DNA of 64,000 nucleotides from Eutreptiella sp. 'Long Island Sound 2002' (lineage: Eukaryota; Protista; Euglenida), in contig OZ038378.1 in assembly GCA_964036045.1 (NCBI GenBank), positions 2,852,001 to 2,916,000 on the forward strand. Direction: 5' to 3'. Positions within the stretch are counted from its first letter, which is position 1, and the number at the start of each line of letters is the position of its first letter. The notes beneath the pieces were generated by a model. The model was given only the letters and a program-made list of their open reading frames with translations. It made no database searches and was not told the origin of the DNA. Below, piece by piece: positions 1 through 64,000 of the stretch. The position numbers were made by a program, and so were the translations under genes.

Positions 1-1
1 T

Positions 2-937
2 GAAGACATTGGACCCACAGGTGTAAAGCGACTGGCCAATGCCTTACAAGGCAATACATCTCTTATGACACTAACTGTTGGGTTTAATGACCTTGGAGCT
101 GATGGAGCTCGCAGTCTGGCAAAAGCCCTTGTTGAGAACGTGTCACTGAATGCCCTCAATATTGATGGCAACGGCATCGGCGCTGAAGGGGCCAAGAATC
201 TCGCGGCCATGCTGGAACTTAATGGCGCTCTGCGTGCCCTCAATGTATACTTCAACGATATTGGAGACGACGGTGCCAAGGCGTTGGCTGCAGCACTGAA
301 ACGCAATAGCACGCTGCACACGCTCATTGCTGCCGACAATTCTATCACCGTTACTGGGACACGCAGCTTATGCTCAATGCTGCGAGTGAACTCAAGCCTC
401 ACGGAACTGGATATTCGTGGAAACAGCTGTGGACCATATGGGGCCAAGTATCTGGCGATCATGTTGGAAAGTAACCGAACATTGACTGCGCTGGATGTCG
501 GAGTGAACCATATTGGGGCGGCTGGAGCACAGTTGTTAGCCTCAGCATTGCGCCTCAATTCTACTTTGCGAAGGCTTGATATCGGAGGAAATGACATTGG
601 GGTGGCGGGGGCCCGTTTTGTGGCGAATACTCTGGCAGCCAACACGTGCTTGACATCTTTGATGCTGTGTGGGAATGCAATCGGCGATGCGGGTGCTGCT
701 GACGTTGCAGCCATGCTGCAGCAAAACCAGACCCTTCGGACGCTGCACTGTTCCCATAATGATGTTGGCATCGTGGGCGCAGAAGCAGTGCTGGTGGCAC
801 TGCAGGCGAATGCTTGCCTCACAGATGTTGACCTGCACGGCAATTGCTTTGACAGTACCACCGTGGCATGGTTCTCTGCACTGTTGTGTGTAGATGTCTC
901 AGATCAGCGACCGCCAGAACGGGCATGCGGTACCTGA
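2..937 (+). CDS. Leucine-rich repeat protein, RNI-like/NLRC3-like 28-residue repeats; 5' end lies outside the window
   Basis: The frame is open from position 2 (EDIGPTGVKRLANALQGNTSL...) to the stop at 935-937. About 10 regular 28-aa repeats of the form NxxLxxLxLxxNxIGxxGAxxLAxxL. Confidence 0.92.
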   Translation, partial: EDIGPTGVKRLANALQGNTSLMTLTVGFNDLGADGARSLAKALVENVSLNALNIDGNGIGAEGAKNLAAMLELNGALRALNVYFNDIGDDGAKALAAALKRNSTLHTLIAADNSITVTGTRSLCSMLRVNSSLTELDIRGNSCGPYGAKYLAIMLESNRTLTALDVGVNHIGAAGAQLLASALRLNSTLRRLDIGGNDIGVAGARFVANTLAANTCLTSLMLCGNAIGDAGAADVAAMLQQNQTLRTLHCSHNDVGIVGAEAVLVALQANACLTDVDLHGNCFDSTTVAWFSALLCVDVSDQRPPERACGT

Positions 938-1454
938 GATCTTTCGCACTGAAGCACTGTTGCTCACGCCTGCTGCCTGTGTGAGCCTTGCATTGATACG
1001 TCGAGTCCGACGGGTGCAAATACGGTCGATGGCGAAAGGTCTGGGCCACTTTGGCCAGTGTGCGCAACTAAGCCACCCTCTAATACCACAGAGTTGGGGT
1101 GGAGCCACCCATTCCTTGTCGTTGAACGTGCGGCTCAGCCTCTGTGCACCCCAACCCTCCATTGCCCCTCTTGCATTGGTCTTACAGGTGGTTTGGATCG
1201 GCCTGCATGCCTGAACGCTGCTTTCGATAGAGCATTGGGCGGACCGAAGAGGAAGGCTGTTCAGCTCTCGTTCATGACAATCACAGAGTTCTGACCTGCA
1301 GACAGCTACTCGCCGTACAAATGTTTCTGCAAGGCTGCTTGTCCATTGGGTTGGCCTGTAACACGATTGCACAGCGTTTTTCATCCACATGTATCTCCTT
1401 TTTCTCTTTAGCTACCCCTGCCACCCATTGTTGTGCCCCTTCCACGCAATCACA

Positions 1455-1588
1455 CCACCACCGCTTCCATGTAACTCAAAAGTACCCCGTCCCAGGCACT
1501 ACATCAATTTGCCATGTAACTCAAAATTACCCCGTCCCAGGCATTACATCAATTTGCCATGTAACTCAAAATTACCCCGTCCCAGGCA
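1455..1588. repeat. 45-bp tandem repeat, about 3 copies
   Basis: Unit CCATGTAACTCAAAA(G/T)TACCCCGTCCCAGGCA(C/T)TACATCAATTTG repeated directly. Part of the unit (TACATCAATTTGCCATGT) recurs at about 2766-2783. Confidence 0.9.
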
Positions 1589-1689
1589 CATCACTAATCA
1601 AGACTGAATATTGGGACCGAGCTGGTGGGGGAGGGAACATCAGCTATGACTAGTGAGGGACATCAAGAATGATTTACACATTGATGGCT

Positions 1690-2690
1690 CTTGACAAAGT
1701 GAAATCAGCCTGCAAGTGAACCCCATCACCACAAGGCCCACTTTGAAGGCTTTTTGGACTTCTAAGGGGCCAAAATGCCCCAAAATGGGCTCAAAATGGG
1801 CTCATTTCACCCGTTTGTGCACCCCAAATGGTCTAGGATGAGGTTTGGAAAAATGCGTTTTTGAGCCATTTTTGACCCATTTTTGGTCACAACACAGCCC
1901 ACTGTCAAGGCATTTTGGGATTTTCGGAGGACCAAACTGGGCCGCCACAAGCTCAAAACGGTCCAAAAACACTTGTTTTAGCGTTGCACATGGTCTAGGA
2001 CCATTTTTTAGAAAAGTCATCTTTTTGCCCCTACTGGACCCTGTTGACCCATTTGGGCACCCACCTGTTTGGGCTTGAGCTTGCAGCTTGCCGCAGCCTA
2101 GTGGGCCTAGGTATTGGGGTCTAGGCGTCCGTTTGGGTAATTCTAAGGGGTGGAAACCACAAAAAGTGGGGGGTTGTTGGTGGAGTAGGTGCCCTCGGAA
2201 TCGCATTTTGAGCCATGTAGCCAAAGATATGGCCTGTTCTTGGTTTGTGGCTGTCGGCATTTGGAGCTTCTGGGGCCTTTTTGGGCCGTTTCGGGGACAT
2301 ATCATGGAGTTAGAGGGCCGCAAAGAGCTCGTTGACACGGGGAAGTCAAGCCGCACGTGCAGTGTACCCGCCGTTTCCCTTCGTTTGGCCGTTTTGAATG
2401 TGTTCCAGGGCTTTTTTAGTCCAAAATTGGCTATTTTTGGCCCTAAACTACAGTTTTTGAAATTGAGGTCCGCGACTTGGGAATCCCGTTCCCGGCCGCC
2501 ACCGTTGAGTTTCTGGCTCAAACTTCGTGTGATTGTACTTCACACCCATAGGTATCATCCACCAAAATTTCAGCCGAATTTGAAGCACCACGACAGAATT
2601 CTGATTTTTACCCATTTCGCGCGCGCTGCTTGCTTGCTTGCTGCTGCTGCTTGCTTGCTGCTGCTGCTGCTGCTGCTGCTAAACCTAGTA
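1690..2690 (-). mobile_element. Dispersed non-autonomous repeat family A, reverse-oriented copy
   Basis: The reverse complement matches the copies at 4410-5570 and 8470-9360, including the (AAGC/AGC)n leader and the gggacc...aaaaatgggtcaaaa sub-repeats. Boundaries are approximate. Confidence 0.75.
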
Positions 2691-2750
2691 GGTCCACCCT
2701 AGACACTAAAAAGGGTTATAAAACCAAGACTGGTTCCACCAGCTCGGTGA

Positions 2751-2767
2751 CCCTAACCCTAACCCTA
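2751..2767. repeat. Short interstitial telomere-like repeat (CCCTAA) x~3
   Basis: CCCTAACCCTAACCCTA; a degenerate copy (AACCCTAGCCCTAACCCT) is at about 46610-46628. Confidence 0.6.
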
Positions 2768-4408
2768 CATCAATTTGCCATGTTTCCAAGGTTGAGAGCG
2801 ATCACCGCCATTGTGCAGTTCATGGACAGAGGGAAGCAATTCATAGTCTAGGTGGTGAGGCTTACAGTCCTGGTGGCATTGGTACAGGTGCTGCCACACC
2901 AGTCAAGAACAAGCCTATAGTCACAGCCTCTTCCACATTGGGCCATTGATGGCGTGGCGAGGTTTTACTGACTCAATAACTCAACGCTTTGGAGTCCAAC
3001 TGATGGCCCTGTCTGTACTTGGTGCTGTCTAACAGAGTGGGGGTGCAGTTCGGGGTGTTAGGTAACGTTGTCACAACACACGGGGTGGTGATGGCGAGGT
3101 GAACAGGTGAGTACGGACTGGAGGAGAAACACCTCAGAGGGAGTTTGTAGGGGCTATGGCGCTTTATTGTCCATGGCGCATCATACGGATGGCCCGGCGG
3201 TGGGAAGTAAGGTGAGCACAATTTGATACCTGTAGGAACTGGAAGTGAGAGGAAGGTGAGAAGAATTCCCTTTCCATCCTGGCTTTGCAACAACAACAAT
3301 GTCAGCAACCAGTTTGTGCTATGCACGGTCCGCAGATTCCACCCTTCATTTGACTTTGCCACCAAGAAGCCAGTGCAGCCACAGCTGCCCTTCACAGACG
3401 TTATTTGCCCTGAATTCAACCCCAATCAGCTTAACCCCAGACCCCTCAACCCTCCCATATCCCACCCAAGTAATGTACAGTAGTTGAATGCAAGGGGCCA
3501 GCCAGCCAGCCAGCCAGCCAGGGGTGATACCGGAGCCAATCCGAGGTCTCGGGCAGGAGGGTTGATGCCTTTTTGCGCCAGTACTTCAAAGCAAGGAGGA
3601 TCTGTTTGCTGTAATACATTTTAGATTTTTGTAATACAAGTGTGGCGGAATCAGGGTTGGAGTGAAGTCACGTTTGTCACCTGGTGAGTCTGTCATCCGC
3701 CATCTCAGAATGGAAATGTTGAAAGGTTGGGGGCAACAGTGGGCAATATTGGAGGGGAAGGGAGATTTGGTGCAGAGAGCCAAGACAGACAATGGATCCA
3801 TGCAATGTGGCATGCAATTGTGGCAGATGTGACATTGGTTAGTGGGCAAGAGAGTTTGGAGGAGGTGGAGTAGAAGTCGAATGGATATTGATGGTGGAGT
3901 GCTGTGTTGGTGTTGCTGTAGGTGTATGTGTGTGTGCGCGCGCACGCTGTACGGCCTGGGACATCTTGCCAATAATAGGCACTTGGCAGGAAGAAATACT
4001 TCCTTTGGGGAGGGGTGCCATTTGTGCCTGTGAAATGGTGGTGCAGTGGGTGATCCATGTGGCAAAGGCCCCGGCATGGGCCTTGATCCAGGTGCACTGG
4101 AGATTGGCCCCTGGGGGCGGGGGAGATATCAGTGAGGGCTTTTGCCAAGAACCTGTGACCATAGTGGGGAAATGTGGTGGTGGCGGTGAGTGGAAGAGGT
4201 CAAAGAATTGTTTGTTTTCGGATGACCAGTGCTGAAATTAGCGCTCACGTTTCTGCTGCACTGGACGCATTGCTGGGGCAGAGAGAGGATATTCTGGCTG
4301 TTTACTGACTGGCAAGATAGCGATGGAAAATCAGGAGCTGTGGGTTTTAGAGCTCTATATATGTTGAACCTCGCAGTTTGAGCATGATTCGAATGGAAGC
4401 CATGGTAT

Positions 4409-5570
4409 ATATCACTACACCCCTCTCCCCTTAAATCTAGCTGACAATCAAGCAAGCAAGCAAGCAACAACCAAGCAAGCAACACTTCTCCGTTCCGTTT
4501 TGGCCATTACTCCGTTCCACCGCTTCGGACTCTACTCTGCTCTAGCCAGCCTAGAGCCTAGATGGTGGCCTTGCCAAATCCCAGTCCTGAGCCAAAAACT
4601 CAGCGGTGGTGCTCCAGGGCGGGGCGCGACCTCCCAAAAAATGCGCAATTTGTGCCCCCAAAACAGCCTTGTGTGGCCCAAAATGCCCCGAAGCCCAGCC
4701 AAAACGGCCAAACAATGGAAAACGGTTGCTACAGTTCACGTGCGCCTTGATTGCCCTGTGACAAAGAGCCCTTTGTTGCCCTCCGCGATATGTCCAAGGA
4801 ATGGCCCAAAAATGGCCAAAAATGCCCTCAATGTGCGCTGTTTGCGTCAAACACCCCAAGAACCAAGAACGGGCCGCCGTGGCAAAACCCAATTCCGAGG
4901 GCGCCTAGTCCATTCGCAACCCCCCACTTTTTGTGCTTTCCAAGCCTCAGATTTGCCCAACAAGACGCTCAGACCCCCGTATCAGTGGTCAGTTGGTGGA
5001 GCCGGTGGCAGCCCAGCCCGCGCACGGTGGGGCCCAACGGTGGGTCCACCAGGGTCCCCGGGGCGAAAAAAATCATTTTTCAAAGTTGTTCCTAGACCAC
5101 TTGGGATGCTGAAACAAGTGATTTTAGCCCTCTTTGAGCCCGTGGTGACACGTTTTGGCCCATAGAAAATCCCAAAACGCTTTAAAAATGGGCCGTTTTG
5201 GAACCATAAATGGGTCAAAAATGCATTTTTCCAAAAGTTACCTTGGACCATTTGTGATGCTCAAACAAGTGTTTTGAGCCCGTAGTGACGCTTTTTGGGC
5301 CATGGAAAATCCCAAAAAGTTTTGAAAATGAGCCGTTTTGGGACCAAAAATGGGTTTTATATGGGTCAAAAACGTGTTTTTCCAAAATTTATCTTAGACC
5401 ATTGGGGGTGAACAAACAAGTGAAATGAGCCCATTTTGAGCCTATTTTGCCCTAGTTTGGCCTTTTCTACCACATGTATGCACCAAGTTGTACCCTTCGC
5501 ACGTCGTTTAGAGCCGTAGTGTGGAGCCACTAAGAATTGGGGAGAGGGGGGTAGATTAGAGGATATATAT
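4409..5570 (+). mobile_element. Family A copy (~1.16 kb) with imperfect terminal inverted repeats in TA-rich flanks
   Basis: Starts TATATATCACTACACCCCTCTCC, then (CAAG)n; ends GGGGAGAGGGGGGTAGA...GGATATATAT. No transposase ORF. Confidence 0.75.
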
Positions 5571-6384
5571 GTGGACGTTTTGCTTGGAGAGAGGGGGGGT
5601 CAAGCGGTTGCGAATAGCAGGTGGTCCACTTCGGGCCAACAGTGGGCCGTGGTATCTACGTCTTTTGGGTATCTTAGAACCCTCTCCCCTATTTTCAGTG
5701 TGCTCACTTCAAAAATCAAGGTTTCAGACTACAACTCAATGATATATTGGCGCTGCAGGCCATTTACTGCTTACAAGTTAAGATTTTGGCCTGCCGAGAC
5801 GTAGTGCTATACAGGTACCGCCGAACCATTTCGGGCTCATTACTCCAACATATCGTCACAAAACCAAGAAATGAAAGTCGGTAAAAAGCTACATTTTTTC
5901 ATGCCAAATCGATGCATTGTCAATTTGGGTGCGTGAGAATCAGTTCAATTCAGCAAGACCACATTTACGACACCATCTGACACGAATTGCCCTGCTATGC
6001 CTCTCCATTGTTGTGCTCAGCCATAAAACATGTTTTTTTTGATGGGAGCATGTCTAAAATAGTTGGGGTGCACAACCCAACTACAAAGAGAAAAAATTGT
6101 GATGGCTGAATTTCTGGAAACTCGCAAAGGTGGAGTTTTCTCATGTGTGCTGCGTGCGCAAAACAGGCAAAAAACAGGCCGATTTCCCGACTTCGGTCCC
6201 CGTCGGAACTTCGCCACCGTCTCTCTACGCTCCAACTCTTGTTGTTTTAGATTGGGCACGCTCGCAGCAACAATTTTTCAACGCGAGAGTGACAATATTC
6301 GGACAAAATCGAAAAATGGTGAAAGCTTTGCTTCTATTCGTTACAAAATGGCCTCTTTGCCCCCCCCCCCCCCATGTTTATGGA

Positions 6385-8455
6385 TATATATATTACTACA
6401 CCCTTCTCTTTTTCAATCTAGCTAACAACAAGCTACAAGCGAGCAACAAGCCAGGAGGCAACACTTCCTCTTTCCGTTTTGGCCAATAGCCCGTTCCACC
6501 GCTTTAAGCTCTACTCTTCTCTAGCTATCTCATACCCGAGGTGGTGCTTTTGCCGAATCCAAGTTTTGAGCGAAAAACTCACCAATGGCGCCCACGGCGG
6601 GGGCGCCAAGTCCGGAGGTGCTGTGCCACAACTGCGCAATTTGTGCCCCAAAACAGCCTTTTGTGCCCTCAATGCCTTTGCAAAGGGGGAGGGGGGTGGC
6701 GGGGAACCTTATTCACAAACAGCTGGATTCTGAGTTCCTCGAATCCGACATTTTTTGGCTGTGGGGTCACCTTCAGCCCCCACCACTAGGCTAGCACAAA
6801 CAAGACCAAGTCGTGTAGTAGTGTCGACCAAACAAGCGTTTCGTTTCAAAGTTCCTCGATTACAAACGAAAAATCAGTTAAAATTTAAACCGAACGAAAT
6901 TTGAAGCTAAAATTTAAACCAAAGTGTTCTGTCCTGATATCAATGCACGCACTCTTTTGTAGGTGTTGCAGTTGATTCACGACTGCAAGAGTTTCTGTTG
7001 GGCAACCCGTTGGGTGCCAGCTGCGCTGGTCCTTGGGGGTGACCAGCCGCTTAATCGCTGCCTCATTTGGGTGTCCACGTCGCCCCAAGTGGGGTCTATT
7101 TACAATATGGGGGTGTGAGACAAGGCGGCGGTGACGTGGTTGCGGGTGGACGTGTGCCGGACATTGGACAACGAGGCGGCCACCCGTCACCAATATCAGG
7201 TGACGGGTCGAGCTTGGATAATGGGGGGTGCATAGCGGAACCTCACATCGTGGTTGACCAATGTTGGGTTTTCCTATGCATCCTCCATTGTTGCACGGCC
7301 ATTTGTGCACGGCCATCGGCCGCCTTCAGGTTGCTTTTGTCGAGGCGCGGCTGGAGGCACTCCCCAAGGAGAATGCCGAGGCCGTGCAACGGTTGTTGTA
7401 CCGGGCACTCACCGGAGTAAAACTGGGTGCCTCCGCCGCACCCGATGGGGAGGAGGCCAGGGCCCTCTTCCTTGCGTGGGAGGAGATGGGCCCACTATTG
7501 GCCTATGCACCGGAGGACCCCAAATGGCAAGCCATTGTTGCCTGGTTCCCACGACCCCATTTGGCCCCAAAACCCACTCATAACGGCCAAACGAAGGAGA
7601 ACATTTGCTACAGTTCACGTGCAGCTTGATTTCTCTGTGACAAAGAGCCCTTTGTTCCTCTGAAACTCCACGAAATGTCCGAGAAACGGTTCAAGAGTGG
7701 CTAAGAATGGCCTAAATTTGCGTTGTTTGTGTCAAACAGCCCAAAAAGCAAGAATGGGTCGTATCTTGGGCTACGTGGCTCAAACCCGAATTCCAAGGCC
7801 ACCTAGTCCACCCGCAACCTCCCATTTTTTATTCGTTCTAAGCTTAAAAATCACCCAACTAGACGCCTAGGACCCCGTACCAGTGGTGCCTTGGTGGAGC
7901 CGGGGGGCAACCCGGCCTGTGCATCGTGGGGGCCAACGGTGCACCACGGTCCCCGGGGCGAAAAAAATCTTTTTTCCAAATTCGGTCCTTGACCACTTGG
8001 TGTGCTCAAACAAGTGTTTTTAGCCTGTTTTGAGCCTGTGGTGATGCGTTTTGGCCCAAGGAAAATCCTAAAATGCCTTGAAAAGAGGCCGTTTTGGGAC
8101 TCAAAAAGGGGTAAAAAATGGGTACAAAATGCGTTTTTCGAAAACTGATCCTGGACCATTCAGGAATGTGAAACAAGTGTTGTTAGCCTATTTAGAGCAT
8201 GTGGTGACGCGCTTTGGACCATGAAAAATACCCAAATGCTTTGAAAAGGGGCGAAAAAAGGGTCAAAAATGCATTTTTCCAAAAATGATCCTGGACCATT
8301 GAGGGTGCACATACAAGTTAAATGAGCCCATTTCGAGCCTGTTTTGACCGAGTTTAGCCCCTTTTGCCACATGTATGCACCAAGTTGTACCCTTTGCACG
8401 TACCTTAGAGCCGTTTGGTTGAGCCACCTCGGGTTCGGGCAGGGTGTCAATAGGA
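6385..8455 (+). mobile_element. Family A copy interrupted by a ~0.9-kb insertion (~6680-7555)
   Basis: Starts TATATTACTACACCCTTCTC. Similarity to the 4409 copy stops near 6680 and resumes at about 7555 (…ACGGCCAAACGAAGG…GCTACAGTTCACGTGC). Confidence 0.7.
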
Positions 8456-8469
8456 GGATATAGATGTAA

Positions 8470-10435
8470 ATATACTACTACACCCCTCTCTCCATAAATT
8501 TAGCTAACAAGCAAGCAAGCAAAAAGCCAGCAAGCAAGCACGTTACCATTCGGTTTTGGCCATTGCGCCTTCTGAACGCCTCGGGCTTGAATCTACTTTA
8601 GCCCTCCTAGAGCCTAAGTGGTGCCCTTGACCAATCCAAGTTTTGAGTCAAAAACTCAACGGTCGCGGCCCGGGGCGTGGGCGCCAAGTTGGGAGGTGCC
8701 CTCCCAAATCTGCGCAATTTTGGGCCAAAAACAGCCATTTTTCGCCAAAAATAGCCCCCAAAGCGGGGCGAAACGCCCAAACGAAGGCAAACAGCAGCTA
8801 CAATACACGTGCCGCTTGACTTCACTGTATCAGAGAGCCCTCTAGTGTGCATCAACTCCATGATATGTCCAAGGAAGGGCCCAAAAAGCTGCCAAAAAGC
8901 CCCAAAATCTGCGCCATGTGTACCAACACTCCGAAACCAAGCACAGGCCGTATCTTGGGCTACGTGGCTCAAAATCCGATTCCGAGGGCACCTAGTCCAC
9001 CCGCAACCCCCCATCTTTTGTGGTTTTCACCCCTAGGAATCGCCCAAACGGACGCTTAGACACACGTACCACCAGCCGCTAGGCTGCAGCAAGCTGCACG
9101 CTTGAGCCCAAGGGGGTGGACGCCCAAAATGGGTCAATAGGGTGCACCGGGGTCAAAAAAATGGCCGTTTTCAAAGTTGCTCCTAGACCACGTGGGATGC
9201 CAAGACAAGTGGCTTTAGCCGGTTTTGAGCCCGTTTACGACCTCCGAAAATGGCAAAATGCCTTGAAAATGGGCGCTTTTGGGGCGCAAAACAAGTCAAA
9301 AAGGGGTCAAAAACGTGATTTTCCAAAACTGATCTTGGACCATTTGGGGTGCACACACAAGTGAAATGAGGTCATTTTGGGCCTGTTTTGAGCCATTTAG
9401 GCCCACTTTTTGTGGTTTCCAAGCCTCGGAATCGCACAACGAGACGCCTAGACCCCCGTACGAGTGGTCACTTGGTGGAGTCGGAGGGCAGCTCGGCCCA
9501 AGCACGGTGGGGGCCAACGGTGGGTCCACAAGGGTCCCCAGGGCGAAAAAAATCATTTTTCCAAAGTTGTTCATAGACACAGCCCAGCTCCAGTTCACAG
9601 CCAGCCAGACCTCAGTCATTCCCGCAGCGCACAGCACCACCACCACCAGCACTACCCTTCCCCACACCACTTTCACTGCATTCCAGATCAAGGCCTCTAC
9701 CCAAACCTTCCTCAGCACCACCCAAAAAGCGAATAAAGAAGGGACAGGGCTAACCGCACACACTTCAGCCATGCATGACCCATGACCCGCGAACTTACCT
9801 CCCTTTTTGTATGTTATACCCTTTCCAATGTACTTAGCATGGGGTGGTGCCCCGGCCCAGAACTTTGTTTCGAACTGGTCTACATTCAAAAAAAAAAAAA
9901 AAAAGACCACTTGGTGTGCTCAAACAAGTGTTTTTAGCCCGTTTTGAGCCCGTAGTGAAGCGTTTTGGCCCATGCAAAATCCCAAAATGCCTTGAAAATG
10001 GGCTGCTTTGGGACCAAAAATGGGTAAAAAATGGGTCAAAAGTGTTGTTTTTCCAAAAGTGATCCTAGACCATTTGGAATGCTCAAACAAGTGGTTTTAG
10101 CCCATTTAGAGCCCGTGGGGACGCGTTTTGCCTATGGAAAGTCCCAACAAGCCTTCAAAATGGGCTGTTTGGGGACCGAAAATGGGTCAAAAACGCGCTT
10201 TTCCAAAAGTGATCGTGGACCATTTGGGATGCTGAAACAAGTCTTTTTAGCCCGTTTTGAGCCCGTGGTGATGCGTTTTGACCCCTGGAAAATCCCAAAA
10301 TGCCTTGCAAATGGGCTGGTCTGGGACCAAAAATGGGTCAAAAATCGATCGAAAACGCGTTTTTCCAAAAGTGATCCTGGACAATTTGGGATGCTGAAAC
10401 AAGTGTTTTTAGCCCATTTTGAGCCCGAAACAGGG
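8470..10435 (+). mobile_element. Family A copy with internal duplication, a poly(A)-tailed insert and ~4 tandem ~150-bp subunits at its 3' end
   Basis: Starts ATACTACTACACCCCTCTCTCC directly after the end of the previous copy. Repeated GACCA(C/T)TTGG...AAACAAGTG...GAGCCCGT units at 9905-10430. Confidence 0.75.
9579..9903 (+). mobile_element. Retroposed 3' fragment (processed mRNA or truncated non-LTR element) with a 17-nt poly(A) tail
   Basis: The family A sequence ...GTTGTTC(C/A)TAGACCACTTGG... is split at AGAC (9575-9578 and 9904-9907). The insert has an open Thr-rich frame ending at TGA 9783-9785, ~100 nt of UTR-like sequence and A17 at 9888-9904. Confidence 0.7.
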
Positions 10436-12984
10436 GGCTAGGGGTCACCACACAAAACAGATGCACACGACTTAACAGGGGAAAAAACAACATACACCAT
10501 TTCTGGGCAACATCACCGGTGGCAACATTACCATAATTGATGGCAATTGTTGGTTCGAGGAGGTAAATCAATTTCCTCTTCCATCGCCCTGCAAATTGTG
10601 AAAGATGTTCAAAAATGGGGGGGGGGATCAATTTGACCGGTTGAGCAGAGGGGGTAAATCAGTGAGCCCCTACTCAACCTGGGATCCCCCCAACTGATAC
10701 GGCTGAAAGCTGTTTCATTGCAGAATGCAAAGAAGTAAAACATACTTATAGGACAATGCTTTGTTTTGAAAATTTGTTTCGAAAATCAGCCCTGACCTGA
10801 GCTTGTCTGGTAGGGCATCAACGACACCCAAAATTCAACACCCATGTGTATGCATGCTTCAGTTTCTATTAAGCCCATGACCTTTTGAAGATCCCAGCAC
10901 ATAGACAAAGCAAGCGGAAACATGCATTCACAGGAATAGGCATCATCACATGACACCGACAACGTGTGTAATGGTTTCAGAGTCGAGTACATGTGGTGAT
11001 CAGAAAGGTGAAATGAGGTGTGTAACTAATGAGGTCATGCACTAGAGTTGAAAAATATGATAAGACTCAGTTAGCATTGTGGGCAAAATGGCAGGTTCAA
11101 AATGATGCAACAATTCAATTGCGGGTCAGTGGCAACTTCATCATACAGCCCTGCTTCTATGACTACCTTTTTTCCAGAAACTAAATTGGCTGCCAAATAT
11201 TCAAATGACCCTTTCTCAACCCGTGCAAATGATAAACAAAATGCAAGGTGTATGTTGACAGACACAATTAACAAACCGACCAACCACAACTGACGAGACG
11301 TTAAACAAAATGGGGAACGCAACATATGAAATGCCGAGTCCGGGAAATCCAAAGGCTGGGCTGCCAAAAGAAGCAATGAAAGTAAGAGCAACCAAAAACA
11401 CAGGCAGAGACAGTCCCATACATCCTGCATCACTGAGTGAAATCAAAATTGCCACCCAAGCTGCTATCTCATCGACAAGTGTCAATTTGCTTCAATGATT
11501 TTTTTTTTTGGGGGGGGGTTGATACTGAGCACTCTCTTGCTTCACGGCAAGGGAGTGGTTTCCAGCTTTGATGAAGATAACACATCGCCCAAAACAATAC
11601 ACGTCTTTTGGGAGTTGTCCCATCTCAAACCACCTGAATTGTTTTCGTTCCATGAAATAGCGTCACACAGCGGAATGAACAAGGAAACCCCCAAGAATCT
11701 CAAGTTGCATGCACTGCAGGCAATTCTCACCTGCAAATCTTGACTCGTCATGTGGCTGAATCTCTCAACTTCATGGCCTCACTCTCACGATTACTGTTAC
11801 TATCCAGCCAAACCCCAGGCAGACAACTCTTCATGGCTGGCTTGAACAGATTGCCATGCACTTCTCTCCTGACCCCCATGTCATCTCTCTGTCCCTCTTT
11901 CACTGTACCCTGGGATGCCCTTTCTTTCTGGCTTTCGCCCGAAAGCGGCTGCTGTGAGCTGCAATGTGTGACTGATCAGGCAATGCAGTACTGCTGAAAG
12001 CTGTTAAAATTGCATTGCAATTATTGATACATCTCGAGGGGAGTGACGGTTGAATGTGTAACTCATGATACCCACAAAAGTGGGGAATGAATGGACAGCT
12101 GAACAGATGGCACATGACTACAGATCGAGCAGCAGAACATCAACACCATTGGTCTGTGGACACTGGACCACTCGACTTGTCAAGTGCACTGCGCATGCAC
12201 AGAACCACAAATATGACCAGATGACATAAACACACAAAAAGAAGGGGTCCAGAAGGCTTCAGAAATGCTGCTCACAATCTGTGAGCGCACAACACTTATT
12301 GCCCGGGCAAACTGACCGTTCCAATGGGTTGGGTGTTTCTGTCCCTGTCGATCGTGGGCAGTGTAGGGGGTGCAGATCTACAGCGCCGGGCTTCCTGCCA
12401 ATCCTCTCAGCGGTGAAAAGCCGGTGGCCCAGTCTTCTTTGCTTTGAGTGCCATGACACGCGAGGGTGTTGGTGAACCGGCATGCATCTCTGCAGAAATT
12501 CGTGTGTAATACATATGTCGCCGTGTACACTAACAACACGGCATGCGGTAAGCGCAGTGCAGATAGTACAAACTCCCGGAGGTCCGCGCGTCGTGTGGGT
12601 CTACATTAAAGAAATTGGCAGACCTTGTCTCTGCCGCCTGCTCAATGCGGCGCACTCAACATTGTACTAGGAAAAAGTGCTCGAGAGGAAAAAAGGGGCA
12701 TGGGGCTAATGCAGGGTCAGATCAGTGTGCAACGATTCCGTGACACATTTCTATTGAGAGGAGGACATGGCACCACATGGAAAAGGAGCAGCGCTACGGT
12801 TTGTTCCGGTTAAATTGGGATAGAGGTATTCAATTATGGATAGATTGGCTGGTATTCGCAAACAGAGGGCTGGCAAAGACGCAATACTTGTGGGCGGTCT
12901 CAGCACGTCCGTGCTGTGAGAGCGGGGTCTCAGGTTGCAGGCGGCTTCTCCATGATTCGTATCGAAAACTTGGGGCTGCAGTGT

Positions 12985-13715
12985 CTATTCCTCCCAATCC
13001 AGGTCCCGGTGCTTCACAGGGATGCTGCGATTCAGCACCAGCTCCGTGCCTCTCAAAATCGAATGCAGTGCAATCAACGCAACGTACAAATGCCCCATGA
13101 GCTCGTCATTGCGGCACTGCGCGTACACGTTGCCGCTGTCCAGCGAGTGTCGGAGGTACTTGGTCTCGTTGCCGCACTCGACGATGTAGAAGCCCTTGCC
13201 GATCGGCACGCTCCGCTCGTTGGTGCGCTGCTTGCCCACGCGCCCCGCGTAGACCCCGATCACGTGCTCCGGCGGGAAGTCCACCTCCGCCACGAGGCCC
13301 GGCCTCCCATCCGCCTGCCGGATGACGTGCACCCCCTGCATGGGCCTGAAAGTGTGGGCCATGCGCAGCTGCGGCAGCGTCACACACTTGTCCCACTTGA
13401 AACCAGACGTGTACTCCAGTTCTGGCGGCCACGTGGACACCACAAAATCCCCGCAGGCCATCTCGGCCTCGGAGAGCGGGGGCTGCTGGTTGCCCTTCAG
13501 ACTGTCCCAGTACTGTTGGCCGTAGTCCAGCAGGAACTCCTCCCCTTTCCGGACTGGCCGCTCGGTGAAGCACGCCGGCGCTGCCTCGCCCGTGAGGATG
13601 TGCGCCTCGGACTTCATACACACGTTGTGGCGCGCGGCAATGTTGCGGTAGTCGTTGATGAACCGCGCCTCGTTCCCCCCCTTTGATGCATCCACGTCCA
13701 CGATGGACCGGGCCC
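12985..13715 (-). CDS. Exon 6: C-terminal half of SET 1 and a degenerate SET 2
   Basis: DASKGGNEARFINDY...KGEEFLLDYGQQYW, then GLVAEVD...IGVYAG...GNETKYLRHS...RGTELVLN; stop at 12985-12987. Confidence 0.88.
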
Positions 13716-16700
13716 CTACCACGCAATGCGTGTGGCAGCAGAGGGCAACGAGGGGCACCGAAAGATAAAAGTGGGAGTCGGGTGGGGGGGAGACTCCACA
13801 AACTATGGATCAGCACATGCAGAACAGTCAACGTAAGACTACGTTTTTGACTAACTTTTGAAGCGATTTTCGTTCCTAACTGGCCTGTTTTCAAGCCTTT
13901 TGGGACACTGTGGGGATCAAGGGGGGATAAAATGAACTGAAAATGGGGTCGAGGCACTTGCTTGCGCATCCCAAGTGGTCTGGGATCACCGTTAGCAAAC
14001 GTGACGTGTTGTTGCTGGCTTGTTGCTTCGGGTTGTTGTTAAGTAGATACAAGGGGGGCACGGGGGGACATCATGGTGGCAAAGAGGGAGGAAGGGCAAG
14101 AACCACAGGCTGGCCAGAATATGTGGCATCGGGTAGATTGACTTGTGGAGGCACTGGAGGGTACAATTCGCACGGGAAACTTCTTGTTTCCAATTGGATG
14201 CAAACTTTACCAATCAAATCCCAAAGGGTCCGCAAACTTCCCACACACATTTGACCTCCCTTTCTGGCGGTGGTACGTAGGTGCTGTTGTGCTTGTGAGT
14301 GAGTGCGAAGTTGGAAACCCGCTGACCCAATGAGAAACTCCAGGAGGCACAGTGTTGTGGTGTTCACTGGGCCGCACGTGGCATGGCGCAACTGAAACAG
14401 CCACCCCCATCGTCAATGTCCCAGTGCTAGTGCAAGACTCGGACGGCGTGTTCGGAGTTTGAAGTGAACCAGACGATTGGTCCCCATGGCAATCCAGCGG
14501 TTGGCGAGTCACGGTGACCACGCCCATGAACTGTATCCTCAAATATCCGCCGATGAAGGCCTGGGTCGGGGTTACTCAAAGCGAATCGCAGCGAGGCCGC
14601 ATACCAAGTTTTGTGATAAATTGCGAGTCGGTGTCCTCACAACACAGCGTGACCAACCCCGTGTACACGCAGATGCGCCGGCGCGCGGCGAAGTCCTGTG
14701 CTGCAAACAGGCCGTAGCCCCCTCGAGCAGGATGGGTGGCCTTGCAGATCTTGCGGATCTCCACCCCCCGCACCGCAACGGAGGCCCGGAAGTGCTGCAC
14801 CTCCGCCCAGTCGAAGATGTTCTGGTCCCAGAACAGGAACGAGTACAGATGGTGCCGCGAGGAAATGGGCCATTCGGGGCCGAGGGATGACCCCGATTCT
14901 GCGCCATTCGCCAGCAGCTTGCCCCCCTTGCCCTTGCCCCTTCCCTTGCCCTTCCCCCTGCCCTTACCCTTGCCCCTCCAAATCGCAGGATAGTGCGGCT
15001 CGGGGGGCGGCTGCGCGTGTGCGAATTCCACAATCCGCGCGTATCCCTCACGCATGTCGAGGATCATGTGGTGGTCCTGCCCGTCATACTCCACGCTGTA
15101 CGTGCCGTCGCTGTGGACCCCTACAACTGTGGCAAACTCCCAAGTGCTCTCGTACTTGTCGTCAAACTCCACCTGAGAGCCGGACCGGGACGGGCATGCG
15201 ACTCGTGCTGGGGGTTGGGAGGCAGTGTGCAGGGCTGCACGCTCCGGCACACGTGCATGACGCAGACTGCGCAGGTCTGTGAACTGATGCTCGGCCAAAA
15301 AAAAGAAGGGCAGACCGGCAGGGATGGATATAGTGGGGGGGGGGGGGGAAGGGGTGCCACGCTCTGCTCCTGGTTGCTTGACTGCCTCCTTGCTGGATTG
15401 ATAGATGAAGGCACTGATTAATGGATTAGCTGCCCGCATAAATGCACATTCTGATTTGTGGCCCCTTGAGTTGGGGATAGGGACTCGCAGCGGCCGGCCA
15501 ATTCTGGCAATTTCCACTACTTTTGACCCTTGAAAAAAAAAGATGGTGCTTGGCCCTGACTACATACATCTTCGCATTCAGCGCATTCCGCTGATCAATT
15601 TGATGGGCCTCATGACATCTTTTGGAAGAAAATTTTTCTGAGATTTTGGACCACTTTTGTCCCCTCGAAAAAAAAATTCGGCGGCTTGGGCGCCGAAATT
15701 TGCCCTTTACCATTAGAGGGACAGAGGAGACATTTCGTCATTTCGTCATCTCGGGCCCCGCAGAGCCCCCCTCCCCCCCCGCCACCCGTCACTATCATGT
15801 CCATCCCTATCCCTGCAATCCGGGCGACAAGGCTGCATTCTGACGGGGTCCCGAGCTGACAAGCCCATCGCTGCGCGCTACACGGGGTGCGCACGGATGC
15901 CCCGTGCGGACGCTGGTCTGCGACACGGGAATCCTCAGCTCAGCACACGACGGCAGCACAACACAAACAAAACCCCATGGTTTTGCGTACGTGGGTGCGA
16001 CTTGCACAGAACCCTGGCCACCGTCCGACAGAGCCCTTGTGCTGGGGTGGACAACGGAAGGACAGACACACAATTCCATCGCCATCGACAACAGAGGGAA
16101 ATCATGGGTGGAAATTGGGGGGAGGGGGAGGGGGAGGGAAATCGGAGGAAACGGGAGGGACGAGCGGGGAATGGAGGGTTGGGGGGGGGGTTGTTTGGGG
16201 TTCGCAAGTGTTCGCAAGCGTTCACAAGATAACTCTGCGACATATGCACAGCGAAACACAGGACAAAGAAAACCAAGGCACGACACACAGACCAGACTCT
16301 TGTGCGGGTATATCTCCGCTGCGGTCTCAAACACGTGCTGGTACGTGGATGCATTGGCATGGGGGCTGTTGGGCCTCACATGGATGATGCAGGGGGGGGG
16401 GGCGGGCAAAGTAGAAAGGCTTGAAGGATGACCGTCTGCCTCATCCGAAATAAAATACAACTGGGGGGGGGGGGTTACGATAACACATCCGATGGGACTG
16501 TGGACAGAGGTGTGTGGACAGCAAAAACAGTCAAACGACCCCGGCAACAACCAGCACATCCGCAATACGCCAATTATTGGGCGCCGCTGACACGCAAACG
16601 GCACACCATGCCACATTCAGCACAGTCCCAACACGCCAACTACTGGGCTCCGCGAACGCGGAAACGACACCAGCAAGAGCACCGGCCGCAGCGGCCGACA

Positions 16701-19700
16701 GAAAGCAGCGACCCGACGCAACATGCGAAGGGAAGAACGGGTGACCGTCCAGGGCCCCGTAAAGGAGCAACAACCAGACGGAATGTCACACAGGGGGTTA
16801 CGATAACACATCCGATGGGACACACAAACAGAATCGTTCAGGGACAACTGGAAAACAATGTGTTGCAGAATGTTCATGGGAAACAAATCCCAAACACAGC
16901 GGACCAGTCTCTGCCTGCCGAGGGCCCCGGGCCTCACAACCACTTCGATCACCATCAGCACAGGCATCCCCCACCCCAACAAAACCACCGCAATCAGACC
17001 AACACCCACAACCTCGACGGCAACGGCAACCACAACCCCCACCGCCCACAGGCCCCAACAGACCTCCAGCCGTGTGCCAGGCACCAGCCTTCCCACCCGC
17101 CGTGCCCATGACTTGATGCCGTCGTCCAGCAGCCGGTAGCACGATTGCTTTGCATTGATCGTCCACGGGCGACCCTCGTCGTTGTCAAACGCAATCCCGT
17201 ACCCCGCGGACGTTTTGCTGACGACGGTGCCGGGGTACCACGTGAACCCCTCCTCTGACTCATCGTGGAATTTGACCTCGACACGTGAGTTCAGATGGAT
17301 GGCACCAGCGGCTCGCTTGCCCCATTTGGGGATGCAGTGGCGGAAGTGAGGCCCAATGGTGTCCCTCTTGAGCCGCACCTGTTGACGTAGCAGGGACCGC
17401 AGCGCGTAAGAACCACAGAACAGCAGGCGGATCAGGCCTTTGCTTAGTGATACTGGGGGGGGGGGTCAAATTGGCCCCCCGGGATTTTGGCTGACCCACC
17501 CACCCACCCACATCAGAAAATTTTTCCTCAGGATAAAAATGAAATCACCTCGCAGAGGTTGTTAGATCAAAGCCAGGCAGGCGTATATATTGGGAAAACG
17601 CCACATACCCCCCCATTTGGGCCTATTCGCGTACCCTACCCCAAGGGGTTGAATTGTTACTTTAACCCCTTGTAAAATCATTATTTTGTCCAATAAACCC
17701 ATCACCCAATGAGTTTTTGGTCCGGACACCCCCAGACCCCCCCCACTTGAAACCCACTTTTTAGAGGGGGGGGTGGGGGTGGGGGGGGGTGGGGGGTGGG
17801 GTCAAAAATGTCGAAAAAAATGACCCCCCCTTTTTTTGGGTCGAAAATCATGAATCTTTTGGTTTTTTTCGATTTTGAGCCGAAAAAGTGTTTCCGGGTC
17901 CCGACTCCATAGGGTTTGTATGGGGCGGAGTGGGACGAGCGCTTATGCAGTTTATGCACTTTTCAGCCATTTTTGGTATGTTGGCGGTTTTGGCGACCTC
18001 GGTGACCCCGTGGTATCCACTTTGAGGGGTGTGAGTGGGGATGTTGTGACAATATATGCGTACTAGGATACGGAAGGACGTTTTTTGCAGTCTCTAGCCT
18101 TGCTTAGGGCCGTTCACAACGCGTGCCAAAGACGCGAAATGGCTATTTCCACCAATAATGGCCTAGTGAATGGGGCGGTACACAACCTGCTTATGCAGTT
18201 TTTCACCCTGGGCAGCTCAAAAATCGAAGTTTTCGAAACCTGTTTTTTTGATATTGTGAGCACCTAAAATGACCATCCAAGGTATGTAAAGCATGTTTTA
18301 GGCCGTATTTACGTGTTTTTCACCCTATTTGGGTATTAGGTCCGGGGGGGGGGGGGGGGGTCCTCCCAAGGGACTGGTACACAACCAGCTTATGCAGTTT
18401 TTCACGCTGGGCAGCTCAAAAATCGAAGTTTTCGAAACTTGTGTTTCTGATATTGTGACCACCCAAAATGACCATCCAAGCTATCTAAAGCATGTTTTAG
18501 GCCGTAGGTACGTGGTTTTCACCCTATTTGGGTAATAGGTCCGGGGGGGGGGGGGGATTTCCCAAGGGATTGGTACACAACCTGCTTATGCAGTTTTTCA
18601 CCCTGGGCAGCTCAAAAATCGAAGTTTTCGAAACTTGTTTTTTTGATATTGTGACCACCTAAAATGATCATCCAAGGTATGTAAAGCATGTTTTAGGCCG
18701 TATTTACGTGTTTTTCACCCTATTTGGGTATTACGTCCGGGGGGGGGGGGGGTCCTCCCAAGGGACTGGTACACAACCAGCTTATGCAGTTTTTCACGCT
18801 GGGCAGCTCAAAAATCGAAGTTTTCGAAACTTGTGTTTCTGATATTGTGACCACCCAAAATGACCATCCAAGCTATCTAAAGCATGTTTTAGGCCGTAGG
18901 TACGTGGTTTTCACCCTATTTGGGTAATAGGTCCGGGGGGGGGGGGGGGGGGGGCTCTCCCAAGGGATTGGTACACAACCTGCTCATGCAGTTTTCACCC
19001 CGGGCAGCTCAAAAATCGAAGTTTTCGAAACTTGTTTTTTTGATATTGTGACCACTTAAAATGACCATCCAAGGTATGTAAAGCATGTTTTAGGCCGTAC
19101 GTACATATTTTTCACCCTATTTGGGTATTAGGTCCGGGGGGGGGGGGGGCTCCCAAGGGATTGGTACACAACCTGCTCATGCAGTTTTTCACCCTGGGCA
19201 GCTCAAAAATCGAAGTTTTCGAAAAATTGCTTTTTTGATATTGTCACCACTTAAAATGACCATCCAAGGTATGTAAAGCATTTTTTGGGCCGTATTTATG
19301 TAGTTTTTACCCTATTTAGGGTGTGTGTGGCTTGGGGTAAAATTCTCTGCGAGGTGGACTTGCCGAAGGCAATAGAATTTATCAAAGGGGCCCGAACTTG
19401 GAGGTCGATTTTAGGTACACAAACTTTTTTTTGGCCTCTGACCCCCCCCCCCCCCGGTATAGTATCAACCAGCCACTAAGCAAAGGCCTGAGGCGGATAC
19501 AGCCTTGGGGGTGCAAAAAGAAGGCACCCAGCGACACCCCGCCCCACCCACTTACGAATGGGAAGGGTCCCAAAGCAAAAAGCGCTAAAGGCGCAGTTCT
19601 CCCAGCCCCGGCTTTTGCAGACCGGAGCACTGGCATGCCTTTTTGACGTGGCCCCGGCTGGAAAATGTGGGTCATTTCGGCACAGAGCATCACCCGCCCC

Positions 19701-22700
19701 CCCCCCCCCCCCCGCGTAGGTACTGCATTGGGGTATCAAGTGGAAAGAAAAGGCAAACCCATCGGACAAACATTGCAACCAAATGAACGGTGCAATGCCC
19801 GTGGGGATCAGGGCTGTCCTTGCCAGGGGGAACAAAAGCGTCCCACTTCGCCCAACCTGTCAAGAGGTCCCGGTGGCGTGCCGGTGGCGTGGTCGTGGTT
19901 GTGGAACGAAAAAAAGTGAGAAAAACAGCGTTTCGGGGTTTCATTGCGCATGTCCCACGGAGTATTTTGGAGCAAGGGCTCCCGGATTTGTGACAGTGGA
20001 TGATAAGCACCATGGGGTGCTGAGACCTGGGAAGAGAAAGGAGGCCTATTCCCTATTCTGAACAATGGTTTGAACCAGTGGGGTACTAAATTAGGTCCTA
20101 CCAAGTTGGCCCAGTTGGTTTATTCTCTATCCAGGTGGCCGTGGTTACGGTAGATTTGGACAAATATAAAGAGGCATTTTTATATACCTTGGCTACCGTT
20201 TGGAATGTGGACTCCGTCGTTAACTTAGAGGATTCTATTGCACAAGCCGCTATGGGTTTGGCAAGACGCCTGAGGAGAAGCCACAGATGCTGCTTGGCAC
20301 AGACGAGGAAGGTGCGGCACTCCCGGAGGAAGCACTCACACGGACAGGGCCGCACTCCCTGAGGAAGGCACTAACGAGAACGGTGTAGGACTCCCTCTCC
20401 CTCAGTAATTGGGTCCACGGTTCATCACCCATCCCAAACCCCAATTCACCTACGGCCACACAGCCCCGGGCACTTGCCAGACGGTCCCTAGAACAGACCG
20501 CACCTGACACTTAGGACACGTCTCCATCAGAATCGTCTCTTCGTCCGTCTCGGAGTGGTAATCATCGAACGATCCTGCCAACGGGTCGACTGGTGTCGCC
20601 TGGGGTTTCTCCTTTGGCCGCTGCGCGCGGCGTGTGCGGCGTGCGGGCCCCTCCAAGCCCAACCAGGCCAGCTTCCGCAGGGAAGCCATTCCGCCGCGGC
20701 CTCGACCTCGACCTCCATGGCTCCCAGGCTGTGTTCTTCCTTCGCGGGATCGATTCGATCTCTCTCCATGAGTCAAGCTGTCATCCCCCGAACTCACGGC
20801 AGCCGCCCCTTCCTCAGCTGCCCCGGTGCTGCAGCGCTTGCGCTTCGATCCCACGGCTTCTTCCTTTGAGGCCTTAGCCCCCATGGCAACGCGGAACGCG
20901 GTGTGGCGCGGGTCCAGCAACACAGGGTCTTGTCCGTTGCCATAATCAACGAGGTAAAGACAGTTGCTGTTCTGGGCCACCACCGTTCCTGCATAGTAGA
21001 CTGCCTCCCCTGCGGTCGACCAGCACACCTGATGTACACAAGAGCACAGCCAAGGCAAGCGCAGGGTGAGTATTAGTACAAAAGTCATGGGTTTTTTGAG
21101 GGAGCAAAAGCATTGAGGTCTCGTATGGGGTGACGGGTGCACAGTGTGCACACGGTGCGCACCCTTTTGGGCAATTACACAGCTTTCACCCTCAAAGCGG
21201 ACCCTCACAAAAAGCCCCAGATTAGCAACATGGACACCAAGAAAACAGCTGGCAAATGGGCATCTGATCAGGTTCTCACAGTCTGAACTGACATTCCGCA
21301 GTCAAAGCCTTACAGAATATGAAAACCGGCAAAGAATCTGGGGCATAGACAGCGAAGCATGTTGTCCATCAGGTGTGGGGATGGGGCGACCGACCGTCCA
21401 CTGAGGCATGCTGTTCATCAGGTTCAACTGTCGAGAAGGTTGAGGTCGATGGGGATGGGCTCCGAATGTGGAACTCAAGGCAGTGGAGTGCAGCAGCACC
21501 ATGAATCACTGCCTTCCCATTCACCTCATATCGCATGCTAGGTAATCACCAGGGTGCTGGGAGAGGGCCAGAACAATAGCAGGAACTCATTTGCACTGGT
21601 GCAGGGATAATAGACACGGGTACCAGCTTGGACCCAACACAATGACATGGTGTTGCCGAGCTATTGACCAAGGAAATACAATGCAACTCTCAAAGTGTTG
21701 AGGATAAAATAGCGTACCAGCTCAGCAACACAGCACCTCAGGGGGCAACAACTTAGCAGAACAATGCGGTCAGGTAAATTATCTAAAGTAAAAAGGTGCA
21801 CAGTACGCACACGGTGCAGGCCGCTCCCCCTATTGGTCATACAGGAGCAATGCAACACAGATGCCTTTGCCACACAGAGAGCATGAACGCACCTCCACAG
21901 ACGTCCCTATCGACAGTCCGCTGCGATCAATCACAGTGAATGGGCCCTCGTCCGGGTCGAAGTCCGTGGTATCCCCCGTGTCGAAGTGGATCTCGTAGGT
22001 CCCTCCATCCTTTCGCCCCGTAACCGTCCCCTTGTACGGCGTGGGCTCGTTGTCGTAGCGCACGGCGATGCGTGTGCCAAGCGGGAGCCCGCCCTCGTCT
22101 TGGTCACAGAGGAAATCCCAATGCCTGCGCCAGGCATGCCGCATTTGGGAGGTGTTGAGCACACTGGAGTCCCCGGCAGGGTGGTGCTGACCAGGCTTGA
22201 GGCTCGAAGCTGGGCAATTCAATGGGGACCACAGAAGGTCCTCGGGGCAGGCTTGCACTCGCTCATCTGCTTGGCCATTCAAAATAGCCTCGACAGTCCT
22301 CAGCGACGCACTGAACTCAAGTCCAAGGCAGCTGGTCATAGATTCCGGTTTGGTGGATGTGGGAGAAGCAGACTCCAGCCTTGTGTCTGGGTTGACTGTC
22401 TTTCCTTGCATGGCTTCTTCAGCCGTTGGGGTCAGCGTCTGTAACGGGTCAGAATGCTTTAAAGGCTCCCTGCTATTTACATCATCACTCTGCAGGCCTC
22501 CCTCCAGCTGCTGGTGCATGCCTGCATCCCCCTCTTGAGACCCAATCTCTTGCCTGTTGCTGCCAACACCATCTTGCTGCCACCCCTGCTGTCGGATCTG
22601 CTTCGACTGTTGCTGCTCGACCGCATCCACCTGCACTGCCTCCTCCTGCAACTGGCTTGAAAGCTGCTGCTGCTGCGCGTCCTCCTGCACTGCTACACCC

Positions 22701-25170
22701 CCTGGATTCACTGCCTTTTCCCACAAATGGGAACCCCTTGGACCCTGAGGCACCCCATCCTCCTGCTGCAGTGAACTCTCCTGTGGCATTGCCTTCTCAT
22801 TCTCCTCCTCGTCCCGCTGCTGCCGCTGCTGCTCCTGCTGCTGCTGCACGCCATCTTCCTGCTGCAGTGAAGTCTCCTGTGGCACTGCCTCCTCCTCCTG
22901 CTGCTGCTGCTGCTGCTGCTGCTCCTGCTGCTGCTGCACCCCATCCTCCTGCTGCAGTGAACCCTCCTGTGGCACTGCCTCCTCATCCCCCTCCTCCTGC
23001 TGCTGCTGCTGCTCCTGCTGCTGCTGCACCGCAACCTGCTGCTGCTCCTGCTGCTGCTGCTGCACCGCAACCTGCTGCTGCAATGCCTCAATCTGCAAGC
23101 AGCTTGCATCCAACTGCATAGGGTCTTGTTGCTGCGGTGCCTCTGCCTCCCCAGGCCTCCCTGCTTGCGCATGGCAACGACTGGAATGCTGGATGTCTAC
23201 CTCCCGGCGAGAGACGCTGGCTGATAGGTCGATGCGCATGGGTTGCACATCCTGTTGTGCCTGACGCTGCAAAGCATTCTGGTCAAGAACCACTGCAGCG
23301 TCAAGACTGAGTGTAGTGGCTGGCGTGGCATTGCTGGTTGGCAGTGTCGCTCCTATATGACGCACTGCAGGCATAGTGCAATGACCTTGCCTCTGTAGGC
23401 GTGGGGTGCCATCGCAACCACCATACCTGCCAAAGCTGCACTGTTCCAGCCCACTCACTGCAACCATGTGGCCATTGCTGCGGGGTTGTGTGAATTGAGG
23501 GGTGGTCACACTACTGTGAGCCTCCTGCACGGGGAAAAAGCCCACGGCAGGAGGCTGCGTGCCGTGGTGTACAGGAAGGGCGTTGAAACTGGAAAGGCAT
23601 GCCGCTTTCGAGGAACCTGAGGAAACAGTACAGCCGCTGAGCTTGTTCTGACACATATTGCTCTCACTTTTGCGTTACGCTTGCCCTGTCCTCAGACCTG
23701 GAGATAGAGTGTATCCACACTAGCACGGGATACACACTTTTTGTTTTTGGGATACACACAGGATACACACTCTAGAACCCTGGGATACACATGCGATACA
23801 TGCAAACCATGAAAAATGGGGCTGGGGAGCTTGAGCTAGAAGAGGAGTCATCATCCTTTGCAGAGGGAGCTGCAAGATGCGGCTTCAAAGATAATTGCTT
23901 CATCGTGTCTGGGGAAGAGCCGCAAGGGAACGAAGGACTGGGGAACTGAGCGCGTAGAACTATAAATGAAGAAAAAGTTGGGATACACATGTGATACACA
24001 TACTTGAAAGTTGGGATACACATTGGACACACACTTCTAAAGCCTGGGATACAGTCGGATACAATAATTACAAGTTTTGGGATACACTCTATCTCCAGGA
24101 CTGCCTGCCCTCCCCCCTACCTGCCCATCACCTCCTCCCCTGGATACTCGAGCTGCTGATGGGGATGCACCAAGTGCTATCCTCCCTCATTCCCTCTCAA
24201 AAGGTCAAAAAACCAGAAATCATCTTGGGCCATTCCTCCCGTTGGACCCCATCCCGTCAAATTGTCCCTCCCCAAATGCGACCCATCCCAGGACTTCTAC
24301 CGAGGCTTCCACTGTTCCGCATTGCCCCGTAGTCGCTGTGACCCTTCCCCTGTTGGACCTTCCAAACATTCCTTTGGCGAACCCCATTCTGATACGTTGA
24401 AAGCTAAGACTTGTGCGGAGGGTCCACACACCTTGTGACTGGAGGCATGTCCCATTGTGGTGTGGGCTCACTTGTCCACCAGCAGGTATCGGAATGGGTG
24501 CTGACGCGCCGGAGTCAGAGAAAAACGCCTGTGCATGCACAGGACTTTCTGGAGGACAACTGGGGCTGCAAAGTCCAGCACTGACAGCAGCATTACCATT
24601 CAAGGCCACTTGTTGAAGTTGAGCAGCTGCGCCATAGGATGATGATGTCGCAATTAGCGTCCACAAATCAGCCTCATTGTCGAAGAAATGCTGCACGACA
24701 ATGTCCTTCATACCCGGGCTAATGTGGACAAGCGAGGCTGCTAAGCGCCGGAATAACCCAGGCGGGAAATTGCTCACGCTTTGCGACTTCCAAAAGAGGA
24801 GGATTTTGAGCACCGTGTTCAAGTTACTGGACTCTGCGACTGCGGCGGCCCACATAACGTCCGGCAACACCGCGTACACGCACTTTTGCAAGTACTCGAG
24901 AGATGCACTATCTGGGGTACCGCCCTTAAGTGCACGATCCGCATGTAGGATAATGTCAGACAGCAAGCAAAGCACTGCAAACCGGCTTGCAACTTCACCT
25001 TTGACGACACAATCCGTGATCATAGCGAGGACACTCCCAACCTTGGCCGTATTCTGCATGACCCACGTAATGGCCTCCGAGGGGTACCGTGCATTCTCGG
25101 TTTTGGCCAAGCATGTCCGCCAAAACTGCGCCTCTTCTTGAGTGAGGGCCCCTCCGAAGCATACGGACAT
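12985..25170 (-). CDS. Six-exon gene for a ~1533-aa CID / 4x Tudor-like / C2HC zinc finger / 2x SET protein (putative lysine methyltransferase). Exons 25170-24432, 23616-21893, 21028-20504, 17378-17064, 15172-14605, 13715-12985
   Basis: All five introns are GT..AG with matching phases (1,0,0,0,1). Exon total is 4602 nt, divisible by 3. Splicing rebuilds split motifs: GTSVE|VCW and GTRLE|VEF (Tudor), CPKCQ|VRLKRDTIGPHFRHC (zinc finger), FITKL|GARSIVDVDASKGGNEARFINDY (SET). Confidence 0.8.
14605..15172 (-). CDS. Exon 5: rest of Tudor-like 4, RGKGKG repeat, N-terminal half of SET 1
   Basis: CTCTCAG|GTG acceptor; WEFATVVGVHSDGTYSVEYDG; GYGLFAAQD...ICVYTG; donor TTG|GTATGC. Confidence 0.85.
16470..16821. 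repeat. ~350-bp dispersed element bounded by 29-bp identical direct repeats
   Basis: GGGGGTTACGATAACACATCCGATGGGAC at 16470-16498 and 16793-16821. Confidence 0.7.
17064..17378 (-). CDS. Exon 4: second half of the zinc finger, Tudor-like 3, start of Tudor-like 4
   Basis: CAACAG|GTG acceptor; LNSRVEVKF...WYPGTVV...YGIAFDND; donor GAG|GTCTGT. Confidence 0.82.
17433..19490. mobile_element. Non-autonomous hAT-type DNA transposon (2058 bp) in intron 3 of the SET gene
   Basis: Perfect 17-bp TIR CAGGCCTTTGCTTAGTG (17433-17449) / CACTAAGCAAAGGCCTG (19474-19490), with the 8-bp TSD AGGCGGAT at 17425-17432 and 19491-19498. Confidence 0.88.
18178..19325. repeat. ~197-bp satellite, ~6 copies, with alternating A/B variants in copies 1-4
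   Basis: Unit TACACAACC(T/A)GCTTATGCAG...GGTCCG(G)n...CCCAAGGGA(C/T)TGG; copies 2 and 4 share GTTTCTGAT/GCTATCTAAAGC variants. Confidence 0.92.
20504..21028 (-). CDS. Exon 3: rest of Tudor-like 2, basic/RG-rich linker, first half of the zinc finger
   Basis: CATCAG|GTG acceptor; VCW...YYAGTVV...YLVDYGNG; ends METCPKCQ with donor CAG|GTGCGG. Confidence 0.82.
21893..23616 (-). CDS. Exon 2: low-complexity Gln/Glu-rich linker, Tudor-like 1 and start of Tudor-like 2
   Basis: Acceptor TGTACTGTTTCCTCAG|GT; 1.7-kb open frame; LPLGTRIAVRY...YKGTVTGRKDGGTYEIHFDTGD; donor GAG|GTGCGT. Confidence 0.8.
22745..23095 (-). repeat. Coding (CAG)n-rich tandem peptide repeat
   Basis: E-x-AVPQE(G/T/S)SLQQEDGVQ(Q)n units repeated 3-4 times inside exon 2. 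Confidence 0.9.
23698..24098. mobile_element. 401-bp MITE with 19-bp TIR and 3-bp TSD in intron 1 of the SET gene
   Basis: CTGGAGATAGAGTGTATCC (23698-23716) / GGATACACTCTATCTCCAG (24080-24098); GAC at 23695-23697 and 24099-24101; about ten internal GGATACAC motifs. Confidence 0.85.
24432..25170 (-). CDS. Exon 1: CTD-interacting (CID/RPR)-like helical domain
   Basis: SEAITWVMQN...RFAVLCLLSDIILH...LNTVLKILLFWKSQ fits the CID pattern (SI..W; KL..LYL.SDI; ..ll..W). Donor CAAG|GTGTGT at 24431. The link to exon 2 is the weakest junction of the model. Confidence 0.65.
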
Positions 25171-27176
25171 GTAAGGCCCACACCTGCCGAAGTGCGCGGG
25201 AACAAAACACTGCTAAAAGCGTGAGGGGCATAGGACCAACAATGGGGCCAGCATTGTGCAAGGTAGACAAGAAATTTGGATAACATCCAATCTGATCATA
25301 ATTGGGAACTCGACGCCATCCGGCGAATTATCCAACGTTGTCCTGTTTCTGGTCCCAGCAACCTGGCAGGGCAGCCCACCTTCACACTTTGTGGGGGTGA
25401 AGTGAAGGGATAAGGGGCACACTGCGCGCTTGCACTACTTCCCCCAACCAACCTGATAACAGCTCCCCTTCCAAACGCAGCCCCAATCCACCTCTGAAGA
25501 ACCCAGTGTTGCTCCCTATCTTCCCCAGGCCAAGACAACATGCAACAGTAACACAATAATGTGTTGACACTTATACTAAACTCAAACGGGAGCACATCCT
25601 GGATACTCAAAGGGAGTGTGTGGTATCCCAACAAGGACCCAACATGGCACCTGCAAGCATAGACAAAGAGATAGATAATTCAACAAAACTCCGGAAGAAA
25701 GGAAGAAAGAATCCTGACAGCCAAGCAGGCCCTCCTACACCACCCCGTAGAGAGTAGAAACATACAACACCACATTTGTAACCATTTCTCTCAGGGACAT
25801 TCGGTATGTGCCAACACGGTGGGTTTTGGCACTTTTCCTGGGTTTTGTGAACGTTTGGTCCAATGCGCCAAAATTTCGTCCCTTTTTTTTGGGGGGGGGG
25901 GGTATGTATATACTTTTTGAAATCTGTGAGAATAGGCCGTTTCAGAAATGTATGGGTCGGGGGGGGGGGGGGGATCAGAAACCATGTTTTTGCAGAATCG
26001 GAGGCCGAAGTTGGACGCTGCTAGGATTTTCAGCGAGCTGCCCGCGCAGCTTGCACAGGTCTGCACCCCAAGTTTCCCTGTGCCGGGGGATGCTCTAACA
26101 TATCGCTACCTCACAACACAATCAAATAGGCTATATTGATGGACTTTGATGTGCAGAATTCAAAAATGCAAGAGTTAGGCCTCAACACAATATGATAGAG
26201 ATATTGGCCGTTTGGTGTCAATCGGTAGACAATCGCAAACTTGTCCCGACAAGCACATGAATCTCTGTTGCTTTGAACCGATTGTACGAGGTTTCTTGGC
26301 CTGCTTGGCAGGATGCCGAGTCACCTACACCCACACTACACCCCTAGAGCGAGCCCTTTTGCGAACCAAAGGCTTTCGTGGTGCATCACGGGAAGCAACA
26401 GCCCATGGGGTGAATTTGCATGCGGACATGGTCTCTGCTTGTTGACAAAAAGAGGCAACAGGCTGCACACACACACATTGTCCAAAATGGAAGAAATTCT
26501 CAAACATATCGTCAGTACAGCATGCAAACCCAGGGTTCCAAATACCCCTTTTTCAAGGGCTTTCCGAATACACCCCATATACCCCCCCCCCCCCCTATGG
26601 GACCCACAGTGGGCACAAATCAAGCAACAATGACGACGACCACCGAAAACCTACCGAGTTGGCGCATTCAGTACCGACCCCGAGAGATTTGCAAGTGGTA
26701 CATATATAGTAGGAGAGCATATCACTATTTTGTCCGACAATTAATGTCAACCAAATTTGCTTCGTCTACCGTGTGTGCTGTATTCAAGGTGCCCCCTCGC
26801 TGTCATGGGGCCCAAGTTTTCACGAGCAAGAAAACTCACCGCAAGGCATGTGAATGTCAAAAGTTTGTCCAACGATCCACTTGGCCTCACACAATCATTT
26901 CAAAACAGCAATAGTCTTTGAGACGGGCCTGACACACGATGCACAAGCCGAGGCGTGGGTGCCTCATGGATGCTAGGATGACCGTGCGCTAGGACTGTAC
27001 ATGGTTTCTTTGGTCAAGGCAAGAGACAAGCTTCAATTCAACAACAAAATTGTCCTTGGACCACAAGTAGCCCAAGCAATAGTTTGGCAGCCACAACCAA
27101 AATGGGGGAGCTTCCTTGTGACCTATGGTGGTTGTCGGAGCATGCAACCCCTCCCCCGATAGTCTCCCCAAATTTT

Positions 27177-27700
27177 ACTACACCCCTCTTCCCTTAAACC
27201 TGGCTAACAAGTTGCAACAATCAACGAGCACTTCACGTTTCAATTTTGCAAATATCTTCCTTCCAACGCTTTGGGCTCTACTCTACTCAAGTCATCTTTT
27301 CCATTGACACATGCCCTCCCCAAATCTAGACTTTGGGCCCCCAACTCAACAGCGGAGGCCCAAGGCACGGGCACCAAGTTAGGAGGCGCCCTTCCAAATG
27401 AGCACAGTTTTGGGCGAAAGACAGCACTTTTTTGCTCAAAGCAACCCCAAAGCTTGTTTGAAATGTCCAAACGAAGGAAAACAAATGCAAGGAGCCCTTT
27501 CCCAGCCTATAAACCACAATATGTTGGAGAAACGCCCGAAAAAGGGTCCAAAGTTGGCTCAACACCGGCGCAGTTTCGGCCGTGCAGCCCGAAAATCAAG
27601 AATGGGCCATATCTCCGGCTACAAGCCTCAGAATTGGATTCCACGGGCACTTAGTCACTGCAACCCCCCACTTCTTGTGATCACCGAGATGGACGCCTAC
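27177..27700 (+). mobile_element. Diverged, 3'-truncated family A copy
   Basis: Starts TACTACACCCCTCTTCCCTTAAACCTGGCTAACAAG and follows the family A 5' half. Confidence 0.65.
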
Positions 27701-28424
27701 ACCCCTATACCTCTCGGGGAAGACTTAGGGGAAAGACGGTGCAATCACAAACAAGGCGTCTTCAGTAGAATCACAAACAAAGTGTCTTCGGCAGAAATTC
27801 ATCTCCAGACAGGCTGAGGCTGCGAGGCTGCAGTGACACGCAAGCTGTGCATTGTGCGCTTGTTGTTCCAGTGCCCACCTGGTTTCAGCAAGTAGCAAGC
27901 TTAAGTCCGGGTTATAGACCCAAAAGCTCAGCCTCGAGTCTAGTTTATATACCCCGGGAATCCGTGCAGTTGAGTTCTGGGTTATATATAAACCAAACGC
28001 GGGTCTAAGTTCCGGGTTACAAGGTTGTAACATAAGGAAAGCAGTGCATCCCACACTCTCGGCTTACATCTGTTGAAGTCCAACCTCCCTTCAGGTACCG
28101 TTAATGTAAGGCAAGTGCACATGCAATGGGACAGGGCAACAGGTCGGTGAGGTGGTATGATGTGAGCAATGCCTACGGGGTATCGCCTTGACTTACTGAC
28201 AACTTGCTACTTTTGTACCCTTCGGCCTTCCTATTGTCTTTGGTAGTCCTATCCAATTCTATTGCCTTCGGCAGTGCACCTCAAAGAGAGGATGACAGTC
28301 AGTTAGTCAGGCAAGCAGTCGGTCAGACAGTCAGTCAGGCAAGCAGGCAGGCAGACAGAAACATACAGTTTGGGTTTTTTTAGTGGCAGACTCGGCTACA
28401 AGCAGCAAGGAGAGCAGCAGCTGT

Positions 28425-28500
28425 CAGAACAAGCAATGGTTGAATGGTAATGCAGCCAACCACAAAAATGTAGGTCAGCGGTTCGATTCCCGGTCAGCCG
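28425..28500 (+). other. tRNA-like Pol III promoter remnant (possible SINE head)
   Basis: B-box-like GGTTCGATTCC at 28480-28490 with a weak A-box-like segment ~45 nt upstream; no convincing cloverleaf. Confidence 0.35.
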
Positions 28501-30029
28501 ATGGCCGGCGGCACCGGCCGACCTGTAAGCTCTGCCCAATCTTACCCTTATTCAAACTATTATTATTCAAATCATCCTACTGAGCACAAACTTCTGAGCA
28601 CAAACTTTTGACCCCCAAAAAAAGTGATATCCAGTTTCAACACATAGAGGCCTCAGAATCAAAAAATCTATTGGGGGATCGTCTTATCGGGCAAAATAGT
28701 GATTTTACAAGGGGTTGGACATCAAATATCATGCCTTGGGGTATGCTACGCAAATGACCCCCAATAAGGGCCTGTGCATGATCTAACAACCTCTCTTTCT
28801 AGGTGATTTGAGCATTGTGCAAACTGCTTAGAGAAGACTGTGCTTGCGTGTGGAACGCACACATGACGGCAAACACACGTGACCGCCCACAACTAGGAGA
28901 GCCCTCGGATGCAGATGGTGATAGATTGTGGAAGGGGAAGATCAGCAATGGCTAAGAATCACATCAAAACAAACATCATTGGGTGGCAATGTGCGGTAAA
29001 ATGTTTGTAAACCCCATGTTACACCTGGGACCACAAAAACAGTGGTCCCAAAAAAACAGTGGTTCAACGCCCACCCCGTGCTTAGACAAGACCGTGCTTG
29101 CGCAAGGGGGAGGGGCGGTATGTCAAGGGAAGGTGCGATACTCCTCCGCAGTAAGGTCTGACACACATTCAATCTCCTTTTGCTTTTTGCTAGGTTTCAA
29201 AAACAAACATAAAAGGGTGGCGAGGTAAAGGTTACAGATGAAAAGCTAAACGACGAGCCACCTAAGAAGGTTCCCAAGGTACAAGTCAAAGAGGAATGCA
29301 GAAGGCAATCCTAATGACTGCATTGTGCGGGTTGGGGTGTGTGAGTGAGTTACACTAGCACAGCACCAGGCAGAAAGAACTGCTCACGAATGCATCTTAG
29401 ATTAAAATAAAGAGTATGTGCCATGTGAAGTGATTTCCCATCTTTCGCATCATTTCAATCCTTGTCTCTCGTTGGTACCTTAGCAACATGCACATATTGT
29501 TTATTGGTACACTCGCTCATCTCATGCCTTGCACATTATTGTCCTGCCATTGTACATTTGGTCCGCCATTGTACAGTTGGTCCATCCTAGTTCCACCCAT
29601 GCTGATTGACATATGTCTCTCCACAAACCCCGAAAAGACCCACGATATTTCAAAAAAGTCGGACCCCCCCCTCTCTCTTGCACCCACTTGGGGGGAGTGT
29701 TTGCCTTGCGCGCACCCTGCGCGCACCTTGCGCACTACTTTTATGATGACTTTCCCAGATTGAGTCCCCAAGTTTACCATTGCTGTATGAAGACCCCGAG
29801 TAGACCAACAGTTGCCTCTTGCCTACCAAATGAAGCGACAAGCACAACATTGAACAAGAAAAGCACATCTAAATCACCTTCACAAGTTCGTTCCACCAAA
29901 TTTGTTCACTCAAGTTGAACAAGCACACGTTCCGACAGGTGTGCGGGTCAATACATTCCGCACAATAATTCAAATGACATTCACCACATTCTGTCGTAGT
30001 GTGCTTTTGACAGCACAATGCACATATAT

Positions 30030-30410
30030 CAACCTCCTCCCCAACAATCTCAAAATCAAAGATATCTCCTCGCGTGCGGGAAGGTCCACAACCATCCCAT
30101 ATCAATACATCGGCGGAGGTGCCAGGAGCCAAAGGACAAATCCATACAATATTCCCCAACAAATCAACGGCCACGGTGACCTTGAAAATGTGAGCCGCGT
30201 ACTTTGGGTTCCAACGGTCCACAAACCAAATCCCACCAATGGAGTTGATCGGCATGGAATCCGCAAAGTGTGTCATAAAATATGGGAAGTGGGGACAATG
30301 GTTGAAACGATTCAACTGTCCGACCACCTAATTTCCTGAACAACATGATTCAAAAAATCCCGTACGCGGGCCACACTCTGCCACCATGCGATCTCCAAGC
30401 AATCATTACT
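30030..30410 (-). pseudogene. PIF/Harbinger/ISL2EU-like (DDE_Tnp_4-type) transposase remnant
   Basis: ...IRWSD/RLNRFNHCPHFPYFMTHFADSMPI...FKVTVAVDLLGNIVWICPLAPGTSADVLIWD resembles the first catalytic D region and the K-x-Q/T-x-x-V-D-x-x-G-x-I...PG-x-x-x-D motif. Frameshifted near 30320 and lacking the downstream DxGY region. Confidence 0.65.
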
Positions 30411-33358
30411 GCGCGACATGAATGCACCACTCCATCCGTATCCCCAACTCAAGGGGCCACACCAAAGCGTGGGAGTCCATCACCCCAACTCGAGGGGCCC
30501 CCAACGTGGAGGAGCGAACTGTGAACCGGTTATCCTCAATAGCACCCGAAGGTCAACGATAATTGGCCCGGTTTCCTCAATAGCACCGGAAGGTTGAAGG
30601 CCCACAATTGGGCAGATTGGCTACATCACCGCTGTTGCCTTGTCAGGGATCCCATCCCAGGGGTAGGGATCGGAAATAGCCCAAAAAGTTGCCCTGCGTG
30701 CTGACGCTCCCTCTTGAACAGTGATTGTGTGGGTACGTCGTTATGACTGTCATTATGACCATGTATATCCAATGAAGAAGAAAACCCCATATGTGGGGCA
30801 ACAACCTCTAACTTGTGATTCTTGTCAAGTAGTGATTCTTGTCAAGTATTTGAGCACTTGTCATGTGTTGAGTGTCAGTTTCCGCCTCAACATGGCTCTT
30901 GGAAATGTGAGACAGTGTGACAGACATGACGAGTCAATAAAATCTCGAGGAACATGTGCCACCTCCTTGCCCGTGACACAGCACAAACTCAGCACTAGCT
31001 TGAGTCCCCGAGACGTCCAAGTGGACCATGCATTTGCAGAATCCTGTGTCCTTGGGTTCACCACCAAAAAGAAAAGACTGGTCAGACCGGTCAAACCAGT
31101 CTTTGCAAACCGTTCATGAATCAGAAGTAGCTATGGAATTCATGCTGTCTCAGGATCCCCAGAGTCCACATAACCCTGTCGTCTCGGGTTTCCCAAGGCG
31201 GGGAGGAATCAAAAGGGGGTTTGTCTATTTTGAAAACTTAGAAAGCAAAATCATTGTGTAAAACACTTCGTAAGCAATATTTTGTACAGAAAATTTTGTT
31301 TGCTACGTTTAATGGACGATGGTATACCCATGTGCACCAACCAGCATATCCCTCCCCGCTCTGTGCACCTTGTGCACCAAACCACCCTCTGCGTGCCTCA
31401 TGCATACCAACTTCCATGCACTTGGTGCAATAGGGCGCACAGTTGCGGCGGAACTATCTCTACTTGTCCAGTAAACGGGCAGGTATTTTGGGGACGAAGG
31501 GCACGAAACGCTGTTCTACACCGTTGTGCAGTGTTGTACCCCGTCCTCTCTGGCTTGGGTATGGTTGACATCATGATGATTCCCGATGGAGGGCAGGGGG
31601 AAGAGCAGGCAAGGGTGAACATCACAGCAAGGACATGACTTTGCAAACACGAGCAGTGCGCGGCCTAGCAGTGTAGGAGATGGGACGGCTCAGCTTCGGC
31701 TCAGCTTCGTGTTTGCCCATTGGGGGAGTCCCAGTGTCCGAAATAAGAAAGGCACCAAGCCAATAGGTAGGTAGGCCTACTGTACCCTCGACGCAGGCAG
31801 GTTAGACAGAGAAGGCCATGGCCATGCAAAGGACAACGTGGGCCAAAAGCAATCCTCCACAACAAGGAAAGAAAAACACTCCATTACAACCGAATCACAA
31901 GCAAAGCGTCGATCGGCCAGCGACTGCTGGCCCACCAGCAGTGAACCATTCAATGTCACAACGCACCCACCAACCTCGATGGCCCTTCAAAGACAGTCCT
32001 GAGCGGCTAATGGCCTTGTGGAGCGGTGGTGATAAGCTCACTGGGGATTAGTCAGTATTGGATCCCCCGTCTGCCCTCCACGAAATTGAGACACAAATGC
32101 TCAGGTGAGACCAACTCAAAAATGCGGGCATATCATATTCCCTCAGTTGCAGAAGGGGTTAGCACTTATCCTGCCCCTGGACTGTGCATCTTGTATGCAT
32201 GTTCCACGGCCCCCCCCCTTGGCCTCCCCCGTAGAGGATGCAGTGCGGCCACTTGCAGAAGCCCTCTCACATGCATCTAGTTTTGTCCAGTCATGGGGTG
32301 CGTGGGTGGGGGGCTCCAACAGGTATACCTGGAAACGAGGGTGCTGTGTTGGCCCTCTTGAGACTTTTCTCTGGTGACATTGAAAATTTTGTCAGCATGT
32401 CTTCTCTTCCTGGAGCGGAAGGAGGCACACGGAGGGTCCGAGTACACACCTTCCCTCCAGAGTCCTGCAGCGCAGACTAGCCACGCATGTGCATTTCCAC
32501 GGGGAAGAGCAGGAAAAATGGAAACGGAACAAAGGACAGAGAGGGGGGAACGGGTTCCATAAAGGATAGAGATAGAGAAAAGGGAGGTGGGCACAGTGGT
32601 GTGTTTCAGGATCCACAGAAGCAACGAAATTCAAACCCTTTGGCACTCAGCCACAGATTGTGTGGGGAGCGTTTGAAACACATCAGAGGCGGTGCCTCGA
32701 CCGTTGTTATAGTGACATGCCAAATGGCACTGTTCCAGGACATGCCCTTGTTCATGCCATGGACCTGCAGCAGTGCTGCACATCCCATTCTCATGCTTCA
32801 TTATAAATAAAACAGACCCGGGCACTGCACTGCGTTTGCTCTCTCCTTTTGGTGCCCTCTTCTCGGCGGCGTCTTCTGTCACACCGCAACGGGCGTGACA
32901 GAGACAGACCCCGCCAACCTCCGCTGATCCGAACATTGCATGCGGTCGATCCGGACACAGGTCTGCTCCGCCAGACTGGCTCTCCAGAAAGTCACACGTC
33001 CTGACGTGCGGCGTGGCGTCGTGGCGCAGTACAACCGAGGCTCTGGCCCACCCGGTGCGAAACGCCGGTTTTGCTGGCAAACCCACGACGCCATGCCTTC
33101 AACTCCGACGAGGCGTACCAAGTGTGGCCGTGTTCCCACAGGTTCGCAGCGCATTGGCTGTAGAAAGTGACAACACCTTCTTCGTAACGCTAGCCCTTCC
33201 AAGAAACACCACGAAAGCCCTTTATATTGAATTAGCACGACAGAACAGCACGTCTCCCTGTTCTCTGACGCGAGCCATTTGCCTGCCACCGGCAAACCAG
33301 TCCCTCCTTTTCACGACACGACAGCCCCTTCCCTGCCAACAACAGGCGCGCCCCGGCC

Positions 33359-34036
33359 TCACAACAACACAACTGCCAGGTCCCTCGGATGCAAACCCCA
33401 CAAACTGTAATTGTAGATATAATACCACAGATTCGCATCGCCCGCCCCGAACTTAAGGGGCATCAAGAACTTCTCGTTGTCCATCAGATCCAGCGCATTG
33501 AATGTGTCGACCCCCGCGTTCTTCGCCAGAATGAGCGCATCCGTCATGAGCTGCTGTAGATCGGTGGCCGTGGCCACGTTGAGGTAGCTGTAGACCTCGT
33601 GCACGTGGGTGTGGGAGTGCTTGGGGTTGCCCAGAATGCTGCTGGGCAGAGTGTAGTAGCTCACAAGGTCCGTGACCCTGCCCTCCGTTTCGACCACGTA
33701 CGAATTCATGATGCCTTCGCGGGGGAGCAGCAAATGCTGCACCTCCGCTTCGTCGAACACCTGAGCGAAGGCGAATTTCTCGAGGTATGAATTGAGCAGC
33801 TCCCGCACCTGCGGCACGTCCGCCTCCTTCATTTCGCGAAGGTTCGGGAGTTGGGGCTTGTCGGGGAGGGCGAAGAAGCGCTCGGTCGCGACCATGGGGC
33901 GCTGCATCCGCACAAACTGCGGGGGGATTGTGGAGAACTCTATCTCGATCAGCTTTTTGGGGTTGAGCATACGGTGCCAGTACCGACACGTGCTCATGTG
34001 AGGCTGGGGCAGCACAACACCCGCCGTGTACACGGC
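33359..34036 (-). CDS. NMT: Glycylpeptide N-tetradecanoyltransferase, 3' exon
   Basis: AVYTAGVVLP...RYWHRMLNPKKLIEIEF...FGAGDANLWYYIYNY...LAVVLL-stop; acceptor TGCCACAG|GCC at 34037. Confidence 0.93.
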   Translation of the reverse strand, partial: AVYTAGVVLPQPHMSTCRYWHRMLNPKKLIEIEFSTIPPQFVRMQRPMVATERFFALPDKPQLPNLREMKEADVPQVRELLNSYLEKFAFAQVFDEAEVQHLLLPREGIMNSYVVETEGRVTDLVSYYTLPSSILGNPKHSHTHVHEVYSYLNVATATDLQQLMTDALILAKNAGVDTFNALDLMDNEKFLMPLKFGAGDANLWYYIYNYSLWGLHPRDLAVVLL

Positions 34037-34079
34037 CTGTGGCACAATGCAAAAGGCAGGATGATACGGCACTACGGTG

Positions 34080-36095
34080 CTGGGGCACGGAGTTGAGGCA
34101 TGAAGTCGGGGCCGAGACTGGGGTTTGCGGCCGAGGCATAGGGCTCAGGCATAGCAGTGAGGCATAGGGCTGGGGTATGTGACTGAGGGGCTACGGAGCT
34201 AAGGCATGGGGCTGGGTTCTGTGCTGGGGTACGTCACGAGGCTGAGGCATGCGACAGAGGACCAGCCTCAGCCTCAACCCCATGCCTTAGCCCATTCTTT
34301 GCCTTGGCATGATGCCTCAGCCAACATGCCAAGGCATGGGCTGCCACATGGGGCTGAGGCGGGTGCAGGAGTGAGGCAGCTGATGTACGGGGGTGGGGTC
34401 CAGCGTCAGGTTCGTGTCTGGGGCATGTGACAAGCACGAGCTTCCAGGCAAGGGGCTTCGGCATAGGGTTAAGGCATGGCCTGGGGCACAGGACATCAGG
34501 CCGAGTGCATGGCCTGAGCTCCAAGCCTCGGCCCTTGTGACTCAGCTGCCTTGCCCATATGCCTCAGCCCTAGGCCCAAATGTAATCATCATCCTCATGC
34601 CTTCACCCTGTGCCTCAGCCATGCCTCCGCCCCATGCATCAGCCTGCGTGCTGGCAGTAGTGCCAAAGTAAAGGGCGGAGGCACGGGACACAGGGCTAAG
34701 GCAGAACTCTCAGCCCTATGCCTTAGCCCTATGCCTTAGCCCAAGCCTATTCCTCAGGCCCTACGCCTCTTCCTCAGCCCCTCAGCAATATGACTCAGCC
34801 AGTCTTTCCCAACAAAGGCACCATCACATGCGCCTCCCCCTTGTACGCCCCATCATGCCCCATCATGGCACCCAATCTCAAAATCAAAGAAGTCACCCCG
34901 GGTGCGAGAGGATCCACACCCATCTATAGTTAAGACATCGGCGGACGTCCCAGGGGCCAAGGGGCAAGTCCATACACTATGGGAGTGCCTACTGTGCATC
35001 GCAGGCGCCGCAGGGTCAGGGGAATTAGCTGTAGGGTGAGGAGCACCGCATCAATTTTCCATAATTTTGGGTGAAAGAAGAAGGTCAAACGGGCACAATG
35101 GCAAGGCACAACCACTCAAAACGGACAAAAATGTTGTGATAGCTACTCCCGATTCAAAAATAAGGTTCACAAAGAGGACAATTTCCCCTGTTCAAAGATA
35201 ATTACCTAAAAATTGCGCGCCGCAGGATTAGCAACGGTGACCTTGCAAACATGGGACGCACATTTGGGATTCCAAGTACTCAATACTCCAAGTGCCTCCC
35301 ATGGAACTGATGGGCACAGAATTGGTAAAATCAGCAGAATCAGTATAGTCAGTAGATGCAGTAGAATCCGTAAAGTGGGTGATAAAGAAAGGACAATAGA
35401 GACTATGGTTGACAGGAATCCACAGGTCACCCCACCCAATCTCCTTGCCATCTCGAAGAAACGTAAGATGGCTTCATAACCCCTGCAATCTCAGGGATAA
35501 GCCAAATGGCTACTTAACGACTGCCATCTCCAGGGGAGGAAATGCGTGGGGCTTACACGACTTACCGCAAAAGAAAAAATTACACGAATTACAACATAAA
35601 CGGAAAAAATTAGCATTGGATGCGCAACCCTCGCCGGGGAAAACTGAAACGGCTTCGTGAGCCCTACTGCCTCAGAGAAAACTGAAATGGTTTATGAACC
35701 CCTGCCATCTCGGGGACCGGTGTTGTCTCGGGGTAACAGCAAATAGTTGTGGAACCCATGCTGTCTCGGAGAGGGACGAAATGGCTGCACATCCCCTACC
35801 TTCTCAGGGTCTCCAACGTGGAGAGGAATGACATGGGCTGCTTAACCTCAATGGCACCGAAAGTTGAACAAACGCCATCAAAAGTGGCTATATAACCTCT
35901 GCCGTCTCGCAGCCCTATGCCTTAGCCCAAGCCTATTCCTTGGCCCCCGTGCCTCCGCCGTTGGTCCTTATGCCGAAGCCCCAGGCCTCTGCCCTACCAC
36001 TATGCCTCAGCCCTATGCCTCTGCCCTAGGTCTCAGCCTGCTACTGAGCCCCTGTGCCTCAGCCTCAGTGCCAAGGCATCGGGCTGAGGCATGTG
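34080..36095. repeat. Fold-back minisatellite (GAGGCATAGGGCT / AGCCCTATGCCTC family) filling NMT intron 34037-36136
   Basis: 34080-34510 carries the motif in one orientation; 34520-34800 and 35910-36070 carry its reverse complement. Confidence 0.8.
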
Positions 36096-36136
36096 GTGGG
36101 AAATGTACATGGGGCTCAGGTACGTGCATTAAGAAC

Positions 36137-36670
36137 CTGAATGATATCAGACGACAGAATCACCCTCCGATTGGCCTCTTTGATCATCACCGGCGCCAAG
36201 CGTTTGGAGCGAATCTGGCGGTGGACACACAAAAAGTTGGGACACCCGACATGATGCACCTCCCCTTTCACCCGAATTGTAGCGGGCAACACCGCAATGA
36301 AGCCCACGATCTTGCCGCTGGCCTTCACACGAACCCCTAAGTGCCATTCGCGGCGCCACCCTGGCCCGGTCAGTGCCCACCGTAGAAACTCCTTCGAGTA
36401 AGCAAACCGGAACACTTCGTCGCTGTCCTCGACGTAGTGATTGTCGAGCAGGTCATGCACCGCGGTCAAGTCCGCGTCGTCCGTGACGTCTGGATGGAAC
36501 CATTCATACGCGGCCGGGATCTTGTACGGCTCCTGGTCCATTTTCGTCTTTAAGTCTGGGTCGATGACACCCTCCCCGGGCTGGGTCTCGGCACTACCCC
36601 CTGGCACTGACCACTGCGGCATCAATACACAGTCGGGAGCCGGAGGGGGCGGTGGATCTTCGCCTGGAGC
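36137..36670 (-). CDS. NMT: Glycylpeptide N-tetradecanoyltransferase, N-terminal-domain exon (start either ATG 36622 or an unidentified upstream exon)
   Basis: EPYKIPAAYEW...NHYVEDSDEVFRFAYSKEFLRWAL...NFLCVHRQIRSKRLAPVMIKEANRRV; acceptor CTTCCCTGTTCACAG at 36671; phase-0 donor CAG|GTTCTT at 36136 joins DIIQ|AVYTAG. Confidence 0.93.
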
Positions 36671-39600
36671 CTGTGAACAGGGAAGCAGAAAGGACTCAAG
36701 GGACCAGGTGTGAGGGACCACCGACCTTTGGTACAGTGCATTTCGGAGGGATTTGACGTTGGGTATTGATAGACTCGCTGTGTTTTGGTACGACCAATCA
36801 TGAGAACACCCTCGAGGAGGCGAGCTGATTCGTGGCTAAGCCATGGACCGGAAGCGACGACAGTGAGCCCGGAGGTACCGCTGCCCGGTCGGTACCAAGA
36901 TCCGGATTGAGGGAGAGACCGTAGCATGAAAGTCAGGGTGTTGTCTGTCACACTGCGTCTTAGGGCCTGGGGGTCCCGTCCAGACTGTGTGTGGCCCAGT
37001 TCATGTGCGGCCCAACAGCAGATGCGAATGCCAAATCAATGCAAAAGTAAACCGTGGGATGGAGTGGATGCCCCAATGAGTGACTCGGCGTGGAGGGCAC
37101 TGGCTCAGCAGGAGGGCAATGGCCAGGAGCAACACGCACCGGGGACCTCCTTCCTATTTTTTGGCAGGGCCGTGGGACCGCACAGTGGTCCACCTTAATG
37201 CGCCTACCCGCCGGAGAGAACGGCTGCGCGGTCCGCGCACAGCGTGGGGCATTCGGATCGTTGCAGTGCAATATACCCGGGGGAAACACCCAAAAAAAGG
37301 TCCCCGGGAAGCAGAATACATTCATCCAACCACCAACGCCACTGCACTCCTCCGACAACCACCTCCAAACAGAGTGCATGGACGATGCGTTCCGTTCCCG
37401 CCATAGACTGAAGCACCAACAGCCCCATGCCGTTCCCCTCCCATGGGCGCAAAAAAGGGCACGAGTTGAAATGACTTCGTGCCGCAACGGTAAGGCAGAG
37501 TTGTGGGGTTGCATGCAACATTTTTTTGAGGGCTGGTTCGCAACAAACTGTATGAATACAGTCAGATGAGTGTGGGCCAGCCCCAGTGCCGGGGTTGCAG
37601 TTCTACTGTGCCTGTGCCTGGATTCGTGTGTGTGCTGAATACGTACCTTCATGTATGGGGCCTAGAGACTGGCGATTGCATGGAGATGAGCGCTGCTCGA
37701 TCGTATGACAGGGCCTTCACAGCCAGTCTATACGGACTTTAAAATCGGTGGTTGTGGACTTAAATCTTATGCTTGGCTCCCAAAGCCCCGTGTGTAACAT
37801 AAGTGCATTCCGCCTCGAGGTAGGTCCCCACTGCTTACTCGTTCACAATGACGTTGTATTGGGTGCGGAATTGTTGGGTGGAATATGCGCCAGATCGGTA
37901 TGATACGCACGCCTACTGTCGCTCAGATAGGTAGCACACCAGACAATGGGGGGAGGAATGCAACATGAGGTCGTTGTGACAATGTAACAGGGAAAGCAGA
38001 CATGCCTGTCCGTTTTGTCCAGCAGCTTCGGACATGATGAAATAGGAACCACTGAACACAGCGCAGTGTGCGGCATGCAGCACGGCACTTGAGACAGCAT
38101 CCTACTTTTCAGGGCAAAATTACGAACCTTGCATCCCTCCCTCTTGCCCCACCCCTCATCGGCTTTCGCACGCAATGGTCCTCTCCTAACCCTCCCTTCC
38201 TTGTGTGGGGGGGGGTTAGCACAAGGCCTCGGTATCTGATTGTTTGCCTTTGGCGGCGCCTATTGGCCTCTCGCCACTGCTCATTCTGACCCTCTGTAGT
38301 CCGAACGCGTTTTGGTTGTGTCAACGGAGCCCCTGGATGACTTGTCCTGTTTGACTACTGCAGGGTCGGCTGTCCCGGAGACGGGCTGTTGCCCGTGCGG
38401 TTGACCAGGTGCATCCAGATGCACACTCCGAGTCCATGCTGGGTTTGCCGACTCCAGCACTGACTTGAGCGCGCTGGGGTGCGCATCTCCAGGACAATTT
38501 TCCTGACAGGGGCTTCTAACAACCACAATGATTCTTTCCCGTTTTTCCTTTACTTCTTCTCCTTCTGCGCTCTGCGCCATTTTCGGCGAGCGCGGTCTGC
38601 CCTGCCCTGTTACCCTCCTTGGTTTGTTCCTTTCCCCCTGCCCAGTGTCTTCCCAGCCCTCTCCATTTTGTCTGCCCTGGGGGGTATTGGGTGGCGGGGT
38701 GCGTGTTGCTGTAGGGAGGGGGTAAAGGAGGGGGGGGGGGGAGTGAGTGGGTTTGTCTCACTCTGCCCCCTCCTTCCCTTGAGGAGGGAGATCCTGGCTC
38801 AAGGAGGCTCCTTGTTGGTGTCGGTGTGCTTGGTCTGGGTGGTTTTGGCCACTTGCTTCTGCTGGCCCACATATCCCAGTCTGTCCTGGGCGTAGTTGCA
38901 TGCTGTTTGCTGGCATGATGGCCTTAGCTGACGCGGCGGTGGTAGACCATGCACGCAGCGCCCGCCGTCAGTCTAAGGGATCCGGACCGGGGCTAGTTTC
39001 CCTTCGTACGCGTCCCCGCAGTTGGGGAGAGGGAGGAGGCCGCGGCCTCTCCCCCGTCCCCTGTAAAGAGTCTGTTGGCTCAGCACCCAGGGTCCGCGGT
39101 GCCCCGGGCGTCTTTTCTGGGCTGTCCTTTTGCTGTCCTGGGCTGCCCTCTATTATTGTTGCATGGGGAGGGGGGGGGTTGGAGGTTGGGGAAGGGTCCT
39201 GAATGCACCCAGTCTGCAGGACACACCACAATAGTTGGACAAAGACCCAGTCTGCACAGGAAGCCAACAACCCAGACCAGCAAGAAAAGGCACGAAACTA
39301 AGCGATTTTTTTTGGCCGCCCCGACCAGTGGAATGGCGTTGGATGCATGTGAAATGACCAACCAAGTCTTCTTCATGTGTGCCAGAGGCAGAAACAAAAA
39401 GATGTTGCTTAGTTTGATGACGGTGAAAACATCCGAAAAAAAAGGCGAAGGGGAAAAGTGGGAGTGGGAGGTCTAGACAAGAGGGGGCCAGGCTGCACTT
39501 GGGAACAAGAGCAGACCCGAAGGAATAAAGCATGCATCCCTCTGTGGGATGGAGCCTCAGGCCCCTGGGAGAGGCATTTTGTGCTGTGCAACAAGGAGCA

Positions 39601-40850
39601 ACCTGCCAGAAAAATAGCCTGTTCACGATCAGAGAATTTTCATGAAATTGCAACCCACACATGCCGCCTGTAATCACCCCTTTATCTTTATGATTCAAGC
39701 CTCACTTCCTCGGCAGGGCTCCTTCAATACACTACCACACTACATAGGGGTAGTGGGCAGTGGCATCTTTTTGTGGCGTGCCATATTGCACAGGGCAGTG
39801 GATACCATAATCATACAAAGCCATTGAACCAGGACTAGTAGGAGCCTTGTTGTGGTACAAGGGATAAACACAGCTGGCTTCCTCTTACGCCGTTTGCCGA
39901 TTATCCTAAAAAATCATCGTCCAACAGACATTGCTTCACATTCAAAAGATAACACTATGCCTTCGTTACATCAAATTGCGAGGATCGCGACTCATCGTAG
40001 GGCAACAGGGAAGAAGGCACAATTGTTGGTAGATGGCTGTGCATACTATGGTTGTAATAACATGCATGAACGGTTTTGTCCTATAAATTGGAAAGGCCAT
40101 ACTTTGAGAAGAGTGGTTAAATCCAAGGCAGTGGCATCCTTGACTACACCACTGTGCTGCAAGTGGGGCAGTGTGTAATGGATAGCGGCGCCCTTCAATA
40201 CAGTACCACAATGTAGAGGGGTAGTGGGCAGTGGGCAGCGGCCCCCTTCAATACCCTACCACGCTATATGGGGGACAGTGGGCAGTTGTTCCTTCAGTAC
40301 AATTAGGGGGGCAACCGGCAGTGGCCTCCTTCGGTAAATGGTGGGCAGTGGCATACTCCAATACACTGTCGCACTGAAGGGGGGGGGGGGGTGGGGAGTA
40401 GGCAGTGGACCTCTTCAGTACATTGCCACACTGCATAGAGTTAGTGGGCAATGGAATCATTGCCACATTGCAAGCGGGGCAATGGGCAGCAGCCTCCATT
40501 AGTAAACCACCGTATTGTGTGGAGGAGGGTGGGTAGGAGCGGGGCAGTGGCCTCTGGTGGTACATTGCCACAGCACCGGGGGGCCAGCATATGGGCCGCA
40601 GCATCCTTCATTAGCACACTACAAGAGGGCCATGGGCAGTGCAGAGGGGCTATGGGTAGCGGCATCCTTTGGTGCACTTCCACGATGCACAAGGGCTCTG
40701 TTCTAGGGGGGCTTGTTCAATGCCAACGATTGTGTCTGCGTTCAGTTTGTCACCGGCTACACTGCTCCGTGGGTGTGCTTGTGTCTCTCTGTTTGAAAGA
40801 GCATTGCACACGCTCATGAGCCGGGCAAGCTGACGTCAGGAGACAGCGCT

Positions 40851-43800
40851 TCAGTGCAGGCGGCAGCGGTCGACTGCTGCACGGGCCTTCACAGTGGAAT
40901 CAGCCTCGTACCATGTGCCACTCGGTAATATCTGCACCTGTCGCACCTGGAATTCAGTATCCGACTCACTAGGCGCCAGCTCCTTCTGCTTATGTCTGAC
41001 GTGGTGGATTATGCTGGCAAACCCGGTCAAGAGGCTGCTCGAGGGTCTGGGGGCATTTGCCAGTGATCGCCCTGATTCACATTGAGCTGCATCAGGGCAC
41101 AGGCAGCTTTTCAGGCCTGTGTCGTGGTGCAAGGCAACCCCTGCGACTGCAGCTGTGATGAAGCGTGAATGAGTGTGTGCGGGCCTCCTTTTGTTGTTCG
41201 GGTGAGCTCCGTTGTTGTTTGTGAGGAGTTTGGTACGGGTGAGTGTGTGTGTGCGTCCGTGGATGGTGTTTGGTGTACTCTTGTAAGTAGGTTGGGTAGG
41301 TATGCAAACACTGACTTGACTACAAGACTACCCTTTAGTTGAACTACACAATGCCACTTGAATGTTTCCTCTTGAACATTACACTAAGGGACCTGCCCAG
41401 AAAATGCGAAAAAAATGCGGAAAATGCGAAAAAATGCGAATCGCATCCCCCCCCCCCCTGTGTAACGGACATCCTGGTCCTGCAGTCTGTATACGCTCTG
41501 CCCCCCCCCCCCCCCCCCAGCTCCGCTCTTCGGGGGTTTCTGTCTCACACTGGCGCTGTCAAGGACCCTGTGGCATCCCAAGGGCAGGCCAAGGATCTGC
41601 CAGTTGCACTCCTTCTGCATGTTTGACCCTGAAACCTGCTTGCGGTCATTCAGCACCACAGCCCCTCCCAACTGCACTGGACCCCTCTTGGAACAAACGT
41701 TGCACAACCCCCCACAACACTGCACCTGTTGCGCACCCCCTCACCTGCCCCCTGCCCCCGGCACTCCCAACCCCCCATCCACCCTCAAGCAACCTCAAGC
41801 AACGAAAGCAGGTGCCAATGTACTAAAGGGTACCGATGGACAAACACTGAAAAAAGGGGACACAGTGCCCCGAGTGTCTGTTAGTTGCGTGGCAGACACT
41901 GCCCATGTTCGCCACCAGCCGTCTGAATCCTTTATAGCTTTATAGCCGCTGCTCATAATCGTCACCAACTGCCCTAATCATGTGCAACCATTGGCCATAG
42001 CCACCACTAACTGGCATAAGGGCAGTGGCATCTTTCAGTACACTGCCTCACTGTGGGGGGGCAGTGGGTAGTGGTATCCTTCATGACACTCCACACTGCA
42101 GGGGGTGGGGGGAATGGGCGTGAATGTGCAGAGGTCGGGAAGGTGCATAAAAATGGCTGGTTGGTTATCAGGTGGCACAATAGTCGTGGAGTGCCACCTT
42201 TTCGTGTGCTAAGCAACCACCTTCGACACCCTCACAAAGCTGAGTAATGTACATGCGGTGCGATGGCGGTAAGCTCCTTGAAATGGTCAAGGACGGCGGC
42301 GACAGCCATAGTGTTTTTCGCGCCATGCCTCAAGCGGGTTAAGGGCAGAGCAATTGAGGCGGGTTGAAATACTGACGTATACGGCACACTAGAGAGACCT
42401 GGCTATTTCACCTGCAATACGCAGCGTTGCACTGCACGTTGCAGCGGGGACAAAGCATGGGCATTCACGCAAAGCGGCTCCATGCACCAGACCCACAAAC
42501 GCACGTCCCGCACGCACGCAGAGGCACAACACACACGCAAGCACGCAGGCGGGCAGCATGCATGAGGCTTTCTCAACTCCCCCTCCCTCCTGCACACCAA
42601 AGAACACATATGTACAAATGCCCGGATAGGGCCCCTATGCCGTCCATGCCCCAGTCAACCCTGATTCCCAGCATTTGCTCTTTCTGAGCTTCCCCCCCCC
42701 CCCCCCCCGCACATTCCCTCGTGCCCCTGCCCCTGACCTACACTTCACCTCGTATCCACACTGTCTGTACCAGATTTCGTCCAGGGATTCGCAAAGTATG
42801 TACAAGCTATGTACAAAGCGGGGGTACCTGAGACCGATGATCGTCGTAAGCAAAACACACCAGCTCTAGTGAGCGGGCAACAATGTTGGAAATGGGCAAT
42901 CTGCGGCAGCGGGGGATGGGGAACTGATAATGACCTCTTGTGGCACCCACTCTGCCTCCTGCCCACTCCCACTCCCACCTCCCATTTCCCGCCACCCCCC
43001 CCTCCCCCCCCCAAAAAAAAACCTCTCACCCACACCCCACGTGATCACACGTGCAGGTTGACTGCATTTCGCACCGCACCGCACCACATGTGGACGTGAC
43101 GAGAAAAAACTGGGCGGGGGGTGGAGGTGACCAAGGGGGAGCAGAGGTGGGATGGCTGGGGGGCGGAGGGTAGAGAAGAGGGGGACGGAGCTTGACAAGG
43201 GTTCGAAAACTGCGGTGCAGGCAGGGGGGCGCCTCATCCGCAACGGCACTCTCCCGCACTCTCCCTGAGGCTCATCAACAAAGTGCAGGCCTTTGGGCTT
43301 GGGCATGGGCACCCAGACCAAAACCGGGGTACCCCAGACCAAGAGACGCCCCCCTCAGACACTCACCCCCCGAATCATAGGGTATCATTGCCTCCCTCCT
43401 GCTGCTCCGTCTGAGGCTTCCGGGTATAAGTGTCCATCAACTGGGCCTTCCAGTCCCAGAGCAGAGATAGCCAATCGGGCTCGTCGATGGGACCTGCAGA
43501 ACGGGAGGGGGCCTGCACCGAGGGCAATGGGAGGGGGGCTGTAAACAGGGCAGTGCCGGGGGCTATACCTGTGGCAATGGGCCCCCTGTCAACACTCAGA
43601 CCAACCGAGTCGAAAGGAGAGGGAAACAAACGTGGCCTCGTTCTGTGGTTTGGTGGGGGCTTCCAGCGTGGGGCAGTGCAACGGGCTGTGGGCAGGGCTT
43701 GGGGGGCTGCAGATCCTGTCTGGGTATGCAATGGACAGCCGGCCTGTCCGTCCTCCTGCATGCATCCAAATGAGTCAGTGGCAAGAGGGCTTACCTGTCT

Positions 43801-46800
43801 GCCTCTCATAGTCTGCCATCTCCTCCAACAGCGTGTTCAACATTGCTAAAGCAAGCAAATAATGGATGTCGTGCGCTGCTCGGAAACAGGCACTACAGCA
43901 GCAGCGGCGGCGCGAGTGTCGTGCAGGGTTTCGCACAAGGCGACGGTGCTACAGGAATACTATGGTGAAGGGCCTTGGGAGGCTTGTGCGATGTATCCCT
44001 GTTTTCCCAGTCCTCCCTCTGGTGACCGATATCAATCAATTTCCTTTTTTGTAAATTTTGTATCATTGTTTTTCGGATGTCTCGCCAGCGAAATTAAACA
44101 ATTAACTTTGGCCATTCATGTCTTACATGCCCTGTTTTTGCCGAAACCTAGACGATGCCACAGACTTCAATGACAGTTCAGCTTGTCATAGCATTCTGGG
44201 TGAGTCGCCGGATCCTGGGACTGCAATCTCGGGTGGGCACATGCTGTACACAAAACACTCTGGGTGGATCCTGGCATTGCCATCTTGGGCAAACACATGC
44301 TGTGAGCTCCGGTGTTGCTTTAACGTGGCCGCGTGTGCGTGCCACAATGCAAGCCAAGCCCAAACAGCGGCACATTTAGGCTGACCACCCTCTCACACTT
44401 TCCTGTCGGACACGGAAGGCTTGAAGATGACTCGAATTTCATGTGGCCTCTGATGATTTGGTGACAACGTGCCAAGAATGATGCTGCGGCGGCATCAGTC
44501 TTCTTCTTCGCAGCAATCTCTCATACCAACTCTTCACTTCCACGCTGGACCTCTGGATGCCCATATTCAGGTGCAGGCACCAACAGTCCCCAAGAAAATT
44601 TTGGCTCGCTGCGGCATGCTGCGGCATGCTGCGGCACGCTGCGGCATGCTGTGGCATGCTGCGGCATGCTGCGGCATGCTTCAAGCTGTTGGTCAAGGGT
44701 ACCATCATTTTCCGAAAGCGGCACAGGTTTCAAAAACCTGTGATGCCTCGGTAGTTTGAGTATCCTCAGGACTTGACATGTCAAAACGACACCAAAAAAG
44801 CGAAGATCTGTGCAACAATAGAGAGGAACTGACAGGCAAAAAATTGCCCTCTCCAGGAATGGGACCCAGGCCTCTCCAAACTGCGACCTGGTACATAGAC
44901 CACTGAGCTACCACTCAGTTCTGCAGGTGCTTCTGCAATTTTCTGAAACTTTGTAGGAACGGTGAGCTTGTGCTTCATGTGTGGGATTGGAGGGGAGGCG
45001 TGACGCAACGACCGCTGTGTGGGCTGAGCCGCCCCTCCCAAAAAAAAAGTGTGTAGCATCTGAAGAGTGCATTCCACAGAGGGTCCGTATGTATTCCATC
45101 AGCGCATCTATCAAATGCGTGTCCCAAGATCTGTTCCTCTACTTCATCGGGTCCACTGTTTGAATCTTTGAATCCCTGTTTCCATCCCTTTGGGAGGTGT
45201 GGATCATCGGGATCAGCAGGTGCTCTGTGTATCCAGCGTCAGCCAGACCCATCTCACTACCCACGGCCAGCTCTTCCTGCGGTGCTCTGGACGGCGCTGA
45301 TAGTGGGTCCTACACAGGCAGGGCATCAAGGCGTTGAATCAAGGCGCCGGGTGGTGTCCTTGTTGTCCCACCTCAAACCCCTGACGGATTGCCGGTTTTA
45401 CCGCCATCGAGATGCAGTTTCATTCCCAGCCGCTGGCAAGGCGGGAGCAGTGGAAGGCAACCAGAGGGCTGAGGGTACCGGCGGTGGGGCGTCGTATTGT
45501 TGGCGAAGGGCAGCTGCGGAGTGGCGTCACCGGCTTTTGGCAGACAAACCAGGTGCGGTGGGTGGGATGCTCCGGGATGGCGCGTTTTCGGTAACACCAA
45601 ACATGGGAACCACACAACCGGACGCACGGGGTTGATCCACAGCCCCAGGAGCCGTGCGGCGGTTCCAAAGCTCCACGGCGATGCATGCGTGTCTGCAGAC
45701 ATAGCCCCGGCCCGGCCCGCGACACACCAACCAAGGCATTATAGGTATCCAGCAATGGGCTGAAGGCCCTCTGGAGATCTGCGAGGTCCTCCTCCAAGCG
45801 CCGCGTCAGGACTGTGCGGTAATCCGTGGCCTGCTTCCGGATCGCGTTGTACTCCTGAAAGATGAAGGGGGTGTGGGGGTGCCGTGACGGCGGAACGAGT
45901 GCACCGTCTCCGGACGCGCGTGACCGAGCGTGGCCTCGCGCTGCACCGGGCCATGCTCCTGCCACAGGGCGCGCGCCTCCGCCGCGTCCCCTTGGCCCGC
46001 CACAGCCGTCGCGAGGCGGTGCTGCGCGCCGGAGGGTCTCCGGGTGGGTCGTCCAGGGCCAATCAGAGTGTCCGCGCGTGTTTGCCGTTTGAGGGGGGAC
46101 TCCTCCACTTCTGGATCGGTGGGTTGGCTGCCAACCCACTGGGTTGGGCGCGAAGAGGGCGGGTTGCAAGCAAGTGCGGGGGGTGGGGAGCCTGCTTGGC
46201 CACCCCTGACCGCCGGGGAAAGGTACTTTGACTGTGTGAGAGTGGGACGGTGGTCCCGCTGCTCCCAAAGGCTGCTTCTGCCCCCAAACGTCCCCCTCCT
46301 GCCCACGGGGGGGCGACTACAACCGGTCCTGATGCGACATACCCCCCAGCTATCTGTCAAAACTTGGGGGGGGGGGGGCGCAGTTGGGGGGGGGGGTCCA
46401 GCCGGGGGTCGGGGGGGGGGGGTCAAGGTGGGGGTCGGGGGGGTCCTGAGAAAACTGTCCGGCGCCAAAGGCGCCAATTTTTTTTTTCATACTATGTGTT
46501 TATACTCAAAATACTCAAAATTTTGTAGAGAATTCATATTTGTGTTAAAACAACAAGAAAAAGAATTTGACAAGAAGAAGGGCTACAGGAGGGCTGCAGG
46601 CCCTAACAGCAACCCTAGCCCTAACCCTCCCGGCAGGACCTCTAGGGACACTTGTTGGTGGCCGCCCCGCCACCACTATCTCTCAAAACCCGGGGGGGGG
46701 GGGGGGCTGGGGGGTGTCGCATACAAGGATCGGGCCCGGCCGCCCCCCCGTGCTCCTGCCGGCGCCGGCGAGGTCCACGCAACATCCGTTCCAAGACAGC

Positions 46801-49800
46801 GGAGTTTGGAGGGGTGATCACCACCACCGATGTGGGAAATGTAACCGAGGGCCCGGGGGTTCCGGATCACCAAGTGGTACCCATCGGTGGTGCGTGGCAT
46901 GTTCAGGCATTTTTATTGAGCCACTTGTTTCGGGGGTTTCTGCCTCTGCAGTGTGCCGTGGGTCTTTCTCCGACCGACAGTGCGTTGCAGTGAGGGGGGA
47001 GGGGAACTGTGGGGGCAGAGGGAGTGCGTTGCAAGGGGCCAGTGGGGGGGGGCGGGGGGGCATAGCACTGTGTTTCGGGGCCGCATGGGACTGCAGCCCT
47101 GCCACCGCACCAGCACCGCCGCCTTGCGGCCACTTACCGATGGCGGTGTCCCACCGGGTGCCCTGCGCATGGGAGACGGGGGTGAGACCTGATTAAAAAA
47201 ACAGACAAATGCAATCCAGAGGCAATGCACTCCACAGTAAGGCATGGGTGCATCTGTATTCTCTGTGCCAGACCTGGTTAAACCTCAAGACACGCGGCGA
47301 GGGGGGGGGGGGGGGCACCCCTTCAGGCCGGGGCTCGATCAACGGGGCCCACCCAAACGCTCACGGGGACGCTCTCTGCCTCATGGTCCTGGGACCTTCT
47401 CTACTTCCAAGGTTGGCGGTTGGCGGTTGGCGGTTGGCGGTTGGCGGTTGGCGGTTGGCGGTTGGCGGTTGGCGGGTGGCGGTTGGCGGAGATTGGCAGC
47501 GGGTCCCTGGGGGCTGTCCTTGCGGGGGGGCTTCTTAAGGACACCCCGGCTCGTCAGCGAATGTTGTGCGGCCTCGGTCCACCATCCCCCAGCCCCTCTC
47601 TGCCCCAGGCGCGCCGCGCGAGCCGCCGCGCGGGTACACTGCGGCCTGGTACCCCGGATTGGCAGACACACCCCATCCGCAGTCCCTGCACGGTCCTGAC
47701 CAGGGCATGCGGGTGGTGGTGGGGGGGGGGGGGGGTCATCATGCTCATCATGCCCGCATTCCACTTCCCGCCGGTGGACTACCAGAGCCCCAGAGACTGT
47801 CCAAGGCCTGGCTCGGGCAATGATCAGCGGGAGTCGTACGGGGCGCCGGCACCTTCGTGGGTCGGCGTCGCAGTCAGTCGGCGCGCGCGGGCCAGCGTAC
47901 ACAGCCACATCGCGTTGGGAGCAGAGGGTTCAGGTCAATGACTCACATGCCTTTTTAAACGACACAGATAGCTCTATATCGGGGTCTTGGCCATGAATTA
48001 GGGCAAAGAAACGCGTCTCCATTTCGTCACATTGCTGGCGATGCCGTGCAAGCTCCTGCAGAACGGCACAGCACGGGCGTGTGCAGTAGCGGTGGGCGTG
48101 TGCGAGAGCTTAGGAGTGCGGACATGGCATGGGCGTGGGCAGAGTGGGGGGGGCAGGGGGTTTCGTCTCAATATACGACACGCTTCCCCCTGAAAACATA
48201 AAACGGAGCCAAAGCCTCGGGGTAGGAGTATGGGGGTGGTTGGGACCCTCCTCACCGTGGGGGGCAGGGGGGGGACCATGAGGGGATGTGGTCGCCGTGG
48301 GGGTGCACAAGCGATGCTACAGGACGCCATGGAACGCATTAGAGGCCCGACGGGCGGGGCGGAGCCAGGGTGCACCAGCAGCATTGAGGCCATTGAGGGC
48401 ACACGCGCTGCAGACCGGCCTCACACAGTGGGAGGGCCCGCTCACGCCACCCGGAATCGGCGGCAACGCCGCATCATGGGCAGCCCGCCCCCGCTGCAAC
48501 GGTGGCGGGTACGTAGCTGCCCAACTGTGCAAAAGGAATTTCCCGGCAAAAACAGGGACCCAGCAGCGGCCGACGGGGGGGGGGGAGGGAGGGGCGGGGG
48601 GTTTGGGGCAAAGCCCTCACATTGCTGCCCCCCAGGCAGTTGGCGGTGTCCATCGACCTCACGCCACTCAAGAAGACCCAAGCCGCTGTGTTGGCCCACC
48701 GTTTCTGGTTCTCTCTGGTGGCGGGTCGTGGCATCAGCACTGTCAGGATCCACAATGCAATACTCGTCAGCGCAAGGCGCAAGCACTCTGCCACATTGGA
48801 GTGCCCCGCAGCTCTACGGCAGCGCAAACAGCGGTGGGGACTTGACCTCACTCGGCTTGCACGCCATTGACAGCAGCTGCCATTCCCTCCCCTTTGCCTG
48901 GGGGCGGACCATCCCCTGCACCACCGGCACTTGCCCAGCTGTTCACTGTAGCCATAACCCCCGGCTATGCCAGTGACGAGCCACCCTAGGGCACTCGCCC
49001 CCAACCAGGCCTTCCTCTGCCGAGGCCTGCGCCTGTGGGTACGCACAGTCAAAAGCCCCCGTGCTGGGGGGAACTACGCCACGTAGTATGAGGGGAGGGG
49101 CGGTTGACCCAGGGAAGGTGGCTACATAACCCCTGCCGCCTGGGGGGTCCCCACCGCTTCAGAGCGGGGGGCAGAATCAGAAGTGGCCCACAAGTGGGCA
49201 AGGTGGCTACCCAGTAACCCTGTTAAAAAAAAATTTTTTTTACTAGGTTCCCAATACCTAGTAAAAAACTAGTGAACCTAGTAAACTGTTACCTAGTAAA
49301 AAAGAAATTTGTTTTAAAAAAATTTTTTACTAGGTTTCACTACAGACCCGGAAGGACCCCCCTTCCCCCGCTTCCCCTACCCCAAAGCATTCCACATCGC
49401 GCAGGCCACACGAGGCCGCAGGGGAACGGGTACCGAAATCCGGGGCTGTCGGAGAAAATGGAGGCGAAATGGGGGAGTGAAATATGACAGAGGTCTGTGG
49501 GTGCCGAATTCTTTTCACACTCTTTCTTGCCTTTCGTCATCGGGCGGTCACTGTGTGTCCCAGTGTGCAATGGAATGCAGTTTTGGGCTTTCGATGCCGA
49601 GGGCCCGGGCATCTACTGCTCCACTGTCTCGGTCGCTCTGCTGCCCTACCCCTCGCCACGCATCATCCTTTGCCATGGGGGTCTGCCGCCTCGGTCTAGG
49701 ACTGCGAACCTGCCGTGGAAAAGTCTGCAGCAATGGCCCATGGCGGCCCGCGGTTCAGGGCAGCGTCTTATGGCCCTGTTGGGTTTGCCCCCCCGAAGGA

Positions 49801-51702
49801 ATGCTGGCTATGTCACGTGTGCACAGGCGGCAGACAAAACAAAGCGCAGAAAATATGGCTCGTCAGTGGCCTACAAGACCATAGGTACCTTTCTGTCAAA
49901 AGTGAAACGCAAAGATGCCAGTGGGTTGGCCACTGAGCAAACAAAGACAATGGGCACGCAGCAGAACACCTTGAGCCGCCGCCATGCAGGGCCCACAGGA
50001 TCTCTATTTATGTCATATACTGAGTGCCCCCCCCCCCCTGGCTACGTGACACCCGGGCGATGGGTGGACCCTAGCACCCTTATCAATCCACGGACTACTG
50101 GGGCCCTGGTCATGTTACAAATCCAGCGGTTATCGGTCCGTGCACCTGCTTTATGGCCCTTGCCTCAGGGCCCCGGCCACTGCGCTCCCTTCTCACCTTC
50201 GCGCTCTTGCCTTGCGGTCCCCGCATCTTGCTCTTGTGGTTCTCACCGCCGGATGGGGTGCACTGTGCTGTCGTGCCTGCCACCGTTGCAGCGGGGGCGG
50301 GCTGCCCATGATGCGGCGTTGCCGCCGATTCCGGGTGGCGTGAGCGGGCCCTCCCACTGTGTGAGGCCGGTCTGCAGCGCGTGTGCCTCTCGCTCCTTGT
50401 GTTCTTGGACATGGGTGCCGGCCATGAACGCGACCCTCGTTTGGTGGTGGTGGTCGGGTGTGTCAGGGCGCAGGCTTAGCACCGGATGCCCAGCATCACG
50501 AGCGGCATGGCTTCCACGGCGCTTGTGTAATGCCTCAGGTATAGGGCATGGGGCCACGGCCTGAGGGGTGTCCCTTGGCGGGAAGAAAATTGCTCTGCGG
50601 GGGGGGGGGGGGGGTGACACGGAGGCCCATTTTCCCAACCCCCCCCCCCTCCCTCCTTGGCCGCCGTGACGGGAGGGGGGGTTCAGGGCGGGGGGGTGCC
50701 CGACCTGCCGTGCCGGGGGGGGGGGGGGGGTCAACCCAACATCTGTGGCTCAAAATGATACCCACGTCGCGCTGATCATTTTGACTACTCAAATGTGGGG
50801 GGGGGGGGAAATTATTGGTGGAAAAAACTTTTTCGGGCCAAAATTTGTGTTCCTGCGCCTTCGGCGCCAACATCCGTTCTTACACAAAACAAAGGGCCCG
50901 ACACGGAACCCCATTTCTCCAACCGCCCCCCCGCCCCTCCTTCGGCGGGCGTCCATGTCACCCCCCCCCCCCCCGCAGAGCAATTTTCAGGTCGCCCTTG
51001 GTGGGTAGCATGTGGCTGCATTACCGTGCCCCTGTACCATTTGGCATGCCGTTCTGGCAGTCTTGTGTGCCTGCTTTGCCATTTCCGGTGTTCCGCGCGT
51101 TTCGTGGGCCTGTGAGGCCTCCCCAGAGGTGAGCGTCGACTATTTCAGTCTCATCCACCGCCAATAACCGCTCTGAAGGTGGGACACTGCCAAGAACAGG
51201 GGGTATGGGGGCTGAGACCCGAGGGTTTGTGTACCAACAGCAGCCCAACACTGTGTTCCTGTGTGAAACTTGCCCGTTCCCGTTTCTGTCGGACCCCCGG
51301 GGGATGTGGAGGTTGGAGGCTCCTCATTACAAATCTTTGATTCTAAAGCACCACCGCATGTGGCCCACTGTTGTTGTCAAAGCGATGGCTGAGCATGAGA
51401 AAACGATGCGCGGACATGCAAAAATATGTGTTGCTCAGCGTTCAGATGCCGCCCGCACCCCCGCGCACACACGCGTGCGCACACACGCACGCACGCACGC
51501 GCAGCACACCCACCTGGGCCAAAGCTGCGGTCTTGGGGTTCATGTTGCCCAAAGCCATTTCCACATAATTTGAGAGGCGGTCAAGCTGCGCCAACTGATC
51601 CGGCGTCATGGGGGCTGCCTTGGCAGCGCTGTCCGCATCTGCATCCGCATCCGCACAGTCCAGTGCATCCTCCTCCATGTCCTCTGCAGCTTCCTCTGCC
51701 AT
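40851..51702 (-). CDS. Hypothetical multi-exon protein with acidic N-terminus and coiled-coil-like segment. Candidate exons 51702-51514, 45854-45732, 43948-43795, 41086-40851 (~233 aa)
   Basis: The first two exons are coding-like with good GT/AG sites (MAEEAAEDMEE...ALAQ|EYNAIRKQATDYRTVLTRRLEEDL). The last two are phase-compatible but speculative, and further exons may exist. No family recognised. Confidence 0.4.
44611..44680. repeat. 10-bp tandem repeat (GCGGCATGCT) x7
   Basis: Direct reading; the array is nearly self-complementary. Confidence 0.95.
47411..47489. repeat. Heptamer tandem repeat (GGTTGGC) x~11
   Basis: Direct reading. Confidence 0.95.
48398..50387. repeat. 109-bp perfect inverted repeat pair (48398-48506 / 50279-50387)
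   Basis: GGCACACGCGCTGCAGACCGGCC...GCTGCAACGGTGGC matches the reverse complement of GCCACCGTTGCAGC...GCAGCGCGTGTGCC. Confidence 0.9.
50585..50988. mobile_element. ~400-bp MITE-like unit with ~33-bp inverted termini containing G/C homopolymers
   Basis: GAAAATTGCTCTGC(G)16TGACA versus TGTCA(C)14GCAGAGCAATTTTC. Confidence 0.7.
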
Positions 51703-52750
51703 GATGAAAAGAGTTCGGGTCCGCACATATCCACGCAAACGAACCCACATGCGCACGTACACACAACTGATCGCGCTGCCATGAGAAGGAAAGGGTGGGT
51801 GCTTGTGCGTGTACTTGAGCCGGGTGTGTGTTTGTGAACGTGCAGGCGTCTCTGAGCTCGCCAGCGAGTGAGTGAGTGAACGGGTGACCGAGTGACCGAG
51901 TAAACGAGTGACTGAGTGCGTGGGTGCGTGAGTGCGTGGGTGCGCGAGTCTGTGTGTAGGGGGGGCTCCTGGTGCGCAGGCGGGTCTGTTTGGTGGTGCT
52001 CGGCCATTCTCCGCGCAGTCCTCAGTCGCCACTGCCGATGCTTGCAGAAGCCCTGGGTAAAGCTGTCTGTGGTGGCGGAAATGTCCCGGGGGGATAATCA
52101 AAATTAATGAATCGCTTGAGTCCAGCCGGACTGTGATGCGGTTGGTTTCTAGTGCAAGTGAGCAAGCGGGTCCCGGAGGTTTTGTCGCATTGGGAGAAAA
52201 AGATATGCCTTCAGAGAATTCCAGCTTGTCTGCAGGGGCACAGAGCTCAGATGACGGTATGCTCTCAGAAGATGTGGAGGGGCGGTGTGTCATGAGAAAA
52301 CTGAGGCTGGCAGCATAATGAACCTGGTGGTGAGGAGTGACGCCTGTGCTTGCCAATCTGCCCCCTTGCTCGGGGCCCGCAGGATCAAATATTCAAAATC
52401 AGAAATAATTGCACTCTTCTTCCCCAGCACTGTTTTAGGCGCTTCTCATCCAGCCCACAGCTCGGCTGAGTTGTTTTTTTTTTGCACGCACCCGGAGTCA
52501 AATATTCTGAGATTCGGATCTCTGCTGCGTAGGAATGTGCTGCCGCATGAACCGCAATGCTACCAGCGCGTCGCGCACTAGCAAGTCGCCTGTGCACACC
52601 AATCTCCAACCCAATTCCGCACTTGCGCAATGTCCGCTTGCAATCTTGCCACATTTGCTCAAATTGGCGTCTCCTGTGTGTTGTGTCAACAGACTGGGCA
52701 CCGTTATCTCCCGACTGTGCACCGTGAAAACAAACGGTGCACGGTATCTA

Positions 52751-53148
52751 CCCCCCCCCCTTGTATAAGCTACGCCAAAGTCCCAAATTAATACGGTCCC
52801 TACGCCTACTGTAGCTTGGACACGGGTGTAGCTTGCGCGCGACACATACAACTACCGACACCGGGCGCCCAGGTTCAAAAAGAGAGGATTGCATGGTGAG
52901 CTGGCGCAAGCAAGGGGAATATAATGCACAAGGATACCAAAAATCAGAGCTATGTGGGTTCAAGTGGGCAAACACTCACAACAAATGTGCCCATGAATCT
53001 ATGTGACTCGCAATTTCGTCACCAAACCCATGTCTTATGTGGCTGCACTACGTTTGGTCCCGAGTTAAAATTCGGTACCAAATTAATACGGTCCCTACGC
53101 CTACTGTAGCTTGGACAAGGGCGTAGCTTATACAAGGGGGGGGGGGGG
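52751..53148. mobile_element. 398-bp MITE with TA target duplication (Tc1/mariner-type signature)
   Basis: TA|(C)10TTGTATAAGCTACGCC ... GGCGTAGCTTATACAA(G)13|TA; an identical 40-bp direct repeat inside at 52783-52822 and 53078-53117. Confidence 0.85.
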
Positions 53149-53711
53149 TACATGCTGCACCGTGAAATCAAACGGTGCAAACTGTGCACTGTGTCAACAA
53201 AATCTGCCCAGTCCATCTTCAGTTCCTGACTTTGTGATCCCTTCACCCCATCACCGTCCCTGGGCATCACAGGGCCGAAACCAGTCTGTTGACAGAAGAA
53301 CGGCGCGTTTCTCAGTCACCAACCGCCCCTCTATCATCCATTCGGATCCTTCGGACGAAAAAACAGAAAGAAAACGCACCGCCGAAGGACTTCACGTTCT
53401 CGCTGCGCTCTCCAAAGACGTGGATGGTGCGGCTGGGGGAATGCGAACTGAGCTGCGCGGACTTGAAGCGGCGGGGCATGGCACTGTCGTCAATGCCGCA
53501 AACGGCCAGGGGATTCTATGGCATGCGAGAACGGCCGTGGCGATGGCGCCGGGCGGCATTATCTGCTGCTCCCGTAGCCGCTCCCATAGCCTCCGGTCTG
53601 ACGTGAGACCGCGGGGGTGAGGGGGGAGGGGGCTCTGCTGGGTATTGTGTGTCCCCCCTCACCCACCTTCGTACTCCCCTGCCCCTTGAGATCCTACGCC
53701 GGAGGCCGTAC

Positions 53712-53958
53712 CTGAGCCCGTGAGCACTTGCACCCTTTTTGAGGTGACGATGAGCTCCACCATACGCTCCTGCAGGGCCACGAGCTGCATTCGCAGGTGC
53801 TGGTACTGCGGCGCTTTCGGAGTGAAGTGCTGCAGCTGCGCCAAAATATGGCGCACCGTCCACGCAAACTCGTCGGCCGTCTGGGGCTTGGCACCCATGA
53901 GCATGCGCTGCTGGAGCTCTGCCTCGGGGCCGGGGGCAGGGTGCAGGGCCTGAGCGTC
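53712..53958 (-). CDS. Probable internal exon of an unidentified protein
   Basis: Pyrimidine-rich acceptor CTCGCTCTCAACAG|GAC, GC3-rich helical-looking frame (QTADEFAWTVRHILAQLQHF...LQERMVELIV), candidate donor CAG|GTACGG. Partner exons are unresolved. Confidence 0.45.
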
Positions 53959-54105
53959 CTGTTGAGAGCGAGGGAGGTGGGGCACACAGGAGGAGGAGGA
54001 GGACGACGACAATGGGGAGCGACTGAGGGGTTGTAATTTGCGTTGGCCGCGCACCCGGCAACATGACGTCCTCGATGAGAGGGGAGAGAAAGGGTGACAT
54101 AACCT

Positions 54106-54281
54106 GTGCCGTATCAGTGTCACACAAGTGCCGTATCAGTGTCCCACAAGTGCCGTATCAGTGTCCCACAAGTGCCGTATCAGTGTCCCACAAGTGCCGT
54201 ATCAGTGTCCCACAAGTGCCGTATCAGTGTCCCACAAGTGCCGTATCAGTGTCCCACAAGTGCCGTATCAGTGTCCCACAA
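54106..54281. repeat. 22-bp minisatellite x8
   Basis: GTGCCGTATCAGTGTCCCACAA, contiguous and near-identical. Confidence 0.97.
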
Positions 54282-55064
54282 GTGGGAAGAAACTCTATCG
54301 CTACATCACCGCTGCCACGTTGGGGGGCCCCAAAGTGGGGAGGACTTGCTCTGGCCTGTACCCCAACCCCCTTGTTCAGGGAACACTAAAGTCCTCAAAA
54401 GATACCGTCCGAACAGCAGTCTTCGTTGGACATGCCGCTCCGTGCACGCAACAATGTTGTGAAACTCCGGTCACAGGTCCCCGCCTCCGACTGGGGCAAT
54501 GCACCAGCCCATTGTACGAGGGACCATGGGGGCTGGTGAACAGAGGGGCTCGGCACAACTGACAGCGCGACTGCCTTGCGGGCCACACCAACAAAGTCTA
54601 CGTGCTGTACCAGAAACCGATGATACGCTCCATTTTGCCACCCGCGTCGCACCAGTGGTCAGGGGGGCGGAACTGGGGAGAAACGGCCTGGCAGGTCCCA
54701 GGGGTTTGTGGTTTTGACTGCAAGTGCCATGGAATCGACCGCCGGACAGACAGGGACCCGTCGGTGTTTCCGCTCCTAAGCACACTACGGGCCCGGTGGC
54801 AAGCAAAAGCTGAGGCACGGTCCTCCACAGCAAGGAGCATGGGATGGCCTGTCCCTTGTTGCCTGGAGCCCTGAGATGGCCCACAGCAACCACGGGCGTT
54901 CTCTGACCCAGTAATTCTTCACCTGCTGTGTGTGTCAGTGTGTCAATCCTTCAATGCCTTGCAATTCTGTACCTTTCGCAACTGGCAACGCCAGCAAACA
55001 GCATTCTGCAAACCGTACCCCAGTGGCCCATTGCCTCCAAATGCCCCATGCATAACTGTTGTAG

Positions 55065-55290
55065 GATGCCGTGTCTTAGAAAATCTAAGACGGGTATAGG
55101 ACGGATGTAAGACGGATGTAAGACGCCCCGTCTTAGAAAATGTAAGACGCCCCGTCTTATATTTTCTAAGACAGCGCATCTTAGACAATCTATGACGGGG
55201 CGTCTTACATTTTCTAAGATGGGGTGTCTTACATTTCCTAAGATGGGGCGCCTTACATCTTCTCAGACGCCCCATCTTAGATTATCGAAG
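55065..55290. repeat. Array of short palindromic GTCTTA(G/C)/(C/G)TAAGAC motifs
   Basis: For example GTCTTAGAAAATCTAAGAC; a related array is at 59160-59430. Confidence 0.85.
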
Positions 55291-56859
55291 ACACCGTGGC
55301 GCAGTGGCAATGACAGTGACAGTCACAGTCACAGTGACAGTGACACCGGTTTTGTCGTAGAATTGGGGTCCCCCCCTTTATTGAAATGACAGTAATTTGT
55401 GGGGATGGATGGGGCAGGGTGCTCTCTTTTTTTCTCTAGTTTGCTGTGCTTTGTTTTTGTCTCCTTTCTCCTTGGGCGAGTTAATTATTACCCCCGGGCT
55501 ATCATGCTTGCTTGCTTGTGAGAGAGTGGTCGTTGTCTCGTGTGAGAGAGCGTCGTAAGAGTCGGCCTGGTCATTGTTGTGATGTCTAGCAGACAACCTA
55601 ATAGAGTGAAAACTTGGGCCGCATTGTTGATTTCATCTTGTGCCCTGACGGTGGATGCCATTCCCCTGCCATAGCACCCACCCTCCTGCAAGTGGGTACC
55701 CTAGTATTAGCGTGGTCTCAACCCCTGTGCAGCCCTCTTAGGCAGAGCATGCTAATACTAGGGTATCACTCAGTGTGCTTTGGCGGCCACCTCCACGGGA
55801 TGTTTGAGGAGGCCTTCGGCATCTGCCTAAGAGGGCCGGACTTAGTTGGGCGCTCTCCCACTAGATTTCTGCACTCTTTTCCTAATGATTCGTGTTCTTC
55901 GTGTTCCACTCCCTCTTCCCTTCCTGCTTCACTGACAGGTGGATCCGCTCCATGCATGCCTCCCCGTTCCCTTCGTGCTTCACTGACAGGTGAATGCAAA
56001 TGTGAAAGTGCAGTTTGCATAACTCATGGTGCCGCCATTGTTGTTGTGTGTTGGAGAAATGGTGTATTTCTACACCGAATTGTGCCCCGCTGCACGGAGC
56101 ATTTGTGTCGCTTTGTAACTATGGTGTACACTCTGCCCTCTGACAGTAAACTATAGTATGCATTGAGTGGTGTGCCATGTTTGTTATTGTATACGGGAGC
56201 ATTACATGTCGACATTTTAGCGTTGTGAGGGCTTGCCTAGTTGTAGCCAAGAACTGGACGGCAATTTACAACACTATGTTCCACCCTTGCAAGACACACA
56301 AGACGACTCGGAGGCGGCAAACGGGACGGACTATGGGCCTGCTAGTGGTGGGATGCCCCATGTTTACAATGGTCACTGACACCACCACTATCGTTCTAGG
56401 AGTTTGAGCTTCCTCAGAATCCAACTTTTGAGAGGGCCCTCAATGCTGTTTGCGTGAAGACTGGCACACCTTGTGTTGACCACGGTGTTCTTCAACACCA
56501 CTGAACGGCCCATTTGGTGGGGCCATTTGAAGTTGTCTTTTTACGATTGTTACACGTGCAATTGATCGATTTGCGGGAGGTGGGGGGTTTGCCTGCTATT
56601 TTTTTAAGATTTTGGGTGCCCTCACCAAAACCACCCCCTAGCGGGGCTAAGCCAACATTGGGTGGGGACTTTTTTACAGATATCAGGGGCAGGCCTTGAG
56701 TGATCTGCTACACAGCATATGCAACCATGATCATTTGGTGACGATGTAGGTGCTAGGGGACCCACAAAGTGGCTACTAGGTAGCCACTGCGTGTAGCTAG
56801 GGCCATGCACCCCCTAAAACCCACATGTTTGCCGTTTGTAGGATGTTCAATGGCACCTT

Positions 56860-57580
56860 ATGTGTGGACAAATGAGCAGTTTACCATCCTCTACAGCTCA
56901 AAAATGGAATTTTGTTTTTGCTATTCTAACCATTCACAATGATCAAATATCCTATGTAAAGCATGTTTTGGACCCTCTTTACGTGTTTTTCACCCTATTT
57001 GGGTGCTTGGGCGGGGGGGGGGGGTTCCCAAGTGGGCTGGGGAACAACCTACTTATGCAGTTTTCCACCCTCAATAGCTCAAAAATGTAAATTTCTAAAA
57101 CTGATTTCTGTTGATATTCTCACCATTTACAATGATCAAATATCCTTTGTGAAGCATGTTTTAGACCCGTTTATATGTTTTTCATCCTATTTGGGTGTTT
57201 GGAGGATACAAGGGGCTGAGGCACAACCTGCTTATGCGGTTTTCCACCCTCGGCAGCTCAAAAATAGAAATTTCCAAACCCAAATTTTTTGACATTTTGA
57301 CTATTTACAACAATCAAATATCTTACGTAAAGCATGTTTTGGGCCCCCTTTAGGTGCTTTTCACCCTATTTGGGTGTTTGCAGGGGTCGGCGCAGCTCTG
57401 AAGGGGCTAGGCCACAAAATGCTCATGCACTTTTCCATTTTTCCACCCTCTACAGCTCTAAGATGGAAATTTCAAAAAAAACGATTTTCTTGGCATTTTG
57501 GTGATTGACAATGATGAAATATCCTTTGTAAAGCATGTGTTAGACCCTCTTTTGTGTATTTTTCACCCTATTTGGGTGTT
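56860..57580. repeat. Degenerate ~190-200-bp satellite, ~4 copies, same family as 18178-19325
   Basis: Shared AAAGCATGTTTT...TTTTCACCCTATTTGGGT and ACAACC..CTTATGCAG blocks. Confidence 0.8.
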
Positions 57581-57599
57581 TAGACACGAACATGGTGGC

Positions 57600-59050
57600 C
57601 TGTAGTTTGTAGACAATGTCTGCTCCAAGTAGACGCGGTCTGCTAATTGTAGACACTATCGGCATGTTGTAGACGTGAAATGCCAAAAACAGTCGCTGGC
57701 ATCATGCAACCGTGCACGCAAGCATGGCAACGTGTAGGTTTTAGACACCGCCTATTACCCCAAGTAGACACAGTATGCTAATTGTAGACATTATCGGCAT
57801 GTTGCACACACGAAGTGCCAATATTTGGAAAGGGGGCCAAAGGCCCCTTTCCCCAAAAACAGTCCGCTAGCATCGTTCACCCCTGCAAAGTGGCATGGCG
57901 GCATGTAGTTTGTAGACATGGTCTGCCTCAAGTAGACACGGTTTGCTATTTGTCCACATTGTCGGCATGTTGTAGACGCGAAGTGCCAATATTTGGGGAG
58001 GGGGTGTGAAGACCTCCTTCCTAGAAAAACGGGCGTTGGAATCGCTCACACGTGCACACGGGCATTGCAGTGTGTAGTTTGTAGACACTGTCTGCTCCAA
58101 GTAGACGCGGCCTGCTAATTGTAGACACCGTCGGCATGTTGCAGACGCGAAAGGCCAATATTTGCAAAGGGGGCCAAAGGCCCCCTTCCCCAAAAAACAG
58201 TCGCTGGCATCACGCAACCGTGCACGCAAGCATGGCAACGTGTAGGTTTTAGACACCGCCTATTACCCCAAGTAGACACAGTATGCTAATTGTAGACATT
58301 ATCGGCATGTTGCAGACACGAAGTGCCAATATTTGGAAAGGGGGTCAAAGGCCCCTTTCCCCAAAAACAGTCCGCTAGCATCGTTCACCCCTGCAAAGAG
58401 GCATGGCGGCATGTAGTTTGTAGACATGGTCTGCCTCAAGTAGACACGGTTTGCTATTTGTCGACATTGTCGGCATGTTGTAGACGCGAAGTGCCAATAT
58501 TTGGGGAGGGGGAGCGAAGGCCTCCTTCCTAGAAAAACGGGCGTTGGGATCGCTCACACGTGCACACGGGCATTGCAGTGTGTAGTTTGTAGACACTGTC
58601 TGCTCCAAGTAGACGCGGCCTGCTAATTGTAGACACCGTCGGCATGTTACAGACGCGAAGTGCCAATATGTGGCACTTCGGCCCCCTTCCCCAACAAACG
58701 GTTGCTAGCATCGTTCAGCGCTGCACACAAGCATGGTGGCCTGTAGTTTGTAGACACCGTCTGCCCCAAGTAGACGCCGTCTGCTGATTGTAGACACTGT
58801 TGATGTGTTGTAGGCGCGAAGTGCCAAAATTTGGCACTTTGGCCCCCTTCCCCAGAAATGGGTGCTTGCATCATTCAACCCTGCACCCAAGCATGGCAGT
58901 GTGTAGTCTGTAGACAACGTAGACACGGTCTGCCCCAAATAGAAGCGGTGTGCTAATTGTACACACAGTCAACATATTGTAGACGCGAAAAAAACGGTCG
59001 CAGCCATTTTTCACCAGTGCACATGGGCATGGTGGCCTGTAGTTTGTAGA
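57600..59050. repeat. ~165-170-bp satellite, ~9-10 copies, with a ~508-bp trimeric higher-order repeat
   Basis: Monomer GTAGTTTGTAGACA...CAAGTAGAC...CTAATTGTAGACAC...; block 57685-58190 is nearly duplicated at 58193-58640. Confidence 0.88.
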
Positions 59051-59159
59051 TGAGGTGTGCCACATGTGAATCATGTCTTCATCTTGTTGACTTCGGTTGC
59101 TTTTTGAAAGAAAAAACACTGCACCTGAATTAATCTAAGAAGCCCCATGTTAGCTTTTC

Positions 59160-59430
59160 TACTACACCCCGTCTTAGATTTTCTCATACAACAAAATTTA
59201 AGACGGGCCATCTTCGGACCGTCTTAGATTTTCTAAGATGCCCAATTTTACATAATCTAAGACACCCCATCTTATATGATGTGCGACGCCGTGTCTTGGA
59301 TAATCTAAGACGCCCCGTCTTAGATTATCTAAGACAGATGTAAGACGGGTGTAAGACGGATCTAAGACGGATCTAAGGCGGATCTTAACACTGATATAAG
59401 ACGCGTCCAAAGCTAAGATGCCAGGTCTTA
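59160..59430. repeat. Second palindromic GTCTTAG/CTAAGAC array
   Basis: Starts TACTACACCCCGTCTTAGATTTT; repeated GTCTTAGATTATCTAAGAC and GGAT(C/G)TAAGAC. Confidence 0.85.
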
Positions 59431-59994
59431 CAACACTCCTCCCCATGACCGGAAGTGCTTGGTGACTTTGTTGGACAGAGGGAAATGGTCTGTGGGGCCG
59501 CCCCTTCTGCAACGCAAAACAGCCATACAACGCTCCCCATTGCTCTTCCCAACCCTCGGGAGCAAAACGACGGCACCAGGGGCACACTCGCAGAAGAATT
59601 TGCAATCGACCTACCCACCAGCCTATGACCATACGCTACGCCAGAAATGTGCCCCAGACGGGCAATCATCTTCCGACCTGTTGGGTGTGTGGGGGAGGGG
59701 GGATGCCATATTATAGAGGAAGGCCTGCATGGGTCCAGGGGTGGGCGCCCAGCGGAGGGGGGCCTGTGCCAGAAGGATGTCTGATGAAAATCATCATGAC
59801 TGCACTGGCCCCCCTTGAGAGTCGTCACCCTCGCCTAGGCCAGAGCCTCTGGTGGCTGTGGGTTATGAGACCTCGGTGCCTGCACGTCCATGCCGCTCCG
59901 GCCGGCGTGCTCGTTTGCCCGGCGGGCCGTCCTGGGGAGGAGTTTCTCCCCTCCGTTGCTTCGTCCCCGCGCGCCGGGGGTAGGACTGGCTCTG

Positions 59995-60009
59995 GTGTGT
60001 GTGTGTGTG

Positions 60010-60050
<41 letters not shown>

Positions 60051-60086
60051 GCGTGTGCGCGCGCGTGTGTGTGTGTGTGCGTGTGT
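59995..60086. repeat. (GT)n/(GC) microsatellite
   Basis: Direct reading. Confidence 0.95.
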
Positions 60087-63000
60087 GGGGGGGGGGGGGG
60101 GGTATCAATAACGACGGTCAACAGCCGAATTGCAGTAAATGCCCAGTGCGACTGGTCATAACCCCTCTTCAGCTAATTGCTGAGCACCGCCAGCACAGTC
60201 TTGACAAGCGGTCGATAGTGCAGTACTCAATCCCTCGTGGGCCAGCCTATTAAGCAGATTTGTGCAGCTGTGTGTGCCAGCCCCCCCTGTGTACTTGGGT
60301 GCATGAGCTTGATGGAGGAGGGCCAAGGGGGCCATTGGCACGAGAAAGCACTCCGCAAAAGGGAGGCACCAGCCTTCCACAAAAAAAGAGGTGCCAGCCC
60401 TCCAGAGGGAGGCAATGATACACAAATGCGGTACACACAAAGCAAGCACGCGCATCAGCAGAGCACACAAAACTGCCCACAAGCACAACATCATATGGGT
60501 TAGTGGCAAGGCACCACAGTAGGCGCCACACATACCTACAGAGGGCATGACACTTCCATGGCGACTGGGGCTCCAGTGGAAGCTTTTCCAAAGTACCCCC
60601 CAGAGGAAAACATGCGCACCGCACACCGCACATCGCACCGTGCACTGCACAAACTCTGCATAAAGCCTGCACAGGTCGTCACCTATTTTCTATGATACCT
60701 GAGGAGAATGGTCTAAAGCTTCGAAACTTTTGCAAAATTCAAAACTGTTTTTGGTTGCAATAAAGATTTCTTTAACGGTCCCACAAGCGGAAGACTGGGG
60801 GCTTGGGTGCCTTATTCCAACCTTTTGGGTCACTGTGTTTCTGTCATTGTCAGAAACCTGACTATTTGTGGAAAAAGGCAACCCGTTTGATGTTGTCTGA
60901 TTCAATCTCTGGTATGTTGGATTGCTGAGCTTTTGCGGTGTTTAGCCCAAGGAACTCGCTATGAGTTTGTTGTGTGTGTGTGTGTGTGTTCTCTCCCAGC
61001 ATGGTGCCTGGCCTTGGTATGGTTGGGGTAGGTCTCGGGGATGTTGGGTTGTGTTCCACAAAGGTGGACACCGTAGAGTCTTTCGCTTAGGGATGGCAGG
61101 TGTTGCGTGAAGACCTGTTCTCCTGGGATGACCAGAGTGCTTGGCCCTGAGGCTGTAACTTCACCTCTATCACTGGGTGGGTGGGTTTTCTGTTGTCCTG
61201 TTTGGTTGTGTGGTATCTTGGATATGCCCCATCACACCAAACACAGGCCTCGAAGGTTGCCCCAACCTCTGAGGCAAACGGTGTGAAGCATTTCATGTTT
61301 CGAATAGCCACATCGGCAGGTGCCGAGTTCCGCAGGGTAGTCGTTTCACATCAGTTCATTTCGCGGTCACCATGGCGGTCACCGTGTCTTTCCCTCTTAC
61401 TCATCATACTCTTGCTCGTCCTCTGCCGCCACCACCCAAATGCGGTGCACCACCAGGGCTTTTTTTGGGGGGTGGGGGGATCTAGGGGGGCTGGGTGGGT
61501 GGTGTGGGACCCCCATCCCACCTCCCATCCCCAGTGGTGCCGAGTTGTTAAAAGGAGCCCTGTGCACCACACGGCGTCCCGTGCATCCCACCCCGCGCTC
61601 GTTTCCCTCTCGACCAAGAGGAGGAGACAAAGCATAGCCGACTCACTCAACTCCAAGGCGGAAAGAAAACCTCTCGGGGCTCATGGGGGTTCGGTCCACT
61701 GCTTCCCCTTTGCTGACCTCCTTGCAGAAAGGCGCCCCAGGGAACTGCTTGTGTCTGCCCCAACCGCACCAGGCCGGGATTCCTATGATTTGCCAATAAG
61801 GGCATCCAGAGAGAATGTGTGCACCGAGTAGTGACCAAGGGTGCAAAGACTTGACTCACATCCAGGTCAGACTTACTTAGGCAACAGGCACTACCACCTG
61901 CTGGTTTTACAAGGCACATTAAGCTCACGCTTGCCGTCCAGTGTCAAAACAGGATAACAAGGGCTACAGGGTGGAGTGGATGGGGGGATGTCCACAGAAA
62001 GTGATACATCCCGACTTCCCCTGTGCATGCACAATAGTCGTGGCGTGCAACATGCGATTTAAAACACCCACTTAATGGACACGTGGCGTGTTTGGCTACA
62101 CCTGTATGGGCCATGGCCAGGTCTGTGCTTGTTGTGTGGTGGTGTGGGTGTGGAGGGGGGGGGGGGCTCTGGGACCCAAAAGTTTGTGTACCAGAAATGG
62201 CCCTAAGAATTCTGTCAGTAAGTTTCCTTTGTTCCAACCCTATGATCTTTTTTTTGGGGGGGAAGGGCTCCAGAGGGGGGGGGGGGGGGCGCCCATACCA
62301 AAAAAAATACTCTAATTCAGGCCTGGTTCAGGCTGAGGCTGAAGCTGCAGCTGTGGTTACAGAAACACTGGGCTATACCTGCGTGTGCTCCTGCTGGAGC
62401 TGTGCCCGTATTCCTTCCTTCAAATCCGTCACAAAGACATGCAGCAACTCCGAGTACATGTGTGCTCCAGTGTCCACAGAGACTGCACTTTGTGATGGCT
62501 CTGACGGAAAACACAGTCCCACAGGCCACCACAGCGCAAACCTGTTGTTGGTATTCTGCGGTCCATGTAACATGCCTGCATACATTTGTGTATGTTAAGC
62601 ATATGCATGTGTGGGGTCAGGCCTTGAGCTCTTTTAGGAAAGCTGCTCCTGACTGAAGGGCTCACAAAAAGAGGCCAGATATTGCTATTGTGAAAAATGT
62701 ACGTCATGTACAAAAAAATCGCCACAGGATGTATTTTTTTTTGCCATCAGCCTGTGTAATCTTTTTTTCATTGTCAGTGCGTGTAGATTTTTCCCCCCTG
62801 TTGAGGCGTGTCATCTTTTTAAAAAAAAAATCAATTTTTCCTTTCACTGTCAGCGTGTGTAATTTTTTTTACTGTCAATGGGTGTAAATTTTTAAAAAAA
62901 AAATTCTATTTTGCGATATGCACACTTGCCATATCTGCGTGGGACCCCATAGCAACCTCAACAATAGGACGCCGAGTCCACAAAGCACTAAGCATACTAT

Positions 63001-64000
63001 GCGGTCACCAATTAGTTGGCACCCGGCCAATATAACAAAATGTAACAAAATATAACCAGGTCTTGGCACTAGAAACAAAATTAGGCTCAAGAAAGAGTCT
63101 TGATACGGCCATGGCCAACATCCTTGTGGCGGCAATAGGAGCAAAACGGGGCAGAAGAAAAGAAGAGAACCTAGCACGCCATAGCCAACGTTAGTGCCAC
63201 CTACTTACAAGTAGTGACAAAACACACGCTTGAAGATCAAATGGGCCTCAGTATCTTCACGTGCAAGTCTGCTTGCCACTAGGATTCACTGTGCACATCC
63301 AAAAGATATTTTTTTCAAGTCCTCTTGCAACTGTGTGGAAAATTCTTGGTCATTTTTCAATTGACCATTTGCATTTTGGGGCTATTTGGGAGGCACCATA
63401 TACCACTAGAACGGGTGTTATCAGTGGCAACATCTGCTATACCAGGGTTGGGTATGAAAAGGGTGCAAGCTCACTCGGTGTGTCGTTTGGAAGGGAGAGG
63501 GTTGGCAAGGCAAGATCGTCTGCCAACACACTACGGGAGGTGGAGGAGGGTCAACCTCCTCAACACCCTCAAAATCCTCACTGGGGGTTGAGTTGATAAC
63601 CCGCACACAGCGATCAGCATTCACGACGCTCAACATGTACTGCACAAAGCCTTTTGGCATTGTGGTGAAAGAAAGATCAACAATAGCACCACGATGGTCA
63701 ATCCCCTGCATTATAAGGGGCAAGGTTTGGGAACCACAAGACCAACGATCACCTTGGAACCCTAAAGCAGTGTGCTCAGTGGCCAATTTGAGGGCTTTGG
63801 GGCCCTTTAAACAAGGGTGCATAAATGAAGTTGGGCTCATGGGGTCCCAGATGGGGTCCATGGCTAACGACAGTCCAAACACAAAGAAACCAATCTAGCC
63901 CCGTTACATCATCGTTGTTGTTCACAAAAGCGTGGTGACGGCGCCAAGCCATTTTAGGAGGAGGCGTGCCAAACTCGATGGTTGCCATCCACCTAGACAA

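What the first reader, a model, noticed from the sequence alone, without database searches (positions are those of the whole stretch)
12985..25170. Single protein joining a CID, two tandem-Tudor pairs, a UBZ-type finger and twin SET domains
Seen: six ORF blocks over 12 kb splice through phase-matched GT-AG sites into one ~1533-aa frame, and four of the five junctions rebuild interrupted motifs. Known: CID domains (Pcf11, Nrd1, RPRD) bind the RNA Pol II CTD, tandem Tudors read methyl-Lys/Arg, and SET domains transfer methyl groups to lysine. Set2 couples to Pol II through an SRI domain, not a CID. Inference: this could be an all-in-one Pol II-recruited methyl reader/writer. I do not recognise this architecture from any described family. 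It is of extra interest in Euglenozoa, where the trypanosomatid Pol II CTD lacks canonical heptads.
Basis: partly seen in the sequence, partly recalled or inferred. Interest (0 to 1): 0.82.

Follow-up and report, generated by a model that had tools for sequence, protein, structure and literature searches.

The report
Euglena CID–Tudor–SET methyltransferase gene
A six-exon Euglena-type gene very probably encodes a lysine methyltransferase carrying four methyl-mark-reading (Tudor-like) modules, a zinc finger and a second, degenerate SET domain, and probably also an N-terminal RNA-polymerase-II-tail-binding (CID) domain, a combination I could not find described; the one splice that attaches the CID is still unproven.

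Summary
Six minus-strand open blocks between 25170 and 12985 join through GT..AG sites in matching phase into 4599 nt (1533 codons).

Four junctions restore motifs:
- J2 and J4 each rebuild the first strand of a Tudor-like repeat at the same position.
- J3 rebuilds a C-x2-C-x11-H-x3-C finger.
- J5 rebuilds a SET domain, and it is collinear with intronless paralogues in the same genome.

The domain calls hold up unevenly:
- **CID:** below the Pfam cut-off in this protein, but a 43%-identical homologue passes it. A confident model (pLDDT 88.8) has nine CID structures as its nine best matches among 48,161 chains (Z 13.5–10.2; VHS and ENTH about 7).
- **SET1:** a clear Pfam hit.
- **SET2:** a true SET fold (Z 12.3 to EZH2), but it lacks the NH motif and the catalytic Tyr, so it is probably inactive.
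- **Tudor:** sub-threshold but consistent.
- **UBZ:** rests on inspection only.

An RNA-type contig from the source species carries the Euglena spliced leader just upstream of the ATG, so exon 1 starts an mRNA. No read or database protein crosses any junction. J1, which attaches the CID, rests only on site quality, phase and proximity (about 0.65–0.7). I found no described equivalent. Function is inferred.

The parts
25213..25219 (-). Spliced-leader trans-splice acceptor (cttttAG) ahead of the 42-nt 5' UTR (25212-25171)
   Evidence: In one search a contig of run X12 (same species label as the DNA source) lies on 24904-25219. It then runs on with 14 letters whose reverse complement is CTGAGTGTCTATTT. 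That string extended to the 21-mer SL occurs about 5800 times in G000 and 0 times in the control. The genomic sequence there is not SL.
24432..25170 (-). Exon 1: ATG, CID domain (fold spans aa 7-157, about 25152-24700), then a low-complexity linker to the donor AAG|GTGTGT
   Evidence: Pfam CID E 0.0028, 18.3 bits, below GA 23.9; homologue P0003 scores 24.3 bits, above GA. AF2 pLDDT 88.8. The nine best matches of 48,161 chains are all CIDs, Z 13.5-10.2. ESM features: 58 of 100 hits are CID clusters. Single copy in the genome.
23617..24431 (-). Intron 1 (814 nt, GT..AG, phase 1), containing a MITE with TIRs at 23693-23716 and 24080-24103
   Evidence: The donor is the only 5/5 consensus site among 27 GT sites downstream of the CID. 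The acceptor TTTCCTCAG|G has the strongest polypyrimidine tract near the head of the open frame. No RNA evidence.
21893..23616 (-). Exon 2: about 480 aa of Q/E-rich disordered linker with a 90-nt repeat x3.2 (22750-23045), Tudor-like repeat 1 (about 22087-21920) and the first strand of repeat 2 (GTSVE)
   Evidence: Exact metatranscriptome contigs lie at 23074-23271 and 23299-23449.
21029..21892 (-). Intron 2 (864 nt, GAG|GTGCGT..CATCAG|G, phase 0)
20504..21028 (-). Exon 3: rest of Tudor-like repeat 2 (VCWSTAGEAVYYAGTVV...), KRKR and RGRGRG tracts, and the first half of the zinc finger (CPKCQ, 20518-20504)
   Evidence: Pfam Agenet E 0.13; alignment A2; exact metatranscriptome contig at 20660-20916.
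17379..20503 (-). Intron 3 (3125 nt, CAG|GTGCGG..CAACAG|G, phase 0), holding a 395-nt tandem array (18177-19322) of an abundant dispersed repeat
17064..17378 (-). Exon 4: second half of the zinc finger (…HFRHC), Tudor-like repeat 3, and the first strand of repeat 4 (GTRLE)
   Evidence: Pfam Agenet E 0.066. Single copy in the genome.
15173..17063 (-). Intron 4 (1891 nt, GAG|GTCTGT..TCTCAG|G, phase 0). It cuts the repeat at the same position as intron 2.
14605..15172 (-). Exon 5: rest of Tudor-like repeat 4, a (GK/GR)n tract, the N-flank and the N-terminal half of SET1 (GGYGLFAAQDF…YTGLV)
   Evidence: Pfam Tudor_3 E 0.033 and Agenet E 0.12. E5 131-189 aligns to residues 1255-1315 of the intronless paralogue.
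13716..14604 (-). Intron 5 (889 nt, TTG|GTATGC..GGTAG|G, phase 1) inside SET1
   Evidence: In the C11 paralogue the equivalent site is uninterrupted.
12985..13715 (-). Exon 6: C-terminal half of SET1 (GNEARFINDY…EEFLLDYG, about 13713-13459), a linker, the second degenerate SET-fold domain (aa 119-234, about 13359-13012) and the stop at 12987-12985
   Evidence: Pfam SET E 5.4e-9 with two stretches; PDB sequence hits to EHMT2, EZH2, LegAS4 and MLL. In the AF2 model with exhaustive fold search, all 50 best matches are SET or PR domains, EZH2 Z 12.3. Paralogue alignment A3.

Best explanation
This is a real, expressed, six-exon nuclear gene of a Euglena-type genome (2.28 Gb, with the Euglena spliced leader). 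Its mRNA is SL-trans-spliced about 42 nt upstream of the ATG at 25170.

The most likely product is about 1533 aa, in this order:
1. An N-terminal CID-fold domain.
2. About 550 aa of Q/E-rich disordered linker.
3. A tandem Tudor-like pair, followed by an RG tract.
4. A CCHC finger with UBZ4/NEMO-type spacing.
5. A second tandem Tudor-like pair, followed by a GK/GR tract.
6. A C-terminal cassette of a probably active SET domain plus a second SET-fold domain. The second domain has lost the SAM-binding NH motif and the catalytic Tyr.

Proposed mechanism (inferred, not shown). The CID tethers the enzyme to the C-terminal region of transcribing Pol II, or to another phospho-peptide. The Tudor pairs read existing methyl-lysine or methyl-arginine marks. 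SET1 then writes lysine methylation. The pseudo-SET would act as an intramolecular partner or substrate platform.

Shown: the ORF blocks, the splice-site geometry, the CID fold, SET family membership, the SET fold of domain 2, the paralogous twin-SET cassette, and the SL at the 5' end. Inferred: that all six exons are on one mRNA (especially J1), and every ligand and activity.
For: **Gene model.**. J2 and J4 restore the same Tudor strand at the same position. J3 restores C-x2-C-x11-H-x3-C. J5 is collinear with an intronless paralogue and with the C11 paralogue.

**Coding potential.** A codon-usage log-odds score was trained on unrelated genes. It is positive in frame 0 for the CID part of E1, E2 from residue 101, and E3-E6 (0.19-0.48). 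It is about 0 or negative for most read-through tails and upstream open frames.

**5' end.** An SL-bearing contig from the species' own run lies at 25219.

**Expression hint.** All five exact unique contigs listed from two estuary metatranscriptomes fall in exons 1, 2 and 3. None falls in unique intron sequence.

**CID.**

**SET1 and SET2.**

**Tudor-like repeats.**. In one search the best PDB profile hits are the PHF20, KDM4B/C, PCL, AGDP3 and SGF29 Tudor/Agenet domains.

**J1.** The only full-consensus donor after the CID and the best acceptor are phase-compatible. The 814-nt gap is intron-sized (other introns are 864-3125 nt), whereas the nearest other recognisable genes in the window lie 8-12 kb away.
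Against: - No read, contig or database protein crosses any junction.
- J1 restores no motif, and coding potential is weak on both sides of it: E1 aa 184-246 scores -0.10 and E2 aa 1-100 scores -0.07. The true donor or acceptor could therefore lie elsewhere, or the CID exon could be a separate gene.
- An in-frame ATG (23656) lies just upstream of the E2 acceptor.
- The CID hit of this protein itself is below the Pfam cut-off, and a profile of the three homologues finds no CID among PDB sequences.
- The Tyr of the CID helix-4 'LYLxND' motif is Cys here (inspection, compared from memory). Ctk3 shows that a CID fold need not bind the CTD.
- The Tudor hits are all individually non-significant.
- SET1 has ND instead of NH.
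Confidence: 0.62

Rival explanations
1. Two adjacent same-strand genes. Gene A would be exon 1 alone: a small CID-only protein of about 316 aa, reading through the proposed donor to the stop at 24220 (or spliced differently). Gene B would be the Tudor-finger-Tudor-SET protein. It would start either at ATG 23656 or, after SL trans-splicing at the AG at 23617-23618, at the in-frame Met at 23470.
For: No transcript crosses J1. J1 restores no motif. The acceptor at 23616 could serve trans-splicing as well as cis-splicing. ATG 23656 is in frame. CID-only proteins of about 300 aa exist (RPRD1 type, own knowledge). The only two relatives found are short ORFs of 263 and 198 aa. Coding potential is weak around J1.
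Against: - The 70-codon read-through tail has non-coding codon usage in all frames and is not conserved in P0002 or P0003.
- P0002 comes from short genomic contigs where read-through into an intron is equally likely, and its ORF also ends just after a CAG|GTGACC site.
- If trans-spliced at 23616, an out-of-frame ATG (GCATGC at about 23601) precedes the in-frame Met.
- A 600-nt spacing, two thirds of it a MITE, is far tighter than the 8-12 kb to the nearest recognisable neighbouring genes.
- The best donor and the best acceptor are phase-matched.
Confidence: 0.28
2. The locus is a decaying or chimeric pseudogene, or the exon chain is a chance concatenation of ORFs in GC-rich repeat-laden DNA, and no such protein is made.
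For: Long chance ORFs are common here: 97 ORFs of at least 60 aa lie in 14.5 kb, and a 148-codon open tail follows E4. No transcript was found in the protein collections.
Against: All six exons are free of stops and frameshifts. The exons with recognised domains (the CID part of E1, E2 from residue 101, and E3-E6) show frame-specific coding potential. Four junctions restore structural motifs without indels. The domains fold confidently or match families. An SL-bearing contig and exact metatranscriptome contigs cover exons 1-3.
Confidence: 0.05

Closest known systems
CID proteins (Rtt103, Seb1/Nrd1, Pcf11, RPRD1A/p15RS, SCAF8; non-canonical Ctk3)
   Same: N-terminal position and an eight-helix right-handed superhelix. 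The nine best matches of an exhaustive structure comparison are all CIDs: Z 13.5-10.2, rmsd 2.5-3.3 over 125-140 residues. Pfam CID is matched in the same register in all three family members. The Asp of the helix-4 motif is invariant (SDI).
   Different: Sequence identity is 8-17%. This protein is below the Pfam cut-off. No canonical CID protein was reached by phmmer over 1.8 billion representatives. The Tyr of the 'LYLxND' motif is Cys. Known CIDs are attached to RRM, coiled-coil, Pcf11 or CTK3 modules and, to my knowledge, not to Tudor or SET domains.
Set2/SETD2 (SET plus SRI domain)
   Same: Conceptually the same solution: a SET methyltransferase carrying a module that binds the Pol II tail. 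SET1 gives weak sequence hits to the Set2-type proteins HypB and LegAS4.
   Different: Coupling would be through an N-terminal CID, not a C-terminal SRI. There are no AWS or post-SET Cys clusters. The protein has four Tudor-like repeats and a pseudo-SET. No orthology is shown.
SETDB1 (triple Tudor plus SET) and other reader-writer methyltransferases
   Same: Tudor-family readers are fused to a SET writer. The C11 paralogue's inserted Tudor hits Pfam Tudor_5, the SETDB1 Tudor family, at E 6e-4.
   Different: Here there are two tandem pairs separated by a CCHC finger, no MBD, no bifurcated SET, plus a CID and a second SET fold.
UBZ4 / NEMO-type CCHC ubiquitin-binding zinc fingers (RAD18, NEMO)
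   Same: The spacing is C-x2-C-x11-H-x3-C, with a CPxC start, once exons 3 and 4 are read in sequence (comparison from memory).
   Different: The Asp before the last Cys that contacts ubiquitin in UBZ4 is Arg here (HFRHC). No profile test was possible because the motif is split by intron 3 and the joined step was left out.
Euglena twin-SET cassette paralogues in the same genome (L018 ORF, L017 ORF, C13 copies, C11 gene)
   Same: The same C-terminal cassette of about 300 aa: SET with FIND…ELLxDYG motifs, then an N-flank (…WD…), then a degenerate SET ending hxhxR. It is 25-37% identical.
   Different: The N-terminal parts are unrelated: ART plus repeats, a P-loop-like region, or none. Only the C11 gene also has a Tudor. 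None has the CID.

Membership tests
CID (Pfam PF04818, CTD-interacting domain) | Profile match at or above the curated cut-off (23.9 bits) | tested here: inconclusive
   The window protein scores 16.6-18.3 bits (E 0.0097-0.0028). Homologue P0003 (43% identical) scores 24.3 bits, above the cut-off, and P0002 scores 14.8 bits. All three match the same profile register.
CID (Pfam PF04818, CTD-interacting domain) | Eight-helix right-handed superhelical fold, closer to CIDs than to VHS or ENTH | tested here: met
   AF2 pLDDT 88.8. With VIA-align against 48,161 chains, ranks 1-9 are all CIDs (Z 13.5-10.2), UVSSA VHS scores 7.5 and ENTH 7.0. Foldseek's only high-TM hits are CIDs.
CID (Pfam PF04818, CTD-interacting domain) | Located at the N-terminus of the protein | tested here: met
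   The SL junction is about 42 nt upstream, 25170 is the first ATG, and the CID spans aa 7-157.
CID (Pfam PF04818, CTD-interacting domain) | CTD-contacting residues (helix-4 Tyr and Asp, helix-7 Arg) and actual binding of phosphorylated Pol II CTD | not testable with these tools
   By inspection, Asp is kept (invariant SDI) and Tyr is replaced by Cys (positions recalled from memory). The Pol II CTD of this genome could not be read. A binding assay is needed.
SET-domain lysine methyltransferases (PF00856) | Profile match above the curated cut-off (22.4 bits) | tested here: met
   Exon 6 alone scores 36.9 bits, E 5.4e-9, with two stretches. Paralogue cassettes score 38.3 and 19.7 bits.
SET-domain lysine methyltransferases (PF00856) | SET1 catalytic and SAM motifs: GxG, YxG, (R)FINH-type Asn, ELxxDY Tyr | tested here: inconclusive
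   By inspection, GGYG, YTGLV, RFIND (Asn kept; His is Asp in all paralogues) and EEFLLDYG are present. The domain is split by intron 5, so no single-sequence profile test was run. Activity was not tested.
SET-domain lysine methyltransferases (PF00856) | SET2: SET fold | tested here: met
   Model residues 119-234 have pLDDT 75-94 in most blocks. All 50 best matches are SET or PR domains: EZH2 Z 12.3, SET8 Z 10.5. SET2 is internally similar to SET1 at E 0.003.
SET-domain lysine methyltransferases (PF00856) | SET2: catalytic Tyr and NH motif | tested here: not met
   Alignment A3 shows YLRH/FMDA/FRLV in place of FINH, and the C-terminal motif is GTELVLNRS, with Arg conserved in all paralogues where the Tyr stands in SET1. 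SET2 is therefore filed as a pseudo-SET, not as an enzyme.
Tudor / Agenet 'royal family' readers | Profile match to a Tudor-family model | tested here: inconclusive
   Agenet E 0.066-0.13 in three exons and Tudor_3 E 0.033, all below the cut-offs. A profile of the four repeats has as its best PDB hits PHF20, KDM4B/C, PCL, AGDP3 and SGF29 Tudor/Agenet domains at E 0.026-0.4. Two of the four repeats are split by introns, so they were tested only in part.
Tudor / Agenet 'royal family' readers | Aromatic cage and five-strand barrel | not tested
   Aromatic residues stand at the expected positions in all four repeats (alignment A2), judged by inspection only.
UBZ4-type CCHC zinc finger | C-x2-C-x(9-12)-H-x3-C spacing, with the ubiquitin-contacting Asp | tested here: inconclusive
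   The spacing is met when exon 3's end and exon 4's start are read in order. The Asp position is Arg. No profile search was run because that would need the joined sequence, which was left out.

The most novel reading that the evidence does not exclude
A euglenid has wired a histone or protein lysine methyltransferase directly to RNA polymerase II through a CID instead of the SRI domain used by Set2. The same polypeptide carries two tandem-Tudor readers, a ubiquitin-type finger and an intramolecular pseudo-SET partner. That would be a self-contained co-transcriptional read-write module, in a lineage whose Pol II tail may be non-canonical. The twin-SET cassette would also be a new mobile catalytic module, fused in Euglena to ART, P-loop and Tudor partners.
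Probability: 0.3. Interest if true: 0.75.

Novelty: new variant of a known kind. Interest (0 to 1): 0.55.

Why it matters
Every domain here belongs to a known family, but I found the combination nowhere else. CID plus SET would be a second, independent way of coupling lysine methylation to transcribing Pol II, the first being the SRI domain of Set2.

Euglenozoa have unusual transcription, with SL trans-splicing and, in kinetoplastids, polycistrons and a non-heptad CTD. Little is known of how chromatin marks are placed there. A CID that has diverged this far (two relatives in 1.8 billion representatives) and is fused to a writer gives a concrete handle. One could ask what its CID binds, and so what the functional 'CTD code' of euglenids is.

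The SET plus pseudo-SET cassette recurs on unrelated N-terminal parts in this genome. It is a separate, testable structural novelty.

Tried and rejected
**Transcript evidence for the junctions**
- I laid two estuary metatranscriptomes, one run of a second organism and one small run of the source species on 19250-25249. No contig crosses J1 or J2, and bins 24250-24449 and 23450-23649 are empty. X9's contigs cross exon/intron borders exactly, so they behave as DNA.

**Search for relatives of the same architecture**
- A word search with exon 1 and with exon 6 returned only the window's own ORFs.
- A full phmmer search with exon 1 returned two short relatives plus one low-complexity hit (P0004, rejected).
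- P0002's contigs are 1.2-1.8 kb and genomic, with no SL and nothing recognisable downstream. P0003 has no contig on record.
- A JGI metagenome scan with the CID alignment found nothing.
- The own genome holds no second copy or processed retrocopy of the CID or Tudor exons.

**Other checks that gave nothing**
- A PDB sequence search with exon 1 and with its three-member profile found no CID.
- NCBIfam gave only weak LegAS4-type SET hits.
- For the Pol II CTD of this genome: PF05001 gave no hit with an uninformative control. The RPB1 contig ends inside the gene. The C5 copy is fragmented and partly withheld. I abandoned this line.
- Literature searches found nothing describing this architecture.

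**Left out by rule**
- The joined (spliced) protein was never assembled, searched or folded, and no junction-spanning DNA pattern was searched. All searches were exon by exon, by reference. The UBZ finger, Tudor repeats 2 and 4, and intact SET1 therefore had no whole-domain profile or structure test.

**Rejected as evidence**
- The 70-codon open read-through after the J1 donor. A 148-codon open tail follows E4 as well, so such tails arise here by composition.

Full report
**What is in the sequence**

On the minus strand between 25170 and 12985 there are six open blocks. I re-derived the splice model from the DNA:

| Exon | Coordinates |
|---|---|
| E1 | 25170-24432 |
| E2 | 23616-21893 |
| E3 | 21028-20504 |
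| E4 | 17378-17064 |
| E5 | 15172-14605 |
| E6 | 13715-12988, stop 12987-12985 |

All five introns (814, 864, 3125, 1891 and 889 nt) begin with GT and end with AG. Four donors are G|GTG-type (the fifth is G|GTATGC), and all five acceptors are YAG|G. The phases are 1, 0, 0, 0 and 1. One search printed the E1 end one base off; 24432 is correct, as one search shows.

Each block holds dozens of GT and AG sites, so phase matching alone proves little. The motif restorations carry the weight.

**Junctions 2 to 5**

- **J2 and J4.** The four Tudor-like repeats align with each other (A2). The two uninterrupted repeats begin GTRIAVRY and NSRVEVKF. J2 gives GTSVE|VCW and J4 gives GTRLE|VEF. Both junctions restore the same strand, without indels, at the same position and in the same phase. 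This is what a duplicated tandem-Tudor unit that inherited its intron would look like.
- **J3.** It joins …ETCPKCQ to VRLKRDTIGPHFRHC…, giving C-x2-C-x11-H-x3-C.
- **J5.** It joins the N-terminal half of a SET domain (GGYGLFAAQDF…YTGLV…ITKLG) to the C-terminal half (ARSIVDVDASKGGNEARFINDY…EEFLLDYG). It is also supported by homology. In an intronless 1557-aa paralogue ORF of the same genome, E5 131-189 aligns to residues 1255-1315 and E6 5-229 to residues 1322-1555. In the C11 paralogue the equivalent stretch is uninterrupted.

A codon-usage log-odds score, trained on unrelated genes, is positive in frame 0 and negative in the other frames for the CID part of E1, E2 from residue 101, and E3-E6.

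I regard exons 2-6 as one coding unit with about 0.9 confidence.

**The 5' end**

One contig from a small 2013 run, labelled with the same species as the DNA source, lies on 24904-25219. It then continues with 14 letters that are not in the genome at that place. Their reverse complement, CTGAGTGTCTATTT, is the core of the Euglena spliced leader as I remember it. The 21-mer CTGAGTGTCTATTTTTTTTCG occurs about 5800 times in this 2.28-Gb assembly and never in the reversed control.

Exon 1 therefore begins a trans-spliced mRNA at the cttttAG acceptor (25219-25213), and 25170 is its first ATG. The exact boundary is uncertain by a few bases, because the T-run of the leader overlaps the genomic T-run.

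Two estuary metatranscriptomes contain exact contigs in E1 (24609-24889), E2 (23074-23271 and 23299-23449) and E3 (20660-20916). Among those listed, none lies in unique intron sequence. This suggests expression, though DNA carry-over cannot be excluded.

**Junction 1, the weak link**

Nothing crosses 24432->23616, and no database protein contains exon 1 joined to anything.

For the junction:
- AAG|GTGTGT is the only full-consensus donor among 27 GT sites after the CID.
- TTTCCTCAG|G has the strongest polypyrimidine tract at the head of the E2 open frame.
- The two sites are phase-compatible.
- The 70-codon read-through tail has non-coding codon usage.
- The gap is intron-sized and half filled by a MITE (TIRs at 23693-23716 and 24080-24103), whereas the nearest other recognisable genes lie 8-12 kb away.
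- Trans-splicing at 23616 would put an out-of-frame ATG ahead of the first in-frame Met.

Against it:
- No motif is restored.
- Coding potential is weak for the last 63 codons of E1 and the first 100 codons of E2.
- An in-frame ATG sits at 23656.
- CID-only proteins exist elsewhere.

I put the CID-on-the-same-protein reading at about 0.65-0.7.

**The CID**

Pfam gives only 16.6-18.3 bits against a cut-off of 23.9. PDB sequence searches find nothing.

A full phmmer search over 1.84 billion representatives finds just two relatives: P0002 (37% identical) and P0003 (43% identical). Both hit Pfam CID in the same register, and P0003 passes the cut-off at 24.3 bits.

An AlphaFold model of residues 1-183, built with this three-row alignment, is confident (pLDDT 88.8, nine helices). 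In an exhaustive comparison with 48,161 chains, the nine best matches are all CIDs: Rtt103, Seb1, p15RS/RPRD1A, Ctk3, Nrd1, Pcf11, SCAF8 and CTDK-1. Their Z scores run from 13.5 to 10.2, with rmsd 2.5-3.3 over 125-140 residues. Designed repeat proteins follow at about 9, and VHS and ENTH domains at about 7. Foldseek agrees, and so do language-model features.

The fold call is solid. CTD binding is not shown. The helix-4 Asp is invariant, but the neighbouring Tyr is Cys (the motif is recalled from memory), and Ctk3 is a precedent for a CID fold that does not bind the CTD.

**The SET cassette**

Exon 6 alone gives Pfam SET E 5.4e-9 with two stretches. PDB sequence hits map residues 22-86 to the C-terminal half of the EHMT2 and EZH2 SET domains. 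They map residues 140-182 and 195-249 of the 257-aa ORF to the N- and C-terminal parts of other SET domains.

A model of exon 6 is confident only for residues about 122-236. That part matches SET and PR domains exclusively: all 50 of the best 50, with EZH2 at Z 12.3.

SET2 resembles SET1 (E 0.003), and each is preceded by a similar …F.WD… flank, so the cassette arose by internal duplication.

In alignment A3 SET1 keeps GNExxFIND and ELLxDYG. SET2 lacks the NH-type motif and has a conserved Arg where the catalytic Tyr should be. I therefore read the 'twin SET' as SET plus pseudo-SET.

The cassette recurs at the C-terminus of otherwise unrelated proteins in this genome. One paralogue has an ART domain plus repeats, one has a P-loop-like region, one is a multi-copy 343-aa ORF, and the C11 gene has a Tudor_5-like domain inserted between the two SETs.

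**Tudor-like repeats and the finger**

Each piece gives only sub-threshold Agenet or Tudor_3 hits. A profile of the four repeats has as its best PDB hits PHF20, KDM4B/C, PCL, AGDP3 and SGF29 Tudor/Agenet domains, at E 0.026-0.4. Aromatic residues stand at the cage positions. The evidence is consistent but not conclusive.

The CCHC finger has RAD18/NEMO-like spacing (from memory), but Arg stands where UBZ4 has its ubiquitin-contacting Asp. An RG tract follows the first Tudor pair and a GK/GR tract follows the second.

**What was left out**

Every search was exon by exon, by reference. The finger, Tudor repeats 2 and 4, and intact SET1 therefore had no whole-domain test.

**Comparison and novelty**

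The parts are known families. I did not find the order CID - linker - 2xTudor - CCHC - 2xTudor - SET - pseudo-SET in any relative or paper, and it is not an architecture I know.

It would work like Set2 (a writer tethered to Pol II) and like SETDB1 (Tudor readers fused to a SET), but it is a member of neither.

My verdict is a new variant of a known kind. The gene is real and the CID is real. Their union is probable but unproven, and the function is inferred.

Noticed in passing
L018:1419-6092 (-), L017:1307-5863 (-), L019:348-5105 (+), G000:C13 copies: The SET plus pseudo-SET cassette is a recurrent C-terminal module in this genome. It is fused to an ART ADP-ribosyltransferase domain plus four repeats of about 146 aa (L018), to a P-loop-like protein (L017), and it stands nearly alone in a multi-copy 343-aa ORF on C13. 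In the C11 gene a Tudor_5-like domain (E 6e-4) is inserted between the two SETs.
   Followed up: partly
window 23693-24103: A MITE of about 410 nt with 24-nt terminal inverted repeats (96% complementary) sits inside intron 1. Related copies are abundant in the runs laid (depth up to 3300 in X9).
   Followed up: partly
window 18177-19322: A tandem array (395-nt period, 2.9 copies, 93% matches) of a very abundant dispersed element lies in intron 3. The adjoining 19250-19449 reaches depth 30,000 in run X9. Similar ORF text recurs at other loci, for example L032.
   Followed up: no
window 22750-23045: A 90-nt (30-aa) repeat x3.2 encodes the Q/E-rich linker of exon 2. The read tool skipped 22880-23073 as repeats.
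   Followed up: no
window 65-937 (+) and 33362-34072 (-): Neighbouring genes: an intronless LRR protein (LRR_6, E 3e-34) and an exon of N-myristoyltransferase (NMT_C, E 1e-61). No Pfam-recognisable ORF of 220 aa or more lies within about 8 kb of the gene on either side.
   Followed up: partly
G000:C1525:31773-32096 and G000:C5:7551374-7551457: The best RPB1 (Rpb1_7) match lies in a 1421-aa open frame that runs into the end of its contig, so the Pol II C-terminal domain of this assembly could not be read there. A second, fragmentary match on C5 is followed by a stretch that is partly withheld.
   Followed up: partly
window 20700-20730 and 14925-14977: RG (GGRGRGRGG) and GK/GR ((GKGKGR)n) tracts directly follow each tandem Tudor pair. 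They may be methylation substrates, nucleic-acid-binding tracts or intramolecular Tudor ligands.
   Followed up: no
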